Sequence record: NC_070936.1
Length of the DNA: 64,000 nt
Reading direction: 5' to 3' (one strand)
Shown here: positions 1 through 64,000 of the stretch, piece after piece
Layout of the letters: each line of letters opens with the position of its first letter
Position numbering within the stretch: position 1 is the first letter of the stretch
Made by a program: the position numbers and the translations under genes
Notes under the pieces: model-generated
Seen by the model: the letters and a program-made list of their open reading frames with translations, nothing else
What the model was told of the DNA's origin: nothing
Database searches by the model: none

Positions 1-1501
1 CGTCGATCTTACCTTGGTTAGACATATTCATTAATGTATTATAATCATTCTTAACAACCAGGAATGGTGTTTGGTTAGTGATATCAAAAACAGAACGCGC
101 TAACAAAGTCACACGTTTACCGTTATCAATACCCCAGCCAGTACCAATCATATTTTCAAGAGAGGTAGTTAAAGAACCCACATGTGTGCCGATAGAACTG
201 TTAAAGCGAGCTACTGTATCATCCTGGTACAGTTTATCATCTTGCAGAGGTAAGTTCTTGGTAACGCGATACAGACGACTAGTGACCTGGTCAATTGACT
301 TAACAGACGAATAACCATTTTCCAGCAAGAACTGGGAAACGTCAGAGTTACTCACTGGAATCAAACGACGACGGTGACCATAGATCTGTTGTTCCTTCAA
401 TTGCGCAAATGGCATTGAGTTACGACCACCGGTAATAGGTTCAAGCGAATCAATCAACACATCGTTAATAGAACGGAATGGAGCTTCATACTGATTCAGC
501 TTACCTTTATCGTTATTGTAGTTGTAATACTCGGCACTATGGTACTGAGCTTTCAACGTAGTCAAGTCACGATAGTATTGACCTTTGGTGGTATAAACCA
601 AAATGGTAATACGACCAATACCGGTCCCATTCTGAACATACACGGATGGAAGAGAAGCAACAAAGCTACCCGTACCCAAATCAGTGGTACCGTTAGTATC
701 CTGCAGATCAATGGTCAGTGTTGGTTGAATAGGATCATAAATATCGTTATTGAATACGACAGCCATTTCATTGCGAATGTTAGTTCCTTCAGGTGTTATA
801 AAGGCACGTACCGCATAAAGGCTATCTGAGAACTGAACTTGTTCACGGAAACCAGAAGACTGGTTGACCGGGCGGTTAGGTAGTTCAGTAATTTCCAATT
901 GACGGAGAGGCAGATGAATAGAGAGATATTGACGACGATCAATATTCAAGTAATCAACATCTGGTGTATTGGAGCTTAAAGGGTTCAAAGGAGATTGGCG
1001 AGCAACGTCATAAACAACCTGATATCCACCATGATCCATTACTCGAATCTCAACCGGGTTTTCCAGCAAGAAAGGAATGTCTGCAATAGTGAAGCGAGTA
1101 TCACCTGGGATAACTAATTTACGATAAGAGTTATCAAGATTACCACTTGGTTCATTAAAGCGAACTGAATAACGATCCAGTGATTCTTCACTAATAATGA
1201 AACGAATTGCCGTTTGAGATGGATCAGCAAATACACCATACCAATCTTCATCCGACATTACCTGAGCAAGGTCAGAAATGTTTCTGGCATGTACTGCATA
1301 ACTTCTTGCTTCAGAATCACCCAGTCTCGAAATGAAACCAAAGTTAGTTCCAACTACCAGATCGACCATATAGCTAAATGGATGACCTGAACCATTAAGA
1401 GTACCAAAACCCTGATCGAACGATGCTTCAATATCGTTAAAGATAGTTGAGATTGCACGAGCAGGGTTATTGGCTGTACGATTTAACTCATCGAAATCCA
1501 T
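1..1501 (-). CDS. Virion structural protein, probable baseplate wedge (phiKZ gp87-like position); 5' part only, runs off the window start
   Basis: Missing from the ORF track because it is truncated. Read by hand: ATG at 1501 (minus strand) after AAGGTAAATT gives MDFDELNRTANNPARAISTIFNDIEASF..., with no stop seen down to position 2 (about 500 aa). Product call is from synteny with the phiKZ head/baseplate block. Confidence 0.7.
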   Translation of the reverse strand, partial: MDFDELNRTANNPARAISTIFNDIEASFDQGFGTLNGSGHPFSYMVDLVVGTNFGFISRLGDSEARSYAVHARNISDLAQVMSDEDWYGVFADPSQTAIRFIISEESLDRYSVRFNEPSGNLDNSYRKLVIPGDTRFTIADIPFLLENPVEIRVMDHGGYQVVYDVARQSPLNPLSSNTPDVDYLNIDRRQYLSIHLPLRQLEITELPNRPVNQSSGFREQVQFSDSLYAVRAFITPEGTNIRNEMAVVFNNDIYDPIQPTLTIDLQDTNGTTDLGTGSFVASLPSVYVQNGTGIGRITILVYTTKGQYYRDLTTLKAQYHSAEYYNYNNDKGKLNQYEAPFRSINDVLIDSLEPITGGRNSMPFAQLKEQQIYGHRRRLIPVSNSDVSQFLLENGYSSVKSIDQVTSRLYRVTKNLPLQDDKLYQDDTVARFNSSIGTHVGSLTTSLENMIGTGWGIDNGKRVTLLARSVFDITNQTPFLVVKNDYNTLMNMSNQGKID

Positions 1502-1509
1502 AATTTACC

Positions 1510-2595
1510 TTACGCTGTTTTAGGGACCCACCAGGTCAGCTTGATACCAGTACGTAGTGCAGTCCTACCACCTTCACCCTTTACTTCACCTTGGCGTGGG
1601 AGTAATAAAGGATAAGCTCCATAGTTGTAGGGGATGTACTCCTTGGCATTCAGCTCACGGAAATACGTATTTCGCATTTCTGGTCTGAGTCTTGGGTTAT
1701 ACATAAATGAATGTTCATTGAAGGACTGGATTAGTCCCCACTCATCAAATCTCATACCCACTGAAGCGAACTGGATGGTAAAGTCATCCTGACCTTCACC
1801 ACGCAAAGTGTTGGAGGTATTATCGATATCAGCAATGGAACCTGCTGGATAAGTAACAGGTATGGATTGAACGGTGGCAAAGATATGTTCCAGATACTCA
1901 GTATCTTTGTTCATTATCAAGTGATAGATACGACAGTCATAATCTATACGGTTAGACATTAAGTACCAATCTCTAGGTGTTACTTGCCGGTCACCAGAAA
2001 CAACTTCAGAAATATAGTCTTCCCAGATTTGGAATAGACCTTGTATAACTGAAGGTTTGGGGTTGAAGTAAGTTTGGTTGATAGTGAATGCACTGTTATC
2101 TTCCAGCTTACTAGAGACTCGTTGGTAAACCTGTTGACGCAAACCTGGATCAGTTGTATCTATTTGGAGTTGTAAATCTCCGAATCCTGTAGAGGTTTTA
2201 AGATATTCTGTCAGGCACGTAATAAAAGGCATTTGGTTATCAAGAGCAACATTGGGATTACTTGCAGCCCAACGCTCATCCAACATCCCTCTTATATATC
2301 CCGACATACTGTATTGGCTAGCACCATATAAGCTAACTAATTTTTCTGAACGACTAATATTGTCATCGGTCAAATTGAGTTGCGGACGGGTCACAAGGGC
2401 CAATCCTATGGTGTTATCGGCCAGAGGCATCATTGCCGGGCCTTTACCAAGTATCCTTAGTCCTCTTAAGGAATTGATAAGTGGTGAAGTATAACCAGGT
2501 GAAGTACCCATCAAAAGGCTAGCGTCAAAGATCTCTCTGCGCTTTTCTAGGTTCTCCCCTGAATAATTTGTAAAATTATTTTCATCTTGATCCAT
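1510..2595 (-). CDS. Virion structural protein, probable baseplate/tail-tube-initiator-like (phiKZ gp88-like)
   Basis: 361-aa ORF with RBS (AGGTTT); VTRPQLNL...NQMPFI motif recalled from this family; divergent from the head protein array. Confidence 0.6.
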   Translation of the reverse strand: MDQDENNFTNYSGENLEKRREIFDASLLMGTSPGYTSPLINSLRGLRILGKGPAMMPLADNTIGLALVTRPQLNLTDDNISRSEKLVSLYGASQYSMSGYIRGMLDERWAASNPNVALDNQMPFITCLTEYLKTSTGFGDLQLQIDTTDPGLRQQVYQRVSSKLEDNSAFTINQTYFNPKPSVIQGLFQIWEDYISEVVSGDRQVTPRDWYLMSNRIDYDCRIYHLIMNKDTEYLEHIFATVQSIPVTYPAGSIADIDNTSNTLRGEGQDDFTIQFASVGMRFDEWGLIQSFNEHSFMYNPRLRPEMRNTYFRELNAKEYIPYNYGAYPLLLPRQGEVKGEGGRTALRTGIKLTWWVPKTA

Positions 2596-2621
2596 ATATA
2601 AACCTCGAACGGAGCATAGTA

Positions 2622-3710
2622 ATGATTCCTCAAATTCTTACCTTTGGGCCCATGATCGCCCAACTCGCCAAAAGCTTTGGCGCTAATAAGGATAAGGCAG
2701 ACGCAGCCAAAACGATGTTGGAAGGTGCTGCCGCGACATATGATGTCCTAAAAACAGGTAGCATTTCCCAGTCCGCTGGTAAAACCCTTATCGCCCCGAT
2801 GGTGGCTATTGAAGACACATTGATTCACCAGGAATACATGGCTGACTTAATGCAAGTTGTCAATATCCGCGATATCAAAGATACCTTAACTCACTTGTCC
2901 ATGCAGGGTGAAGTAAATGGTATTAAAATCAGCCAACTGGTAGATTCTATCAACCCACGTCGTGCTGGTCTGTTGTCTCTGGCTGGTGCTGAAGCTTTCG
3001 GCGCACCTGCAACCAAATCAGGTAAACAGGGTAATCAGGTAGTTGAAGGTCGTGTTACCGTTAATGGCAAACAAATGGCTGACCTGACCGAATACCAACC
3101 TCTTGCAGTTGGTCGTACCGTTGAAGCTTCCGTTTATATCGATGGTCACAACGTCACCTTCCCGCTGAACTTCCGTCAAATTCCAGTACCAGTCTCTGCA
3201 AATGATCTTCAAACGATCTTTGAAGCAGCTCGTCCAGAAGACGGTATGTACGCTCGTTTCATGATGTGGCGTGCTGGTGAGATCACCGGACCTGAGTTCC
3301 TGATGGGTACTGATGAAATCAAACGTGAATTCAATATCCGTAAAGATGACCTGTCTGGTTATTATGCTGAAGCTAACGCACGTGCAGAGAAAAACCGTAT
3401 CGCTTCCCTGCGTACTGGTGTAATGTCAGTAAACACCGAAGCTAACACCATCATCATGTCCGCCGATACCGCTCGCAACATCGAACTGGAATTGGGTGTT
3501 TCCTTTGATTCCAAAGGTATTGCTAAGATCCGTAAATCGGTGCTGGCAAATACCATTATTGTTGTAGATGACGGTATGGGCATCTTTACCTTCTATTCTT
3601 CTGCGACCTCTCGTCCTGAAGTCTATACTCGTCGTGAAATCACCGTGACTGCCAAGAAGGATACTTCTCTGGACCTGGCGTCTCTCATGAAAATGTTTAA
3701 CGGGCGTTAA
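2622..3710 (+). CDS. Internal head protein (phiKZ gp89-like)
   Basis: 362 aa, GGAG RBS, optimal codon usage, putative prohead-protease site AGAE|AF; first gene of the head array. Confidence 0.65.
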   Translation: MIPQILTFGPMIAQLAKSFGANKDKADAAKTMLEGAAATYDVLKTGSISQSAGKTLIAPMVAIEDTLIHQEYMADLMQVVNIRDIKDTLTHLSMQGEVNGIKISQLVDSINPRRAGLLSLAGAEAFGAPATKSGKQGNQVVEGRVTVNGKQMADLTEYQPLAVGRTVEASVYIDGHNVTFPLNFRQIPVPVSANDLQTIFEAARPEDGMYARFMMWRAGEITGPEFLMGTDEIKREFNIRKDDLSGYYAEANARAEKNRIASLRTGVMSVNTEANTIIMSADTARNIELELGVSFDSKGIAKIRKSVLANTIIVVDDGMGIFTFYSSATSRPEVYTRREITVTAKKDTSLDLASLMKMFNGR

Positions 3711-3712
3711 TA

Positions 3713-4597
3713 ATGATCATTATCTCAGAAACTCCAAAACTGGACGTACTGATTGCCATTGATACTGAAATGGCTACGGTAGCTGGTCTGCGTGATACCA
3801 TCGATCTGTTGAAAGATGGCGATCCAGAAAACATGAAGCTGGCTGAAGAAGCTGTACAGAAGAACGCTGTTCTGCGTGGTATCGAAAACGATCTGAAACG
3901 TACGCTGTCGCCTTCTGTTACTTTCCTTAGCGCTATTGAAGATGCTCTGGATCAATTGAACCTGTGGCTTCCTAAGCTGCGTGAACGTATCGCTAAATCT
4001 CCAACTAAGATTTACGATAAAGAAACTATTACGTTCCGTGAAAAAGGTGTGCTGGATACTGTCTCTAGCATTAACTTCTGGAACCGTTATGCTACTATGG
4101 CTATCGACATTATTATCGATCAAGCCACTAAACAGCAAGACGTTTCTAAGCTGCTGACCAAAGTTGATCTTCAGTTCTTCAATGACACCCCTAAATACTT
4201 CGGTCATCTGACTGTTAAGTTCTCTGACTCCATCAAGAATCTGGAAACGATGATTGATAACCTGTCTGATGAAACTTACGATGAGATCTCTGAACAGGTT
4301 ATTGAAGCCGCATCTGGTATCGATTCTGTTTCAGTACAGAAGAACCTGGCACCACACCAGCTGAACCCGCTGCACTGGTACAAAATGCGCCGTATGCGTA
4401 AAGACATCAACAAGATCCAATCTAACGTTGAAAGCATTAACATGCTGGCAATGAAGATTGCTCGTCTGAACAACCGTCGCAATGGTTCTGAAGATCCATC
4501 CCTGGATCGCCAGATCGAAACTTACCAGGACGCTATCATTAAGAAACGCGCCCAGAACATCGCAATCGAGGCTAAGTATAATGGCGACAGAGTTTAA
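3713..4597 (+). CDS. Internal head protein (phiKZ gp90-like)
   Basis: 294-aa helical ORF, optimal codons, tightly coupled to the previous gene (TAATAATG). Confidence 0.6.
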   Translation: MIIISETPKLDVLIAIDTEMATVAGLRDTIDLLKDGDPENMKLAEEAVQKNAVLRGIENDLKRTLSPSVTFLSAIEDALDQLNLWLPKLRERIAKSPTKIYDKETITFREKGVLDTVSSINFWNRYATMAIDIIIDQATKQQDVSKLLTKVDLQFFNDTPKYFGHLTVKFSDSIKNLETMIDNLSDETYDEISEQVIEAASGIDSVSVQKNLAPHQLNPLHWYKMRRMRKDINKIQSNVESINMLAMKIARLNNRRNGSEDPSLDRQIETYQDAIIKKRAQNIAIEAKYNGDRV

Positions 4598-5111
4598 GCA
4601 TCTTAAATTCGGTTTGGTTCCATCCTCGTTCGATACAGCTACTCTTGAAAACTCAGAAACCATCATTAAAGCTTTCCTGGCACAATTTGCTAGTTTCAAG
4701 CTGATGGATGATGCAAGCGCTCATGCTGAGATCTTTGTCACCACTCGCCGTTATATCGGTAGCGACTTCCGTAATTGGTTGATCGTTAACTTCCGTAATG
4801 GCGGTGGTGCTCGTAAAGAACTGTGTCGGAAAATCGTTGGTTGGATTGGCGGTCGTTTATCTGAACGTACTGTGCTTAACCAACTGGGGATCGATATCAA
4901 CTCCCTTAAAGGTACTTCGGTACGTAATGAGCCAATTAAGACCTCAGTGATCTACAATGAGTACGACGCTGCTCGCGATCATTTCAAAGTCGAGAATGTT
5001 GACTTCTCCATTATTGAAGATCGTCACTTGTATGATTTCCTGGCACTGATTGGTCCAGAACTGGCAGCTAAATTCTGCTTAAGTTTGGATGGTATCTACT
5101 ATGACCGATAG
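4581..5111 (+). CDS. Conserved hypothetical/virion protein (phiKZ gp91-like position)
   Basis: Likely start is ATG 4581 (MATEFKHLK...), overlapping the previous stop; the ORF track extension to 4482 lies inside the previous gene. Confidence 0.6.
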   Translation: MATEFKHLKFGLVPSSFDTATLENSETIIKAFLAQFASFKLMDDASAHAEIFVTTRRYIGSDFRNWLIVNFRNGGGARKELCRKIVGWIGGRLSERTVLNQLGIDINSLKGTSVRNEPIKTSVIYNEYDAARDHFKVENVDFSIIEDRHLYDFLALIGPELAAKFCLSLDGIYYDR

Positions 5112-6384
5112 TAATGCTAATAACGTTATTAACGATCTGAAGATGGCCGAGATCTCCTTGGCCAAAGTTCCTAACATCGAACAGCTCGCAACTGACGCTA
5201 AAAGTGTTATGGAAAACTTCAGAACAAATATTAATATCAAAGAACAAGTTGAGAATGCGCTGGACACTATTGAACAGCGCAGTGACTATCAGCTTGATCT
5301 CGGTACTGTAGCTGAAGTAGATCAGGTCATTAGTAAATACTCCAATGTGGTTGTAAAGGACGGTACTCCATTAATTAGTGGAACAGAGGCATTCGGTTTA
5401 ACACTTATGCCTTCTGAGTGGCGTTCTACTCGTGCAGCTGCATTGAGAGAAATCCTGAGCGAGACTTATAAGAATATCAAACGTTGGGCTAACCAACTGT
5501 CTGATAACTTCCAAACTCGTTGGGTTGAACTGATGACAACTACCGATGTTTTAGAAAGTCGTTTAGAGTCTCTAGACGCCACTATGGACATCGTTACCAA
5601 TATTGTTGACGGAACTACATCTTTAGAGTTAAATGAGCTTATAGCTCGCTCTATCTCCAAAAATGGCCGTGTTCTGACTGGAGATGTTGGTAAGTCACTT
5701 CAAGGTGAGATTAATTACATCCTACTGTGTCTTCGTGCATGGGAAATGGAACAGGTTAAATTCAAGAACTCTGTTATCCGTTATTTTGGTAATGAGCGTA
5801 ATAAAGACATTACCGATATCGTACGCGAACTACCTAAGTTGTTTGACCAGCGTAATAAACTGGAAGATGACAACCAGGGAATGCTGACCAGTAAACTCAC
5901 CCGCCCTATGTTAGACGATTATGCTTTTGAAGGCATTACTCTTGAACCTAGCTGGATTAAGAGTAATATTAAATCAGAAGCTGATAACACCACTTATGCT
6001 GATGCGCTTTCCTATACCGGTTATCGCGTTAAAGCACCGAGTGACAAAAGTCGTGTAGGGAAGACTACAGTTCCGGTAATGCCATTGTCTCAAATGTATG
6101 TCATTCGTGACTCCATCGAGGCGATCATTAACAAACTGAAGAATATGAACGTTGAAGATGATCCGGTGAACTTCAATCCAGATGACGTCAAAGATGTCCT
6201 GAATACCTTGAAGAATTCTCCAACCACCGAAGATCAACGCGCATACCAATACGGTTTGATCACTGCTGATTATCAGTATGACGTTAACCAGTTCAAAACG
6301 CAGACTTCTAATATGCTGACTGTTCTGGCTAGTCATCTCATCACCATGTTAAATCAACATCTGGGATGTTACAATGTCGAGTAA
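5089..6384 (+). CDS. Internal head protein (phiKZ gp92-like)
   Basis: 431-aa ORF (alternative start ATG 5101); SGTE|AF putative cleavage site; lies in the head array. Confidence 0.6.
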   Translation: MVSTMTDSNANNVINDLKMAEISLAKVPNIEQLATDAKSVMENFRTNINIKEQVENALDTIEQRSDYQLDLGTVAEVDQVISKYSNVVVKDGTPLISGTEAFGLTLMPSEWRSTRAAALREILSETYKNIKRWANQLSDNFQTRWVELMTTTDVLESRLESLDATMDIVTNIVDGTTSLELNELIARSISKNGRVLTGDVGKSLQGEINYILLCLRAWEMEQVKFKNSVIRYFGNERNKDITDIVRELPKLFDQRNKLEDDNQGMLTSKLTRPMLDDYAFEGITLEPSWIKSNIKSEADNTTYADALSYTGYRVKAPSDKSRVGKTTVPVMPLSQMYVIRDSIEAIINKLKNMNVEDDPVNFNPDDVKDVLNTLKNSPTTEDQRAYQYGLITADYQYDVNQFKTQTSNMLTVLASHLITMLNQHLGCYNVE

Positions 6385-7336
6385 TGACTTTCGTCAAGCT
6401 CAACGTGATTTAACCAAACAGCTACACACTGTGGAGGGATGTGAATCCCTCCTCGGTGACGCTTATTCAAAGGTTAAAGAAGCTGGAGCTACCATTAGTA
6501 AAAGTGTTGCTAATAAAGCTATTGATGCCACAGCAAGTGGTTTAAAGCGTGCAAACACTGAGCTAATTAAATTGGTAGGATCTCGTCGTTTGTTTATCTC
6601 CCATATCTTTAGTAAAGCCAAAAAAGATGACCGGGCACAGATTGAAGTTACATTTCCTAAAACTCTATTGAGCAAGATTACTCGTGACGGTAATCCCGAT
6701 GACATCATTCCTTCTGTTGATGTCCTGAGTAGAAATGTGGATTCTATACTGAAGTACGGTAAAGAACTCGAAGGCTATTATGCTAAAGAGCTAGAGATTC
6801 TCAAAGGCATCGAGAAAATTAAAACCACAGAAGACGCAGCCAGATTAGTCAACCGGCTGGAAGAGTTACGGTATCCAACAATGAAGTTGAATAACCAAAG
6901 TAATTCTATGTCTCAAAGTGAGTGGTTGCCAGGTGGATATGCGTTTGGTTTCAATTCTGAAACAGGGTCTATTACCTTTGTTGAAGATGAGGAATTCGCA
7001 ACGACTGAGATTGAAGATAACTTTACAGTAGCTGACATTAAGACACTTCTGACTAAGTTAAATACTTTGACCTCACATTACCAAGACGCCTCAAAGTTAT
7101 CCAATAGTTATGTGAATCATTTAAAAACCTTCAATACTGTGGTGGTTAAATCATTCAAACATTTGGACTCTCTTAAAGGTGAGATCTCAACTAGTTTGTT
7201 GAATGATCTCAAGGACCGTCTGAATGGAGACCAACTAGTCTTTACATTCTTTGTCGGATCTTTGCCAAAAGTAATGGTTCGCCTCGACGATTATGTGGAT
7301 ACATTGTCGTCCTACTTAAGTAAACAATTTAATTAA
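6374..7336 (+). CDS. Internal head protein, phiKZ gp93-97-like paralog family
   Basis: 320 aa; EGCE|SL site near the N terminus followed by a basic helical segment, as in neighbouring paralogs. Confidence 0.55.
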   Translation: MSSNDFRQAQRDLTKQLHTVEGCESLLGDAYSKVKEAGATISKSVANKAIDATASGLKRANTELIKLVGSRRLFISHIFSKAKKDDRAQIEVTFPKTLLSKITRDGNPDDIIPSVDVLSRNVDSILKYGKELEGYYAKELEILKGIEKIKTTEDAARLVNRLEELRYPTMKLNNQSNSMSQSEWLPGGYAFGFNSETGSITFVEDEEFATTEIEDNFTVADIKTLLTKLNTLTSHYQDASKLSNSYVNHLKTFNTVVVKSFKHLDSLKGEISTSLLNDLKDRLNGDQLVFTFFVGSLPKVMVRLDDYVDTLSSYLSKQFN

Positions 7337-7373
7337 ATCGTTTTAACTCTTTCTATAGAAAAAGGTATTAACT

Positions 7374-8597
7374 ATGTCTCTTAAGAACGTTTTCGCTTCT
7401 ATCGCTGGTCAAGAATCTGCAGATCTGGATCCGGCACTGGCTGGTATCGTTGAAGTAACCGCTGAAGAAGCAGCAGAAGCAGTGATCGATAAAGAAATCG
7501 CTGAAACTGAAAAATGCATCGCTGAACACGATCACGAAATCGAAAAGCATGAAGATGCTATCGAAGCGATCGAAGAAAAAGTTGAAGAACTGGAAGAAGT
7601 AATCGAAGGCATGGAATCTCAGATGTCTGGTTCTACTCCGTTCAACGCTGGCCTGTTCGCCCACCAGTACGCTCAGGGTGCTAAGATCGTTGCTAAGATG
7701 GGTGCTCCGGTTGAACTGCACGGCGCTGAAAGCTATGCAGACGCTTCTACCGCTAACCTGAACGCTCTGGCTGGTGTTGAGTCCATGAAAGAAACTGCTG
7801 TTAAAGCTGCTGCAGCTGCGAAGAAATTCTTCGTTGAACTGTACAACGGCTTCATCGCAGTTGTTACTGGTCTGTTCAACCGCTTCAAAGGCATCGAGAA
7901 GAAAGCTGCTAACCTGAAAGCTCAGGTTGCTGGTAAAGATGCAGACGCTATCAAAGGCGAAGTTACCCGTACCGGTTCTATGCGTTTCGTTGATGCTAAC
8001 GGTCATGCGCCGAAAGTTGTTGATGCTATCGTTGAAGCTGGTAACACCCTGGCTGCAACCATGGACACCATCAACGCAGGTGGCGTAGTTGACGGTATCG
8101 ATCGTGTTATCGATAAACTGGCTAAGATGGGTACCAAGAAAGTAAACGGCGACGTCGTTGAAATCCACATCAATGGTGGTGTAGTAGCTATCCACGCTCC
8201 TAAAGATGACGCTGATCTGCCTAAAGTTTCTCTGTCTGTTAAAGGCAGCGGTGAAGCTGCTAAAGGTCAGAAACTGGGTAAACCAGCTCTGGAAGCTCTG
8301 TGCAACGAAGTTGCTAAAGACGCTAAGAAACTGCAGATCGCTAAATTCGACAGCCGTGCTCTGACTGCTTCCCGCGACAAAGCTATCGCTCAGATGGAAA
8401 AACGTGGCGCAGAGAAAGACGAAGATCGTAAGAACGTCAAATCTGGCGTTGCTGCAATCAAGAACGGCCATCGTGCTGGTATGAAACTGATCCGTGGCGC
8501 ATTCGGCCTGGCAGGTGACGTACTGGACGGTCAGCTGGCGTTCGTTAAAGCTCACCTGGGTGGTGCCGCTAAGAAAGAAGAAGAAAAAGCTGAGTAA
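7374..8597 (+). CDS. Abundant internal head/ejection protein with long acidic propeptide (phiKZ gp93 / SPN3US gp53-54 type)
   Basis: 407 aa, extreme optimal-codon bias, Glu-rich coiled-coil N terminus with four G-x-E sites (AGQE, EGME, HGAE, AGVE); followed by a terminator. Confidence 0.7.
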   Translation: MSLKNVFASIAGQESADLDPALAGIVEVTAEEAAEAVIDKEIAETEKCIAEHDHEIEKHEDAIEAIEEKVEELEEVIEGMESQMSGSTPFNAGLFAHQYAQGAKIVAKMGAPVELHGAESYADASTANLNALAGVESMKETAVKAAAAAKKFFVELYNGFIAVVTGLFNRFKGIEKKAANLKAQVAGKDADAIKGEVTRTGSMRFVDANGHAPKVVDAIVEAGNTLAATMDTINAGGVVDGIDRVIDKLAKMGTKKVNGDVVEIHINGGVVAIHAPKDDADLPKVSLSVKGSGEAAKGQKLGKPALEALCNEVAKDAKKLQIAKFDSRALTASRDKAIAQMEKRGAEKDEDRKNVKSGVAAIKNGHRAGMKLIRGAFGLAGDVLDGQLAFVKAHLGGAAKKEEEKAE

Positions 8598-8627
8598 TAT
8601 CAGTCTTCTTAAAGCATAATGCTTAAT

Positions 8628-8657
8628 GAGAGTAGGGGCCTTCGGGCTCCTACTCTT
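8628..8657 (+). terminator. Intrinsic terminator-like hairpin (GTAGG family)
   Basis: GAGTAGGGGCC-TTCG-GGCTCCTACTC followed by TTATATGTTT. Confidence 0.75.
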
Positions 8658-8705
8658 ATATGTTTGCTTTTAAGAATACTTTGATCTCACATAGGAGTTA
8701 TTTTA

Positions 8706-9767
8706 ATGACACAAGTTCTTCCTAAGCCGAACGCTCCAAAAGAGTCGACGGATTACATTTATGGTAAGCGCTTAGCTAAATACGAAGATCGAATGAACTT
8801 CTTTCTTAATGAGAAAGTTGACATTGATAAAACCAATGTCAAGGATATTGACGCCGGTACTGTAGACGGTCTAGAAAACCTTGTACAACGTTTTACTAGT
8901 TATGGTAAGCCATCGTTCATTGAGGTGGACGATAGCGGCATGGTTGCCGGGACAGAGGCTTCTGGTAAAGCTAAACGTTTTATTGATATCATTATTCAAG
9001 CAGCCAAAGATGCGGTAGAGTTTATTCTTAACTTTATCAATAACCGTATCGCTAGACTTGATGTTCGTTCTCATCGTGCTGGTTTAGAGCGTAAACGTTC
9101 GGGTATCAAAGATGGGGAAGCTAGATATCCAGCTAGCATCCGTAGACTTATGTTACCGCAAATTACTGGGGGTGATCCTAACTGGGTTCCTCAGTCTCTT
9201 GATAAAGTTCTAGATATTTATAAGAACTCTGTTAAGGGTTATAAATACTTAACCAGTCGTATCGATAAGTGGGAAGGGGCTAATGCTTATGATGTCATCA
9301 AGGAATCTGTTAAAGGTTTCTCTGACATAATGGGTATGAGTTATAAGAATGGTGGTTATCAAACTGATACATTGCCTGGTGTACGACAATTGATCGTTTC
9401 AGCACCAAGCCAAGAAGATCCTACCAAAATAGATGTGTTCTTCAATACAGTTGATGTCGCTGTTAAATTACCTACCCCTACTTTCCATCCGACTAGTAAC
9501 CTGTTGGACAGCACGCTTAACAAAGTAAACTCAATCATTAAAGAAATACGTTCTAACCAATCTACTATGTCTCAGCTTTCACGTAACTTCGAAAAGGCTG
9601 TACGTAAGTTCGAAGCCAACAAGGGTGAAAAGATTGGACCTGAAGAACGTAAGTATTATGAATGGTTGATCCGTTTCAATAAACGAATGATGAACACGGT
9701 TATTCAGTACACTATTTCTGAACTGGATGCTGGGATTGATTTCGTTAATGCAGGGATTGATAAATGA
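8706..9767 (+). CDS. Internal head protein, same paralog family
   Basis: 353 aa, AGGAG RBS, DGLE and AGTE sites followed by a KRFIDIII..KDAVEFILNF helix like other family members. Confidence 0.6.
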   Translation: MTQVLPKPNAPKESTDYIYGKRLAKYEDRMNFFLNEKVDIDKTNVKDIDAGTVDGLENLVQRFTSYGKPSFIEVDDSGMVAGTEASGKAKRFIDIIIQAAKDAVEFILNFINNRIARLDVRSHRAGLERKRSGIKDGEARYPASIRRLMLPQITGGDPNWVPQSLDKVLDIYKNSVKGYKYLTSRIDKWEGANAYDVIKESVKGFSDIMGMSYKNGGYQTDTLPGVRQLIVSAPSQEDPTKIDVFFNTVDVAVKLPTPTFHPTSNLLDSTLNKVNSIIKEIRSNQSTMSQLSRNFEKAVRKFEANKGEKIGPEERKYYEWLIRFNKRMMNTVIQYTISELDAGIDFVNAGIDK

Positions 9768-10276
9768 CAGTTGACGTAATTTCCATTAGTCGTGAAGATA
9801 TAAGAAACTATGTTGTTGACTTATATGAAATAGCTAATGGTTGTCGCGCTACTGTTGATACTAGTTCCTTAGAACCAGAACGGATTTGTGATGGAACGAC
9901 TATGATGCAGAACTCCCAAACTAAATCGGGAGTTCTTATCAACAAAATAAACATTGCTGACTTATTCCCTAACACTATAGATATAACGCAATATAAAGCA
10001 CCACACGGCGTTTTATCTGTAATGCAAGGCGATGATGCAGATTCGTTTAATAATAAGCATGGGAAGCTTCTGGTGAGTCCAGAGATGGACGTTCTTAAAT
10101 CACAAACACCGTTTGCTGTAGAAGACATTAAAGACTTTATTCTTTTTTGTCGTGTATATGGTTTCTGGGAATTGGATATCGGTAGCGTCACATTGATACG
10201 TTACAATGGTAAATTGAGAATTCAAGTTAACCAAGGTAATAAACTTTTTCATGGTTTTATAGAGGTTACTGTATGA
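9764..10276 (+). CDS. Hypothetical protein
   Basis: 170-aa ORF with ATGA overlap on the previous stop; no recognised motif. Confidence 0.6.
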   Translation: MTVDVISISREDIRNYVVDLYEIANGCRATVDTSSLEPERICDGTTMMQNSQTKSGVLINKINIADLFPNTIDITQYKAPHGVLSVMQGDDADSFNNKHGKLLVSPEMDVLKSQTPFAVEDIKDFILFCRVYGFWELDIGSVTLIRYNGKLRIQVNQGNKLFHGFIEVTV

Positions 10277-10881
10277 CCTATGATAACCAAGATCGATACT
10301 TGCTATTAAAACAATTGCTGGTGACAATCTGCTTGGCTGCTAAACAAGCTAAGCTATCTGTTAATGGTACCCCACTTACTTTAGATGAACAACAGGGTAA
10401 GGTAATTCGTCTTATCCAGGAAATCCAAGATAACTTTACTATCCCCTATGGGTTACTTCGTGGTGGACGTGTTTATCTTTATCTTGACCCTATTGTTGGT
10501 CATATTAGTGGTCTGGCTTCCGGTCGTCTTCCTGAAGACTGCTGGGAGAATGAATATCTAAAGAAACTGGAAGATCGTGAACTTTTAGCTGACTGTATTC
10601 TCCACTACCCACTCACTGAAGAGTATGTGGAAGAACACGCACAAAGTTTGAAAGATAAAAACTTCCACACCAATGGTCGTGAACGTGCCGGTGAACTTAT
10701 TGAGAAAACCGAAGCGGCTTTACGAGCTATTAGACGTTGGGCGGAAGGCCACCCAGGTATGACACTTGAACAGTGTGTTGTTCTTTGTAATGCCGTAGAG
10801 TTGGTTGACTGGATCTTTAGTTTCACTAATGACGTAATTGGAGTTGAGAATGTCCCAGACGACGACATCCCTGGATGCTGA
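10273..10881 (+). CDS. Hypothetical protein
   Basis: 202-aa ORF with GAGG RBS and ATGA overlap; no recognised motif. Confidence 0.6.
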   Translation: MTYDNQDRYLLLKQLLVTICLAAKQAKLSVNGTPLTLDEQQGKVIRLIQEIQDNFTIPYGLLRGGRVYLYLDPIVGHISGLASGRLPEDCWENEYLKKLEDRELLADCILHYPLTEEYVEEHAQSLKDKNFHTNGRERAGELIEKTEAALRAIRRWAEGHPGMTLEQCVVLCNAVELVDWIFSFTNDVIGVENVPDDDIPGC

Positions 10882-11689
10882 TTTCGATTACCTTGACTGG
10901 TGTTATGACGGTATGGAATCGTTGCTGAATAATTCCAGTCGTTCTTACTTCCAAGGTATGATGGGTGGTGAATCTTTCTATTGTCTCCACCTTGATGCTA
11001 ATAATTATGCTGGTATGGAAGATAAGTTTAGTGATGGAATCAAGAAGGCAGCAAGAACCCTTTATGATAACATCATCAACATGCTGAAGCGTATTCGTGA
11101 ATATTTCTTCGGTGATGGTGAGAAAGCTGCTGACGATGCTCAAGCTAATGCTGAATCATCCATAAGTGCTTTGATGGAAATGAGTGGTGATACACCTATC
11201 CCGGAAGATTCCCCAGCTCGTAATCCAGAAAACTACATCAAGTCTCTTGAAGGCGGTGTGGAGTTCAATGAACTCAAGGAAGAGAATGGTGCACTAAGTT
11301 CTGCACTAGACAAAGTTAAAGCAGCAGCCATGAAAGTAAAGGACGCTAAGACAGTTGGTCAACTTCGGTCAGTCTATACTGAAATTGGTAAAGCAGCAAC
11401 AGCCGGTAATCGCGTTGTAACTGAAACACTACGCAGTACTGTCTCTGCGGCCGAACAAGCTGCTCGTAAACTACAGAACGCCAAGATCCCTAAAGAGGAC
11501 GATACTTCCGAAGTTAAAGCAGCTATTAAAGCAGAAAACTCTGAAGTATCCGCTAAGGCTAAAGAGGAAACCAAGAAAGCTCGTTTAGTCGGTGGTGTTC
11601 GTAATAAATTTGTCGGTGCTTTGAATTCCATTAGCCGTATGTCTAAAGGTGTCAAAGAGAAACCTGTAGAACCTAAATTCAAGGGTTAA
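10850..11689 (+). CDS. Internal head protein, same paralog family
   Basis: Probable start ATG 10850 (MSQTTTS...); DGME, GGE and AGME sites, then KKAARTLYDNIINMLKRIREYF helix. Confidence 0.6.
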   Translation: MSQTTTSLDADFDYLDWCYDGMESLLNNSSRSYFQGMMGGESFYCLHLDANNYAGMEDKFSDGIKKAARTLYDNIINMLKRIREYFFGDGEKAADDAQANAESSISALMEMSGDTPIPEDSPARNPENYIKSLEGGVEFNELKEENGALSSALDKVKAAAMKVKDAKTVGQLRSVYTEIGKAATAGNRVVTETLRSTVSAAEQAARKLQNAKIPKEDDTSEVKAAIKAENSEVSAKAKEETKKARLVGGVRNKFVGALNSISRMSKGVKEKPVEPKFKG

Positions 11690-11690
11690 C

Positions 11691-12398
11691 ATGACTTACT
11701 CATTTCAGAATGAGGTTATTAAAAGTCTACCTACTGGTCATCGCTTTATAAGAATGGTTTCTGGGGCTAACAATACCACCATTGTCTACACTGTGAAGAA
11801 TGCAGTTAAACATGAGCTGGTAATGCCCAAGATGGATATCAGTCGGTATTTTTACAAGATACCGACTATCTTCATACCTGAGAACAGCTCCTATAACGAC
11901 CTGTATGAACTCATCAGCGAGCGTTATGGATTAGGGTTACAGAAGAACATTGATTTCTACAATAGCGCCACAGTGCCCGTTACAGAGAGCCCTGTTTATA
12001 TGGAGCTTCCTGTCAATGAGTCTTGTTGCGCTTATTATGGAAACATCCGTTGTTATGTTCTTAAACATAACTTGTATAATGGTAACCTTAAACCCGTTCG
12101 TGATTTAACCAGTACAGACGGTAGTACTTACCTCAACAAACTAAAAATCAAATCTTACTTTATAGGTAAATTGATTTGTTTAGCTGATCATCTAACTATC
12201 GGTGATACACTAACTCCTGACATTGTTGAATTGTTAGTTAGTGATATGGATGGTCAAACTTATCCAGGTGCTTCAGATAGTTATCGCTATATCCTTTCTG
12301 ATGCTAAAGTTATTGATCTTTTTAATGATGGTATTTCTGACATACTTCTAATTGAAACATTTCAAGGTTTACTTTCTATTCGTTATTCTCTTAATTAA
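11691..12398 (+). CDS. Virion-associated protein with a jumbo-phage paralog domain (K.DI..YF...YGL.L...D...L.V...YYG)
   Basis: 235 aa; the motif recurs in 34376..34714 and resembles SPN3US paralog family B from recall. Confidence 0.5.
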   Translation: MTYSFQNEVIKSLPTGHRFIRMVSGANNTTIVYTVKNAVKHELVMPKMDISRYFYKIPTIFIPENSSYNDLYELISERYGLGLQKNIDFYNSATVPVTESPVYMELPVNESCCAYYGNIRCYVLKHNLYNGNLKPVRDLTSTDGSTYLNKLKIKSYFIGKLICLADHLTIGDTLTPDIVELLVSDMDGQTYPGASDSYRYILSDAKVIDLFNDGISDILLIETFQGLLSIRYSLN

Positions 12399-12597
12399 AA
12401 ACGATGGTATTGATCTTGAGACTGATACTGCGAGAGTGGTGTTAGTTGGTTGAGTTAGATGTGTTGCGGAGAAACCGAGTGAGGGGAAAGGGGATTTATT
12501 ATATACAGCAGAGCGTAGCGATATCTCTATTCCTATCTCTTCTCTTTACAATGATCAAGAAATAAAAAGATTCAATAATAAACTTTAAATATCATTT

Positions 12598-12628
12598 CCT
12601 CTACTCCTTTTATCGGGAGTAGGGGTTT
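12598..12628 (+). terminator. Terminator-like hairpin (GTAGG family)
   Basis: CCTCTACTCC...GGAGTAGGGG-TTT, followed by TTATG upstream of the next gene. Confidence 0.6.
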
Positions 12629-12660
12629 GATGTTATGATTGTTCTAAAGAGGAATTAATT

Positions 12661-14247
12661 ATGTTTAAAGTAAAGATTCCTTCCTTTGAGACTTACAAGA
12701 TAGCTACAAGACCAGTTGTCTTAACTTCACTCAAACAAGTACTTGAGTATTTCAATATTGATTTAAATCAGAAAATTTATTTCAATGGTGAAGCAGAAGT
12801 TTCTAAACTCTTAGGTGGGGAATATAACGATAAACGTGGTGGGGACTTAAAGACTGATGTAGGGTATGACAACAAGATATTTGTTGAACTAGAAAGAGAG
12901 ATGGGTGATTATAACAATGAACTAGACGGGAACACAACGGATGATACTATCCCACCTGTTTGGTTTGAGCCCATTACCAAATCTAGAATCACACCTAAGT
13001 TCAGTACACGTATCTATCGCGTTACTGTCAATAAGTATATGAAGGATCGTGTTACAGCTGAACGATACCTTGAAGATATCAGAGCTAAAACCTTTGGTGT
13101 TAACTTCAATAGCTTGTTCAGTATGGAAACGCATTACCCAGTTACTTATCCTGTTCTTCAGTGCTTTAAAGAAATCTTCGACAGACTCATTAAAGCCAAA
13201 CAGGTTCCGGAAGACACTAACTTCATTGATTGGATGTTAAAGAACTCTGTCATTCCTTCTGGAATCTTGAGAAACGTCATTGGTAATAACCCAGTATACG
13301 TTTTCAAACAGTGCATTGACAATATCGGAATCAATATGGAAAACCCCAATATGGCCACCGTAACAAGTGGTGCTTATATTGGTAAGTTTGAAGTTAGCTT
13401 CCAATATTGGTTCTATTGGTCAGAACACAAGAACTGGATCTTTGAATACCCACTGCAAGTATATCAACAACCTATGCCGTATGAGTATATGCCAGAAGTA
13501 TTCGAAGAGAATATCCAGAGCAATACCAACAAACAGTTCTTCGAGTCGGCAGCTGCTAGATCTGTTTGGGGTAGTTCAGATATCATGCCTCTATATCACG
13601 TTCTTCCTAATTTTGATAACTGGAGACCTGAACCAACTAAATGGATTTCTCCCCAGTTACAAATTGTGACGAATGTTGAAGATGTACAAGAACAAGTATT
13701 GATCAACATCAAAGATATTCATGGCTTTGATTGGGATCCTACTTTTATTCATTACATCATGAAGTACCGTGATAAAGTGACTAACCGTCATAATAACCCG
13801 ATGCAGTTCAAAGTTTATTCTGATGAAACAGAAGTTTTAAATAGTCAGATACAGCTGAGAGAGAACGGCGATCTAGTTATTATACGTCCACCGAGAATGT
13901 CCAGTATTTACCGTGTTACATTTAACTTAGATTATGCTTTACGTTTATACAGTGAAATCTGCATAAAGGATTTCCTGGATGATCCTGAGTATACTAAATG
14001 GATTATTGGGATTCTCTACCCGCATTGGCACTTACGTGATGATTGGGGTAACGGTGGGATAGATGATTGGTGGGAGATTCATAACGGGATTGATGTCGGT
14101 GATGGGGATGAGATTGATTTCTATCTTCCATATGGCATGATGGGCTTGACTATTATCGCCCATAATTCAGAAACCTACCAGAAGTACATAACACTTAAAG
14201 AAAGAGGCATTATTAATGGCGCAGACTATTATTGGCCGCGAACCTGA
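12661..14247 (+). CDS. Virion structural protein (neck/tail region, phiKZ gp99-like position)
   Basis: 528 aa, GAGGA RBS; product from synteny only. Confidence 0.5.
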   Translation: MFKVKIPSFETYKIATRPVVLTSLKQVLEYFNIDLNQKIYFNGEAEVSKLLGGEYNDKRGGDLKTDVGYDNKIFVELEREMGDYNNELDGNTTDDTIPPVWFEPITKSRITPKFSTRIYRVTVNKYMKDRVTAERYLEDIRAKTFGVNFNSLFSMETHYPVTYPVLQCFKEIFDRLIKAKQVPEDTNFIDWMLKNSVIPSGILRNVIGNNPVYVFKQCIDNIGINMENPNMATVTSGAYIGKFEVSFQYWFYWSEHKNWIFEYPLQVYQQPMPYEYMPEVFEENIQSNTNKQFFESAAARSVWGSSDIMPLYHVLPNFDNWRPEPTKWISPQLQIVTNVEDVQEQVLINIKDIHGFDWDPTFIHYIMKYRDKVTNRHNNPMQFKVYSDETEVLNSQIQLRENGDLVIIRPPRMSSIYRVTFNLDYALRLYSEICIKDFLDDPEYTKWIIGILYPHWHLRDDWGNGGIDDWWEIHNGIDVGDGDEIDFYLPYGMMGLTIIAHNSETYQKYITLKERGIINGADYYWPRT

Positions 14248-15517
14248 ACCACAAAAGCCAGAGACAGCGTTGCCTGAGTCATATCAGAACACGATCATAG
14301 AGTCTCGTTATATTCCTCATACCAGTCTACTTTCTTTTGTACCTGGTATGCCAACGAGAACTATCTACTACCGTGGTTCTTATGGACGTGATGAAGAACA
14401 GCAGGGATTTGAACCAGAGTCTATTCAAACCTATGCTTCCTATAAACGGGTTCATAACCTAATCATCAAAATCGATAACGGTAATGGTAACTATAACTTT
14501 GATGCGATGAACGGTCAAGGCAGTAACCAACTTACTGGTTATGTTCTTTTCGACCTGACTCCTAACAAAGGTGACTTGTTCGTTAAAGATATTGGCGATG
14601 GTCGTGCTGGACTTTACGTTCTGACACAACAGCCTGAATTGAGAACCATCCATGCTGACAAATGTTATTATATTGAAGCCGAACTAACGGCGATAATGAC
14701 AAATGAAATACAGCTTAATCTGGACCAGAAAGTTATAGAAGAACTTTACTATTCCAAAGATTCTGCTGTAGATGGTGGTAATGCGGTTCTCACTAAAGAC
14801 GATTACAGTCTTAATAAGAAACTGTATGATTTGCAGTTTGCCATTGTGGACGATATTCTCGCTAACCACTATTTCATGGACGAAGATACAATCATTATCC
14901 CTAATGATGATGACGATCGTCTGTACGATCCATATTTAGCTAAATTCTTGAGTTACGTATTCCCACAGAAAGTTATCGGGGCACGTAGAAAGATCAAGCT
15001 ACTGGATCCAAACTACTATGTCGATAACCGTAGAGCTAACCAACCATTAACTGTTTGGGATATGTTCTACCGCAACGACTTCAGTATGCCTAAACGATAT
15101 CAACAAAAGTATTGGGTTCATAATCGTCGTGATATGTTGAACACCCGTATGTATGGTAACATCTTCTTCTCCAAAATGGATAGAATGATAAACGTGTATG
15201 AAGAGTCTGCTAAACGTGGTCCCTATTCATTCACTGGTGCATTGTTACCTAACTTAGTACCTCCAGGTTATGACGGTCCTCGTGAACCTGGTCAACCATG
15301 GGAATACTTCTTCTCTGAAGAATTCTACTCTGGTGGTGGGACTGAGACAGAGCAGTTCGTTTGGAAAATGTTTAAAGATAAAACAATCGATAAACGTGGA
15401 CTAGTGAATGTGCTTGAGAAATACTGGGATCTGGACGATAAGGCCAAACTTTATATGTCGGGCATATATGTCGGTGCAATCAAACAAGCTTTGATCACCA
15501 ATAGCAGCTACACATAA
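14216..15517 (+). CDS. Virion structural protein (possible head-closure/neck protein)
   Basis: 433 aa, overlaps the previous gene by 32 nt; TIYYRG...Q.Y....NLIIK motif recalled from phiKZ-like virion proteins. Confidence 0.45.
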   Translation: MAQTIIGREPEPQKPETALPESYQNTIIESRYIPHTSLLSFVPGMPTRTIYYRGSYGRDEEQQGFEPESIQTYASYKRVHNLIIKIDNGNGNYNFDAMNGQGSNQLTGYVLFDLTPNKGDLFVKDIGDGRAGLYVLTQQPELRTIHADKCYYIEAELTAIMTNEIQLNLDQKVIEELYYSKDSAVDGGNAVLTKDDYSLNKKLYDLQFAIVDDILANHYFMDEDTIIIPNDDDDRLYDPYLAKFLSYVFPQKVIGARRKIKLLDPNYYVDNRRANQPLTVWDMFYRNDFSMPKRYQQKYWVHNRRDMLNTRMYGNIFFSKMDRMINVYEESAKRGPYSFTGALLPNLVPPGYDGPREPGQPWEYFFSEEFYSGGGTETEQFVWKMFKDKTIDKRGLVNVLEKYWDLDDKAKLYMSGIYVGAIKQALITNSSYT

Positions 15518-15527
15518 AGGTAAAGTT

Positions 15528-16166
15528 ATGGAACTAGAACGTTACACTTTTCTTCGCAATGAACTCCGTAAAATGTACACCATTCTTACTGAGCAAACTT
15601 TTATTGTTTCAATTCCACTAAGTTCATTTATGACACTTAAGCAATTGGACAGAGCGAAGAACAATCCGCCGTTGACGGGATTTGAAACGTATGAGACTGC
15701 AGTGGAACGTCCTTTCACCGTCCAGCGTATTTTGCAAGCAGTAGAGATCATGGGGGATGACCTTCAAATTGGTTTCCGCAATGCCCGTCAGGATATCCCC
15801 TTCCTCTACAACACCATCCAAACATGGATTCAGTATTGGATTGAAATTAAAAGAGATATTGGTTACTTAAGAACACCAGACTTAAGTGAGCTAGAACTCA
15901 TTGAGAGACTCGCTAAGCACTTGTTTAGTGCGTATGCTCACTACCACTATGAGAAGATCAATAAAACGCTTGGTGTTGGTCATAGCGGCGAAATGACACT
16001 TCTTGATGCACTTCGTGGTAGAATGATGTTTGGTACTGATATGGATGAAGGACTATCATTCATTTCCCATGTTGACGAATACCGTTCATTGACAGGTCAA
16101 ACTGGTGGTGCTGGAATGTCCTTCGGTAGTGCAAGTGGATTGCTTCAAGGACTTGGAGGTCTTTAA
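15528..16166 (+). CDS. Conserved hypothetical protein
   Basis: 212 aa, AAGGT RBS, coupled to the next gene (TAATG). Confidence 0.6.
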   Translation: MELERYTFLRNELRKMYTILTEQTFIVSIPLSSFMTLKQLDRAKNNPPLTGFETYETAVERPFTVQRILQAVEIMGDDLQIGFRNARQDIPFLYNTIQTWIQYWIEIKRDIGYLRTPDLSELELIERLAKHLFSAYAHYHYEKINKTLGVGHSGEMTLLDALRGRMMFGTDMDEGLSFISHVDEYRSLTGQTGGAGMSFGSASGLLQGLGGL

Positions 16167-17509
16167 TGTTAGCTACACAGATTCAAGCTTTCTTAAAGCA
16201 AGCTAAATCCACAGCTGACTATGCCAACAACGCAGCTAGTACAGTTACCATGACTGCTGTGTTTATAACTCCTGAGGGCCAATATACGGCCCTAGGTGTT
16301 GAAAGGTTTATGGAGTATGGGGATTTCGTAAATAACCGCTCAGATGTTATTCAGATTCGCGTAAGGTTGCAACCAGGAATCTACTTTAACAAGATCGTCC
16401 CTTTCCGTGATGATTTAACTGTTCAGGTATTTGTGGATTCAGAAAGTGATCGTGTTTTGCGTGAGTTTGTTGGGGTCCCTCTTGTTTCCACTGACGTAAG
16501 AGCTGAGGGGAACAACACAGCTGCTGTTAATATAGATGGACTCAATGATACCAACCTGGTTCCCTATGAGTTCCAGTTGATGTCCCGCGGCTTTGCTAAA
16601 TTGAAAACGATACCTGTTTCCAATATTTATCAAATGGGAACTATTGGGGATGTTATCGCTACTGCCATGGAAACTTATTCTGCACAAGCAGGGTTAACCG
16701 GGTGGGATGCTTACAAAGGTATGCAATTCCATCAACCTATCGATAACACTAACCGTTATGACTCTATAGAGATTCCCAATGGAACGAAACTCATTAACGT
16801 TCCTGTCATACTTCAGAATGATAACGATTATGGTGTTTATACCAAAGGTCTTTGTTGTTACTATAAACAAAACTATTGGTGGGTTGTTCCCTTGTATAAC
16901 ACTGAGCTTGTGGAAACACATCCAAGACCGTTAGATATTATCAGAGTACCTGAAAATAAAATACCTGATCTGGATGCTACATTCTATCGATCCAATGTCG
17001 CTATGACAATCATTGCTTGTGGTAAAGCTACGCACACTGATAATGCGGATATCGATAAACAGAACGAAGGTGTTGGTCAAAGATTAGTTATGGGTGACGC
17101 TATTGCCGGTGATACAGGTTATCACTATAACAATGGTCGTGCCATTACAACTCGTGCAGATACTGTTCAGGAATATAAATTAAGTAACCGTAGAGATGGT
17201 GATCAGTGGATACCACTAAACCAAGCACCAACTGGAAACCTTTGTGTACCTCTAACACAGAACGCCATAAACGAAGGTGAGATCATCGAAGTGGAGTGGC
17301 GCAATGGAGATGTGGGTTATTTAGAGCCAGGGCACCCTGTACGTTATCAATACATGTACAGTGATAGTGAGATGATGGTCAGACGTGGAGTCCTATTAGG
17401 ATACCGTACAGACTACATACCAATCACTAGCTATGCAAAACCAATGCTTAAAAGAACTACTATTTTAAAACTGTTTGTTAAACGTCGTTCTGAATTTAAA
17501 GTTGATTAA
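16166..17509 (+). CDS. Virion structural protein, probable baseplate hub (phiKZ gp101-like)
   Basis: 447 aa; YGVY..GL..YY....WWV.P.Y motif, plus a C-terminal W.N.D...L.PG.PVRY pattern typical of gp27-like hubs (recall). Confidence 0.5.
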   Translation: MLATQIQAFLKQAKSTADYANNAASTVTMTAVFITPEGQYTALGVERFMEYGDFVNNRSDVIQIRVRLQPGIYFNKIVPFRDDLTVQVFVDSESDRVLREFVGVPLVSTDVRAEGNNTAAVNIDGLNDTNLVPYEFQLMSRGFAKLKTIPVSNIYQMGTIGDVIATAMETYSAQAGLTGWDAYKGMQFHQPIDNTNRYDSIEIPNGTKLINVPVILQNDNDYGVYTKGLCCYYKQNYWWVVPLYNTELVETHPRPLDIIRVPENKIPDLDATFYRSNVAMTIIACGKATHTDNADIDKQNEGVGQRLVMGDAIAGDTGYHYNNGRAITTRADTVQEYKLSNRRDGDQWIPLNQAPTGNLCVPLTQNAINEGEIIEVEWRNGDVGYLEPGHPVRYQYMYSDSEMMVRRGVLLGYRTDYIPITSYAKPMLKRTTILKLFVKRRSEFKVD

Positions 17510-17515
17510 CAACTA

Positions 17516-17547
17516 CTAGAACTAGGGGCACCAGCCCCTAGTTCTAG
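17516..17547. terminator. Bidirectional terminator between convergent genes
   Basis: Perfect 14-bp stem CTAGAACTAGGGGC-ACCA-GCCCCTAGTTCTAG between the stops at 17509 (+) and 17558 (-). Confidence 0.8.
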
Positions 17548-17557
17548 ATTATCTTAT

Positions 17558-19096
17558 TTAGATGTCGTCAAAGTCTGAGCCACCGCCCATTGCTTCACTT
17601 CTGTGTGCTAATGATTTACGATAAATCTTTTTATCAAAGTTAATATCATGAACAAGACCATTAACAGGGTCTAATGGATAGATACCGAAACGACTACTTT
17701 CTTGAGCACCTTCACCACGCATCTTACCAACGTAATAAGTAAACCAACATTCGTTGTTTTGAAGTTTAGCTACATGCAGACCGATTACACAGTCGACTTC
17801 GTTAGTAAGTTTAGTACAACCTTCAGTCATTGACTTACCGCCAACATCACGGATGAAGTAAATCTCTGAATCATCATCTTGTTCACGGATGAATTTCTTA
17901 GCATCCGGGTTAAGCTGGTGAGGAGTAAGGAAAGCTGCACCACGAGAGGTAAAGAAGTTACGAGCACGGTTATACAGGTTCTGTAGTTTATCAGAACGTG
18001 ATTCACCTTGACAGCCAGTTAAGTCTGCCATTGCCAGATAGTCATATGCACCAACAATGATTTCATGACCTTTCAGTTCTAATGTGCGAACACGTTGCAT
18101 GATCTCATGGATATTATCGTGAGATGGGTTAACGCGATAGAATTTGAAAGACCAACCATTCTCATCAAAGGTATCGATAATTGTAGATACAACTTCATCT
18201 GTAGTTGCTTCGAAGAAGTTAGGCTTAGTACCAGTCTTAGCAGTAACGAACAATTCGTACATACGTTTAAAGATCAGACCTAAGCTATCCTCAGCAGACA
18301 TTAATACAACAGTTGGAATCTTGGACTTATTACGAAGAACCGGTTTGTTGTATAACGGAACAGATGCGATGAGGTGTGCAAGACCAAATGACTTACCGCG
18401 GTTAGTCAGTGCTTCGATCATGTACATCAAGCCACGACGTAGACCGCAGTCAGGATATAAAGCTTCGTTAAGACCAGCTAAGCCAGTTTTGATAATACCT
18501 TCTGGAGAAGTCTCAACTTTAAGTTGATCAATAACTGTCTTGATGCCATCAGGGTTATCAGAACCAGTAGCTTCAACAACAGCCTTATCGAATGTATTAT
18601 CATTCAGGTCAGCAATCTTTTCATTAATCAGTTCGTTGATCTTCATCCAATCATCTTTGGAGAGATCATCTTCACCTTCAAACAAGAATGGACGAACCAT
18701 ACTTTTGAATTGGAACGCGAACTTGTTACTTGTTGCTACATCACGCAGCTCTTTAATAATTTGGAAGATTAGCTGTCGCGAGTCTTCATTACCCAAATCT
18801 GATTTAAAAGCGTCTGTGAGTAGTTTCTCAAGTTCAGGAGAAAGGAGAATAATCTCAGTTAACTTAGGGGTCAACAGTGATGTTATGATATTAGAGTCAT
18901 TCGGTTGCTCTCTAAACCACCCCAGTAATTTGCGGAGCAGAGCTTCTGTTTTCTTGTCTTGTTGAACTAGACTTTCTTTACTCTTAGGAACGTCCTCAGA
19001 TAACAAAAGGATTTCATCCATTAAATCTTTGTCATCTAAACGCCAAGCTTGGAACATTGCTTGTGCAAGTTTGACGAGACGAATCAGGTTGTTCAT
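17558..19096 (-). CDS. dnaB: Replicative DnaB-like (SF4) helicase (phiKZ gp118-like)
   Basis: 512 aa; Walker A variant ALTNRGKS, LMSAED, Walker B AYDYL, TPHQLN motif, C-terminal GKMRG; divergent from the capsid as in phiKZ. Confidence 0.85.
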   Translation of the reverse strand: MNNLIRLVKLAQAMFQAWRLDDKDLMDEILLLSEDVPKSKESLVQQDKKTEALLRKLLGWFREQPNDSNIITSLLTPKLTEIILLSPELEKLLTDAFKSDLGNEDSRQLIFQIIKELRDVATSNKFAFQFKSMVRPFLFEGEDDLSKDDWMKINELINEKIADLNDNTFDKAVVEATGSDNPDGIKTVIDQLKVETSPEGIIKTGLAGLNEALYPDCGLRRGLMYMIEALTNRGKSFGLAHLIASVPLYNKPVLRNKSKIPTVVLMSAEDSLGLIFKRMYELFVTAKTGTKPNFFEATTDEVVSTIIDTFDENGWSFKFYRVNPSHDNIHEIMQRVRTLELKGHEIIVGAYDYLAMADLTGCQGESRSDKLQNLYNRARNFFTSRGAAFLTPHQLNPDAKKFIREQDDDSEIYFIRDVGGKSMTEGCTKLTNEVDCVIGLHVAKLQNNECWFTYYVGKMRGEGAQESSRFGIYPLDPVNGLVHDINFDKKIYRKSLAHRSEAMGGGSDFDDI

Positions 19097-19133
19097 TTAT
19101 TGCTCCTAGGTATAAAACTTTAAAGGTAAGGTT

Positions 19134-19685
19134 ATGATCTTTAAATCCGGTCAAAGTGACATCGAGGTGTACTTCCTACAAGAACATCACCTTGAACTGT
19201 TGAATTCTTTAGGTCTTGAATTATCACAGTTGCCACTACTTCCTAAGTTCCCAGAGGTCTCAGATGAAGACTGCCTGGAATGGCTTAAGTTCCAACGTGG
19301 TGTAGAAAAACAATTATGTGGTTTCAAGAGTACAACTTATGATTATGCCAGTGATATTACAATCGGTGACATTAATCGTAAAGGCGTGGTATATAAAACA
19401 AAATATGATGAAGTAATTAATTCAGACTCTCGTATTAATTTAGGTCATCAGTTCTATTACCATATCTTTAACGGGAAGTTGTTTATTCTAAACAGTAATA
19501 ATACTGTGAATAGCAACTGGTTTACGAATGTGCAGGGGAACCTGGCCAGTTCTCTTTATCAGGCACTGCTGTCTTCCTTTAGTATCTTTGAATTGTACTT
19601 CCGTCCAACCAAAGATTTAAAAGAAACAGTAAGCCAAAGAAATTACATTGACTTAGGTTATTTGATTTCTAAAGTAATCAGCTAA
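19134..19685 (+). CDS. Conserved hypothetical protein (phiKZ gp119-like position)
   Basis: 183 aa, AAGGT RBS; between DnaB and the capsid gene. Confidence 0.6.
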   Translation: MIFKSGQSDIEVYFLQEHHLELLNSLGLELSQLPLLPKFPEVSDEDCLEWLKFQRGVEKQLCGFKSTTYDYASDITIGDINRKGVVYKTKYDEVINSDSRINLGHQFYYHIFNGKLFILNSNNTVNSNWFTNVQGNLASSLYQALLSSFSIFELYFRPTKDLKETVSQRNYIDLGYLISKVIS

Positions 19686-19724
19686 TACTTTGTGGAACAG
19701 TTGATATCAAGCGCTTATCTATCT

Positions 19725-19728
19725 TATG
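19725..19728 (+). promoter_or_regulatory. Putative late promoter core TATG upstream of the capsid gene
   Basis: TCTTATGCG about 75 nt upstream of the capsid ATG; TATG at the start site is the known phiKZ late-promoter element, but a 4-mer is weak evidence. Confidence 0.35.
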
Positions 19729-19801
19729 CGTAAAAATATTAACTACCGCGAACAAATATATTTGTTTTCAAAAAGACTTTTTGTAAAAAGGTATTTTAAC
19801 T

Positions 19802-21979
19802 ATGTCTCAAGAACAATCCAAGAACTTCCATTTCATCACCTCTAAATCTGGTGCTGATCTTAAAGCGATGATCAACGGTTTTGCAACCAACCCATCTGTA
19901 CACACTGGTAAAGATCTGGGCCTGGAAAGCATCGTTGGTAAAGAGTCCATGTCTCCGACTCTGCGTAACTTTGAAAAAGGTATGGGCTTCAACCAGCGTA
20001 ATGCTGTTAGCTCTGCTATCAGCGGTATTGCTAACTTCAACCAGCGCGCTCAACAGCTGCAGGACATGATCAAACACGGTGGTATGGAATCTTTCTCCAT
20101 GCAGCTGGATCAAGGTGCTGTTGCTCGTCAGAAAGCTGCTACCATCGACCTGAACGCCCGTTCTAACCGTCAGTGGGCTGCTGCTGAAGCTCTGTTCCCG
20201 ACCCTGGTTGTTCCTTACGATCAAGAAGCTCTGGTTCTGCCAATCGACATCGCTGGTGTTGGTGCATATAACAGCTCCGGTAACGCTAACGAAGCTTGGG
20301 AAGATCTACGTCCGATCGCTTCCGTTCTGGCTGACTCCACCTTCAACGCTGGTGACGACCTGAAACTGGTTCCGGTTCTGCCTGCTAACCCTGCTGATGC
20401 AAACACCGCTATGTTTGTTCCTTCAGCTGATTGGGCTCCGTGGGATGCTACTTATGACACTAACGACCTGCTGGGCCGTGAAACTCATAAAACCAACTAC
20501 CTGGCTATTCGCAAAATCAACAACCTGCTGAGCCTGTGCCGTGCTCCTGGTGCTGCTCCGTTCGAGCAGAACGATGAAATCGAAGCTTCTTCGATCCGTC
20601 TGCAGTCCCTGCTGTTCAAAGTTAAAACCAAAGATGGTGAAGGCTTTGTAACTCTGGACACCGAAAACATGGCTGGTGTTGCAGCTCGTCCTTCTACCGG
20701 TGTTACTTCCGATGAAAAACGTCAGATCAACTTCGTTCTGAACGGCATCAACGTAACCAACCTGAAAGACAAAGATGGTAAAGCTACCGAACTGTTCAAG
20801 TCTCTGACCGACGCTGGTCTGAAAGTATTCCTGAGCTTCGAACTGAGCGCTACCTATAGCCGTTCTACCCGTAGCTGGTCTCCGACTGTTTCTCCTGTTG
20901 CTATCGCTTACGTGATCAACAAAGACGGCGACAAACTGGTCCCAGGTACTCCAGGTATGCCAGAAGACATCACCAACCTGATCACTGCTCAGGCACTGGA
21001 AGCTTCTATCCACGGTATCCTGCTGAAACTGAACCATGCTAACACCAACCGTAGCCGTTACGGTACTACTGTTGTTTACGCTAACACCGTTAAGTCTTAC
21101 AACATCAACCGTCGCCAGCCGATCTCCGTTAAGTATCCGATGCTGAACGAAGATAACAACGCTGACGTTCTGGCAATGCTGGTTCAGCAGATGGACGTAA
21201 TGGTTACCCGTAACATGTCTCACGATGCATTTAAAGCGGCTAACATCCACTTTAACTACGTCTACGACAACAACGGTATGAAGATCGTTAACATCAACGA
21301 CGATTCCTCTTCTGTCCTGCCTGGTCAGCACTTCCTGGGTACCACTGGTATCGAAGCGAAACTGAACCTGGTTAAAGAAGTATCTACTCTGGATAGCAAA
21401 GATACTCGTGATAACATCGAAGCAACTCTGGTCAACAAGATCTATGACGTGATCACTGCGCTGCGTGTTAACTCTAACATCTCTGCTCTGAAAGAACTGG
21501 ATAACCGTCCTGAGTCTTACACCATCGTAGCTCACGCTGCTCTGGCTCCGTTCCTGATGACCACCGGTGACTACCGTACCTTCGGTGAAAATGTTAAGTT
21601 CAACATCGTTGAAACTAACATCAGCTCTGAAGTAGGTCGTATGTGGATCGTTCCGACTTCCATGACCAAAGAAGGTTCTGTTGATATCTTCGGTGGTATG
21701 GGCGTCTGTGTAGCTAAAGAACTGCTGGTAATCGAAGGTTCTGTAAACCAGGCCGATCGTCAATACCGCATGATCATCACTCAGCCTGCATACCAGCACC
21801 ACCCGCTGTGCCCAGTTGTTGGCCGTGTGACCATCGAAGACATCCAGGATCTGCTGGGTGACGAAGGTCTGATCACCAAGGTGAACAAACACCTGGCTGA
21901 AATCAGCGGCAAGATTGCTGTTGACAACGGTACTACTGGTACTGGTAAAGAAGTTGCTATCGAAATCCCTAAAGGTTAA
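19802..21979 (+). CDS. Major capsid protein (phiKZ gp120-like)
   Basis: 725 aa, strongest codon bias in the window; A..N..Q..AAEALFPTLVV motif, propeptide with GLE, GKE and GGME|SF sites; strong terminator follows; synteny DnaB-gp119-MCP. Confidence 0.9.
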   Translation: MSQEQSKNFHFITSKSGADLKAMINGFATNPSVHTGKDLGLESIVGKESMSPTLRNFEKGMGFNQRNAVSSAISGIANFNQRAQQLQDMIKHGGMESFSMQLDQGAVARQKAATIDLNARSNRQWAAAEALFPTLVVPYDQEALVLPIDIAGVGAYNSSGNANEAWEDLRPIASVLADSTFNAGDDLKLVPVLPANPADANTAMFVPSADWAPWDATYDTNDLLGRETHKTNYLAIRKINNLLSLCRAPGAAPFEQNDEIEASSIRLQSLLFKVKTKDGEGFVTLDTENMAGVAARPSTGVTSDEKRQINFVLNGINVTNLKDKDGKATELFKSLTDAGLKVFLSFELSATYSRSTRSWSPTVSPVAIAYVINKDGDKLVPGTPGMPEDITNLITAQALEASIHGILLKLNHANTNRSRYGTTVVYANTVKSYNINRRQPISVKYPMLNEDNNADVLAMLVQQMDVMVTRNMSHDAFKAANIHFNYVYDNNGMKIVNINDDSSSVLPGQHFLGTTGIEAKLNLVKEVSTLDSKDTRDNIEATLVNKIYDVITALRVNSNISALKELDNRPESYTIVAHAALAPFLMTTGDYRTFGENVKFNIVETNISSEVGRMWIVPTSMTKEGSVDIFGGMGVCVAKELLVIEGSVNQADRQYRMIITQPAYQHHPLCPVVGRVTIEDIQDLLGDEGLITKVNKHLAEISGKIAVDNGTTGTGKEVAIEIPKG

Positions 21980-22014
21980 TATAGCGACCGAACAAAAATA
22001 AGTGATTACGCTTT

Positions 22015-22051
22015 CCTCCTACCTCACCTTCGGGTGGGGTAGGGGGTTTTT
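22015..22051 (+). terminator. Intrinsic terminator after the capsid gene (GTAGG family)
   Basis: CCTCCTACCTCACC-TTCG-GGTGGGGTAGGGGG-TTTTT. Confidence 0.85.
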
Positions 22052-22081
22052 GTTGTCTATTGAAAATAACTTCTAAAAATG

Positions 22082-22106
22082 TTTAGGCAGATATTATCTA
22101 CTTGTA
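22082..22106 (+). promoter_or_regulatory. Putative phage early (virion RNAP) promoter
   Basis: TTTAGGCAGATATTATCTACTTGTA; near-identical to motifs at 28564 and 58156; sits between a terminator and the nvRNAP operon. Confidence 0.65.
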
Positions 22107-22141
22107 AACGTATGATCGTTTATAAACAAGAGGATATATAA

Positions 22142-23230
22142 GTGGCTAGAGTTAGTGGTGATAATTGGCATCACGGCTGGGACACTCCATATGTCGAAGG
22201 TATTGAATATTTCAACTATACTGACTTTGATATCACTGTGACTGATAAGTTAGGTGTAGAGTGTGAGATATTGCGATCTGACGAACGCCCTGCAAGGTTA
22301 GAAGACCGAGGTAAGGTGATTGTTAGGATTACTCGCTTAATCGATCCTAGACGTGTTAGAGTCCCAAGTACTGATGCACAACTTGCAGCCGATAGAATGT
22401 ATCTTGAATCTTTCAAGGAAGCTGTCGAGAATGCAAGTAAAAATAGGATAGGGATTTATGAATCTGAACATAATCAGATCAGAGTTACGTGTCAAGCAGA
22501 AATTCGGTTAGACTTCTATCTTCAGAATACCGTTGTTAAATCCAACCTGTTGGGGATTACTGTCCGTGCAACGAATAATGTCGTTGATAAATCGCACGGT
22601 AACACACCAGAAGGATATATCAATGATGTCATTCTGAATGAATTAAAGGATGCCGATGAACAAGCGGATGAAGGGCAGGATAAAGGTATCCGAACTTTAT
22701 TCTCCGCTAGATTAATTGATAACCATAATCGGGTCGGTACTTTATGGACCACAGGGTTCGGTGAAGTGACCAGGATTATCCCAGTAAAAGATGAGGAGCA
22801 AGCAGAAGGGCTATATTTAGCCGGTGGATTAGGATTACAACATAAAGAATTTATTCCAATTGAAGAACTCATTCAACCCAAAAGAATGCTGGGACTGAAT
22901 GTTCATCGTACTGAAATAGATGCCAGGAAATTTGGCTTAGGAGAATATACCATTTCGGTTATGACCGAACGAGATAAAATTAGAAAAGAATGTAAAGATC
23001 TACGTACTGAAAACAAGAAGCTTGCTAGTAAAGTGGATGACTTGGAAAACAAGATCAGTATCGAAAAGATCAATAAGGCCCATGGTGATTTTAAACACAC
23101 AGTCTCTATGGAATATATAAAAGAAAACAACGTTAATAATGCTTTAGGTGGATTTTCGAGGTTAGTTTCTCTCGTCGTGTCCAACATTAAAACATTTATA
23201 AGCCTTGCTTCTATACTAAGAGCGATGTAA
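22142..23230 (+). CDS. Conserved hypothetical protein with C-terminal coiled coil and amphipathic tail (phiKZ gp122-like position)
   Basis: 362 aa, GTG start with GAGGA RBS. Confidence 0.65.
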   Translation: MARVSGDNWHHGWDTPYVEGIEYFNYTDFDITVTDKLGVECEILRSDERPARLEDRGKVIVRITRLIDPRRVRVPSTDAQLAADRMYLESFKEAVENASKNRIGIYESEHNQIRVTCQAEIRLDFYLQNTVVKSNLLGITVRATNNVVDKSHGNTPEGYINDVILNELKDADEQADEGQDKGIRTLFSARLIDNHNRVGTLWTTGFGEVTRIIPVKDEEQAEGLYLAGGLGLQHKEFIPIEELIQPKRMLGLNVHRTEIDARKFGLGEYTISVMTERDKIRKECKDLRTENKKLASKVDDLENKISIEKINKAHGDFKHTVSMEYIKENNVNNALGGFSRLVSLVVSNIKTFISLASILRAM

Positions 23231-23242
23231 CTAGGAGTTAAA

Positions 23243-24937
23243 ATGGATCCACAATTTCTGAAGAAAGTGAGAAAGCAACGCGGAGGCTTTACTCAAGCTT
23301 TAGTTGATGGGTGGCATAAAAAGGACATGGACAGGATTGTTCCACACCTGACCAAGTGCTTTGAAAATATGTTCAGGTCTCTACAGGAAAAGGGCTATTA
23401 TTTCGATGGGATTGAGGAAGTGTGTCCTCTTGAGTTCTATAACTCGATCACTCGTTCTAGTAGTAGTGGGACCAAGGATTTTGAAATCGCCAAGAACAGT
23501 TTCTTTGGAGTTCGTATCAAGAACCATTTCAAAGATCCTGTAACTGGTATTGAATCAGAATTAAAATGCCCTCTGATGTTCTTACCTTATACCAATATCT
23601 ACGGTGACATCTATACACGTAACTCCACATATTCCATGCAATATGTGTTGTCTGAACGTGGTCCTTCTGTTGATGGTGGTCGTGACAAAACCATTTTCAT
23701 CAGGGTGTTGGGTTATAAGTTTAAAGTAACTAAAGAGATCCACACATTTAACCGTGTATTCCGCAGTGGAAACAAAGTTAATACTGGTGCGATCAATATG
23801 ACGCTTCCAGCTAACCGTTTCTATAACTCCAAAAATGATCGCAAGATCACCAGTAAGAAAGTTCCAATTCCATTACTGGCCTGGTACGTGTTTGGTAAAT
23901 ATGGATTCACACACTGCATGAAACAATTTGCAGAATGTGATTACATGATCGACACCTTAGACACTCTGCTCGATATTTGTCCAGAGTCTGATGGTTGGCA
24001 GATCTATTCCAACACAGGTTGCATTCATCCAAAAGCATTCGATCGCCCTAAAGGCGCTCCGCTGTTAGATGAACCAGCAATTGCGATTAAGAGCATTAAC
24101 AAAGGTGGTGAAATCTCCAACCTTGCACTGCAATATACCGCAGGGCTGTTGTTCATGTTTGGTGTCTTCAGTCACGAATTAGATATTCGTCGTCTGGATG
24201 ATATTAACTATTGGCGTCTGATCATTGGCAGGTGTTCTATTCGCCTACCAGCTAAAACTCTACCTGATGTTTATCTGCGTCAGATGAACGAGCACTTCAG
24301 CTCTGTAGAGGAATATGCTGATGACATCACCATCGACAAGTATAATAAGTTTGACATTGAAGTTCGTGACACTTATGAGTTACTGAACTATCTCATGATG
24401 AACTATTCTAACTTGATCAAACTGTATGACCCTGCGAACATGCTTCATAAAGAAGTAGCCTCTATGGAATTCATCGTCGACTTCCTGATTCACCAGGCGA
24501 ACGACTTTAAGTTCATGATTCGTAATAAAAGTAATATCACGCCGAAGATTATCAACCGAGAACTAGACGCTCACTTCCGTCTGTTTAATGCTGATAAATC
24601 CGTACGCGAAAATAACACCATACTCGAACAGACTGGTACCGATAATCCATTCATCGACTATGGACTGGGAATTATCCTTCAAACCAAATCCACCGTTAAC
24701 CGCGGTCCTGGTAAGAAGAAGGAAGAATTTGATCCCAACCATCCCGGTAGTATCATCCACGCATCTCAGCCTTTTGTTGTGTCTTATCAGTTCTCTACTA
24801 AACCTAACCCAGATGCTCGTGGTTTCTTCCAACCGCGTGTTCACTTGGATCAGGATAAGTATACTGGTTTAAGACCTGAAGACAGGGCGTTGTATGAAGC
24901 TACTGAACACAGACTTAAGTTTAGAGAAGGTAAATAA
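23243..24937 (+). CDS. Non-virion RNA polymerase beta-like subunit (phiKZ gp123-like)
   Basis: 564 aa; MFLPY....GDIY.RNSTY..QYVLSERG segment like beta-subunit N-terminal regions; synteny downstream of the capsid; AGGAG RBS. Confidence 0.75.
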   Translation: MDPQFLKKVRKQRGGFTQALVDGWHKKDMDRIVPHLTKCFENMFRSLQEKGYYFDGIEEVCPLEFYNSITRSSSSGTKDFEIAKNSFFGVRIKNHFKDPVTGIESELKCPLMFLPYTNIYGDIYTRNSTYSMQYVLSERGPSVDGGRDKTIFIRVLGYKFKVTKEIHTFNRVFRSGNKVNTGAINMTLPANRFYNSKNDRKITSKKVPIPLLAWYVFGKYGFTHCMKQFAECDYMIDTLDTLLDICPESDGWQIYSNTGCIHPKAFDRPKGAPLLDEPAIAIKSINKGGEISNLALQYTAGLLFMFGVFSHELDIRRLDDINYWRLIIGRCSIRLPAKTLPDVYLRQMNEHFSSVEEYADDITIDKYNKFDIEVRDTYELLNYLMMNYSNLIKLYDPANMLHKEVASMEFIVDFLIHQANDFKFMIRNKSNITPKIINRELDAHFRLFNADKSVRENNTILEQTGTDNPFIDYGLGIILQTKSTVNRGPGKKKEEFDPNHPGSIIHASQPFVVSYQFSTKPNPDARGFFQPRVHLDQDKYTGLRPEDRALYEATEHRLKFREGK

Positions 24938-24940
24938 GAA

Positions 24941-27352
24941 ATGACTATGAACAATGGCCCACAAGTATTAACTGGTCGTAACCCTCAGACTCAAACCCTG
25001 ATGGGTAATCAACAAAATGGTAACCTGGGTGGGCAGCCCCAGCAACCACAAATACAGCAAAACAATAACCCACTTGCTCAGCTGGCAGGTTTCTCTGCTA
25101 AGATCGCAGGTCAGGTTAATAACCCTAATAGTCAGACAAGTTTGTATTCCACTGTAACTTCCCGTAACAACTATGCACATCTGTTGTGTCTGGAAGATAA
25201 CGCAGCCGAAGAACAAATGAAAGCGCAAGCATTGGCAGATGCTGGCAACCTGGCTACTAACATCTTTAATATCTGTGCACGTCGTATTGTTCAGAACCCG
25301 TTCTATCGTGTTCACTGTGCGGCTAAGGAACGTTTCAAGTCCCCACGTAAAAATCTTCCACCTGATCAAACTCTGAGTGCGTTTATCGACGAGATCGATA
25401 GTAACCAGATTCTGTATCAATTCATCCTGGCAAACGTCTCCATTATGTTCACCGCAGAATTTGCAAACGCAATCATGCGTGGTGATGAGCGTGTGCGTAC
25501 CGATCGTGCTGTTGTAGATGATATGTATTATCGTTGTACTATCGATGCAATCTACATGCAGTATTTCGATTTCCTGGCGCAGCATCCAGATGGTTCCCAG
25601 ATTTATTATAACGCAGCTCCAGTTGTTAAGGAAGTGTTGAATGATCTTGAACCAAAACTGTATGACATGGTCCTGAGCAAGTTTACTTTTGTAAACGTTC
25701 AATGTCCATGGCGTAAAGGTCGTCTGGGTGAATTGCAACAGCGCTCTACTCAGTCTAATCCATTGTTGGATAATTCCAATATCATGGATATGGGTTTTGC
25801 TGGGACTTATTATGATCCTAACTATAATCCAAACATGGCTGGACTGGCAGGTCAGACTAATGATGCTGGTCTGCGGGAGCTTCAGGAATATGTCCGTCAG
25901 AAAGCTGCAGGTTATACTCCTAAGCCACAACAGCCGACAGAGGAAAACCGTATCCTGCAAACTACTTATGGCGGGTATGATCAGCCAGAACTGAAACTGG
26001 AAGATATGACTCGTGAGAACCGCCTGCGTTATTCGCTGGATAAATGGGGTTCTCAGATTCCTGGTACTGAGTGGTGGGTGATGCGTGAGAAGGACGTGGT
26101 TCACTTTGCTCGTGTTATGGATATGGATGATGGCATTCCATTCCGTGTTCGTGATACACGTTGTGTAGGAACTGTTCCTGTATATCGTTTCAACTGGCAG
26201 AACGGTACATTTAACTTCCGTCTTGTTAAACATAAACTACAGGCATTTGATATCATGGGAACTTTGATCAGTAATCCTGATAAACTGTTACCGTACATGT
26301 ATGAAGAAGATGGTGTTCAGAAAACTACTTTCGATCCAACCATTCTGGAAACTAGCAAGTTCGTAAATGAAGGACATGTTATCCCAGTTGGTGAAATGAA
26401 AGAGCTGGAGAAAGAACCTGATATTCTGATCGGCAACAAACCGATGAAAGCTAATCAGGGAAATGAACACATCCTGAATCGCATGGACGTTATTACTCAA
26501 ACTTATGATCCAAAGAACAAACTGGACGCATTTGTAATGCCGATGGTTATTACTCGTGAATGGCAGATGGATTCCCATGTTAATATGGATCGTTTCTATT
26601 CCCAGTTCCGTGTAATGGTTCAAGGTAATACTGCTGGTATGGATGATACCATCCAGGTACTGCGCAGCATTCGTGCAGCATATAACGAATGTGAAGACCA
26701 AGAATTTAAAGATTTCATTAAACCATATATCACCAACCTGGTTAACCGTTATCTGATCGAAGTTCGTGGTTATGCAGAAACCAAACAAGAATCTATCGAT
26801 TCTGGTGTGATCTGTTATCTGAAGTCTTCCGACATCTTTGAAGATCTGGAAGATTGGATTGAATGTCTGAAAAACGACGACCTTCCTACTCTGCGTGCTT
26901 TTGCTGACTATCGTTTCAATACTTTCATGCGCATGGGTATTGAAGTTCTGTGTGGACCAGAACAAGTAAAAGAAGAGTATCAAGAAAAATATGGTAAAGA
27001 CGATGATGAGATCTTTGTGGCTGCAATGCTGAAGTCTGCAGAGAAAGCAGTAATCATCAAACGTAACACCGTGTTCTTCAATCTCCGTAAACAACCAGCC
27101 CCACATACCGTAGAAGCAATTACCATTAAAGAGTCAGTAAACCCAGAACTGTTTGCAATTATCCGTGAAGCTACTCGTATCACAGCGAAACACTTCAAAG
27201 ATACTCCGCAAATCCTGGTACGCTTTGAAACCGATTCCGGTAACAAAGTCTTTACTGTAACTCCAAGTGGTTTCGATCCAGAATCCGTAGTGACCTTACG
27301 CCCTGTTGATGCAGGACAAACGTATTGCCACCCATATCCGATTGTGGACTAA
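24941..27352 (+). CDS. Large hypothetical protein with Q/N-rich disordered N terminus
   Basis: 803 aa starting 3 nt after the RNAP subunit stop; N terminus rich in N/Q/P/G. Confidence 0.7.
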   Translation: MTMNNGPQVLTGRNPQTQTLMGNQQNGNLGGQPQQPQIQQNNNPLAQLAGFSAKIAGQVNNPNSQTSLYSTVTSRNNYAHLLCLEDNAAEEQMKAQALADAGNLATNIFNICARRIVQNPFYRVHCAAKERFKSPRKNLPPDQTLSAFIDEIDSNQILYQFILANVSIMFTAEFANAIMRGDERVRTDRAVVDDMYYRCTIDAIYMQYFDFLAQHPDGSQIYYNAAPVVKEVLNDLEPKLYDMVLSKFTFVNVQCPWRKGRLGELQQRSTQSNPLLDNSNIMDMGFAGTYYDPNYNPNMAGLAGQTNDAGLRELQEYVRQKAAGYTPKPQQPTEENRILQTTYGGYDQPELKLEDMTRENRLRYSLDKWGSQIPGTEWWVMREKDVVHFARVMDMDDGIPFRVRDTRCVGTVPVYRFNWQNGTFNFRLVKHKLQAFDIMGTLISNPDKLLPYMYEEDGVQKTTFDPTILETSKFVNEGHVIPVGEMKELEKEPDILIGNKPMKANQGNEHILNRMDVITQTYDPKNKLDAFVMPMVITREWQMDSHVNMDRFYSQFRVMVQGNTAGMDDTIQVLRSIRAAYNECEDQEFKDFIKPYITNLVNRYLIEVRGYAETKQESIDSGVICYLKSSDIFEDLEDWIECLKNDDLPTLRAFADYRFNTFMRMGIEVLCGPEQVKEEYQEKYGKDDDEIFVAAMLKSAEKAVIIKRNTVFFNLRKQPAPHTVEAITIKESVNPELFAIIREATRITAKHFKDTPQILVRFETDSGNKVFTVTPSGFDPESVVTLRPVDAGQTYCHPYPIVD

Positions 27353-27418
27353 TTGATTTAAAGGTGAACTGTAGAAAAATTAACTAAGTTAATTCATGAA
27401 TTAAAATAGCTATAGATT

Positions 27419-27451
27419 GGAGAACTGGGCGGAGGCTCGGTTCTCCTTTCT
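27419..27451 (+). terminator. Intrinsic terminator
   Basis: GGAGAACTGGGC-GGAG-GCTCGGTTCTCC-TTTCT. Confidence 0.7.
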
Positions 27452-27567
27452 GCCTTCTGTATCGTCCTGTAGAGACTTTAGTTATAAAGACCGATAAGTA
27501 TTAGCCTTTATAGATAAAGCTTCTCAGAAGCTCTTACATAACCGTTAAACATATATAGGAAATAGCA

Positions 27568-27996
27568 ATGAAAACCTTTACCACTTCTATCTTCGTTCCT
27601 TCCGTAGCCAAAGAAGAAATGAACTTGATTGATAGACTGGAATTGGCAAGTAACCTGAACAAACCAGTTAACCTACCTGACAACTTAATGCACGGTGGTT
27701 TGGATGATGTTCAGGAAGGTGAAGAATTCATTCTGGTTGTAAATGGACTTCATGAACGTCACGAAATTAAAATGCGTGGTTGTAATAAAGTAGCGGGTAA
27801 AGTACGCTTCATGTTTGTTGAACCTGAGAAGCCTGAAGTATTCCGCTTTGCTCAGTGGCGGTTACGCTCAGCTAACTTAATGAGTATGAAGAATGGCAAA
27901 GAGTTACAACTACGTAATTTCTCTGCTCAAGATCTTCGTCGCTTGATTCGTCACAGTGTCGCCAACCAAGAACGCAAAATGGTAGAATATCGTTAA
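27568..27996 (+). CDS. Hypothetical protein
   Basis: 142 aa, AGGA RBS. Confidence 0.65.
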   Translation: MKTFTTSIFVPSVAKEEMNLIDRLELASNLNKPVNLPDNLMHGGLDDVQEGEEFILVVNGLHERHEIKMRGCNKVAGKVRFMFVEPEKPEVFRFAQWRLRSANLMSMKNGKELQLRNFSAQDLRRLIRHSVANQERKMVEYR

Positions 27997-28007
27997 GGAA
28001 TAGAATT

Positions 28008-28190
28008 ATGTCCGCAGAAGAAAAGTTTGATGATTACCTGAAAGAAAACAGAGATGCCTCTTATGCAGAGATCCAAAGTAAGATGGAAGAGATCTTAGGT
28101 GCTGAAGGGGAATGTAACCGTGAAGAGTTAGAGGAAATGTTGGATGAACATTTTGAAGATTACCAAAGCACTCCCGAAGATTTCGAGTAG
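28008..28190 (+). CDS. Small acidic hypothetical protein
   Basis: 60 aa, AAGGA RBS, very Glu/Asp-rich. Confidence 0.6.
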   Translation: MSAEEKFDDYLKENRDASYAEIQSKMEEILGAEGECNREELEEMLDEHFEDYQSTPEDFE

Positions 28191-28191
28191 C

Positions 28192-28533
28192 ATGGTGCTT
28201 TATGATGATGAGTTATCTCTGAGAGAGTTAGCTAGAGATATCGAGTCGATGAACTGTAAGTTAGAAATATTCGAAATAATTAATGAAAGAATAGCTAACT
28301 ATCATCCGGTGATGTCACATGCAATGATCGAGTTGCTCCCAGGTGAAATTGAACATATGTTTGGTCAATACCTTATACAAGTTCTCGAATCGAATAAAAC
28401 ACCTTGGGCAATTGCTTTAGAATTCCAGGATAAATACTGGGATCTTTTAAAGGGTAATGTGATCAATATACTTAGACTTAAACTAGGTATAATTGGATAT
28501 GATCCTAAAGTCTGGTTAGAAGCAGGTAAGTAA
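28192..28533 (+). CDS. Hypothetical protein
   Basis: Probable start ATG 28192, immediately after the previous TAG (MVLYDDEL...). Confidence 0.55.
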   Translation: MVLYDDELSLRELARDIESMNCKLEIFEIINERIANYHPVMSHAMIELLPGEIEHMFGQYLIQVLESNKTPWAIALEFQDKYWDLLKGNVINILRLKLGIIGYDPKVWLEAGK

Positions 28534-28563
28534 AATAATGGCCTGAGATTCAGTTGAAAGAAA

Positions 28564-28589
28564 TTTCAGGTCTATATCATCTAAGTGTA
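28564..28589 (+). promoter_or_regulatory. Putative phage early promoter
   Basis: TTTCAGGTCTATATCATCTAAGTGTA, same spacing as the 22082 and 58156 copies. Confidence 0.6.
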
Positions 28590-28622
28590 TAAGACAATAA
28601 ATATTTATACATGGAGATCTAT

Positions 28623-29285
28623 ATGTCTCGTAATATCAAATACTTAGGTTCTAACTGTAAACCGGTAACAACCGAGACTGTAGAATCTAAACAAACAAAT
28701 CAATTAAACTCTAGTAAGGAAATCAAAATGGAAAACGTACAAACTGCAGCTATCGAACTGAACACCACTGTTGAAGCAGTAGAAACCGCTCAACCTGAAA
28801 CCATCGAAGTTACCGCACCTACCAACAACCAACCTGTGGAAGAGAAAGACATGAACATCGAAACTAAAGAAGACAAACTGAAAGAAGCCGCGCAGATCGC
28901 TTCCGAAGTCAGAACCCGTAATGTTAACTGGCACGCTGTATCTGCATCAGCAGTAATTGCCGGCGTGGCTGTGGGCTCTCGCCTGATCGTTGAAAACAAA
29001 ACCACTGAAGAAAATCACAGTGCTCTGGAAATCGTAGGTCGCGTAGCAGCAGTATCAACTGTTGCTGCTGGTATGAGCTTCGTTACTCAGAAGCTCGCTC
29101 CTTCCATTGCAAATAACGACAGCTATAACCTGATGACCACTGCAACAATTGCAAATGGTCTGAGTGTAGCTGACGCATTCTTCGGTGATGACCTGGTTGC
29201 CATGATGAATGGCGCGGGTGCTAAGGTTACTGAAACTGTAACCGAAATGTTCAACAAAGAAGAAGCAGCAGAACTGGAAGCATAA
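28623..29285 (+). CDS. Putative membrane-associated protein, acidic N terminus and three Ala/Val/Gly-rich hydrophobic segments
   Basis: ATG 28623 with GGAGA RBS; second in-frame ATG 28728 with AAGGA RBS; own promoter and terminator. Confidence 0.6.
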   Translation: MSRNIKYLGSNCKPVTTETVESKQTNQLNSSKEIKMENVQTAAIELNTTVEAVETAQPETIEVTAPTNNQPVEEKDMNIETKEDKLKEAAQIASEVRTRNVNWHAVSASAVIAGVAVGSRLIVENKTTEENHSALEIVGRVAAVSTVAAGMSFVTQKLAPSIANNDSYNLMTTATIANGLSVADAFFGDDLVAMMNGAGAKVTETVTEMFNKEEAAELEA

Positions 29286-29292
29286 TAGCTAA

Positions 29293-29322
29293 CCTCCTAC
29301 TCACCGATTGGTGAGTAGGAGG
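29293..29322. terminator. Bidirectional terminator (GTAGG family)
   Basis: Perfect 13-bp stem CCTCCTACTCACC-GATT-GGTGAGTAGGAGG between convergent genes. Confidence 0.8.
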
Positions 29323-29345
29323 ATTAACTTAGTTACTTATTTTTT

Positions 29346-32234
29346 TTATGATGACCAGAGATCGTCACCGGTAGCTTTAAGATCACCACCAAGATCCGCA
29401 TCTAAGGTTTCTGTTTCTGCATCTGTCAACTCAGCTTGTCCTTCCTCTTTTTGTTCCTGAGGAGTTTCTAAGCCAGTTTCATTATCAGCGTTAGCTTCCA
29501 GGTCTTCATCCAGACTTACTTGAGCTGGATTTTCATCAAGAATAGGTTCTTCTTCTCCTGGCATTGTTTCATCAACACCGGCATTGAACTTATCTTGTTC
29601 TTCTTTCTCAATCTTATCTTTCAGCTTCTCAACTTTAGTCTCAGTCTTCTTACCAGACTTATGGTAATCAGCCAGGAATTTAACAACGTTAGCATCAAGA
29701 TCAGATGCCTTGTTAATGATGTTGAGAATACCACCTGCTTGACCATTGCTAAGGATATCTTCAAACGGCATTGGAAGATTAAAGCGAGTGAAAGCTTCAT
29801 TAAGCAATACAGCTTTAATGGATTCGATGATAGCTTCACCATCAAGTCCAACTTCTTCAGCACGTTTACGAAGCATCTTAGAACCACCACCCAACTCAAC
29901 CCAAGTAGCAGCCAGTTTTTCAACTGCTTCAATCTTGTCTTCAAGTTTGTTAAGGGAATCGGTGATTGCAGGAGTAGGAAGTACAACATAGAAGGTATTC
30001 ATGAAGTCTTTCAGAACAACACGAATAATATCCATTTCTTCTGGAGAGATATCATCATCCCCATCAGTGTTAACTTTCTCTTTAACTTCGTCAGTAATAT
30101 CCAGAGCGCCTTGGTCTGGTTTCATGTACAGCTGTTTGTTTTCTTTAATGATGTCAACCAACTCACCAATGAATGGTTCATTGACGCGCATATGTTTACG
30201 CATGATGTCAGTAAAGTAACGAGAGAATGTACGAGAATAATCGTTAGTTTGGTTACGGAGTAATTCCTGGTCAGCAAGAGCTTCAATAGCGAAGTCATTA
30301 CCCTCACCAGTATCTTCCAGCCAACTACGTTTCAGACCGAAGTAACCTGCAATGGTATTTAACAAGTTATCACGAGTATCGCGATCGATAGACTTGAGAG
30401 GTTCACGTTGCATTTGACCAGCTTGGAAATCAGGAGCAGCCACATATGGGTTATCACCTGGGTTAACCTTAATGGTCAGTGTCTGTTCTTTAAAACGGTC
30501 GAGAACAGCATCAATGGAAACGTTGTTATAACCAATGATATCATGAAGTGTCGGGTTATTAGCGAACCACTCATCACGAGCCATGGCAATGGTGTTACGA
30601 ACATCAATATCTTCACGTTCAGGAGTAATCTCCAATAACGTATGAGAAATGGAGTTCTCTACCTGAGCCAGAGCATCAGCAGTATCAAGTACAGCCAAAC
30701 GAGTAATGTGAAGTTTAGCTTCATCAACTAATGAACGACCAGTACCCAGACGGTTAAAGTCAATAGCGACATAGGTAACATAGTCAGAAGGAATGAATAC
30801 CGCACGAACACCTTGATCACGCATAGCACGAGACCAGAAGAGTTTCTTGTTTTCCTCAGTCAAGGAAATGGTAACATCCTTATGAAGATCACCGTTGATA
30901 AAACCTTCGATCAGTTCTTTCTCAAGAGTAGCTGATGCGAAGTTAACCATCCACTCCATATCTTCATTACACTCAGAACCCTGAGCGACGTTTCGGATAT
31001 GTTCAACGATATCGTTGATAGATCCCATCTTAGGACCATTGGTATCTTGTTCAGCACCTTTGGTCTTCTGATAGAACTTAACGTCAGAGGTAGATTTAAG
31101 TGGTTCACCAGTTTCTGGATCAAGCAGGAAGATATGACCGAATGGTTTACCAATCTCACCGTTGATGTTTACAGGAATAGCTGCTTCAGAAGGCCAGTGG
31201 TAATCAATACCAATACCACGACCATCACCAGTGTAGTATTTACCTTTACGAACAGATAAGGTTTCATTCTTATCGTAATGACGATCTGGATAAAGTTCAT
31301 CCAGCTCTTGTTCTAAGGTTTTTCTGGAAACGGCATTAACGTGGTTGTTGTTGGTCTTGTGGCGTTTTCCTTTCTCTTTAGTCCAGCGGTTATTGATAGC
31401 GTCATCAATACCTTCCAGACCACTGATCTTCTTAAGACGTTCTTCACGTAACTTAGAAGCCAGTTCACCAACTTTAAGAACAACCGGGTTATCAGTAAAA
31501 GTAAACTTAAGCGATGGATGAACGAGATTATATTCTGGTTCCCTTTCACCAACACCACCGTATAAAGCCTCAAAGCCTACAAAGCTACCAGCAGTGTTTT
31601 TCTTTTCTTTGCGGATATAACCAACGTTCTTAGCCTTGTTCCAATCACCACCAACAAACTGATCATTAAGAATGTTCATGGTGGTGGCTTTGATTGCAGA
31701 TTCTTGACCAGCAACATCTACTTCCATACCGTTAATCAAATGGTCGAGAGCAGCATGAGACAGACTTAAATGGACATAAGAACCAGTGCGGAAAAGAACA
31801 TCTTTAATAATTTGAGGCGCTAACTCTTCAAAAGGGTATTTTGTTGTAAAGTAATTTTCAACTTTAGTCAACAATAACTCATGAAGCTTACTGTTTTTGA
31901 TATCAGAACTTTCTGTATCATAGATGAGAAGGTTTCTCTGATCACCGTTAGGTTTCAGCAGAAGGGTAGTCCAGATCTGTTCAGCGCGTTTGATAAAGTG
32001 AGTAATGGTACGCAGGTCATTATTGGCCTGAATGTTATTACTGATAATATCAGAGAGGTTCTTTACCTTAGCCACAGGAGGCTTGGATTTATTCTCTCTA
32101 TCTTTATCATTACGAATAGTGCTATCTTTTACTAGCAAAGAACGCATACTTTTGTCTAAAGGAGACAGGTTATTTAATCTGCCTCTTACTTTAGCCCTGT
32201 CGATCGGTTTTACCCCTTTGGGTAATCTAGACAT
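29346..32234 (-). CDS. Portal protein (phiKZ gp129-like)
   Basis: 962 aa; FIPSDYVTYVAIDFNRLGTGRSLVDEAK motif recalled from this family; N-terminal G-x-E sites and an acidic C-terminal tail; AAGGAG RBS. Confidence 0.75.
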   Translation of the reverse strand: MSRLPKGVKPIDRAKVRGRLNNLSPLDKSMRSLLVKDSTIRNDKDRENKSKPPVAKVKNLSDIISNNIQANNDLRTITHFIKRAEQIWTTLLLKPNGDQRNLLIYDTESSDIKNSKLHELLLTKVENYFTTKYPFEELAPQIIKDVLFRTGSYVHLSLSHAALDHLINGMEVDVAGQESAIKATTMNILNDQFVGGDWNKAKNVGYIRKEKKNTAGSFVGFEALYGGVGEREPEYNLVHPSLKFTFTDNPVVLKVGELASKLREERLKKISGLEGIDDAINNRWTKEKGKRHKTNNNHVNAVSRKTLEQELDELYPDRHYDKNETLSVRKGKYYTGDGRGIGIDYHWPSEAAIPVNINGEIGKPFGHIFLLDPETGEPLKSTSDVKFYQKTKGAEQDTNGPKMGSINDIVEHIRNVAQGSECNEDMEWMVNFASATLEKELIEGFINGDLHKDVTISLTEENKKLFWSRAMRDQGVRAVFIPSDYVTYVAIDFNRLGTGRSLVDEAKLHITRLAVLDTADALAQVENSISHTLLEITPEREDIDVRNTIAMARDEWFANNPTLHDIIGYNNVSIDAVLDRFKEQTLTIKVNPGDNPYVAAPDFQAGQMQREPLKSIDRDTRDNLLNTIAGYFGLKRSWLEDTGEGNDFAIEALADQELLRNQTNDYSRTFSRYFTDIMRKHMRVNEPFIGELVDIIKENKQLYMKPDQGALDITDEVKEKVNTDGDDDISPEEMDIIRVVLKDFMNTFYVVLPTPAITDSLNKLEDKIEAVEKLAATWVELGGGSKMLRKRAEEVGLDGEAIIESIKAVLLNEAFTRFNLPMPFEDILSNGQAGGILNIINKASDLDANVVKFLADYHKSGKKTETKVEKLKDKIEKEEQDKFNAGVDETMPGEEEPILDENPAQVSLDEDLEANADNETGLETPQEQKEEGQAELTDAETETLDADLGGDLKATGDDLWSS

Positions 32235-32262
32235 TGATGGGATTCTCCTTCAAGGGATCTTT

Positions 32263-34383
32263 ATGCTTAACAATATCGAGTTTAAAGCTTACATTAAAAA
32301 CACGATTGCTTTCGCAAGAACTATCGTTATAAAATGTAATGATATTGCGCTACTTGATAACAGGTTGATGGAGCAACACTATGGGATAAACCCAGGTACC
32401 GATCCAGCTAAGTGGCGGTACTACATGAACCTGAATGGCGAATATCACGTAACAGATGAAAAAATGTACGTACAGTCTTTGGACAACGGTGATACGATAG
32501 AGTTTACTAAAGCCAATTTAGATTTGCACTTGGCAACTAAACGAGCTTATCGCCTGGGTTCTTATTACTATACCCGACTAGTCGAAAAATATCCGTCTCA
32601 GTCAAATCTTATTAACGGTGTAATAAACCCAATTCCGCAGTCTGAATCTGTACCAGCAAAGGATTACCAAATCCTAAGGTATAACACTGATTATGTTCAA
32701 TGGAACGAATATCAGTTAATGCCTGCTTTACAGAAGCACATTGATGCAATGGTATTAGGGTCATTTCAAACAGAATACCTCTTAACCGATAACTTGATGT
32801 TGCCTTCTCTTTTAATGACCTTACACGCTTCATTAGTTTCCAACATTCTGATGTTGAGAAAAGAAGCAGCCCATACTCGTTATGCACATGACTTTTATAT
32901 ATGGAGTAAATTAAACTCCGTAGGTATTTCCAGTGTGTATAAAAAGTTCCTGGATAATAAACAAACGATGTGGTTGTTCCGTAACGTAGATTACGTTCTT
33001 CGGAAACTAGGTCGTAGAGCAACCTTTGATGATGTATTGGAAATAGTCCTTACACATCGCCGTATACCTTTATCACGTTATGAAACCATCCAGACAACTA
33101 CTGGAATGGATGAGTCATTTGAACCTCAACCTATGATGCTCAGAAGACCTATTAACCTGATAAAAGACTTCGGTATGGATAATAGGCTATTTACGATACC
33201 GGATGTACTCAAGAAAGAGAACCCCCTGGCACTCGATAACGAGGACAATTACCCAGAAGGTGAATCTCAGACTGACTACTTGATTCGGTATGGTCTTTTT
33301 GGCGAAGTACCTTCTAAGGTGCTAGAATCCAACATGACAGATACCACAGGTAGAAACCCAGATCGGTTGATGCGTGTCCTTCATAATGAATGGGTTTATT
33401 TAACATTCAACAAGTTGTACAACATCAATATCGACGTTACAGATATTCGAACAGGTAAACGATTCCGTCTAGCAATGCCTGATGCCATTATACTCTGGTA
33501 CTATTTGATTGACAGAGCACGTGGCATCGACAAGCCAGGGAAGATTCCTGAATATGAATACTGGCACGTCAGAAAGATCAAAGATCCTACCTGGCAGGAA
33601 CTAAGATTACTCGGCCATAAAGATATACTTACAGAAACTGTCTGTAAAGACATTCTTAAAGTCCATATCGATTTCCCTAACTTGATCACCCCAGACGGCT
33701 TCTTCCACAAATGTAAAGAAGTTCAGGATGGAATGTGGGATCATAAGAAACTTTATTCCAGAATACTCAACCTATTCTCTGCAACCAGGCGTAAGAATGC
33801 CGTAGACGCCTGCTATGCTGATGGTTTGGCTAAGATAGGTAATTATGCCACTTATGACGAATTCCTCACTAAGCTCGATTTAGACTTCTTAGACTATAAC
33901 CAAGATGAGTGTCTGGATTTGGCATGGTCGATCTGGAGTAAGGCAACGGGTTGGGAATATAACGATATCCAGTCGATTGGTGAACAACAGCGTATGCTGA
34001 TTAACTTGATGAAAGATTTAACAAGTTATACCGTTCAATACATCGGCTCTACAGAAACACTGGATGGTCAATTCAACTTACCATACATGATGTTAATGGA
34101 TGGGGACTATTGGTTACCAGATGGGGAAACATCACTTGAGCATGATAATGACCTCGTGTTTATTCCTCTACATAACCACGGTATCCCTGAAGCATCATTA
34201 ACAGCTAAAGAACTTACTGGGGAACTCCCTGGTGATAACTGGGGTACCGTTAATGCGGTATCAATAGGCTGTGGTAAAATTGATCTTCCTATGGTTCTTT
34301 ATCGTGTCGAGACACTTCCTCAGGTATCTGTCAATCAGATTAATTCTGCAATGACATTGAGAGAAGCTAAAACTAATGGATAG
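32263..34383 (+). CDS. Virion structural protein, probable baseplate component (phiKZ gp128-like)
   Basis: True start probably ATG 32263 (MLNNIEFK..., AAGGGA RBS); W.YY.NL.GEYH.TDE.M...SLD motif; the ORF track extension to 32032 overlaps the portal antisense. Confidence 0.65.
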   Translation: MLNNIEFKAYIKNTIAFARTIVIKCNDIALLDNRLMEQHYGINPGTDPAKWRYYMNLNGEYHVTDEKMYVQSLDNGDTIEFTKANLDLHLATKRAYRLGSYYYTRLVEKYPSQSNLINGVINPIPQSESVPAKDYQILRYNTDYVQWNEYQLMPALQKHIDAMVLGSFQTEYLLTDNLMLPSLLMTLHASLVSNILMLRKEAAHTRYAHDFYIWSKLNSVGISSVYKKFLDNKQTMWLFRNVDYVLRKLGRRATFDDVLEIVLTHRRIPLSRYETIQTTTGMDESFEPQPMMLRRPINLIKDFGMDNRLFTIPDVLKKENPLALDNEDNYPEGESQTDYLIRYGLFGEVPSKVLESNMTDTTGRNPDRLMRVLHNEWVYLTFNKLYNINIDVTDIRTGKRFRLAMPDAIILWYYLIDRARGIDKPGKIPEYEYWHVRKIKDPTWQELRLLGHKDILTETVCKDILKVHIDFPNLITPDGFFHKCKEVQDGMWDHKKLYSRILNLFSATRRKNAVDACYADGLAKIGNYATYDEFLTKLDLDFLDYNQDECLDLAWSIWSKATGWEYNDIQSIGEQQRMLINLMKDLTSYTVQYIGSTETLDGQFNLPYMMLMDGDYWLPDGETSLEHDNDLVFIPLHNHGIPEASLTAKELTGELPGDNWGTVNAVSIGCGKIDLPMVLYRVETLPQVSVNQINSAMTLREAKTNG

Positions 34384-34714
34384 ACTCCTTAGACAATACC
34401 CAAATGAACAACGGTTAGATGTGCTCGTAAATAATGAAACTAAACTTTTGTTATTACTCGATGCGCGACATGTTGAATATGAAAAACAGGATCTTTCATT
34501 TATCAACAAACACTCCATCAAAACTGATATCAAAAATATCAGACCTTCCGATGTTGTGAGACTAGTACGTCCTTTGGGTGTTACTCTTTATTCAACCGAT
34601 ATTGAATCGATCACTGAAGTTCCAGGTGGGTATGAAGTTAATATCCACCCTCATTGTTTGGTTCATTACGGTACCTTTAAAATCAAATATCGTGAATACG
34701 TAAACGAAGGATAA
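34376..34714 (+). CDS. Small virion-associated protein with the paralog domain shared with 11691..12398
   Basis: 112 aa; YEKQDLSF...LGVTLYSTDI...VNIHPHCLVHYGTF. Confidence 0.55.
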   Translation: MDRLLRQYPNEQRLDVLVNNETKLLLLLDARHVEYEKQDLSFINKHSIKTDIKNIRPSDVVRLVRPLGVTLYSTDIESITEVPGGYEVNIHPHCLVHYGTFKIKYREYVNEG

Positions 34715-34720
34715 TTCAGA

Positions 34721-35653
34721 ATGGCTAATGAAAGTGGGCGCGACTCCCAGAAACTTCCTAACCAGTTGGTAACTCCGAACGCGCTGGGTGTAATTATTAA
34801 CGCCGCTGTTTCTACAGGGCAAACCGTAGATATCCCTAAATGGACTACGATGAACGAACTTTACGACATTCTGGCTGATGAGTCTGTTGGTCGTAAGAAC
34901 GGTAAAGACTTTAAACTGGCTTACTACGGTATTGGTATTGGCGGTTCCCGTTCCATTGGTGTTGACTCTAATGGTCTGGAAGGTAGAAAAGTTTATCAAC
35001 ACAAAGCAACTGACTTCGGTGCTTTCTATCCTATTCCTTTTGTTATCCGTGAAATTGATGATGATATCGATCCAGTAATGCGTGATAACTACCGTATGCG
35101 TGTTGTTCGTAAAATCGGTGATAAGATCTACGTCATGTATTACCTGAAGTTGATTGGTTGGACTGAATTTGATCCAAGCATGAAAATTGGTGAGCGTGAT
35201 CCAGCAACTGGTAATGAAACCGAACGTCCGTACATTCCTGTTAAGGAAGACTTGACTCCTAAGCCTTATGAACTGTTGTCTACCAACAACATTCCAATTA
35301 CCAACACTTATGTGAACGGTACTGGTAAAATGGATCTGTCTCTGGACGGTAACGACCTGGAAGAAGTTCGTAACGTTTGTCGTGTTCTGTTCAACGATGC
35401 TGGTAAAGCAGCAATCAACGAAATGTATCTGGCTTACGGTATTGAATCTCGTAACACTGGTTCTATTGCCGGCGGCGGTACTGTTGAATATAAAGAACTA
35501 CAATCTGCTTGCGTTTCTTTCCAGATCACTGAAGCATATGCTCGTGATGCCAACTCCAACAGCAAAATGCCTTACTTCTTCTGGTACGGTAACTCCCTGC
35601 CGCTGCTGGTTGATCCATCTGCTGTTTCTCAGGGTGGTGCTGGTATCAAATAA
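34721..35653 (+). CDS. Virion structural protein (phiKZ gp127-like position)
   Basis: 310 aa, AAGGA RBS; YYGIGIGG and QHKATDFGAFYPIPFV.R motifs typical of conserved phiKZ-like baseplate/tail proteins (recall). Confidence 0.6.
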   Translation: MANESGRDSQKLPNQLVTPNALGVIINAAVSTGQTVDIPKWTTMNELYDILADESVGRKNGKDFKLAYYGIGIGGSRSIGVDSNGLEGRKVYQHKATDFGAFYPIPFVIREIDDDIDPVMRDNYRMRVVRKIGDKIYVMYYLKLIGWTEFDPSMKIGERDPATGNETERPYIPVKEDLTPKPYELLSTNNIPITNTYVNGTGKMDLSLDGNDLEEVRNVCRVLFNDAGKAAINEMYLAYGIESRNTGSIAGGGTVEYKELQSACVSFQITEAYARDANSNSKMPYFFWYGNSLPLLVDPSAVSQGGAGIK

Positions 35654-35672
35654 GCTTTAAGGGGATAAAGCA

Positions 35673-36290
35673 ATGACCGATCAACAAGTCCAGCTTACCC
35701 CACGTCATCTTAAACTTTCTAAATGGACCACGGTTTCGGCCGTGGTCAGTTCTATTTATGAAATGTACGGTGAACTCATCGACCCTCGTGAATTTGAAGA
35801 TCGTCATGCCTTTATAGACAAAGACGGTTTACTCACACTCCACTTGGTTGAGATAGGCACCGGTAAAGTACATTGGGTATTTAAGGACAGATATACAATA
35901 GAACGCGAGCTAAACCAAAACACCACACTGGGAAATCCTAAGGACTTCCCTTATCCAGAAGTGATGAAAAACTTTGGTATCACCGTTAATACGGAAAAGG
36001 AACTGGACTTCCTTAAAGGTTTGCCTTTAGATGTTTATTATGATTCAGGTAAGTTTAATGCAGATAAGTCACGTAAGTTGGCTGATCTTTTGAATCGTTA
36101 TGGTGTAGGTGACGGCTGGTCCGCTAACCCAAGTGGTGGGAACAGTACAGCTTACTTCATGTTGCGGTATTTTGGTCCGGGCGATAAAGCTCCGGATATT
36201 TATAACTTCAACCGAGATACTAGTCTTTTAGTTGTGGTGGAGTTAGCGATGTATGGGGGTTATAAAACCCATGCACTTTTTGTAGGATAA
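35673..36290 (+). CDS. Hypothetical, probably virion-associated protein
   Basis: 205 aa, AAGGGGA RBS. Confidence 0.55.
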   Translation: MTDQQVQLTPRHLKLSKWTTVSAVVSSIYEMYGELIDPREFEDRHAFIDKDGLLTLHLVEIGTGKVHWVFKDRYTIERELNQNTTLGNPKDFPYPEVMKNFGITVNTEKELDFLKGLPLDVYYDSGKFNADKSRKLADLLNRYGVGDGWSANPSGGNSTAYFMLRYFGPGDKAPDIYNFNRDTSLLVVVELAMYGGYKTHALFVG

Positions 36291-36294
36291 GACT

Positions 36295-36888
36295 ATGACA
36301 GTACGCATACTAGGAATAGATCCAGGCATTACTAATCTTGGTGCGGCGGCATTGGAAGTAGACTGTTATGAAAGGAAACCGTTCAAACTTATTTATGCTG
36401 ACACATTACAGGGTGAGTATAATGAGTTTGGGGTAAGGCAGGATAACCCACAGCAAGTACGTGCACTTGGACTCACACGAGTCTATGGTCATGTGTTTGA
36501 GTTAATTGAACCTGCCGTAGTTTCTTGTGAGGATAACTTCTTAGGGATATCCCCTTCGAGTTTTAAACGCCTTATCGAAATAGTTTCTTTCATCCACCAG
36601 TACACTGTAACTAATCAGAAAGATGTTGCCTTTAGACAAGTTCTTCCTCGTCTAGCTAAAAAGATCGTTGATGCAGATTTCAGAGGGACAACTAAAGACG
36701 ATGTTACTAAAGGTCTATTGAAATGTCCTTTCTTAGATCTTAATGGTTTCGATCTGAATAAGTTAACTGAGCACGCTAATGACGCCATATTGTTAGGTCT
36801 TTATACTGCAGTTCAGTATTACCGAGATTTAGGCTGGGACGTGCTTGATGGAAAAGACATCGACAAAACAACCAAGTATCCAAAGTAA
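36295..36888 (+). CDS. ruvC: RuvC-like Holliday junction resolvase
   Basis: RILGIDPG..NLG.A (catalytic Asp), VSCED (Glu), H.NDAILLG (Asp pair region). Confidence 0.85.
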   Translation: MTVRILGIDPGITNLGAAALEVDCYERKPFKLIYADTLQGEYNEFGVRQDNPQQVRALGLTRVYGHVFELIEPAVVSCEDNFLGISPSSFKRLIEIVSFIHQYTVTNQKDVAFRQVLPRLAKKIVDADFRGTTKDDVTKGLLKCPFLDLNGFDLNKLTEHANDAILLGLYTAVQYYRDLGWDVLDGKDIDKTTKYPK

Positions 36889-37498
36889 TGTTAATCATTG
36901 GGATAAATTCCCAATTGGTTTAAAAGCGATATCTGGGTTCAGCTCCTGTGTTACAGTTAACGCAGAAAGTGCTATTTTCATTCTATCCATTCACCTATCT
37001 GTTACTGCAGGTGTGGCGACATGGCCTGGAATTATTACAGCACTTATAATGATGGTCGGTCCGATTATCATTGCCTGGAACTTTGTTAACGCTAGAGCGA
37101 TCATAACAACTATTCTTACTCCTTCAGAAGAAGGTGGTAAGCCTGTGGAACAACAAGTTAAGGTACCACAAATACCTTCCATTGTTACTGCCACAGATTT
37201 TGCTATTGAACGTGAGTTAGTGGGACCTACCTCAGTTATCCTGAGAGCTATAGCTGGTGCCATTTCAACACATGTTATTTGTTTCTGCAGTTTGTTGTTT
37301 ACCTGGACGATACACGAGTCCATGATTGCAGGTAAACCACTACCAAGCAATACAGAATTGTTATTGGTTGTTATTGGACCTGTGGTGACGTCTTGGAACT
37401 TTGTTCGTGCAAGTGCCACTATTAATACTGTGATGCAAGGCGCTAATAAAATTGAGAAGTACCGTACTAAGCTGGCTAGTTGGATACAACCAAAATAA
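36845..37498 (+). CDS. Multi-pass membrane protein with internal duplication; holin candidate
   Basis: 217 aa, about four hydrophobic segments, basic C terminus, two copies of AI.G...H.S..AG...GP....WNFV.A.A.I; convergent with the spanins. Confidence 0.5.
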   Translation: MMEKTSTKQPSIQSNVNHWDKFPIGLKAISGFSSCVTVNAESAIFILSIHLSVTAGVATWPGIITALIMMVGPIIIAWNFVNARAIITTILTPSEEGGKPVEQQVKVPQIPSIVTATDFAIERELVGPTSVILRAIAGAISTHVICFCSLLFTWTIHESMIAGKPLPSNTELLLVVIGPVVTSWNFVRASATINTVMQGANKIEKYRTKLASWIQPK

Positions 37499-37502
37499 AC
37501 AA

Positions 37503-37546
37503 CATACACCCCTACCCCTCCAATTAAGGATGGGGTAGGGGTTATG
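37503..37546. terminator. Bidirectional terminator (GTAGG family)
   Basis: CATACACCCCTACCCC-TCC..GGAT-GGGGTAGGGGTTATG between convergent genes. Confidence 0.75.
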
Positions 37547-37550
37547 CTTA

Positions 37551-38036
37551 CTATTTGACCAATTTAAGAGAGAGTTTAGTTTTCTCTGTAGACCCATCAT
37601 CGAAGTTGTCAATAATGGCATTGATATTTCCTATTAATCTATCAACAACTTCATTGAGTCCATTGATACGATCATTAGAAGCATCTAACTCCTTAGTGGT
37701 GCCGATCAGCAGGAGTCGAGTATGTAAGTAACACATTTCAAAATCAGGGGAACTAAGGCAATCATTGGTAGCTAGGAATTGATCCAAGTTTCCAATCATA
37801 GGTCCGATAGGTTTCCAATCTTTATTATAGATGTTACTAGGGATGTCAGTTAGTGCCGGCTTTAGAGCTACTAGCTGGCTTTTGTACAGGGTTAGTTTTT
37901 GAAGTTCCGTCTTCGCTTCCACGTACGTCTCCGCTTCCGATATTTTCGGACCGGCGCAACCGGAGATCGTAAAGATCAGAAAGAGTCCCGCTATCCCTTT
38001 TAGGATCATACCCATATTTCTCATAAAGGTTTTCAT
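37551..38036 (-). CDS. Outer-membrane spanin (o-spanin, Rz1-like lipoprotein)
   Basis: Probable start ATG 38036; signal peptide with lipobox FTISG|C; starts inside the i-spanin gene in another frame. Confidence 0.75.
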   Translation of the reverse strand: MKTFMRNMGMILKGIAGLFLIFTISGCAGPKISEAETYVEAKTELQKLTLYKSQLVALKPALTDIPSNIYNKDWKPIGPMIGNLDQFLATNDCLSSPDFEMCYLHTRLLLIGTTKELDASNDRINGLNEVVDRLIGNINAIIDNFDDGSTEKTKLSLKLVK

Positions 38037-38295
38037 AATCGCCTTCGCGTTTAAGATTATTAGCATAAGTAGACTTCTGTAAGTTTTCTGTCCACTCTCG
38101 TTGGGCATTGGCTGTCTTAGTCATATTCTCAGCAGTAACAGAGATACGGTCAACAGCAATAGTTAGTTTATCGATAGTATCTTTACTTACCGTACTATCT
38201 TGCTTAAAGATCAACCACCCACCAATGAATAAAACTAATATCCAAAGTGCAATGGTGTTCAAAGCAGCTAACTTATTTTTCAAAGCGTCATTCAT
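37846..38295 (-). CDS. Inner-membrane spanin (i-spanin, Rz-like)
   Basis: 149 aa; single N-terminal TM (IALWILVLFIGGWLIF), then coiled coil; overlaps the lipoprotein gene by about 190 nt. Confidence 0.75.
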   Translation of the reverse strand: MNDALKNKLAALNTIALWILVLFIGGWLIFKQDSTVSKDTIDKLTIAVDRISVTAENMTKTANAQREWTENLQKSTYANNLKREGDYENLYEKYGYDPKRDSGTLSDLYDLRLRRSENIGSGDVRGSEDGTSKTNPVQKPASSSKAGTN

Positions 38296-39521
38296 CTTGT
38301 CTTTCCTAGATCAACAGCGTGAATCTTAAACATCCACCCTTTCATTAATGTTCCTGGATCACCTGGGTTAATGCTGTCGTTTGGAACAACGTTACCATCA
38401 AGAGTACCAGTAGTTAACATGGGGTATTTGTTATAGACACGCAAGTCGTGAGACCAGAGACGTTGACCAATACCATACGTCCTGATGTATGGAACTGGGA
38501 ACATCCCATTATCCACTACTAAAGGATGTTGGAACTTCTCTTCAGTGTGGAGCACAGTCGGGTAATGGAAGGTAGTCATAGGACTGACATCCACACCCAC
38601 ACTAGGGTTATCGATTAACACGATGAAACTATTATCAGCCAAGAGAGCTTGCTGCTTGTAAGTATCGAACTTAGTGAGGTTCGTTAACTTAGGTGTTCTG
38701 GTGTAGTGTTGATAGTTGAAGTAATGATGGATAACATCAAAAGCTGTGAGATCAATAGAGATACGATCATCAGCAACTTTATAAACAATATCTGTATCAA
38801 CCATCAGCTGTCCATTAACGACAACATAAATGGTTTTAGCATTCAAGTCATCTTTTACTTTTACTTCCCAACGTTTATTAGAAGTAGTCGAGACTTCTTG
38901 AAGAATATCCTTAGTAATCGGGATCGTTTTAACTTTACCGATTTTCTGGAAATTGAGAGCGCCAATGCGCAGGTCTTTACGATTCTTAATATAATCAAGA
39001 CCAGCGCCTAATAAATAGATTCCATCTTTACGTCCAACCGACCGAGTAAAGACACCATTAACTTGGAACAATGCATGATCATTAATATGATTGTAATCGA
39101 TATTTTGATACCTGTATTGTTCTATTCTGATATCAGGTGCACCATCAGAAGTGAGTAGGTCCTGTCTATCATTTGCGAGGTTTATGTTAGCCGGATAGTG
39201 GAAGTAACCATAGGTGAAAATACGTTCCAACTTAACATAACGGTACTTATCACCAGGCATAACGTCAGATAAAGTCAAGACATCATTTACTTTGGTATCT
39301 AACCATTTCTGAATAGTTAATGTTGGATTTTTGGCGAAGTCAAGTCGGTAATCTTGAAGAGTTATACAAACCTTATCTTTGAACATACTGTCATCAATGA
39401 CAATATAAAGAAGGTCAAACAACTTCTCAAGATCAGCGACGCTATAGTCAGCAATATCAACTATGTGATAGCCTGGTCTATAGTCTCTGTATCGCCCCAC
39501 TGAGTATTTGTATGTATACAT
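38292..39521 (-). CDS. Virion structural protein (phiKZ gp139-like)
   Basis: 409 aa; LFQVNGVF, GALNF..IG.V...PI and YVVVNGQL motifs recalled from the conserved family. Confidence 0.5.
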   Translation of the reverse strand: MYTYKYSVGRYRDYRPGYHIVDIADYSVADLEKLFDLLYIVIDDSMFKDKVCITLQDYRLDFAKNPTLTIQKWLDTKVNDVLTLSDVMPGDKYRYVKLERIFTYGYFHYPANINLANDRQDLLTSDGAPDIRIEQYRYQNIDYNHINDHALFQVNGVFTRSVGRKDGIYLLGAGLDYIKNRKDLRIGALNFQKIGKVKTIPITKDILQEVSTTSNKRWEVKVKDDLNAKTIYVVVNGQLMVDTDIVYKVADDRISIDLTAFDVIHHYFNYQHYTRTPKLTNLTKFDTYKQQALLADNSFIVLIDNPSVGVDVSPMTTFHYPTVLHTEEKFQHPLVVDNGMFPVPYIRTYGIGQRLWSHDLRVYNKYPMLTTGTLDGNVVPNDSINPGDPGTLMKGWMFKIHAVDLGKTR

Positions 39522-39550
39522 GTTCTAAACCTTATAGAGGAACATAGCTA

Positions 39551-40315
39551 ATGTCAAAAGATTCAAGGGTTCAAGTATCTGGCAAAATAGTTTATCCATG
39601 GAACCCGTTCCAGGATTTAGCTGATTGTCGTGTTACTGGAGAACCAGTACACGTTGAAGGTGGAAACAAAGGAGCAATTGTTGTTCCTCGTAATGGTCCA
39701 TTCTTCAGCCGTAACTTTGTTATTAAAAAGAAAGGGTCTGATCGCCCCCTTAGTATGGAAGCAGGTGAATATAGTTTCATCCATCCATTCGGTGCCTTCA
39801 TTAAACGTTACAACCGTTTAGCCTGGGGCGCTATTGTTATTAAGGGTGTTGCTACCCCTACTGATTACATTATTGAGTATGACACCATTGGTGGTGATTT
39901 TGTACTAAATGATGCAGCTTATGCGGAAGCAGTAGCTAATACTCTTACAGCCCCACGTACGATTGACTGGAACGATATTGTCAATCTACCTCTGGTATGG
40001 CCACCAGATCCACACGAACACCCAGCATCAGATACCATGAACTATGGTGACTTGATCGCTTGGATGCAATCTTACTTGGATGCCATCACAGATACCGACA
40101 CCAGTGTTAGTTTCGTATCTGAATTCAAGAAACACTTAGAAGCGGATCTTCAGGATGCCCACAAAGCAACCCTGGAGATGTTAGGTGTTGCGCATCTTAA
40201 AGACTGGGCGATGGCAGAGGTTAAAGATATCGAAGGTAACTCTACCGAACTGCTTGTTAACATCGCTGTCTTGAAAGAAGCCATTCGTGGGTATAGTCGT
40301 GGTGATTGGCGTTAA
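39551..40315 (+). CDS. Short tail-fibre/baseplate paralog
   Basis: 254 aa; YPWNP...V..E...VPRNGPFF and IDWNDIVNLPLVWPPDPHEH motifs match the N-terminal module of the next two genes. Confidence 0.65.
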   Translation: MSKDSRVQVSGKIVYPWNPFQDLADCRVTGEPVHVEGGNKGAIVVPRNGPFFSRNFVIKKKGSDRPLSMEAGEYSFIHPFGAFIKRYNRLAWGAIVIKGVATPTDYIIEYDTIGGDFVLNDAAYAEAVANTLTAPRTIDWNDIVNLPLVWPPDPHEHPASDTMNYGDLIAWMQSYLDAITDTDTSVSFVSEFKKHLEADLQDAHKATLEMLGVAHLKDWAMAEVKDIEGNSTELLVNIAVLKEAIRGYSRGDWR

Positions 40316-40327
40316 ATGATATTCACC

Positions 40328-40355
40328 TTAACCGGAATCTTCGGGTTCCGGTTAA
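40328..40355 (+). terminator. Terminator-like hairpin
   Basis: TTAACCGGAATC-TTCG-GGTTCCGGTTAA. Confidence 0.7.
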
Positions 40356-40378
40356 ATATATGAAAAGGGTTATATCCA

Positions 40379-43300
40379 ATGATCAAAGAAGACATTCCTT
40401 TATATAAACTTGACTTAACCGGTGAAGATCGGTTTAACAAAGTTAATATGGAATACATGTATCGTCAGGATGTAAAGAATAATAACATCGTCATACCTAA
40501 TTTCGCTCCATTCTATCAGAAGTCAGTAAGACTTTATGATAAGAACAAGAAGCCATTGATTGAAGGTGATGACTATGAGTTCTACGGGATTATGGGTAAG
40601 CTAACCAAGTTTACCGGTAAGCCTGTTGGATTGTTTATTCGTATCTTGAAAGATGAGATTACCGATTGGTATATCGATTACCAAGTTGTCGGTAACTTTA
40701 ATAAAATCACCAATGAAATCCTCAATATGCTTAAGAGCATTCATGAGGATGACCGTTATGTTGATTGGGAAAATATTAAGAATAAGCCATTGTGGTTTAT
40801 TCCTGAAATTCACCAACATGACCTGGCATATCAGATTTATGGTTTCACTGACTTAGTCCGTGAACTTAATCGTATTGCTGAACTGCAAGCCACCATGATC
40901 TCTGCACAAGACTTCATGGTTCAGACATTAAAACAACACTTGTTAGTTTATGTCGAAGGTTACCGTAAAGTTATTTATGATTTGGTTGACTCCCACATCA
41001 ATAACAAACATGATGCGCATGGTAACTATAAAGACAAGATAGGATTACCACTTGTTGACAACATCCCAGCAGCGACTCTACAAGAGACTCTGGAAGGTGT
41101 TCGTGATGACCTTACAATAACTCCGTTTAATGCCAAGCGTGCTGCTATGGCCGCTTCTGGGACCAATGAAAGGTTATATCCTTCTGGTTCTTTACCTATC
41201 CTTCGTTACGGTTCAGATACATTCATTCCTCCAACTATTTCAGGTTCCTTTGAAGGTCTTGGTGGGTTGAATAGACAGTCTGGTGCGATTGTTGAAACAG
41301 ATGGTACCTTGCTGATGCTTCAACACCGTAATAACGGTAAGATTCGTGGATTGTACTTCATTCGCTCTATCAACTGGCGTTCGCAAGACCCAGATTATGA
41401 ATTCACCTCTTATCAATACATCCATCCAACAGCTATAGCTGATGGCGCGCAACTTGATACCATTGTAAATGGCTCCAACCGTTATATCATGGTGGTAGGT
41501 GACTCAGTTAAAAATATCTGGTACTGGTGTGAAACTAAAGGTACGTTTAACCCTAACCGACACATCCTCCACCGTATTACTGGTGAATGGGTGGATAGAG
41601 ATCTGGCGGATAGGCGTGGTGGTTGGATTGATTACCCTACTTCTAAAATGTGTCTATTGGCTGACTCCAATTATGCGAATACTTGGTGTATTGTGCAGGG
41701 ATTTAACCTTTGGCAATTTGAAGAACGTAGACAATTGGAACATCCTTCTAACTGGTATAACGTTCGTGGGTGTAACCTGGGTGAAGCTGGTTTCTCATTC
41801 CATGTCTTCCATAACCTTTCCAGTAAAGGGATACGAGCTAAGGTAGATTTCACCCATCCCGTTTTTGGTAACAAGAACGATCAGTACTTCACACCTTGGT
41901 GGCCGCAGTTTGGTAAAGACGGTGAAGAGGACTATGAGATTATTTCTCATTATGCCAAATATGAACCTCCGGTTAAGGTAGTTTGGGGGCACCGTAGTAT
42001 TTTCAGTTATTGGAAAAAAGATCCTAAAGAAGATATTTGGAACTTTAGACTCCAATTTACAACTGCTGAAAGTGATAAACCCGGTGGTTGGAATGGTTAT
42101 CACGCAAACTTCAGAGCCAAGTTAACATTTGACTTTAATGGCGATAATGTTACCGTTCACGTCAGACCTACTGAAGGTAACCAAAGACTTTATACCATCG
42201 ACCCTTATAACCGCAAACCTGGGGTTAAAGAGTACGATGAGTATTATAAATGGATCTTTACTAACAGTTATCCTGATGGTTGTGACTTGATTGGTCATGC
42301 AATGGTTGCAGATGACCTGATCATATTTGCAGATGGGGCGTCAAACGGGACATTCCCAAGTCCTTATTTTTTATTGCACGCGGACTGGTTAAAATCTGCT
42401 GAAAACTTCCTGATGCCCATGGGGCAGAGTAGTTATTACGATGGACCGAAAGGTCATTATCGTACCTTTGATGAGTTAAACCCTCTTGGGTTAAGCGCAG
42501 GTTTCGTTGGTAACTATTATTTCCCTATGAATAGTAACGATCCTAAGTCTGGTTGCATTATGACCAAACAACTCATTGTTAAAAATGGTCAAAGTGTACC
42601 AGAATGGGTGGGTCGTAAGACCGACATCTATAATGATGATTTCAGCTGCCGTAAACCACCACAAATCTCGAACTATGATGGGAATAATGTAGAGCACTAT
42701 CCTTACCTTTCAGAAGTACACCGCACCAACCTAGGTCAACAGGTTAGATTTAATAACATCTCTAAACCTGTAGGTGTTGCGAACCCATATAACAGACCAA
42801 ATATCTATGCGGTATCTATGATGGGTGCATCAGCGGGTACACGGTTAATGGGTAATGGGGATGGTGGGTTTGGATTTGTTGGTGATGGGTTGTTAGCTTG
42901 GGAAATGGAAACCAAGTTACAGGATGATATTATCACATTCACTCCCAAAGTTGTATTTGATCTGAATACATTCGTAAGAAACCAGTTGGTTCAAATATTC
43001 GCCCCTCTTGGGTTTACTGCCGAGCAGGTAAGAGATTCTTGGAACGTATCTCGCTTCGTTGATACGCGAGGATACATTAGAGAGATATTCGGGGTTTATC
43101 GTATTGATCCTAATGGTCATTGTATCACTGGGGTAGTTGTTGGAATGTTGGGTGGGTATTCGTCCCCTACCAATAAAGATGGATATACCTACTACCGGGA
43201 TGTTATTTGGAACCAAGCATCGCCACCTAAGAGTGTCCTTACTGACAAGTTGGGTGCTCCAGGCGGTGGAGACTATTGGTATAATTATTGGAATGCCCCA

Positions 43301-44098
43301 GGTGGTTCCAAAATTTATCAAGGCGCTTGCACTTCAATTCCATTTAAGAAACGTGACCCAGATACGGGACAGGTAACTGACAACTCCACGTATCTTATCA
43401 ATCTTCGTTTCGATGGTAAATATTCCGCCCTTTATGGGGATGGTCGACCCAATATCTTTATCGAGATGGATGCCGCTACACACGGTATTATTCAATTACA
43501 ACAGTCATTTGGAGCATACTGGAATCTTATCGGTTCTGTAGATCACATGCCTTGGTATGGAGTGATTAATACCACAAAAGGATTGAATCTATTTGAAACA
43601 GCTGGTAACGGTGGACAAGTTCTGAACCAATATAAAGGAGCTTGGGAAGCAGCCGCACCAAGTGACTACTCCGGACCTATGGCTGTTGGTGCGACGAACA
43701 TCATCACACCAGCCTATACAGTCTATTTCCAGAAAATGACCAACATACTGTTAGCAGGAAAGATGTACAATATCCCGGCTCAGTATATCGACATCCTTGA
43801 CCAAGATCCAGATCCGGCTAATAAGGTTTATTATATTTACCTTTATTATACCGGTGGTATGGCCAAATATGTCGTCACTAATGAAGTACGACCAGAAACA
43901 TCAAGTCAGTCATTAATCGCTACTGTTTATTGTGGACCTACCCAGATTGACAGAATCGTTCCTTATAACAGATTCTCTCTTGATGGCGCTTCCTTCACAA
44001 CCAACAGACAAGGTTCTTCTGTACTTGGTTCTACTGGTTCTGTATTTGAAATTGGTGATACGGATGCTATTTTGAAACCTGGTGACTTTATACCTTAA
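40379..44098 (+). CDS. Tail-fibre-like virion protein, paralog 1
   Basis: 1239 aa; DLTG..RFNKV, IPNFAPFY, VDWENIKNKP...H.H and PPTISGSFEGLGG motifs; beta-rich, Trp/Gly-rich central region. Confidence 0.7.
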   Translation: MIKEDIPLYKLDLTGEDRFNKVNMEYMYRQDVKNNNIVIPNFAPFYQKSVRLYDKNKKPLIEGDDYEFYGIMGKLTKFTGKPVGLFIRILKDEITDWYIDYQVVGNFNKITNEILNMLKSIHEDDRYVDWENIKNKPLWFIPEIHQHDLAYQIYGFTDLVRELNRIAELQATMISAQDFMVQTLKQHLLVYVEGYRKVIYDLVDSHINNKHDAHGNYKDKIGLPLVDNIPAATLQETLEGVRDDLTITPFNAKRAAMAASGTNERLYPSGSLPILRYGSDTFIPPTISGSFEGLGGLNRQSGAIVETDGTLLMLQHRNNGKIRGLYFIRSINWRSQDPDYEFTSYQYIHPTAIADGAQLDTIVNGSNRYIMVVGDSVKNIWYWCETKGTFNPNRHILHRITGEWVDRDLADRRGGWIDYPTSKMCLLADSNYANTWCIVQGFNLWQFEERRQLEHPSNWYNVRGCNLGEAGFSFHVFHNLSSKGIRAKVDFTHPVFGNKNDQYFTPWWPQFGKDGEEDYEIISHYAKYEPPVKVVWGHRSIFSYWKKDPKEDIWNFRLQFTTAESDKPGGWNGYHANFRAKLTFDFNGDNVTVHVRPTEGNQRLYTIDPYNRKPGVKEYDEYYKWIFTNSYPDGCDLIGHAMVADDLIIFADGASNGTFPSPYFLLHADWLKSAENFLMPMGQSSYYDGPKGHYRTFDELNPLGLSAGFVGNYYFPMNSNDPKSGCIMTKQLIVKNGQSVPEWVGRKTDIYNDDFSCRKPPQISNYDGNNVEHYPYLSEVHRTNLGQQVRFNNISKPVGVANPYNRPNIYAVSMMGASAGTRLMGNGDGGFGFVGDGLLAWEMETKLQDDIITFTPKVVFDLNTFVRNQLVQIFAPLGFTAEQVRDSWNVSRFVDTRGYIREIFGVYRIDPNGHCITGVVVGMLGGYSSPTNKDGYTYYRDVIWNQASPPKSVLTDKLGAPGGGDYWYNYWNAPGGSKIYQGACTSIPFKKRDPDTGQVTDNSTYLINLRFDGKYSALYGDGRPNIFIEMDAATHGIIQLQQSFGAYWNLIGSVDHMPWYGVINTTKGLNLFETAGNGGQVLNQYKGAWEAAAPSDYSGPMAVGATNIITPAYTVYFQKMTNILLAGKMYNIPAQYIDILDQDPDPANKVYYIYLYYTGGMAKYVVTNEVRPETSSQSLIATVYCGPTQIDRIVPYNRFSLDGASFTTNRQGSSVLGSTGSVFEIGDTDAILKPGDFIP

Positions 44099-44107
44099 AA
44101 CTAAATA

Positions 44108-44141
44108 ACTACTGGGGCGATCTTTTGATCGCTCCAATAGT
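44108..44141 (+). terminator. Terminator-like hairpin
   Basis: GGGGCGATC-TTTT-GATCGCTCC with flanking extension and downstream TTTATT. Confidence 0.65.
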
Positions 44142-44158
44142 TTATTATCGAGGTTGAA

Positions 44159-47100
44159 ATGAAAGATTTAGATATTGTCGATATCGATTACTCGGCTAAG
44201 AAAGCTGAGTTTAAGAAAGAAGACAAAGTAGATCTTGCTAAAATTTCTCCACCATGGATAGTACCAGAAGAAGGTCCGATGTATGGGGACAATACTCTTC
44301 GGGTTATCAGAGGTGGATTGGATTTAGTAAGAGGTAAGGATTGGGTTCCTGTAACGGACGTCCCAAAATTATCAGAGCTTACTGGTAAACCTGTTTATCT
44401 TTATATCGAATTAAAAGACCACGTCCTGGCAACAGGTGGTGAAGTAAGTGTTGTTTATCAGCGAGTGGGTAAACCAGTAATATCTGTTAAGACATTATTG
44501 GATATGCTTCAGCAAATGGTTATTGAAGGGAAACCAGTTGACTGGGAAACCCAGATCAATAACAAGCCAGACACTTACTACCCAGCGTGGCACTCTCACG
44601 ACATTCAAAACCCAAATGAGTTAGTTGGGTTTGGTGGTCTGGTTGAACTGTTTAGTATGTTTACTTACAGAGCAAAAGCCGACGGTGGGAAGGTTCGTGA
44701 GTTACTGGAAAAACTCCAGAAAGAAGTTTGGGATAAATTAAACTATACCCAGAAACTTCTTTGGGGTGTAATTATGGATCATAGCCGTAATTACCAAAAC
44801 CCACATAAGTTAAAGCCAGCCGATATCGATCTGGGTAATGTTGGGAACTTTGCAACTGCAACTCCTCAACAAGATGCCGACGCAATGCGTGATGATCTGT
44901 ACTCGACTCCAGCTGGTCTGAAAAGACTCACTGAAGAACTTGCGCCAGATACAGAAGACTTCATTGTTCAGTCCGAATTACCTTTCGGGTACTTTGGTTC
45001 TGGCATCTATATCCCGCCACCAATCACAGGTTCTTTCGAAGGACTGGGTGGTGACTATGAGAACTCGGCTTTCTGTCAGGAAGGGAATGGTTGGACTGTT
45101 GGGTTGTTAAGAGCATTTGATGGTCGTGTTAAGAACCTGTATTACATTTATAAGACAGATGTAAGAAACAGGGACGAGAAACTTGTTCCTTGGTTACACA
45201 CCTACGTCCAATACCAGCATCCAACAATTACTGCTGACGGCTTGGAACCTAACTACGTTATTAACGGTTCTAATAACGATATCATCATGTTGGGTGTTAG
45301 TGATAACCCGACAGAACAATTGAAAGCGGATGAGAAGTTTTATATAAGCTTATCCAACTCAACTTTCGATCCAAATAGCCATGAGTTTAAAGAAACCAAC
45401 TTTGCTGAATTAAGAGGTCCTGAGGATTTAGTTCCGGCCGCTGGTTATACCACAATAGCACATGTTGGTTCTTGGGTTTATCTGATTGTTTCTTATAACA
45501 CCAAAGAAGGATTCACCCAACCAGATGGTGTTGGTGTAACCAACTATCAGCAATGGTTCTATCGTGCTAAATACTCAGACATCAATAATAAAGATGTTGA
45601 CAAAGTAGTATTCCAGCAAGTTGATGTTACCTATGATAATGTCTCCAGAGTGAGAAAATCTGGTAAGGCAATGGCGATGATAGATTATCAGGCCAATGCT
45701 GCTGGCGAAATAACACGAGGGTTGGTTAACTACATCCCTTCTGTAACCACTGCAGAATCTCACAGACGTCGACAATTTATCATTGTTAACAATCCAAATA
45801 ACCCAGCTTTGTCACGGGTGAGGATACTAGCTATCTCATACGCGACCAAGACAACTCAAAACTCAGCGTATGCTGGTTGGGCGAACTTGATCGTCGATTA
45901 TGAATGGAACGGGGAAACGAATACCTGGACACTCTCTCCTCATTGGGAGTTTGGGACCTGGAGCGTTGAAACTGGGTCCATCATAAGTCCTACCAAAAGT
46001 TGGTTAGAATGGTGTAACGGGAATAATGAATCCCGATATCATTCTCAGTCATTCGCTATTAACGCCGGTAGTTATATTCCTGGGTTTGGTTTTGTTAGTA
46101 TCGGTTCTAGACAAACAGGTACACCGCCACTAATGGCGATATCTACGATCTATAACCGTGATGGTGATCCTCAACGCGATTATGAGTATATGGGTTTACC
46201 TCCTAACTGGACCACTGATTCTGGACTGTATAATGGTTGGTGGAACCAAATGGTATTAAGATCTCCATTTGGTGTATCTGGGTTCCCTCGTTTCTATGCT
46301 GACCTGTATCGCTTGGATGGTAAGATCAGACAAACCCCAATAGAAATATTCATGGCAGAAACTGAAGATCAGGATACTGCTAGTTTCTATCGTATTACTG
46401 AAGGTGGGGAAGGTGACAATTACGATAAACGTGATTCTCTCCAATCCAAATACATTCAGATGCCAATCTATGGTCGTAAAACAAACTCTAATTTTGGTAA
46501 GGTTAGTGGAACTCACTACGATGTGGCTACTGTTAACAGACCTAAGAAGAAGGATGTTAAAAGTAGAGAGACAGGTGTGTTTGGATATTTAAGACGCGGG
46601 ATCATTAAGAACCCTGGCGCACCATACATGTTCAGTCGTAAAACTTATGACGACGGAAGCATTAAAGAAATTGTTCAGGAAAATGATGGCAGTATTATTG
46701 TTAACCTGAACCTTAACTTTACAATGGAGCCACTGTCAAAAGTAATCTACGCCAAACCTATCGCTCAAGAGAAATTGAGAATACCTAAAGCAATTTGGGA
46801 AGGTGTGATTAAAACAGCTTTAGAAACCCACTATAGCAAAACTATAGATATGGGTGTCAGTTTCTATGTCTGTCAAGACCCAGGAACTAATGCTGACCAA
46901 CCATACTGCATGTTCTCAATTATTTACCACATCACCGACAATCCTAGGTTAACCAGATCTATCATTGGTCGGTTTAATTGGGATGTTGAGTCGGTAGGAG
47001 CGGATGGTATCAGAGTCATGAAGATGGGTGCTATTGATTATCCATTTAGTGGTTCTAACTACGCCAAGCAACGGTTAGTTCCTCCTTCTCAAAACCCAGA

Positions 47101-47923
47101 GAACGTTATCTCTTATAATGAACACCAAACTAATACTGATGGATCATGGGCTGGTTTGGAATATCGTTATGGTCTTAACATCTGTTATCCACATGTCGAA
47201 ATTCTTGACTTCCCAGAGGAAGGACCTAGAAATATGGAGATATGCTGGTTTACAGGAATACAGATTAAGACAACAGGTAACGCCACCACTCAACGTACAT
47301 TCTTAAGGGTGCGTAATAACCAAACCATCGAGGCTACTTCAGCCACTGGTAATGGTCAGTCCTTTAACGAATACTACTGGCAAGTCCAGGCCAACCCACA
47401 GTGGGGATGGTTGCAAGGTGTTCCTGCTGCTGAGTCTGGTGGTGCGATGGACTTGATGGTTCCATGGAAAGGTCCTGAGGGAAGTCTCCAAGCAGACCAA
47501 GACAAGTACGTTATGCTTGGCGCTACTTACGTTGAGGGTAACTGGTCTGTATTTATCAATGCCGATATTAATGTAACCTTTAATGGATACTCGATGCCGG
47601 CTAAGATGACCAACTGGGATTTGAGAGATCTTACCGATGTCTATCGTGATTCAACATTTTACCTTTACTGTGTCTCTGATGGTTCTGCTGCTCGGTATGA
47701 TATATCCAAGGTTTTAAGACACCATAACCCATCAGCTATTCTGGTTGGTGTCATTACGACAGATTCCTTTGGTATTGTTACCATTCAGCGTTATCAAAGT
47801 TTCACCATTAGTGGTTATCCTTTAACCCGTCAGCGTGATACAGGTGTGCCAGTATCTTCTGGAGCTATCACGGAACAAGGTACATATAAGTTCCTGAAAC
47901 GTAGCGAGTTGTATACAGGTTAA
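44159..47923 (+). CDS. Tail-fibre-like virion protein, paralog 2
   Basis: 1254 aa; VDWETQINNKP...HSH and PPPITGSFEGLGG motifs; C-terminal domain parallel to paralog 1. Confidence 0.7.
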   Translation: MKDLDIVDIDYSAKKAEFKKEDKVDLAKISPPWIVPEEGPMYGDNTLRVIRGGLDLVRGKDWVPVTDVPKLSELTGKPVYLYIELKDHVLATGGEVSVVYQRVGKPVISVKTLLDMLQQMVIEGKPVDWETQINNKPDTYYPAWHSHDIQNPNELVGFGGLVELFSMFTYRAKADGGKVRELLEKLQKEVWDKLNYTQKLLWGVIMDHSRNYQNPHKLKPADIDLGNVGNFATATPQQDADAMRDDLYSTPAGLKRLTEELAPDTEDFIVQSELPFGYFGSGIYIPPPITGSFEGLGGDYENSAFCQEGNGWTVGLLRAFDGRVKNLYYIYKTDVRNRDEKLVPWLHTYVQYQHPTITADGLEPNYVINGSNNDIIMLGVSDNPTEQLKADEKFYISLSNSTFDPNSHEFKETNFAELRGPEDLVPAAGYTTIAHVGSWVYLIVSYNTKEGFTQPDGVGVTNYQQWFYRAKYSDINNKDVDKVVFQQVDVTYDNVSRVRKSGKAMAMIDYQANAAGEITRGLVNYIPSVTTAESHRRRQFIIVNNPNNPALSRVRILAISYATKTTQNSAYAGWANLIVDYEWNGETNTWTLSPHWEFGTWSVETGSIISPTKSWLEWCNGNNESRYHSQSFAINAGSYIPGFGFVSIGSRQTGTPPLMAISTIYNRDGDPQRDYEYMGLPPNWTTDSGLYNGWWNQMVLRSPFGVSGFPRFYADLYRLDGKIRQTPIEIFMAETEDQDTASFYRITEGGEGDNYDKRDSLQSKYIQMPIYGRKTNSNFGKVSGTHYDVATVNRPKKKDVKSRETGVFGYLRRGIIKNPGAPYMFSRKTYDDGSIKEIVQENDGSIIVNLNLNFTMEPLSKVIYAKPIAQEKLRIPKAIWEGVIKTALETHYSKTIDMGVSFYVCQDPGTNADQPYCMFSIIYHITDNPRLTRSIIGRFNWDVESVGADGIRVMKMGAIDYPFSGSNYAKQRLVPPSQNPENVISYNEHQTNTDGSWAGLEYRYGLNICYPHVEILDFPEEGPRNMEICWFTGIQIKTTGNATTQRTFLRVRNNQTIEATSATGNGQSFNEYYWQVQANPQWGWLQGVPAAESGGAMDLMVPWKGPEGSLQADQDKYVMLGATYVEGNWSVFINADINVTFNGYSMPAKMTNWDLRDLTDVYRDSTFYLYCVSDGSAARYDISKVLRHHNPSAILVGVITTDSFGIVTIQRYQSFTISGYPLTRQRDTGVPVSSGAITEQGTYKFLKRSELYTG

Positions 47924-47925
47924 TA

Positions 47926-47955
47926 GAATGGGGAGGAAACTCCCCTTTCTTATTT
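47926..47955 (+). terminator. Terminator-like hairpin
   Basis: GAATGGGGAG-GAAA-CTCCCCTTTC-TTATTT. Confidence 0.65.
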
Positions 47956-47966
47956 AGGAGATTTTC

Positions 47967-50900
47967 ATGTTTGTAGATCCAGATAAACCCTTACCGCCTG
48001 CTGGTGCTAAGGTTGATACACTTGGTTCTGTTCTGGAAGCAATTATTGAAATTGGAAATGCTAAAGCTGTTAGCACCGGTGATGCGGTAGAGTTTGAAAA
48101 ACGTATTACTGAAGCATTACAGGAAACTGATAAAGTAATTGATGGTTTCAGACAAGACGCCACCAACAAAATTAAAGAACACACCGATAAAGAAGGTGCT
48201 GTTCATGGCGAGACCAAAGAAACTGCTGGTTTGGGTTTAAAAGAAAACTGGAAGATGGCGACACCCCAGGAACATTTGGATGGTGAATCACAAGAGAGCT
48301 TCTGTAACCCCCTTGGATTAGCTGCGTTAGTTAAACGCTACATGTCCATCGATCCAACCAACTATATTCGTTCTCGTCTGATGCCAATTGCATCAGGTGG
48401 TCAATTGGGTAATGTCCCTCAGTGGCCATTTAACTGGCGTGAAGGTGAGGTGGTAGAATCACCATTATCATCTATGGATTATTATACACAAACTCCTTGG
48501 CAGTTCTCTACAGACCAAGGTGTGCGTTTATATCCTTCTATGAACGGTTCAGATATCCTTACTCAGAAAAGACCTGACGTAGGGCGTGCTAGACGAGCTG
48601 TAACGCCTTGGGGCGGTACCGATGTTCGTATTTATAATAGCACCTTAGATATCCGTAGAACACGTCCTGGTGTCTTACGTGCAGAATCTAACATAGAACC
48701 AAATAACCAATTGTTAAAAGGTTCACCGCATCTTTTCGATAGACACAGCGTTTTCTACATAGAAAACCAAGATGTCAAGGTCAGAGCGTTTAACAAAATC
48801 AGATTGCCATTCGACACACTTAAGAATGATGGGGCGTTCGCTAAGAACTGGGATGGGATTGTGGAATCTAGAGAGTCCACTATCTATAACCCGGTAATTA
48901 CAATGCAACGTGGTAACTTAGGTGCTGGTGAAAGTATTTATCTTTCAATCAATCTGGATTTGTATAGCTTCACTGAGCATGGCACGGCTGCCAAAGACGG
49001 CCCTGGTAACCCAGCTGAAACAGTCGCCACACTAGGTGACAAATATGACACCATCAACTGGTTGGTGGGTAACAAGAAGTTCGTCATTTATAATCGTCCT
49101 AATGGAGCAGGTAAAGGTATTTTCCTTGACTTGAGAAGTATTCTTAATTTCACTCCTGCGCAATTGGATGGATTCTGGGTCAATGCTGACCATTCCCACG
49201 AACTTCATGTAGCGTTTACCTGGTTGAACAGACTCAAGGGTGAGTTCGCCATTCGTGTTCCATTGGGTTTCTACTCTAAAGACCGTAAATACTACATCAA
49301 CTACTACATGGACTTGTCATTCAAATCCAAAGAACTTGGTGATGGTAAGACAGCAACTATCACTATTGATTCACTGCGAGATATTGATACCAATATCCAG
49401 ACCTTGAATGATAACTTCCAGGTAGAACCAGACGGGCGTTTTGTTGAGTATCCTGCCGATGTCACTAACGATATCTTCCACCCACGTATTTTTGATGGGA
49501 TCTTTGAATCTCAGGGTGGGCATATCAAAACCTATACGTACTATAACCGTCAGTACGTTGGTTACTACCAACATAATGTTGGTGGGACTAAAGAGTGGAT
49601 CGCTAATGGTGATGAGATTAAACCTAAGTTGATTAAATACAACTACGGTCAAATCTCCACACTTAACCAAGACGGTCTGTATGGTGACCACCTAAGACAT
49701 ATCCCGCTGGGTGTAACTGGCGATACCGTCAACTATCTGACATTAACTCGTGATTGGTCAAACACCTATCGCTGGGGTATCGTGAATGCAGAACTGGATA
49801 ACAAGCCAGTTATGTATAGCAGTGCTGATCATGCATATGGTCCTTGGCGTAATACCTTGATCTGGGTAAACCCTAACTACACTAGAGTTCCAGACTTCTT
49901 AGTTGTGAATGAGGAAAACTCCTCCAACTTTGATGTGAACTGTATGGTGTTCAATACCCAGAATGAGTTTAAGGGTTATGCTCAATTCTCTTATAGTACT
50001 GCAGATAGTCAGTCTACTATAGAGGGTGTTGATCCAGTTGAGATAGATGACCAAATCCTGTCTTACATCGCTACCTTTGGTGGTGGTTGGACAAAGAACC
50101 ATCGACAGATGTTCTACTTCCAAAACAGACTGTACTTCTTTAGTCAGTGTCTGTCCATCCCAGAATGGCCGGCTGATGACGTTGACTGTTACTATGGTTG
50201 GATTAGCGGTGCTTACATCGACGTGACCGATGGCGTCAAAACCATCAAGATCAACGGTAATTTAAAAGATCAAACCGTAGCTAAACCGCTCAAAGTAAAT
50301 AACAAGAAGTCAGCAACTAACGATTGGAATAGCGTATTTGGACGAGATCGTTTCGACTCTACCGATACATACCTTATGTTGATGAACCGTAATGGTAACG
50401 TTTCCAAATACAAACTGATGGTTAACCTGGCGCCTCATAACAACTTCTACTTCGAATTTGAATTGGTCGTTGATGCGGGTAATGGAACTACCACTCTGCA
50501 ACCTGACCCTAGTGCTATCGATCCAGTGTTCCCATATGACCCTGCAAAAGGTTATGCGGTTGACTATGAAGCCGTCTCTGCATATGGCACATTAGTTCCA
50601 CACCACATGCACGTAAACTTCCAGTCCCCGGTAATGATGAAGAAATCTCTTTGGAGTTATCGCAAGACGCCTGGTGTTTATGGTGTGTTCTCAATGTCAG
50701 GGAAAACTACCATTGTTAATGGTGGGTTGATGAATGCCATTGAGGGAACTAACATTTATCCAATGGGATCGTTATTAACCATTGGTGGTGGTAACACACT
50801 AGTTAAAATTCCGGTAGATGCCAAAGATTCATTCTATCCTGCAAGTGATGAACTGTTTGTAAGACAGAACGGTACCATTCTTGAGTTGTATGGTCGTAAC

Positions 50901-53864
50901 TATAACCCTAACAACTACGAGACAGAACCTAACGCTGGTGTTGTTCCATGTGGGTTCTTGAAGAATGGAACATTTACTCATTACGACCCGGAAGGTTGGA
51001 GAAACGCATTACTCCCAGTTATTGATAGTTTAAGAATGAACTTTTATGGTTATGGTTCATCCTTCCCTGCCTTTATGGGTATTTATGGTGAAGGTAAACC
51101 AATTAACCGTTTCTTCTTGAACATCAAAGGGACTAAGTTGAAATGGGATACTGCGCAAGGTAGAGTAATACCTCTCAGTGGTTCCAACTCAATTAAAATC
51201 AACGATCAAGTTGTTCAGCCAAATGGTAGTGGGATTTATACAATACCTAATAACTATACTGGCGTATTGAACATTGAGATTTCAGGTTTGCTGGAATTGA
51301 AATGGGCTAAAGGTATGGTTGAATTGGTTGACATTGGTTCTAGTGTTAACAAGTTGAACTTTAAAGGTTCTACTGACTTCACTATCACTAGTGAATTACC
51401 TGGAAACATCGTCGATTTGGATTATGTCTTCGAAGGCGCTACCGGCTCTACTTATCCAGGTATCGAGAAATGGAATACGCAATACGTTCTGAGTATGGAA
51501 GGGACGTTTAAGAATACCGCCAACTTCAATGCCCCATTAGACTCATGGAACGTTAGTGGTTGTAAATCCATGAAAGAGATGTTCATGGGAACTAAGAAAT
51601 TTAATCAACCTATCAATAGTTGGGACGTATCCAATGTGACCACAATGGAATCTATGTTTGAAAACGCCGTGCTTTTCAATCAACCATTGAATAATTGGAA
51701 GTGCGAAAAACTCACTACCGCATCTAAAATGTTCAAAGGGACGATTTCATTTGATGGGGACATGACAGGCTGGTTAACAAAAACCACTTCTGATCTATCA
51801 GAGATGTTTATGAATACCCAGGCATTCACTGGGAAAAGCATTACCAAGTGGTATGTCCAATTTGTAACCGATGTCTCTAGTATGTTCAAAGGTTCCCAAA
51901 AGTTCATGACTAGCGGAGATTTGAGTTATTGGAGATTGGCTAGATGTAGTAATTTTAGTCGGATGTTTGAAGATTCTACTTTCAATGCCGCCGTTAACGG
52001 ATGGGTTTTTGGAAAGTTGTCTGATTGTAGTTATATGTTTAGCGGAACAACTAATTTTAACCGCCCACTTACACAATGGGAATTTGATAACGTTAAAATA
52101 GCCAAAGGAATGTTCCAACAATCTAAAGCTTTCAATCAGGACCTGAAAGATATTTTCTGGGTAAATTGTATTTCATTTAACTCGATGTTTTATGCCTCTA
52201 AGTTTAATGCCTCGGTTTCCGGCTGGATGTTCGCTAGAGAACAAGACCCGGCATCAAAAACAGGAATAGATATGAACTATATGTTCGCATTTACTTCTGA
52301 CTTTATAGGGGATGGATTGGAAACATGGAACACTGAATACGTGACAAGCATGGAAGGTATGTTTAAAAATTGCAACATCTTGGATAAAGACTTATCCATG
52401 TGGGATGTTTCTAAAGTTAAAAACATGGCCTATATGTTTACAGCTTGTAAAGTTTATAACCAATCGGTTAATGACTGGGATGTGAGTAATCTCCTGTACG
52501 CACGCTACATGTTCTCGGAAACAACCCTTTACAACCAGCCTATGGATAAATGGACTACTTCGTCACTCCAGACCATCCAAGGTATGTTCCGTGGCACTAA
52601 GGCATTCAACCAAGATATATCCATGTGGGATACTTCTAAAATTCGTGATATGTCAGAAGCATTTATGAAAGCTGAGAAGTTCAACTACGACTTATCTAGC
52701 TGGAATACTGATTCTGTAACCACGATGCGTGGAATGTTTGAAACCACAGGTGCGTTTGGTACCGGTGATAATAAGTTCTCACTGAGTAAATGGAATACCA
52801 CACAGGTTAGAGACGCGGGTAGAATGTTTGCTGAAAGTAAATATAATGCCAGTGTTGAAGGGTGCTCATGGAGTACTTCTGCTGACCTGACTGGGATGTT
52901 CCAGAATAACCCAGTGTTCAACCAGCCACTTACTGGTTGGGTAGTTAATAACGTTAGATACGTTAAGAATATGTTCTATGGAGCCACTTCCTTTAATAGT
53001 TCTCTTGAAGGACTAAACTGGGAAAAATGTGAAGACTTCAGTTCCATGTTTGAAGGCTGTACTTCCTTCAACCAAGACTTGGGATCTTGGCAGTTTAACA
53101 AATGGTTAAATGGATCTATTCTTTCATCCAACATGTTTAAGAACTGTTTCGCTTTCAAAGGGACCGGTCTTGAAAAATGGGATGGGCTTAACTTCACTAA
53201 CGTCGCTGGAATGTTTAACGGTTGTACCAAGTTTGCAGCAGACATTAGTGGTTGGAAAATCACTCGTATCACCAACTTGGTTAGTACATTTGAAGGATGT
53301 GCTTCGTTTAACTGTGACCTCACTAATTGGGATGTTTCCAAAGTAACATTGTTGACTTCTACCTTTAAAGGTTGTTCAATGTTTAATGGTGATATCAGTA
53401 ATTGGAATACTGGTCTCGTTACAGATATGAACGGAACATTCATGGATTGTACCAACTTCAAAGGTGACATTAGCAAGTGGAATGTTAGAAACGTTATCAG
53501 ATTTGTTGATACGTTCAATACAGCATCTTCATTCGCTGGTGATCTGTCTGGTTGGGATGTAACTACTTCCATTAACTTCTCTGGTATGTTTAAAGCCGCT
53601 GTATCGTTTAACTCTAATATCGGTAGCTGGAATACTGGACGTGCTGTTAATATGAATGACATGTTCAATGGTGCTGTTAAATTCAACCAACCTATCGGTG
53701 GGTGGAACACAAGTATCACTACTGACATGATTTCTATGTTCAATGGTGCATTGGCGTTCAACCAAGACTTGAGTAAGTGGGATGTTAAACGTGTTAACAA
53801 ACACGCTGACTTCGCTACGAACACTCCTTCTTGGGTTGCTCCAAAACCAAACTTTGTAGTATAA
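47967..53864 (+). CDS. Tail-fibre-like virion protein, paralog 3, with C-terminal DUF285/BspA-type repeat array
   Basis: 1965 aa, AGGAG RBS; N-terminal H...HG.....GLG...NW..AT motif shared with the paralogs; the C-terminal ~820 aa are F(N).(D/P)(L/I)..W(D/N)(V/T)S.V..M..MF repeats. Confidence 0.8.
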   Translation: MFVDPDKPLPPAGAKVDTLGSVLEAIIEIGNAKAVSTGDAVEFEKRITEALQETDKVIDGFRQDATNKIKEHTDKEGAVHGETKETAGLGLKENWKMATPQEHLDGESQESFCNPLGLAALVKRYMSIDPTNYIRSRLMPIASGGQLGNVPQWPFNWREGEVVESPLSSMDYYTQTPWQFSTDQGVRLYPSMNGSDILTQKRPDVGRARRAVTPWGGTDVRIYNSTLDIRRTRPGVLRAESNIEPNNQLLKGSPHLFDRHSVFYIENQDVKVRAFNKIRLPFDTLKNDGAFAKNWDGIVESRESTIYNPVITMQRGNLGAGESIYLSINLDLYSFTEHGTAAKDGPGNPAETVATLGDKYDTINWLVGNKKFVIYNRPNGAGKGIFLDLRSILNFTPAQLDGFWVNADHSHELHVAFTWLNRLKGEFAIRVPLGFYSKDRKYYINYYMDLSFKSKELGDGKTATITIDSLRDIDTNIQTLNDNFQVEPDGRFVEYPADVTNDIFHPRIFDGIFESQGGHIKTYTYYNRQYVGYYQHNVGGTKEWIANGDEIKPKLIKYNYGQISTLNQDGLYGDHLRHIPLGVTGDTVNYLTLTRDWSNTYRWGIVNAELDNKPVMYSSADHAYGPWRNTLIWVNPNYTRVPDFLVVNEENSSNFDVNCMVFNTQNEFKGYAQFSYSTADSQSTIEGVDPVEIDDQILSYIATFGGGWTKNHRQMFYFQNRLYFFSQCLSIPEWPADDVDCYYGWISGAYIDVTDGVKTIKINGNLKDQTVAKPLKVNNKKSATNDWNSVFGRDRFDSTDTYLMLMNRNGNVSKYKLMVNLAPHNNFYFEFELVVDAGNGTTTLQPDPSAIDPVFPYDPAKGYAVDYEAVSAYGTLVPHHMHVNFQSPVMMKKSLWSYRKTPGVYGVFSMSGKTTIVNGGLMNAIEGTNIYPMGSLLTIGGGNTLVKIPVDAKDSFYPASDELFVRQNGTILELYGRNYNPNNYETEPNAGVVPCGFLKNGTFTHYDPEGWRNALLPVIDSLRMNFYGYGSSFPAFMGIYGEGKPINRFFLNIKGTKLKWDTAQGRVIPLSGSNSIKINDQVVQPNGSGIYTIPNNYTGVLNIEISGLLELKWAKGMVELVDIGSSVNKLNFKGSTDFTITSELPGNIVDLDYVFEGATGSTYPGIEKWNTQYVLSMEGTFKNTANFNAPLDSWNVSGCKSMKEMFMGTKKFNQPINSWDVSNVTTMESMFENAVLFNQPLNNWKCEKLTTASKMFKGTISFDGDMTGWLTKTTSDLSEMFMNTQAFTGKSITKWYVQFVTDVSSMFKGSQKFMTSGDLSYWRLARCSNFSRMFEDSTFNAAVNGWVFGKLSDCSYMFSGTTNFNRPLTQWEFDNVKIAKGMFQQSKAFNQDLKDIFWVNCISFNSMFYASKFNASVSGWMFAREQDPASKTGIDMNYMFAFTSDFIGDGLETWNTEYVTSMEGMFKNCNILDKDLSMWDVSKVKNMAYMFTACKVYNQSVNDWDVSNLLYARYMFSETTLYNQPMDKWTTSSLQTIQGMFRGTKAFNQDISMWDTSKIRDMSEAFMKAEKFNYDLSSWNTDSVTTMRGMFETTGAFGTGDNKFSLSKWNTTQVRDAGRMFAESKYNASVEGCSWSTSADLTGMFQNNPVFNQPLTGWVVNNVRYVKNMFYGATSFNSSLEGLNWEKCEDFSSMFEGCTSFNQDLGSWQFNKWLNGSILSSNMFKNCFAFKGTGLEKWDGLNFTNVAGMFNGCTKFAADISGWKITRITNLVSTFEGCASFNCDLTNWDVSKVTLLTSTFKGCSMFNGDISNWNTGLVTDMNGTFMDCTNFKGDISKWNVRNVIRFVDTFNTASSFAGDLSGWDVTTSINFSGMFKAAVSFNSNIGSWNTGRAVNMNDMFNGAVKFNQPIGGWNTSITTDMISMFNGALAFNQDLSKWDVKRVNKHADFATNTPSWVAPKPNFVV
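51396..53861 (+). repeat. About 31 tandem ~25-aa DUF285/BspA-family (bacterial surface protein 26-residue) repeats
   Basis: Counted by hand from WNTQYVLSMEGTF (W at 51471) to WDVKRVNKHADF; repeats are visible at protein level and diverged at DNA level. Confidence 0.85.
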
Positions 53865-53866
53865 AC

Positions 53867-53908
53867 CATAAACTCCCTACCCTTCCTTTCGGAGGGGTAG
53901 GGGTTATG
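53867..53908. terminator. Bidirectional terminator (GTAGG family)
   Basis: CATAAACTCCCTACCCTTCC-TTTC-GGAGGGGTAGGGGTTATG between convergent genes. Confidence 0.8.
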
Positions 53909-53914
53909 TTTACT

Positions 53915-54910
53915 TTATTGCGGTCCGGCAGAAGTATCACCACCAGATTTAACACCACCGTGTCTGTGACCAAGATAGGAAATCCCACCAATAGTCCAGT
54001 CACCTTCAGATGTACCAGTACCACCTTTCTGACTAAATCCACCATCAAGAGATTGATTACCTTTAATGGTGTAATTACCAGTCTGTTCGTAGTTACCGGT
54101 TTGCTTAGTGTTACCTTTGTGTGTGATGTCGCCTTCTATCATAATTGTTGGAGACTTCCAAGTAGTTGTCTGTGTTTCAATTGCGATAGAGTTATCAGCT
54201 TTGATCTTCAAATCTTTACACTGAAGATCTACATTGTTTTTGCCCTTTAACAACATACTGTCTTCACAGGACATTGTGATATTCTTTTTCTCAATATTCA
54301 AGAATGATTTTTCTTCATTGATAAATGAGAAGGCATGATCCATAGAGTTAATAGAAAGAATATTATTCTCACCATCCACTATACCAAATTGACCATTCCC
54401 TGTATCGAGAGAAAGACAATATGAAGTAGGTTCCCCATTACCTTGACCAGTAACTAACTGGATCATTTTTTTATGGGAAGATATCATGAATATGTAGTAG
54501 TTATCCGGTGTTACTGGGGTATTCGCATCAACATTGGGAGAAGAGGAAAATGCATAAATAACAGTTTCAAGTCTGAGGGTTCCGTCCATACCGAAATAAG
54601 TCCAACGGTATTTAGACTGACCCACAAACTTATAGACAACTACCTTACTACCATTTCTAACATCGGGTGCTGTCACACGGTTCGTATTCAAAGCCAACCA
54701 TGTCGCAGGAACTGTGTTAGAACTTAAAGTTGTACTGGAGCTGGTATCTCCTGTAGGTGTTCTGGTTGTTACGGTTTGTGTTTGGGTTTGGGTCGTGACC
54801 TCACCATCACCCTCAGGAAACATTGATGGGATATAAACTTGTATCTCATCAGTATTAGTTTCCTTATCCATAGCAACAATGCCGACACCCAGGCATTCTA
54901 ATACATTCAT
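53915..54910 (-). CDS. Baseplate central spike/needle (gpV/gp138-like; phiKZ gp164-like)
   Basis: 331 aa; OB-fold-like N terminus (TAPDVRNGSKVVVY), G.....-type beta-helix repeats, C-terminal HRH metal-binding apex (YLGHRHGGV). Confidence 0.8.
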   Translation of the reverse strand: MNVLECLGVGIVAMDKETNTDEIQVYIPSMFPEGDGEVTTQTQTQTVTTRTPTGDTSSSTTLSSNTVPATWLALNTNRVTAPDVRNGSKVVVYKFVGQSKYRWTYFGMDGTLRLETVIYAFSSSPNVDANTPVTPDNYYIFMISSHKKMIQLVTGQGNGEPTSYCLSLDTGNGQFGIVDGENNILSINSMDHAFSFINEEKSFLNIEKKNITMSCEDSMLLKGKNNVDLQCKDLKIKADNSIAIETQTTTWKSPTIMIEGDITHKGNTKQTGNYEQTGNYTIKGNQSLDGGFSQKGGTGTSEGDWTIGGISYLGHRHGGVKSGGDTSAGPQ

Positions 54911-54931
54911 ATTTGACCCTTTGAGGTTTCA

Positions 54932-57412
54932 ATGATTACTAAGCTAATTATTAAGAACAATGCGGCGTTATCTAAAAAGGGTGCAACGTACCTAGAGTTA
55001 GATACTAAAGATGTATTTAACATCATAGTGGGTAGAAACGGTTTTGGTAAAACCACCTTGATGGGTGAACTTACCATGCTTCCACCGGATAACGCAGATT
55101 ATTTACCAGGCGGTTATAAAGAAGTACATGCAGTAGTTGGTAAAGATACTTACATCGTTAAATCGACGACAGGTAAGTCCTCTGAACACTTCTTTATCCA
55201 TAATGGAAAAAACCTTAATGAAGGTAACACATTATTGGTTCAACGTGAATTAGTCAAGATTCACTTTGGTGTAACTCCGTTTATCAAGGACGTCATTACC
55301 GGTTTAGATGTGCGTAATCTATTCACCACATTATCAGCACCTAAGCGTAAAGATTTCTTAATGACAGTTAACCCAAATGACACCTCTTATGCTTTAAAGA
55401 TTCATGACAAGTTGAAGTCGAATCTTAATGCACTTAAAGGTGGGTTAAAAACTCAACGTCAGCGTTTAGCTGTTGAAGAAGGTCGTTTGGTACAACTGGC
55501 TTCTATGGATCCTGCAAAGCTCCAAGAAGAGATCAGGGTGATGGACGATCAGATTAAAAATGCTTTAATCATTCACGGTACTTTACAGAACGTTCAACGT
55601 AATGAGTTAACAGGACTTAAGAATGACATTGCAAATATCATTTCATTTTTAATGTCCTCTCATACTCAAGTTAAGCATTCCAAACCTACCTTACTAAAGT
55701 TAAAGATCCAATCAGAGTCCACGCTTGATTATTACAAAACTCGTGAAATCAAGTTAAGTTCTTTGTTGGGTGAATTAGCAAGTCAGTTATCTGGTTTGGA
55801 TTTGGCTAACAACAACCTGGAGACTTATCGTTCTCGCTTAGAACTGAATAACAGGGCTATTGAGATTAACAGGGAAGAACTTCATGCTTTAACACGCAAG
55901 TATGAAGAACATGAGCTGTTTAAGGGAGTCTATAACGATCCTGATTTCCAGGCTTCTGCTTCTGAGTTAGTTAACTATCTTCACGGTGTTAATAAGACCA
56001 ATGACCAGTCAATCACTTCTACGATTTACCAGTCTAAGCAGGAGAGAGCCAGAGAACTCGATAATGAACTTCAAGGGATTCGTCGTAAACTGTCAGATAT
56101 CCAACATCAGTTAGATCATTTTGAGAAAGCTGATTCAGTTGAGTGTCCTAAGTGTACAACTCGTTTCAAAGTTGGGATGGAGAAAGTTAATCCCCAACAA
56201 ATAAGAAATGAAGGAAACATCTTACAGGAACGTAAAGATGTGGTTGAGAAGGAACTGAAAGTTATTTCTGAATGGTTGGAAGATAACCAAGGTTGGTATG
56301 AGTCAATGGGATCTTTGACTCGTTATGCACGTCGTTTCTATAACCCACAGTTAATCATCAGCATGATTTCTGAGTATCGTATCGGTAAAGCTGATATTAG
56401 CATTCTTATCGATCTTATTCGGAGCACTGTGAATTATGGCGAGATCTCGAAAACACTTTCTGTCCTCGAAGAGGAAAATCAGAATGTCGAGAAGCAGATT
56501 AAATTTCTGGAGAGCAGTGATGTTGAAACATTGTTCAAAAGGGCACAGTTTGTGGAACGTGAGTTGGGCTCAGTCCAACGTTCGGTTCGCCGAGTGCTCA
56601 ATGAAATCAATGACTACGACATGCAACTCGATATCATCGAACTCGATGTCCAGAAAAGAGATCGACTTGGTTACCTGATTCAAGAACTGGAAGATAAGTT
56701 AATCGAGAACGGACAATGGCGTATTAAGGTAAGAGTAGAAGAGATCATCCAGGATTTAACCCCTCGTAAAGATCAGCTCATCTCTAACTTGATTCGTTCA
56801 GAATCGCTTAACTCAGTTATCGAATCTATCAAAGAAAATATCGCAGATATGGAACGCCGTGAAAAGCACACTGCTTTGTTACTCGATGGACTATCACCTG
56901 TTAAGGGATTGATTGGTTATTTGATGAATGACTTTCTTAAGTCAGTTGTTGCTAACGTCAACGCTATCATTCAACCTATCTGGACAAACCGTTTACACGT
57001 ACTCAACTGCTCCACCAGTAAAACAGAAGAAGATGTAGATTTAAATTACAGCTTCCCTGTACTTACTGGTTCATCTGATAAACCTAATAAGGATATTGGT
57101 AACTGTAGTGGCGGTGAACGTGAGATCATTAACTTTGCATTCCGTTTAGTCTTACACCGTTATCTTGGAAAACGAACTTGTCTTCCTTTGATGATGGATG
57201 AAGTGGGTGTTGCATTTGATGAACTTCACCGTGGGCGATTCAATGCATATATAGCCGAACAAATCAGACTGGATAAACTACCCCAGACATTTATGATTTC
57301 CCATAGTCATAAAGAGATCTGTTCAGCTGTTCAAACAGCAAACTTCATAGCCTTGAACACTGAAGGTTTGAGACTTGGTTTTGAAATGAACAAGAAGTCA
57401 GTTATTCGTTAA
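54932..57412 (+). CDS. sbcC: SbcC/Rad50-like SMC ATPase (phiKZ gp165-like)
   Basis: Walker A GRNGFGKT, coiled coils, zinc hook CPKC, signature CSGGE, Walker B LMMDE, ISH motif. Confidence 0.9.
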   Translation: MITKLIIKNNAALSKKGATYLELDTKDVFNIIVGRNGFGKTTLMGELTMLPPDNADYLPGGYKEVHAVVGKDTYIVKSTTGKSSEHFFIHNGKNLNEGNTLLVQRELVKIHFGVTPFIKDVITGLDVRNLFTTLSAPKRKDFLMTVNPNDTSYALKIHDKLKSNLNALKGGLKTQRQRLAVEEGRLVQLASMDPAKLQEEIRVMDDQIKNALIIHGTLQNVQRNELTGLKNDIANIISFLMSSHTQVKHSKPTLLKLKIQSESTLDYYKTREIKLSSLLGELASQLSGLDLANNNLETYRSRLELNNRAIEINREELHALTRKYEEHELFKGVYNDPDFQASASELVNYLHGVNKTNDQSITSTIYQSKQERARELDNELQGIRRKLSDIQHQLDHFEKADSVECPKCTTRFKVGMEKVNPQQIRNEGNILQERKDVVEKELKVISEWLEDNQGWYESMGSLTRYARRFYNPQLIISMISEYRIGKADISILIDLIRSTVNYGEISKTLSVLEEENQNVEKQIKFLESSDVETLFKRAQFVERELGSVQRSVRRVLNEINDYDMQLDIIELDVQKRDRLGYLIQELEDKLIENGQWRIKVRVEEIIQDLTPRKDQLISNLIRSESLNSVIESIKENIADMERREKHTALLLDGLSPVKGLIGYLMNDFLKSVVANVNAIIQPIWTNRLHVLNCSTSKTEEDVDLNYSFPVLTGSSDKPNKDIGNCSGGEREIINFAFRLVLHRYLGKRTCLPLMMDEVGVAFDELHRGRFNAYIAEQIRLDKLPQTFMISHSHKEICSAVQTANFIALNTEGLRLGFEMNKKSVIR

Positions 57413-57430
57413 CCCCGGAAACGGGGTTTT
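57411..57430 (+). terminator. Short terminator hairpin
   Basis: AACCCCG-GAAA-CGGGGTT-TT directly at the sbcC stop. Confidence 0.65.
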
Positions 57431-57450
57431 ATTCATTAAGGAATTTAATC

Positions 57451-58008
57451 ATGAAAAAGCTTTTCCCACTCGCCAATAAAGAAACTCGTTCTCTGTTCGT
57501 TCACCCATCCATTTGTCAGGCATGGGAAATTGGTAGCGAGCATGAAGGTTATGGCCCAGAGCACGAAACCAGTTTCCTGAAACCTGGATTGGTTCCTAAC
57601 CTGGCTAAGCTGTGTAAACCTGATAATGTTTACTTCACGGTAACCGAGGAACCTAATCCAGATACCATGACCATTGATGAACTCCTTATCGGGATCAAAG
57701 ATAAAGAAGGATTCTGGCATAATGTAACACTGTCCAACCTGGAAGTTAAGTTAGAACGTCTTAATGCAGCTCAGTGGGGCATTGATGGCGTTGTTTCTGT
57801 TCCAGTAGATGAAGACCTCACTTGCCGATATGATGGTACCTATATCCATTTGGGCGAAACCAAAGTTATCAACGTTCCTATCAAACTTCGTTATGACCGT
57901 GCTACTCGTGCTCTGTCTTTCTCCAGTCCTATCAGTTATGACGTCGAAGGAATGGAACTTTTAGGTATGGTTCTCGATATTGACTGGCGTGACGCTAAAT
58001 CAGTATAA
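57451..58008 (+). CDS. Hypothetical protein
   Basis: 185 aa, AAGGA RBS. Confidence 0.65.
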   Translation: MKKLFPLANKETRSLFVHPSICQAWEIGSEHEGYGPEHETSFLKPGLVPNLAKLCKPDNVYFTVTEEPNPDTMTIDELLIGIKDKEGFWHNVTLSNLEVKLERLNAAQWGIDGVVSVPVDEDLTCRYDGTYIHLGETKVINVPIKLRYDRATRALSFSSPISYDVEGMELLGMVLDIDWRDAKSV

Positions 58009-58017
58009 TACATGATA

Positions 58018-58062
58018 CCCCTCAGACTTCCTAGGTGAAAGCCTAAGAGGTCTGAGGGTTTG
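58018..58062 (+). terminator. Long terminator-like hairpin
   Basis: CCCTCAGACTTC-CTAGG..CCTAA-GAGGTCTGAGGG-TTT. Confidence 0.65.
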
Positions 58063-58155
58063 GTAATATGATTTATTGTTTGTTTCAATACTTTGCTAAC
58101 ACACAGCGTATACGCCGTCTAACAACGGTTGTATAACTTTATTACTGTCACATAT

Positions 58156-58181
58156 TTTCAGGCAGATATTATCATTATGTA
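58156..58181 (+). promoter_or_regulatory. Putative phage early promoter
   Basis: TTTCAGGCAGATATTATCATTATGTA; shares AGGCAGATATTATC exactly with the 22082 copy. Confidence 0.65.
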
Positions 58182-58225
58182 AAAGTAAAACTTTTATTCT
58201 TTTTAACAACTTATAGGTAATAAAA

Positions 58226-59035
58226 ATGAACAGTAAGACCCAGACCAACCTAATGAGTATCTTTTTATTACTCATGTCACTTGTATGGATCTCCACTGTT
58301 TCGACTGCATATGCATCCGTCGGAGCTAATCCAAACGAGTACACTACCAAAATAGTGATGAAACGTTTTGATGGTTTGAAGGAGCATCTCTATGAAGCTT
58401 CTAAAGTAAGTGGGATGGATATGGCTGACTTAGTCGCTATATCGAGTATCGAATCCACCTTACGTACCAATACCCGTTCAAAGTTTTCAAGTGCATCCGG
58501 TGTAATGCAATACACCCGTTCAACTTGGAAACAAGATCGTAAGTTGTATGCTAAACAACTAGGTCTTTCAGAATCGGCTAATGTTTTAAATCCAAGAGCT
58601 AATCTCTTGATCGGTGCCACATCGCTAAACAACCTTAAGCAATTCCTCATAGAAAAATCACACTTGACCGACAAAACTGTCCGTGTAGGTGATCTTTATA
58701 TGAGCCATTTGGTTGGGGCCAACGGTGCACTAGCTGTTATTAACTCTAACAGCAACAAACCAATCAATAAGATCTTAAGAGTTACTAAAGGTAATTATTC
58801 CATGTACTACAAGCCGAATGGTCAGATTCGTACTGCCCGTGAATTCCGCTCTTATATGGATTACCTTGTAAAACGTGAACGCAGCTTCTATGAAAAAGAA
58901 GTAAGACGTTTCCAGATTGCCAAAGTAACTGCCCCTATTATTCGTCCGATCGAAGAAAACTTGTGGGGTAAGCAGTTAGCCATAGCTATCGCAAACACCA
59001 CTAAGTATGTCGGATATAACGATTTAAATAGTTAA
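58226..59035 (+). CDS. Lytic transglycosylase (SLT family, phiKZ gp144-type catalytic domain) with N-terminal signal peptide
   Basis: LVAISSIES (catalytic Glu), SSASGVMQY..STW, NPRANLLIGA, LYMSHLVG motifs; N-terminal hydrophobic helix ending AYA|S. Confidence 0.85.
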   Translation: MNSKTQTNLMSIFLLLMSLVWISTVSTAYASVGANPNEYTTKIVMKRFDGLKEHLYEASKVSGMDMADLVAISSIESTLRTNTRSKFSSASGVMQYTRSTWKQDRKLYAKQLGLSESANVLNPRANLLIGATSLNNLKQFLIEKSHLTDKTVRVGDLYMSHLVGANGALAVINSNSNKPINKILRVTKGNYSMYYKPNGQIRTAREFRSYMDYLVKRERSFYEKEVRRFQIAKVTAPIIRPIEENLWGKQLAIAIANTTKYVGYNDLNS

Positions 59036-59096
59036 TATCTACGCACGTGATGATGTTGTGATAGGAACAATAATTTTCACAACGAGAACAGTTCAC

Positions 59097-59360
59097 ATGA
59101 ATACTAAACAAATTCACTGTCTTTGTGATCAGCAACTTGTGCTGACACCTTCGATGGTTCAAGGTCCGAATAGCATTATCGTTAATGTCCAATACCAACA
59201 AACTCAAGCTTCTGGTAAAACAGCAGTTGTTAGTTGGGGTGGTGGAGTAAGAGCATTCATTACTTTTGATCCCACTGGCAATCAGGTGCTTAGTTACACT
59301 CTGGCTGTTCAGGACTACGCCACACAACAATCGATTGAAAACATCATCAGTGCACTTTAA
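59097..59360 (+). CDS. Small hypothetical protein
   Basis: Probable start ATG 59097 (MNTKQIHCLC..., 87 aa); followed by a terminator. Confidence 0.5.
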   Translation: MNTKQIHCLCDQQLVLTPSMVQGPNSIIVNVQYQQTQASGKTAVVSWGGGVRAFITFDPTGNQVLSYTLAVQDYATQQSIENIISAL

Positions 59361-59370
59361 TATGAAAACC

Positions 59371-59402
59371 TAACTAGGACTGGTTAACACCAGTCCTAGT
59401 TA
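59371..59402 (+). terminator. Terminator-like hairpin
   Basis: 13-bp stem TAACTAGGACTGG-TTAACA-CCAGTCCTAGTTA. Confidence 0.7.
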
Positions 59403-59426
59403 ACCTATGTTTATTTGGAGAAACCA

Positions 59427-60149
59427 ATGAACTTTGAAAGCAGTATCATCTTCACTGAAGGTCCGTTACAGGTAACTTTAAAAGGTCTGTATCCGACAAA
59501 AGGTAAGAAAAGGGAAAAACTAATTATCGATCATGTAGGACATCCTGTAATAGAGTGGTCGGTAGAAGGAGAAGGGTTGGAACCAATCAGTAGCCGCCAA
59601 ACTGTTATTCGTGCTTTAGGTGTCTGTGCTAATGACATGTTTAATGGATTCCCTGAATGTCATAAGGACTATAAACGTTCTTGGCATATGTTGATTCAGA
59701 AGTTAGGTAAACGTTCTTATGCTTCAACTCTACAGGCCGAACTTGATCGTTATCGTTCAGAAATGAAACCATCTTATCATTCCGAGCCGACATTCAAAGT
59801 GAGGGAAAGAGATGCTGTTATTACTCTGTTTAAACCTGATACGGGCGACGATGAATTTAAACTCAGCTTTAAGGTTAGCAAACCAAGTCACTACAGTGTG
59901 CACGGTAATATCGCGATCCGTTGCAATGGGGTTATTCGCCGTATTACTTACGCTCGTGATTTTGGGGTAGATAACATTCCTTACTTACTCAACCAAATTA
60001 AAGAGTGGTTGGATATCGCCGCTGAATCACATCGTTTAGATAAATCGCGTGTCAACATTATGTTGAACAACATAGAAGGTTATCTGAACAAGAAAGAACC
60101 AGCAATTAATTACTTGCTTAGCAATCTTAATGCTGGCAATAATCTATAG
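59427..60149 (+). CDS. Hypothetical protein
   Basis: Probable start ATG 59427 with GGAG RBS (MNFESSII...). Confidence 0.65.
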   Translation: MNFESSIIFTEGPLQVTLKGLYPTKGKKREKLIIDHVGHPVIEWSVEGEGLEPISSRQTVIRALGVCANDMFNGFPECHKDYKRSWHMLIQKLGKRSYASTLQAELDRYRSEMKPSYHSEPTFKVRERDAVITLFKPDTGDDEFKLSFKVSKPSHYSVHGNIAIRCNGVIRRITYARDFGVDNIPYLLNQIKEWLDIAAESHRLDKSRVNIMLNNIEGYLNKKEPAINYLLSNLNAGNNL

Positions 60150-60156
60150 GTTAAAT

Positions 60157-62130
60157 ATGGATACTGAAAAATTACGTCGTATACTTGATTTGGAAGCTAA
60201 GATCAAATATCACGATTACATGTACTTCAATCAAGACATGCCAGTTATCTCTGATGCTGAGTATGATGATCTGGTTAGAGAATATAAAGAACTTCTTGAA
60301 CAGGTGCCTGATTATAAATCTCAACTGCGTGTTGGGTTTGTTGAAGTCGATTCTAAACTTTCTACTGTGGAAATCACTGAACCAATGATTTCTATTAGTA
60401 AGAAGAAAACCCCTAAGGACTTTAAAGTATGGATAGCAAGAAATGCTCATGCCAATGAAGTCTACGAAGATAAGCTCGATGGTGTTGCAATACGTCTTGT
60501 ATACACTAACGGCGTGCTTACTGCTGGTCATACCCGTGGTCGTGGAGATATAGGTGAAGATGTAACTCACCGCATGGGTCTGGTTGTTAATATCCCAACT
60601 GAAATTGAAGCTTATAAAGGTTTCGAGAAACGTACAGTTACTGGTGAATGTTTCTGTTTGTTCACAGACTTTGACGAGTATTTAAAACGTCACAGTTTAG
60701 ACCCTAAAGAAACCGACACCCGTTCCCTGGTCTCTGGCTTACTTCGCCGTCAAACACCTGGTGACCGTGAAGACCTACCTATTCAGTTCAAGGTATATAA
60801 CACAGACCTGGAAACTCGTAAAGGCTTTAAGACCTACGATGAACTAATGGGGCATCTTTGTTCTATTGGGTTCGATATCCCTAAACGGTTCACTGAACAA
60901 GAAGTTGAAGAAATGTTATCTTTAGCTTCTAAACCTGTTGGGGAATATCCTATCGACGGGATAGTGGTTAAGATTAACGATCTTCGTGAGTGGGAGAAAG
61001 AACAAACTGGCGAGTATTATACTTATGCCACTTGTTATAAGTTCCCCACATTAAGTTATGAAACTAAAGTCACTGGGATTGATTGGTCTTTAAGTAATGA
61101 AGGTCAATTGATCGGTACATTGATGTACGAATCAGTTGAGTATGATGGAACCAAACTTACACGTTGTAAGTTGGATTACGCAGGAAGTTATTTCGAGAAA
61201 GGGTTGCGAATGGGATCTATCATTCGTATCACCAAGGCTAATGAAATCATTCCTAACTTAGTAGGATTGGTTGACCCAGGTGATGGTGAACGTTTGCACT
61301 ATCCTGAGAACTGTCCTTTCTGTAACAAACCTGTTGAATATTATCAGCTATATGGAACAGCTTATTGTAAGAACGATAGTTGTGAAGGTCAGCTGATAAA
61401 ACAACTTACACGTTTAGTTTCTAAACAAGGTCTGAATATCAAAGGTCTTGGAGATGAACGTGTTCAATCGTTAGTAGATAACGGGTTCTTATCTCAACCT
61501 GCAGATCTGTTTAAACTAACAGAATCTGATTTCATTAACTCTGGTATTGGTAAAGGTGATGCGGAAAATATCCTCAATCAAATCAGTCGGGCTTCTGACC
61601 GGGATATTGTCCATTGGTTATTTGGTCTGGCTATCCCTGGACTTGGACTCGTACGTGCTGCGGATATTAGCAATCTGGCTGCGACCAACGGGTTAAATGA
61701 TGGCTTGCAGTTACACGATGCCAAGTCATTCGTAACGGTACTCAGTGACGCCAAATACATGTCCGACATGTTTGGTCTCGATGGGTTACCTATGGTAACC
61801 CATGTTAAGAAACATGCTGATGAAATATTGGACTTCTTAAGTCATTATGATTTTAACAGGCAGAGTGTTGTTAAAGAAGTTGGGATTCCAATTGCTATTA
61901 CTGGTGCTTGGGCTGCCCTACCTCGTAGCATGATGGAAGAAGGTTTGGCTAATGCTGGATATACAGTAACTGATTCTGTTACTAAGAGTTCTAAGTGTTT
62001 GTTGATTGGTGACAAACCAGGAGCTTCCAAACTAGAGAAAGCAAACCGGTACGGTATCCCTAAGTACAACATTACTCAGGTTCATACCATGAATGGCTTA
62101 ATCGCTTTAATTGAAAGTAAACCACAGTAA
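60157..62130 (+). CDS. ligA: NAD+-dependent DNA ligase
   Basis: Subdomain Ia HDYMYF..D.PVISDAEYD, motif I EDKLDG, TRG.G..GEDVT, DGIVVK, zinc finger CPFC...C.NDSC, HhH repeats, C-terminal BRCT; probable start ATG 60157. Confidence 0.92.
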   Translation: MDTEKLRRILDLEAKIKYHDYMYFNQDMPVISDAEYDDLVREYKELLEQVPDYKSQLRVGFVEVDSKLSTVEITEPMISISKKKTPKDFKVWIARNAHANEVYEDKLDGVAIRLVYTNGVLTAGHTRGRGDIGEDVTHRMGLVVNIPTEIEAYKGFEKRTVTGECFCLFTDFDEYLKRHSLDPKETDTRSLVSGLLRRQTPGDREDLPIQFKVYNTDLETRKGFKTYDELMGHLCSIGFDIPKRFTEQEVEEMLSLASKPVGEYPIDGIVVKINDLREWEKEQTGEYYTYATCYKFPTLSYETKVTGIDWSLSNEGQLIGTLMYESVEYDGTKLTRCKLDYAGSYFEKGLRMGSIIRITKANEIIPNLVGLVDPGDGERLHYPENCPFCNKPVEYYQLYGTAYCKNDSCEGQLIKQLTRLVSKQGLNIKGLGDERVQSLVDNGFLSQPADLFKLTESDFINSGIGKGDAENILNQISRASDRDIVHWLFGLAIPGLGLVRAADISNLAATNGLNDGLQLHDAKSFVTVLSDAKYMSDMFGLDGLPMVTHVKKHADEILDFLSHYDFNRQSVVKEVGIPIAITGAWAALPRSMMEEGLANAGYTVTDSVTKSSKCLLIGDKPGASKLEKANRYGIPKYNITQVHTMNGLIALIESKPQ

Positions 62131-62134
62131 TGAT

Positions 62135-62166
62135 TAGGAGAGGGGAAACTCTCTCCTACATTTTTG
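62135..62166 (+). terminator. Terminator-like hairpin
   Basis: TAGGAGAGGG-GAAA-CTCTCTCCTA-CATTTTTG. Confidence 0.7.
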
Positions 62167-62189
62167 TTTATATAACTGGAGATAATAAA

Positions 62190-62513
62190 ATGGTTTCAAC
62201 TATAGCTAAAACTATCCTGACCTTTAAACGCCGTATGGGCGAAGCTACCATTTCTGTTATTGAAGAAATTGTGGAACGTCACGATGGTATTATGTTAATC
62301 AACATGAACTCCCATTCCGTTGAACTGGCATGTGATACAAGCCTCACTAATGATATCAACAGCATTGTCCGTCAGATTGCTGACCGTCAACGTGTTCGTA
62401 TCGACCGTGTTTGGTTTGATGAAGCCAGCAACACTACTTATGTTCCATTTATTTCTATTGTTGACTCCGGTCTTCAGGGAACTGCAGCCAATAAGATTAA
62501 GGAACTGTTCTAA
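62190..62513 (+). CDS. Hypothetical protein
   Basis: Probable start ATG 62190 with GGAGA RBS (MVSTIAKT...). Confidence 0.65.
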   Translation: MVSTIAKTILTFKRRMGEATISVIEEIVERHDGIMLINMNSHSVELACDTSLTNDINSIVRQIADRQRVRIDRVWFDEASNTTYVPFISIVDSGLQGTAANKIKELF

Positions 62514-63088
62514 TGTTAGTAGCTAATGGAAATGATTGGCACTTTGGTCCTGATGTTACCATTTGTCAAACCCACCAAACAGTAAAACGTAATCTGGGTA
62601 GTGGCGAATACAGTGATGATATCTATGGTTCTAAAATCATCACCTCGGAAGGTGGGACCTCTATCAAAATCAACAACCCTAAAGAACCAAATATCGAAAT
62701 GAGTTTGGTTAATATTCTCAAACTTCATAAACAGCAATGCGATTATTTTGCTGTGATTGTTCCTGGTGAATATAGTCCAATCCCTCAAACTCTCACTGAT
62801 ATCCTGGTTTATCTGGGCGAAGAACCACATTCCCATATTCGTGGTTGGTCTCCTATCGTATTCATTGACGGTCACTGGGAGCATTGTGAGAACGGTCTCC
62901 GGTTTACTCTCGAACGTAAGTATGGGGGTGGTTGGTTTACCCGTATAACCGCTACTAAAGAACACGACAGAATTAAACCTAATAACGGCTGCCAGTTCCT
63001 GACAACCAGTTCTGATATCAGAACACTGTTCTCCACTACTGTAGCACCAGTTAGCTTTGAAGATGTGAAACGTCTATACGACATGTAA
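62513..63088 (+). CDS. Hypothetical protein
   Basis: 191 aa, TAATG coupling to the previous gene. Confidence 0.65.
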   Translation: MLVANGNDWHFGPDVTICQTHQTVKRNLGSGEYSDDIYGSKIITSEGGTSIKINNPKEPNIEMSLVNILKLHKQQCDYFAVIVPGEYSPIPQTLTDILVYLGEEPHSHIRGWSPIVFIDGHWEHCENGLRFTLERKYGGGWFTRITATKEHDRIKPNNGCQFLTTSSDIRTLFSTTVAPVSFEDVKRLYDM

Positions 63089-63095
63089 CGGAGTA

Positions 63096-63128
63096 CCTAG
63101 AGAGGGAATTCCCTCTCTAGGACTTTAT
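63096..63128 (+). terminator. Terminator-like perfect palindrome
   Basis: CCTAGAGAGGGAATTCCCTCTCTAGG then ACTTTAT. Confidence 0.7.
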
Positions 63129-63190
63129 ATTGTTTATTTTTATTACACGTTAAATACTAAGTACGGAGTTTAATATCCTGGAGAAAATGT

Positions 63191-63712
63191 GTGGTCTATG
63201 AGATATTTACTGATGGTAGTTGTTTAGACAACAACCCAGCAGGTGGTCCAGGTGGATTAGCTTGGGTTGCTACTTACGGAGATATCCGAGCTGAACATAG
63301 CAGAGGGTTCTTTAAATCAACTAACAACCGAATGGAGATTATGGCGGTAGTGGATGCTTTATCTAGCATTCAAGAAAAGTCTGTTGTTAAGATTTATACT
63401 GATAGTCAATACACTATTGATGGTGCTACAAAGTGGGTGTGGGGCTGGATTAAAAATGGATGGGTAAGAAAGACCCAATTTGGTGCGACCGAAGATGTTA
63501 AGAACAAAGATCTGTTCCAACGTCTTCATGCACTCACTCGCTTTCATAAAGTTGAATTCATTAAAGTAAAGGCGCACTGTGGTATTCCTGATAACGAACG
63601 TTGTGATGTGTTAGCTAAATTAGCAGCCGCAAATCCCAACGAAATAGATGAAGGATTTATCCCCACAGTGAAAGATCCAAACAAACCAAAGTTTAATTAT
63701 TGGCGTAAATAA
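63191..63712 (+). CDS. rnhA: Ribonuclease HI
   Basis: EIFTDGSC...NP.GGPGG, STNNRMEIMAV, IYTDSQY, W..NGW, KN.DL..., KVKAHCG...NERCD.LA: all RNase HI catalytic motifs. Confidence 0.92.
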   Translation: MVYEIFTDGSCLDNNPAGGPGGLAWVATYGDIRAEHSRGFFKSTNNRMEIMAVVDALSSIQEKSVVKIYTDSQYTIDGATKWVWGWIKNGWVRKTQFGATEDVKNKDLFQRLHALTRFHKVEFIKVKAHCGIPDNERCDVLAKLAAANPNEIDEGFIPTVKDPNKPKFNYWRK

Positions 63713-63781
63713 AGGATAATATGAGAAGGACGCTGGGTAATGCCTTCGTCCTTTATCCTTTCTTATATAAGTGAGTTAAAC

Positions 63782-64000
63782 ATGCAATTAGTTTTCTCTG
63801 TGTTCCCAGGTGGTGGAAAATCCACTATCTGTAATCGTGCTGGGCAGTATGGGATGAAACATGTTGGTGTTTCTGCTGAAGGCTTTGTTGAGCCAGTACC
63901 GGTCCCTGCTGGAACTGTTCCAGTATTTGATTCAGATAGTTCTTTATTCGATAAAGAATATTTTCCAGGTAATTATGTCGAACACATTAAGGAAGTTCTT
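63782..64000 (+). CDS. P-loop NTPase/nucleotide-kinase-like protein, 5' part only
   Basis: Read by hand: MQLVFSVFPGGGKSTICN...VFDSDSSLFDKEYFPGNYVEHIK; runs off the window end. Confidence 0.65.
   Translation, partial: MQLVFSVFPGGGKSTICNRAGQYGMKHVGVSAEGFVEPVPVPAGTVPVFDSDSSLFDKEYFPGNYVEHIKEVL

What the first reader, a model, noticed from the sequence alone, without database searches (positions are those of the whole stretch)
47967..53864. Tail-fibre paralog carrying a ~31-unit DUF285/BspA leucine-rich-repeat solenoid
Seen: this gene shares the N-terminal module with its neighbours and reaches a region that aligns by eye with their C-terminal domain near aa 1050 (about nt 51120). The neighbours stop there. 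This gene continues with a ~90-aa beta-rich linker and then about 31 repeats of ~25 aa. The scaffold residues (FN..L..W....V..M..MF) are conserved while the positions after the Trp are hypervariable, and a few repeats carry insertions (AREQDPASKTG, NKWLNGS, GTGDNK). Established: DUF285/BspA repeats are LRR-like surface adhesion modules of bacteria such as Mycoplasma, Bacteroidetes and Campylobacterota, and are not a standard phage receptor-binding fold. Inference: a horizontally acquired repeat solenoid displayed on a jumbo-phage tail could act as a tunable, antibody-like receptor-binding or adhesion surface, diversified by repeat gain, loss or shuffling.
Basis: partly seen in the sequence, partly recalled or inferred. 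Interest (0 to 1): 0.8.

Follow-up and report, generated by a model that had tools for sequence, protein, structure and literature searches.

The report
Jumbo-phage tail protein with DUF285 solenoid
This intact 1965-residue gene of Klebsiella jumbo phage N1M2 joins a conserved tail-type protein body to 31 DUF285 (LRR-like) repeats; the design is shared by dozens of related phages and already carries a BspA-family label in databases, so what is new is that close relatives have swapped a block of about 12 repeats by recombination.

Summary
Window 47967-53864(+) is N1M2_118 of Klebsiella phage N1M2. It has 31 Trp-anchored units of about 25 aa, with Pfam DUF285 E=7e-201, and the three quoted insertions are present. 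A beta-sandwich linker (aa 1051-1131) separates the array from the body, and aa ~1050 is a real module junction.

- By sequence, gp118 shares only about 108 aa (aa 34-142) with its neighbours. Fold comparison suggests the whole body is a distant paralog of them.
- The array is not a recent acquisition. It is present in 58 of 60 ortholog clusters, starts at the same position in all of them, and has genome-typical GC.
- DUF285 is not rare in phages: tblastn finds it in 114 phage records. [quoted passage not shown]
- Units are colinear among relatives, so there is no shuffling. They are about 31% identical to each other, and the DNA shows no tandem repeat.
- Unit number does vary: about 10-44 across the family, and 29 versus 31 among close relatives.

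The dominant variation among close relatives is recombinational replacement of a ~300-aa cassette (units ~4-15). One pair of phages is 97-100% identical in DNA elsewhere but 53-67% identical in the cassette.

Virion location is unproven. I rate this a new member of a known kind, of moderate interest.

The parts
47967..53864 (+). N1M2_118 (gp118), intact 1965-aa ORF: tail-type body plus DUF285 array
   Evidence: PHROG 17273 covers aa 1-1314
47956..47960 (+). Shine-Dalgarno-like AGGAG, 6 nt before the ATG
   Evidence: read directly from the sequence
48066..48392 (+). N-proximal module (aa 34-142) shared with gp115, gp116 and gp117. It is helical and modelled with low confidence as a monomer. I infer it is the attachment or oligomerisation part.
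   Evidence: hhalign prob 96%, E 3e-9 to gp116 aa 168-275; BLASTP; phrog_2163 and phrog_14667; helices 18-35 and 40-73, pLDDT below 50-70
48414..51116 (+). Conserved beta-rich body (aa ~150-1050), with propeller-like folds
   Evidence: pLDDT about 90 over aa 150-1040. Foldseek PDB hits are beta-propellers, E 1.5e-5 and weaker. Foldseek BFVD hits are jumbo-phage virion structural and minor tail proteins, E 1e-18 to 3e-21. 85-86% identical in the Serratia phages.
51117..51413 (+). Beta-sandwich linker after the module junction (aa 1051-1149)
   Evidence: strands at model residues 6-81; P0055 homology ends at aa 1050; no Pfam match
51414..53852 (+). DUF285/PARCEL LRR-like solenoid: 31 Trp-anchored units (aa 1150-1962) and a short C-terminal cap
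51669..52604 (+). Variable cassette (aa ~1235-1546, units ~4-15), exchanged by recombination among close relatives. The N1M2 allele has no close match in the database.
52398..52547 (+). Units 13-14 (aa 1478-1527): present in N1M2 and Sureiya, absent as one in-register 50-aa gap in Yubaba
53874..53903 (+). 13-bp-stem hairpin with T-rich tail between convergent gp118 and gp119 (terminator-like)
39551..40315 (+). gp115, 254 aa: the N-module alone (phrog_2163; called short tail fibre in the Serratia phage records)
40379..44098 (+). gp116, 1239 aa, putative virion structural protein; paralog of gp117
44159..47923 (+). gp117, 1254 aa, putative virion structural protein; paralog of gp116
53915..54910 (-). 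gp119, baseplate assembly protein (phrog_3216; weak gpV-like match), convergent with gp118

Best explanation
gp118 is the fourth member of a block of tail/baseplate-associated proteins (gp115-118) of an OBP-like jumbo phage.

Architecture:
- A helical N-proximal module, shared with the three upstream genes. It probably docks the protein on the tail or baseplate, or oligomerises it.
- A conserved beta-rich body of about 900 aa.
- A small beta-sandwich linker.
- A single LRR-like DUF285 solenoid of 31 turns, as the exchangeable distal module.

I infer that the solenoid is a binding surface for a structure on the host envelope. I also infer that specificity resides mainly in units ~4-15, which related phages exchange as a cassette by homologous recombination during co-infection.

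Shown here: the architecture, the fold, the family-wide conservation, the module junction, the optional nature of the array, and the recombinational origin of the cassette differences.

Inferred, not shown: virion location, binding, and a role in host specificity.
For: Context:
- The order gp114-gp119 followed by SbcC is conserved from N1M2 to Yubaba, Sureiya, OBP and PS1. The neighbours are annotated virion structural, short tail fibre, tail protein and baseplate assembly.
- PHROG links the shared N-module to tail fibre, minor tail and virion structural families.
- The body fold matches jumbo-phage virion structural and minor tail proteins in BFVD at E 1e-18 to 3e-21.
- A paper on the related phage AerS_266 makes the same argument: RBP paralogs share N-termini that are used for attachment.

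Modularity at aa ~1050:
- DUF285 array in 58 of 60 ortholog clusters.
- An unrelated 679-aa C-terminus in P0055.
- No C-terminal module in P0060 or in PS1 gp126, which is annotated 'tail protein'.

Fold:
- pLDDT 92.3.
- Foldseek hits to ligand-binding LRR ectodomains with probability up to 1.0.

Cassette:
- Sureiya versus contig L005 is 97-100% identical in DNA outside the cassette and 53-67% identical inside it.
- Synonymous-only differences rise from 4.7% to 41% of codons.
- Yubaba versus P0004 shows the reverse pattern: body 91% identical, cassette 98%.
- These phages hold a single DUF285 locus each, so the donor is another phage.
- Between alleles, scaffold positions stay and positions 2-7 and 17-18 change.

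Precedent: DUF285 proteins are packaged in particles of the algal giant virus AaV.
Against: - No virion proteomics or imaging places any family member on a particle.
- The N1M2 paper reports no visible tail fibres by EM and no mass spectrometry.
- The N1M2 and OBP GenBank records call this gene 'hypothetical' while calling gp114-117 (OBP gp141-144) 'putative virion structural protein'. If those labels rest on the OBP particle mass spectrometry, a 1713-aa protein was missed. I could not read that paper.
- Global TM-scores to LRR structures are low, 0.12-0.23. No solved structure matches by sequence.
- One side of the clearest cassette comparison is a metagenomic (Logan) contig, so an assembly chimera cannot be fully excluded. 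The Yubaba/P0004 and P0002/P0005 patterns argue against it.
- No ligand is known for any DUF285 array.
Confidence: 0.5

Rival explanations
1. Accessory virion adhesin. The protein is on the particle, but the solenoid is not the receptor-binding determinant for infection. It mediates weak, reversible adherence to cell-surface or environmental polymers, in the manner proposed for Ig-like decoration domains. Other proteins (gp115-117 or others) make the specific contact.
For: - The array is dispensable in nature: the PS1-group orthologs and P0060 lack it in the same syntenic position.
- Array length ranges from about 10 to about 44 units without loss of the gene.
- Three other paralogs with the same N-module are available as receptor binders.
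Against: - Cassette exchange with retention of the scaffold is the pattern expected of a specificity determinant.
- The distal half of the array is as conserved as the body, 80% versus 86%. That suggests constraint beyond generic stickiness.
Confidence: 0.25
2. Not a virion component. The protein acts inside or on the infected cell as a large LRR-type protein-binding scaffold made during infection, and merely sits next to tail genes.
For: - 'Hypothetical protein' labels in N1M2 and OBP, next to neighbours labelled virion structural.
- No fibres seen by EM.
- LRR folds bind proteins in many intracellular contexts, for example the SHOC2 hit.
Against: - The gene shares the N-module and the body fold with virion structural and tail proteins.
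- The array-less ortholog is annotated tail protein, in conserved synteny beside the baseplate gene.
Confidence: 0.15
3. The array evolves mainly by unit gain, loss and shuffling through slippage or unequal crossing-over between repeats.
For: - One in-register two-unit gap in Yubaba.
- Family-wide span of about 10-44 units.
- Short motif-level DNA similarity between units, 14-57 nt at 60-84% identity.
Against: - Units are only about 31% identical on average, 52% at most.
- Tandem Repeats Finder finds no array.
- Order is colinear in all close relatives.
- Among six close relatives there is one unit-number change, against at least three cassette alleles.
Confidence: 0.1

Closest known systems
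PARCEL / DUF285 / TIGR02167 repeat surface proteins (Mycoplasma lipoproteins such as LppQ; 'BspA family' proteins of Flavobacteriia), Roske et al. 2010, PMC2996958
   Same: - The same 25-residue amphipathic repeat, matched above the curated cut-offs.
- Tandem arrays with a conserved hydrophobic scaffold and variable hydrophilic positions.
- Long ORFs on the opposite strand, as that paper notes.
   Different: - No signal peptide or lipobox-type N-terminus is evident. Instead there is a ~1050-aa phage tail-type body.
- Identity to bacterial arrays is only about 30-36%.
- The Mbov_0838 lipoprotein model scores below its cut-off, 423 against 500.
Orthologs in OBP-like jumbo phages (OBP gp145, Serratia Yubaba/Sureiya, Erwinia AH04, Kosakonia Kc263, Edwardsiella pEt-SU, Aeromonas LAh10/D3/D6/D9; PHROG 17273)
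   Same: Same body, same junction, same array start and same synteny. [quoted passage not shown]
   Different: - N1M2 and the Serratia phages have 29-31 units, against about 20 in most others and about 44 in LAh10.
- N1M2's cassette allele is unique in the database, at most 63% identical to any other.
Aeromonas phage PS1 gp126 'tail protein' (1174 aa) and relatives
   Same: Orthologous body (36% identity over aa 1-1050) in the same syntenic slot, before the baseplate assembly gene.
   Different: No DUF285 array; the protein ends shortly after the junction.
Vibrio jumbo phage vB_VhaM_pir03 ORF200 and ORF287 (PARCEL/DUF285), PMC7765460
   Same: DUF285 arrays in a jumbo myovirus. That paper records them as previously undescribed in phages and of unknown role.
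   Different: Different protein architecture (a 19-kb ORF). It is not an ortholog of the gp118 body.
Leucine-rich-repeat ectodomains (plant receptor kinases RGFR1 and FLS2, TLR3, SHOC2)
   Same: Solenoid of about 24-25-residue turns, with one short beta element per turn. Foldseek probability up to 1.0, E down to 8e-6.
   Different: About 9-10% identity and TM 0.12-0.23, so curvature and twist differ. No Pfam LRR family other than DUF285 is matched.
Mosaic receptor-binding tips of tailed-phage fibres (general knowledge: conserved proximal part, recombining distal part)
   Same: Conserved anchor and body, an exchangeable distal region, and sharp identity breakpoints between near-identical phages.
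   Different: The exchanged unit lies inside a repeat solenoid rather than being a terminal domain. Both the first ~3 units and the last ~16 units stay conserved.
DUF285 proteins packaged in Aureococcus anophagefferens virus particles, PMC7507832
   Same: Precedent for DUF285 proteins as components of virus particles, by proteomics.
   Different: A giant virus of an alga, with unrelated architecture and unknown function.

Membership tests
Pfam PF03382 DUF285 (LRR clan) | Score above the gathering threshold of the family model | tested here: met
   655.5 bits against a cut-off of 25, E 7.4e-201, 9 stretches
NCBIfam TIGR02167 PARCEL (26-residue) repeat | Score above the curated cut-off | tested here: met
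   101.9 bits against a cut-off of 30
PARCEL (Roske et al. 2010) | Tandem ~25-aa amphipathic repeats with a conserved hydrophobic scaffold and variable hydrophilic positions | tested here: met
   31 units; W1 and F13 100%, F19 83%; entropy 2-3 bits at the other positions
PARCEL (Roske et al. 2010) | Dyad symmetry in the coding DNA and ORFs on the opposite strand | tested here: inconclusive
   A 297-aa antisense ORF exists, but only 6 weak, widely spaced inverted repeats were found. No MEME-type palindrome analysis was run.
Mbov_0838-type PARCEL surface lipoprotein (NF045896) | Score above the curated cut-off (500 bits) | tested here: not met
   423.5 bits; the match is to the repeats only
BspA-type LRR (Pfam LRR_5, the repeat of the Tannerella BspA protein; family assignment from my own knowledge) | Match to that LRR family model | tested here: not met
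   Only PF03382 was reported at E<=0.01. The database name 'BspA family' is a label applied to DUF285 proteins.
Leucine-rich-repeat solenoid fold | Predicted structure superposes on solved LRR proteins | tested here: met
   Foldseek probability 0.98-1.0, E 8e-6 to 3e-4, to RGFR1, FLS2 and SHOC2. Global TM is low, 0.12-0.23.
Phage tail fibre / receptor-binding protein | Gene in the tail/baseplate block and homology to tail proteins | tested here: met
   Synteny; PHROG tail families on the shared N-module; BFVD structural matches
Phage tail fibre / receptor-binding protein | Physical presence on the virion | not testable with these tools
   No proteomics found. The OBP paper is not held.
Phage tail fibre / receptor-binding protein | Binds a host receptor and determines adsorption | not testable with these tools
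   Only indirect evidence: a mosaic cassette
gp116/gp117 paralog family (phrog_3573) | Sequence homology along the protein | tested here: not met
   hhalign finds only aa 34-142. gp118 belongs to phrog_17273, not phrog_3573. Fold-level similarity is suggested by BFVD hits of 1150-1250 aa.

The most novel reading that the evidence does not exclude
DUF285 solenoids are a previously unrecognised class of phage receptor-binding module. In OBP-like jumbo phages, a block of about 12 LRR-like turns would act as an exchangeable specificity cassette, passed between co-infecting phages. Host recognition would then be re-targeted by allele replacement inside a repeat scaffold rather than by swapping a terminal tip domain.
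Probability: 0.3. Interest if true: 0.65.

Novelty: new member of a known kind. Interest (0 to 1): 0.4.

Why it matters
Receptor-binding proteins of phiKZ/OBP-like jumbo phages are poorly defined, and no DUF285/PARCEL array has a known ligand in any organism. If the solenoid is on the tail, this family would offer two things:
- A natural series in which to study what DUF285 repeats bind: no array, about 10 to about 44 units, and at least three cassette alleles on near-identical backbones.
- A sequence marker (the cassette allele) for predicting adsorption specificity within this phage clade.

If it is not on the virion, the finding is an ordinary, already-annotated repeat protein.

Tried and rejected
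- **Slippage-prone DNA repeat.** Tandem Repeats Finder found nothing of period 75. Direct repeats are only 14-57 nt at 60-84% identity. Rejected as the main driver.
- **Antisense ORF 52976-53869(-), 297 aa, as a gene.** It has no significant Pfam match, and it is broken into 97- and 167-aa ORFs in Sureiya and Yubaba. Rejected; it is a by-product of the repeat composition, as noted for PARCELs.
- **Recent horizontal acquisition.** Rejected on GC content, on family-wide presence, and on 30-36% identity to bacterial arrays.
- **In-situ targeted mutagenesis or positive selection as the source of cassette differences.** Rejected for the Sureiya/L005 pair, because synonymous differences rise together with replacements.
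- **C-terminal similarity to the neighbours 'by eye'.** Not found by BLASTP or hhalign.
- **Sequence search of PDB.** No hit for gp118, and only noise for gp116 and gp117. I had phiKZ gp131, a baseplate-periphery protein with a propeller domain (from my own knowledge), in mind as a relative of the body. It did not come back as a named hit in the PDB fold search.
- **Pfam on the N-module and the linker at E<=10.** Nothing.
- **Literature.** No virion proteomics for N1M2, ZPAH34, AerS_266 or Kc263. The OBP paper is not held.
- **Identity of BFVD entry G9IA35.** An attempt to confirm that it is OBP gp143 returned only UniParc identifiers. The link rests on the identical length, 1246 aa.
- **Technical limits.** Loci L002 and L003 were not exported to the script machine, so I worked from tool-made alignments instead.
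Full report
**Identity and observation**

The window is Klebsiella phage N1M2 (MN642089.1, bases 62001-126000), a 253-kb jumbo myovirus isolated on Klebsiella aerogenes. The finding's ORF, 47967-53864(+), is intact and encodes 1965 aa. It is N1M2_118, annotated 'hypothetical protein'. It has an AGGAG 6 nt before the ATG. A 13-bp-stem hairpin follows it, before the convergent baseplate gene.

The repeat array is real and far beyond chance:
- Pfam DUF285 scores 655 bits, E 7.4e-201.
- NCBIfam TIGR02167, now named 'PARCEL repeat', scores 102 bits against a cut-off of 30.
- Trp anchors define 31 units between aa 1169 and 1962, with modal spacing 25 aa.
- Self-identity at offset 25 is 24%, against about 8% in the body.
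- In the canonical units, W1 and F13 are invariant, and F19, N20 and M12 are 83%, 72% and 67% conserved. The remaining positions carry 2-3 bits of entropy.

**Architecture**

AlphaFold models built on 34-35 orthologs show the following.
- aa 1-150 is helical and of low confidence as a monomer.
- aa 150-1040 is a confident beta-rich body. The aa 1-1150 model has mean pLDDT 83.7.
- aa 1051-1131 is a beta-sandwich. It is followed by a solenoid with one short beta element per 25 residues, at mean pLDDT 92.3.

Foldseek places the solenoid with ligand-binding LRR ectodomains and SHOC2. Probability reaches 1.0 and E reaches 8e-6, but TM is only 0.12-0.23, so the curvature differs. No solved structure matches by sequence. 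The body resembles beta-propeller proteins in the PDB only weakly.

In BFVD the body matches jumbo-phage proteins of about 1150-1250 aa that are annotated virion structural or minor tail proteins, at E 1e-18 to 3e-21. One of these entries has exactly the length of OBP gp143, the ortholog of the neighbour gp116. I could not confirm that identity.

**Relation to the neighbours**

gp115, gp116 and gp117 share an N-terminal module of about 260 aa (phrog_2163). gp116 and gp117 are paralogs along their whole length.

By sequence, gp118 shares only aa 34-142 with them. BLASTP gives E 5e-5 and 2e-3, and hhalign gives probability 96%, E 3e-9. gp118 also belongs to a different PHROG, 17273. The fold search suggests the bodies are nevertheless distant paralogs. 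I therefore rate 'tail-fibre paralog' as partly right.

**The junction at aa ~1050 is real**

A search with the body (aa 1-1140) found 60 ortholog clusters of 1092-2311 aa, and 58 of them carry DUF285. The exceptions are:
- P0055, homologous up to aa 1050, which then carries an unrelated, non-repetitive 679-aa C-terminus without a Pfam match.
- P0060, which ends at the junction.

The Aeromonas phage PS1 group has a 1174-aa array-less ortholog. It is annotated 'tail protein' and sits in the same syntenic slot, before the baseplate assembly gene and SbcC. The body is therefore a conserved tail-block protein, and the DUF285 array is an optional distal module.

**Is the array novel, recently acquired or variable?**

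It is not recent. The array begins at aa ~1165-1186 in every ortholog. It occurs in phages of at least nine gammaproteobacterial genera. Its GC equals that of the genome. The nearest bacterial arrays, mostly Flavobacteriia 'BspA family' proteins, are about 30-36% identical.

It is not unannotated either. [quoted passage not shown] The pir03 paper had already noted PARCEL proteins in a jumbo phage.

The array does vary. Its span ranges from about 10 to about 44 units across the family. Among the close relatives, Yubaba lacks exactly units 13-14 as one in-register 50-aa gap.

There is no shuffling, because the arrays are colinear. Units are only about 31% identical to each other. No tandem repeat is detectable at the DNA level. 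Frequent slippage is therefore not expected.

**The new observation: a recombining cassette**

N1M2 is 86% identical to the Serratia phage orthologs in the body and 80% identical in units 15-31. It is only 57-62% identical in aa 1150-1477.

Among closer relatives the pattern is sharper.
- P0002 (contig L005) and Sureiya are 99% identical in the body and 98% identical in the distal array, but 62% identical in aa 1150-1477. About 150 of their 158 differences fall in aa ~1235-1546.
- At the DNA level, identity is 97-100% outside this block and 53-67% at aa ~1251-1490, with shoulders on each side.
- The share of codons with synonymous-only differences rises from 4.7% to 41%. This marks replacement by a diverged allele, not local mutation.
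- Yubaba and P0004 show the opposite pattern: body 91% identical, cassette 98%.

At least three alleles exist: N1M2; Sureiya/Yubaba/P0004; and P0002/P0005. Their distribution is incongruent with the body tree. Each of these phages has a single DUF285 locus, so donors must be other phages. Between alleles the scaffold positions are kept, and positions 17-18 and 2, 4, 5, 7 change most. N1M2's allele has no match above 63% identity among 5.8 billion proteins.

One caveat applies. L005 is a Logan assembly, so a chimera is possible for that one pair.

**Mechanism and confidence**

The best-supported reading (confidence 0.5) is a tail- or baseplate-associated protein.
- Its N-module docks or oligomerises it.
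- Its LRR-like solenoid is a binding surface for the host envelope.
- Units ~4-15 form the specificity cassette.

The architecture, fold, modularity and recombination are shown. Virion location and binding are inferred.

Evidence against this reading:
- No proteomics exist in the papers I could read.
- No fibres were visible by EM of N1M2.
- The gene is labelled 'hypothetical' beside neighbours labelled 'virion structural' in both the N1M2 and OBP records.
- The OBP paper, which may hold particle mass spectrometry, is not held.

The rivals are an accessory adhesin not needed for infection (0.25), a non-virion protein (0.15), and repeat slippage as the main mode of change (0.1).

**Verdict**

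This is a new member of a known kind: DUF285/PARCEL repeat proteins, here in the conserved PHROG 17273 family of OBP-like jumbo phages. Interest is moderate (0.4). It rests on the uncharacterised function of DUF285 and on the cassette exchange, not on rarity.

Noticed in passing
window 52976-53869 (-): A 297-aa ORF lies antisense to the distal part of the DUF285 array. It has no significant Pfam match and is broken into 97- and 167-aa ORFs in Sureiya and Yubaba. It is most likely a by-product of the repeat composition, a property reported for PARCEL coding regions.
   Followed up: yes
window 44113-44136, 47930-47945, 53874-53903: GC-rich hairpins with T-rich tails follow each of gp116, gp117 and gp118. 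The last has a 13-bp stem and lies between convergent genes. They may be terminators or RNA-stability elements that punctuate the tail-gene block.
   Followed up: partly
window 19802-21979 (+): The major capsid protein gene stands out at GC 0.49, against about 0.41 for the window. It carries a 489-aa antisense ORF (20423-21892, -), which is probably compositional.
   Followed up: partly
window 12001-14000: GC dips to 0.36 around the 12398-12661 intergenic gap and the start of N1M2_91, a putative virion structural protein. Not examined.
   Followed up: no
P0055 (metagenomic ortholog, 1729 aa), residues 1047-1729: An ortholog of the gp118 body carries an unrelated 679-aa C-terminal domain in place of the DUF285 array. 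The domain is non-repetitive, Thr/Asn/Gly-rich and has no Pfam match. It is an alternative distal module of unknown fold.
   Followed up: partly
P0002 and P0005, insertion after N1M2 residue 1393: Cassette allele C carries a 9-aa loop insertion in unit 9, at the place where N1M2 and the Serratia phages have a 27-aa unit. This is another sign that loops in the cassette units tolerate length change.
   Followed up: no
P0009 (1708 aa) on a 267-kb contig: [quoted passage not shown] The contig length suggests an OBP-like jumbo phage genome sitting in a bacterial assembly.
   Followed up: no

Follow-up and report, generated by a model that had tools for sequence, protein, structure and literature searches.

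Lysis in nucleus-forming jumbo phages has recently been worked out for phiKZ, with its holin, regulator, endolysin gp144 and spanins. Both gp144 and gp188 of phage EL carry an N-terminal peptidoglycan-binding domain, possess no export signal and need a holin, and their genes are located in or near the late lysis or structural genes. Muralytic enzymes that are exported by Sec before lysis include the SAR endolysins (P1 Lyz, phage 21 R) and the signal-peptide endolysins (Lys44 of Oenococcus phage fOg44). A SAR domain remains uncleaved and, being weakly hydrophobic, anchors its enzyme in the membrane; both groups of enzymes are produced late and paired with holins or pinholins. On the bacterial side, MltE (EmtA) of E. 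coli is an endolytic family-1 enzyme, a single-domain periplasmic SLT protein anchored as an outer-membrane lipoprotein. Tgl of the Kayvirus phages is a Sec-secreted lytic transglycosylase with an early-type promoter, which exists besides the late endolysin LysK and lyses cells after membrane de-energisation (PMC7150955).

The gp122 gene of Klebsiella phage N1M2 combines features of these systems in a different manner. Its predicted catalytic domain is homologous to that of gp144 (PDB 3BKH/3BKV), which is also its best structural match and the catalytic glutamate of which is aligned with its own; unlike gp144 and EL gp188, gp122 carries a predicted signal peptide, and its gene has an early-type promoter and another genome position. 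Like Tgl, gp122 is a phage transglycosylase with a signal peptide and an early-type promoter that comes in addition to the main endolysin. Tgl, which is likened to gp122 here by function, differs in its Gram-positive host (Staphylococcus), in its promoter, which is read by the host RNA polymerase, and in its IsaA/SceD-like domain; moreover, a few genes separate the Tgl gene from lysK, and the gp122 gene is far from the lysis genes. With MltE, gp122 shares the single-domain periplasmic SLT architecture and a similar size, but it is phage-encoded, lacks a lipobox and should be soluble. Contrary to the SAR endolysins, the gp122 family has kept an AxA site for cleavage, with a presequence that often measures 17-20 aa, and in contrast to the late SAR and signal-peptide endolysins its promoter is of early type.

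Earlier publications already cover the gp122 gene, its annotation as an SLT and the promoter ahead of it. Four features appear to be newly described here, namely the signal peptide conserved in the family, the exchange of domains with respect to gp144, the insulated early-type unit and the coexistence of an exported SLT with a modular endolysin across genera; in full-text searches of the literature we came across no account of a jumbo-phage transglycosylase that is exported. A large group of phiKZ relatives carries a second catalytic domain of the gp144 type, which by its sequence is rewired for Sec export and by its promoter type for early expression. The explanation that we favour, and judge somewhat likelier to be right than wrong, is that gp122 acts as an early, Sec-exported accessory enzyme that primes the cell wall, with gp123 functioning independently.

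Layout, conservation and promoter of the gp122-gp123 unit

The window is the whole stretch of 64,000 nucleotides that was analysed. Its region 57400-60200 was 100% identical to Klebsiella phage N1M2 (MN642089 / NC_070936, 253,367 bp), and window positions are converted to those of the N1M2 record by adding 62000. N1M2 belongs to the nucleus-forming jumbo phages related to phiKZ, and its gp36 is a nuclear-shell protein (phrog_4795, E 1.9e-127). Its annotation lists gp122 as 'putative lytic murein transglycosylase' (269 aa) and gp123 as 'hypothetical protein' (87 aa). The five elements that an earlier note had read from this locus, namely two terminators, an early-type promoter, the SLT gene and the 87-aa gene, were all located at the positions it had given (Table 1). 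The hairpin at the end of the upstream unit (58019-58058) was left unflagged by a simple terminator scan because its T-run is short, and the hairpin at 59371-59402 was picked up by the terminator scan on both strands. Rfam scanning of 57900-59500 returned sub-threshold chance matches only.

Table 1. Features of the gp122-gp123 locus and its lysis-related context in window coordinates.
Feature	Position	Strand	Basis or remark
Terminator-type hairpin, end of the upstream SbcC-gp121 unit	58019-58058	+	dG -29.3 kcal/mol, z -5.85, 0 of 200 shuffles as good
Conserved non-coding block TCAATACTTTGCTAACAC with hairpin TTATAC..GTATAA	58086-58137	+	Alignment of 7 phages
phiKZ-type (virion RNA polymerase) early promoter motif	58156-58190	+	Predicted transcription start near 58180
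gp122 ORF	58226-59035	+	Pfam SLT match
Predicted gp122 signal peptide, aa 1-30	58226-58315	+	n-region MNSKTQTN, h-region, c-region ending in AYA, then S31
Predicted mature gp122: gp144/MltE-like domain and C-terminal helical extension	58316-59035	+	Glu76 codon at 58451-58453
gp123, 87 aa, predicted cytoplasmic	59097-59360	+	phrog_16812
Terminator ending the two-gene unit	59371-59402	+	14-bp stem, dG -22.8, z -5.4
TATG element directly 3' of the terminator, late/middle-type promoter-like	59406-59409	+	Probably heads the gp124-ligase unit
gp111, multi-TMD membrane protein, candidate holin (context, outside the cassette)	36848-37498	+	Hydrophobic segments, internal repeat
gp112/gp113, annotated Rz1-like (spanin) genes (context)	37551-38295	-	Annotation; gp113 with N-terminal TMD

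Comparison of the N1M2 locus with those of Sureiya, SXP01, OBP, pEt-SU, Kc263, AH04, CF8, pAEv1810 and Miami revealed one gene order in all nine phages: an SbcC-like gene, the SLT gene, the small gene and then the DNA-ligase region, with a gp121-like gene between the SbcC-like and SLT genes in five of them. An early-type motif is kept ahead of the SLT gene in each of the nine, about 60-80 nt upstream of the start codon and amid flanking sequence that has diverged. A strong hairpin 3' of the upstream gene was present in all ten orthologous loci, as was a hairpin of -21 to -33 kcal/mol directly 3' of the small gene. After this downstream hairpin, a YTATG sequence occurs also in Sureiya, OBP, SXP01, pEt-SU, AH04 and pAEv1810; TATG elements recur upstream of the structural genes of N1M2 and resemble the late promoter of phiKZ. 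Since the promoter class of gp122-gp123 is its own and both hairpins are conserved, the two genes constitute an insulated unit amid units of other classes. The exported SLT is common to many enterobacterial, Aeromonas and Vibrio chimalliviruses. It was missing from those phages of P. aeruginosa and P. chlororaphis that were examined and was found neither in EL nor in phiKZ, and PhiPA3, 201phi2-1 and SPN3US gave only gp181-type matches, which begin near residue 46-55.

The early-promoter core TTTCARRYAKATATTATY is found without mismatch at 58156-58173, 70 nt upstream of the gp122 ATG, and is one of five perfect copies in the 253 kb of the genome. Good matches to the core number about 26 in N1M2, every one of them on the + strand, and were assigned by hand to annotated starts about 30-140 nt downstream (about 316 nt in one case). 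Motifs of this class also stand ahead of gp36, the gene of the nuclear shell, and of a gene for an nvRNAP subunit. Lewis et al. (2020) reported the motif at 31 N1M2 sites, one of them ahead of the 'putative lytic murein transglycosylase', and called it early through its likeness to the promoters of OBP and phiKZ (PMC7058600); therefore, this part of the observation was already published. Mapping of transcription start sites in phiKZ and 201phi2-1 supports this class as early, with an AT-rich motif that precedes the start by about 10 nt and is read by the virion polymerase (PMC8244752, PMC11512511). By homology to this motif, we infer that the gp122-gp123 unit is transcribed early. A search of sequencing runs yielded no RNA run with this stretch, the best runs sharing only 5-7% of its words. 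In the Moabite genome, k-mer and pattern scans detected no recurring motif upstream of the SLT gene; as the distant orthologues (Moabite, Deimos-Minion, PCH45) have no assignable promoter class, early timing may not hold throughout the family. The possibility of a dual early/late promoter through the TTATG embedded in the motif was considered and rejected, because the RTG there belongs to the general early consensus: NTG stands at the TTATG position in 25 of the 26 good matches, and ATG or GTG in 22.

A different timing, which we consider distinctly unlikely, would make gp122 an ordinary late auxiliary lysin, the production or action of which would be confined to the late phase by read-through, by another promoter located in the upstream block or by control of its translation. 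This reading draws on the fact that it is the motif which dates gp122, and on the conserved block with its hairpin just upstream of the promoter. Translational control of this kind is familiar from the lysozyme gene e of T4, the early transcripts of which are not translated. The 5' UTR of gp122 is nevertheless free of structure that would hide the ribosome-binding site, and the upstream terminator is strong and conserved. The block at 58086-58137 was also rejected as a sigma-70 promoter, as it has no match to the consensus, and scanning of the genome found it ahead of no other N1M2 gene. In the block alignment 91% of the cells pair and two pairs show compensatory change, with 12 of 500 shuffles reaching the covariation score. 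The block is present in a single copy at this locus, with one similar module inside gp161; a genome-wide k-mer screen of N1M2 yielded mainly terminator motifs.

Catalytic domain and signal peptide of gp122

The gp122 protein matched the Pfam SLT family (PF01464) with 27.9 bits (cut-off 21.3), and the transglycosylase family phrog_4067 with an E-value of 1.3e-43. A profile built from 26 homologues aligned with the phiKZ endolysin gp144 (E 1.3e-16) over residues 99-259 of the latter (chain numbering), to its very end. Glu76, in the motif SIES, is invariant in the 26 homologues and stands opposite the catalytic Glu115 of gp144. The AlphaFold model (mean pLDDT 83.5, with a core above 90) displays a goose-lysozyme-like helical fold, for which Foldseek returned gp144 as the best match (3bkh, E 2.7e-7) and E. 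coli MltE as the second (about 3e-5 to 3e-4). The C-terminal helix is of low confidence in the model, and an extra targeting domain is otherwise absent. Within N1M2, gp122 alone is homologous to gp144 (tblastn E 5e-11). Taken together, gp122 is a predicted family-1 (SLT-type) lytic transglycosylase with a catalytic domain homologous to that of gp144, in which a predicted cleavable Sec signal peptide takes the place of the N-terminal peptidoglycan-binding domain of gp144. The lack of this domain, pointed out in the earlier note, was borne out.

The hydrophobic stretch of gp122 is truly N-terminal because the ORF opens at the first possible start past an in-frame stop; a start further upstream, which the earlier note had named as grounds for giving up its reading, was looked for, and no earlier in-frame start exists. 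The Sec-type signal peptide with cleavage between AYA and S, likewise proposed there, is supported by the features of the sequence and by their conservation in homologues. Among the 26 aligned homologues (40-86% identical) that were surveyed, every one carries a three-part presequence of n-, h- and c-regions, 17-30 residues in length. The charge of the n-region is +1 or +2 in 25 of them, position -3 is occupied by A, V, T or S in 25, position -1 by A, G or S in 25, and position +1 by S in 23. The mature N-terminus SVGANPNxYT is conserved, and the hydrophobic core varies in both sequence and length. Neither a lipobox cysteine nor a twin-arginine motif was present in the sequences of the family that were read. 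A comparable N-terminal signal was recognised in the distant orthologues of Moabite, Deimos-Minion, Miami and PCH45, with Deimos-Minion being identical to the RAY group at the SLT locus. The case for a cleavable signal of the Sec / signal peptidase I type in the gp122 family is thus as strong as sequence evidence gets.

In 13 of the 26 homologues the presequence totals only 17-20 aa, with uncharged runs of 12-17 residues, which is not long enough to anchor the protein in the membrane in the manner of a TMD or SAR domain. Classification of gp122 as a SAR endolysin was ruled out in view of these short presequences, which make up half of the set, and of the conserved AxA-S site.

Other lysis genes and the proposed role of gp122

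Outside the cassette, N1M2 encodes gp224 (record 219237-220103, 288 aa), which combines a PG_binding_1 domain (26.6 bits) with a lysozyme-like C-terminal domain and in which no hydrophobic segment was found. Over its full length it is 42% identical to an ORF at 201.5 kb in phage EL that, by size and position, we take to be the characterised endolysin EL188. The candidate holin gp111 adjoins the spanin genes and a RuvC homologue, and the phiKZ cassette gp141-gp144 likewise follows the RuvC homologue gp140. With gp224, gp111 and the spanins, a complete holin-endolysin-spanin set seems to be present without gp122. The coexistence is not confined to N1M2: an exported SLT and a candidate peptidoglycan-binding lysin occur together in OBP, CF8, AH04, Miami, Moabite and Deimos-Minion, and a peptidoglycan-binding lysin was found in every checked relative that has the exported SLT. 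The gp122 protein departs from a canonical endolysin in its signal peptide, in the existence of the separate modular lysin gp224 and in its distance of about 20 kb from the spanins; the latter figure had been put forward in the earlier note for the holin and spanin genes and agrees with the position of the spanins at 37551-38295. Judged from these features, gp122 is probably an extra enzyme besides the cytoplasmic, EL gp188-like modular endolysin gp224, and not the main endolysin.

The opposite assignment, which we hold to be unlikely, is that gp122 is the real lysis endolysin, of the signal-peptide kind like Lys44 of fOg44, which would be exported in advance and become active once the holin has dissipated the membrane potential, with gp224 being mainly virion-associated or redundant. 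In favour of this assignment, gp122 is the only N1M2 homologue of the catalytic domain of the proven phiKZ endolysin, and curators have labelled its orthologues 'endolysin' in Moabite, pEt-SU, AH04 and Yubaba. Furthermore, a transglycosylase of the EL188/gp224 type has been recovered from virion preparations of RisingSun and EL. A 'putative lytic transglycosylase' of PCH45, gp152, is given as essential by Tn-seq, but by its position gp152 is probably a 252-aa ORF near 149 kb and not the exported SLT QFP93147.1 at 172.9 kb, which occupies positions 172943-173602. The promoter of gp122, moreover, is early-type and not TATG-type, the candidate holin as well as the spanins are remote from the gene, and a modular peptidoglycan-binding lysin coexists with it in each genome checked. 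Both EL and phiKZ lyse their hosts without an exported SLT.

In the explanation that we favour, transcription of the gp122-gp123 unit would take place within the first minutes after infection, the gp122 pre-protein would be exported by the host Sec system, and signal peptidase I would free the mature form into the periplasm. There the enzyme would cut glycan strands in a sacculus still kept intact by wall synthesis and by the energised membrane. Finally, gp122 may serve as a pre-positioned accessory wall-loosener, the conditioning effect of which would make lysis faster or more secure after the holin fires, by analogy with the proposal made for Kayvirus Tgl, its closest functional precedent. 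This lysis-priming function, which the earlier note had listed among its options together with superinfection control, appears to be the most likely role of gp122 and is at the same time the weakest step of the proposed mechanism. An active transglycosylase that is exported early could be harmful to the cell, and no mechanism of restraint is visible.

Other early functions in the envelope were weighed as well. The earlier note had suggested cell bulging to house the phage nucleus, that is, an early remodelling of the sacculus that lets the cell widen around it, and the early-type promoter and the predicted periplasmic destination of gp122 are in line with this idea. Bulging is documented in some chimalliviruses: a 2026 review describes it as marked with phiKZ, Goslar, Ariel and Eric, and reports little change of shape with RAY and PCH45 (PMC13282480). 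Yet phiKZ bulges without an exported SLT, and RAY and PCH45 possess one, so the presence of the gene does not track the phenotype; the suggestion found no comparative support, and we regard it as highly improbable.

Nearly as improbable in our opinion is a role of gp122 as an early factor of envelope takeover or competition, directed at superinfection, at envelope machines or defence sensors, or at peptidoglycan recycling. The promoter class that gp122 has in common with host-takeover genes would fit such a role, as would its retention in many enterobacterial, Aeromonas and Vibrio chimalliviruses and its absence from the Pseudomonas phages examined. There is, on the other hand, no known precedent of a transglycosylase acting in exclusion, and gp122 has no extra targeting domain apart from the low-confidence C-terminal helix. 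A broader proposal, that many jumbo phages secrete a periplasmic peptidoglycan-cutting enzyme within minutes as a step of host takeover apart from lysis, is doubtful in our estimation. It would concern the nucleus-forming phages of enterobacteria, Aeromonas and Vibrio, with envelope conditioning near the entry site, reprogrammed wall turnover or exclusion of competitors as possible ends, and, if true, would reveal the first early secreted wall-degrading takeover factor from a phage of Gram-negative bacteria.

Should the timing and export of gp122 be confirmed, the accessory enzyme would provide a simple means of studying how an infected Gram-negative cell endures an active transglycosylase in its periplasm through most of the latent period, and what benefit the phage draws from it. 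The present analysis also corrects the database label 'endolysin' on the orthologues, which are probably not the main lysis enzymes, a point of relevance for the mining of jumbo phages for enzybiotics.

The small downstream gene

The earlier note had proposed the small gene behind gp122 as its candidate regulator, a suggestion that did not hold up in our comparison. Neither a signal peptide nor a hydrophobic N-terminus was found in gp123, which would therefore occupy another compartment than mature gp122. Representative homologues of gp123 number 21. Homologues lie 3' of the SLT gene in the OBP, Aeromonas and Miami groups; in EL, which has no exported SLT, the homologue ORF119 is kept directly behind the same promoter, annotated there as a phage promoter, and unrelated genes lie downstream of the SLT orthologues of Moabite, PCH45 and Deimos-Minion. 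From its sequence and distribution, gp123 does not look like a dedicated regulator of gp122 and may be a co-transcribed early cytoplasmic protein, the function of which is independent of gp122.

The structural model of gp123 (pLDDT 93) consists of six strands and a C-terminal helix. No match was obtained in Pfam, Foldseek against the PDB returned nothing under E 0.3, and the best VIA-align score (Z 5.6) was inside the noise band; Ivy (Z 4.5) and PhiA (Z 4.1), both lysozyme inhibitors, gave weak scores that were not significant. Matches in BFVD were limited to uncharacterised jumbo-phage orthologues. Weak sequence links connect gp123 to Ig-like repeat proteins.

Conserved signals flanking the SLT cassette

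The cassette formed by gp122, which encodes the exported SLT lytic transglycosylase, and the small gene gp123 is preceded by a conserved non-coding block with a hairpin, common to N1M2, Sureiya, SXP01, OBP, pEt-SU, Kc263 and AH04. The block contains TCAATACTTTGCTAACAC, and the hairpin has palindromic arms TTATAC...GTATAA. Covariation was found at the apex of the stem, and the loop is variable. The block did not match the sigma-70 consensus and was not found 5' of other N1M2 genes; it might serve as an operator or a second promoter, or function as an RNA element. A single further N1M2 copy of CTTTGCTAACAC, followed directly by a TATAC...GTATA hairpin, was observed outside the window within gp161, the gene of a giant Ig-like protein.

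On the other side of the cassette, a YTATG element stands directly after the terminator in N1M2, Sureiya, OBP, SXP01, pEt-SU, AH04 and pAEv1810. Many structural genes of N1M2 also have TATG elements upstream, and the element at the cassette probably belongs to a phiKZ-like late/middle promoter class serving gp124 and the ligase.

Coordinates of the features in N1M2 and in the compared stretches of Miami (L021), EL (L022) and PCH45 (L041)
Feature	Location	Strand	Description
gp111	window 36848-37498	+	216 aa, annotated hypothetical
gp112	window 37551-37799	-	annotated 'lambda Rz1-like'
gp121	window 57451-58008	+	185 aa
Conserved non-coding block and hairpin	window 58086-58137		between upstream terminator and early promoter
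CTTTGCTAACAC-hairpin copy	record about 147867-147925	-	within gp161
5'-end stem-loops	e.g. record 90564, 177694, 183905; window 58180-58196		window example at the SLT locus
YTATG element	window 59406-59409 and orthologous loci		directly 3' of cassette terminator
Miami hairpin and T-run	L021 about 1440-1490		5' of SLT gene
EL locus	L022 2404-2737		ORF119 and annotated phage promoter
PCH45 gene after SLT orthologue	L041 2204-2701		165-aa protein

5' ends of early transcripts

Genome-wide, predicted early transcripts of N1M2 tend to carry a short stem-loop at their extreme 5' end. Phages differ in the sequence of this stem at the SLT locus (AAAAG/CTTTT, AAAGG/CCTTT, GTGAGA/TCTCAC) while pairing is maintained, and the stem-loop may act as a 5' stabiliser. 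In Miami, the stretch between the early-type motif 5' of the SLT gene (TATATTATC) and the SLT start codon contains a GC-rich hairpin of 11 bp and, after it, a T-run. This is a terminator-like structure within the SLT 5' UTR, possibly an attenuator.

Neighbouring genes and the lysis region

The protein encoded after the SLT orthologue of PCH45, which is absent from Moabite, likewise carries a signal peptide (…AFNASA, then QQ). With its weak match to Expansin_C (E 0.006), this protein is possibly another one directed at the wall from the periplasm. In EL, the gp123 homologue ORF119 is retained directly 3' of an annotated phage promoter, which itself follows the SbcC-like ORF118. Unlike its relatives in the OBP, Aeromonas and Miami groups, EL has no exported SLT, which is most simply explained by a loss in this phage.

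In the lysis region, gp111 lies between a RuvC homologue and the spanin genes, in the place corresponding to that of the phiKZ lysis cassette. Its product has several hydrophobic segments, contains a repeat within its sequence (..GPIIIAWNFVNARA.. / ..GPVVTSWNFVRASA..) and is a candidate holin. Neither a lipoprotein signal nor a lipobox was seen at the annotated N-terminus of gp112, and revision of its start or of the o-spanin identity may be needed. Upstream of the cassette, gp121 matched PF25620, the family of the phiKZ major capsid protein, weakly and below threshold (19 bits, cut-off 27), and its Kc263 counterpart is annotated as 'putative capsid protein'; gp121 may be a capsid-derived fragment gene.
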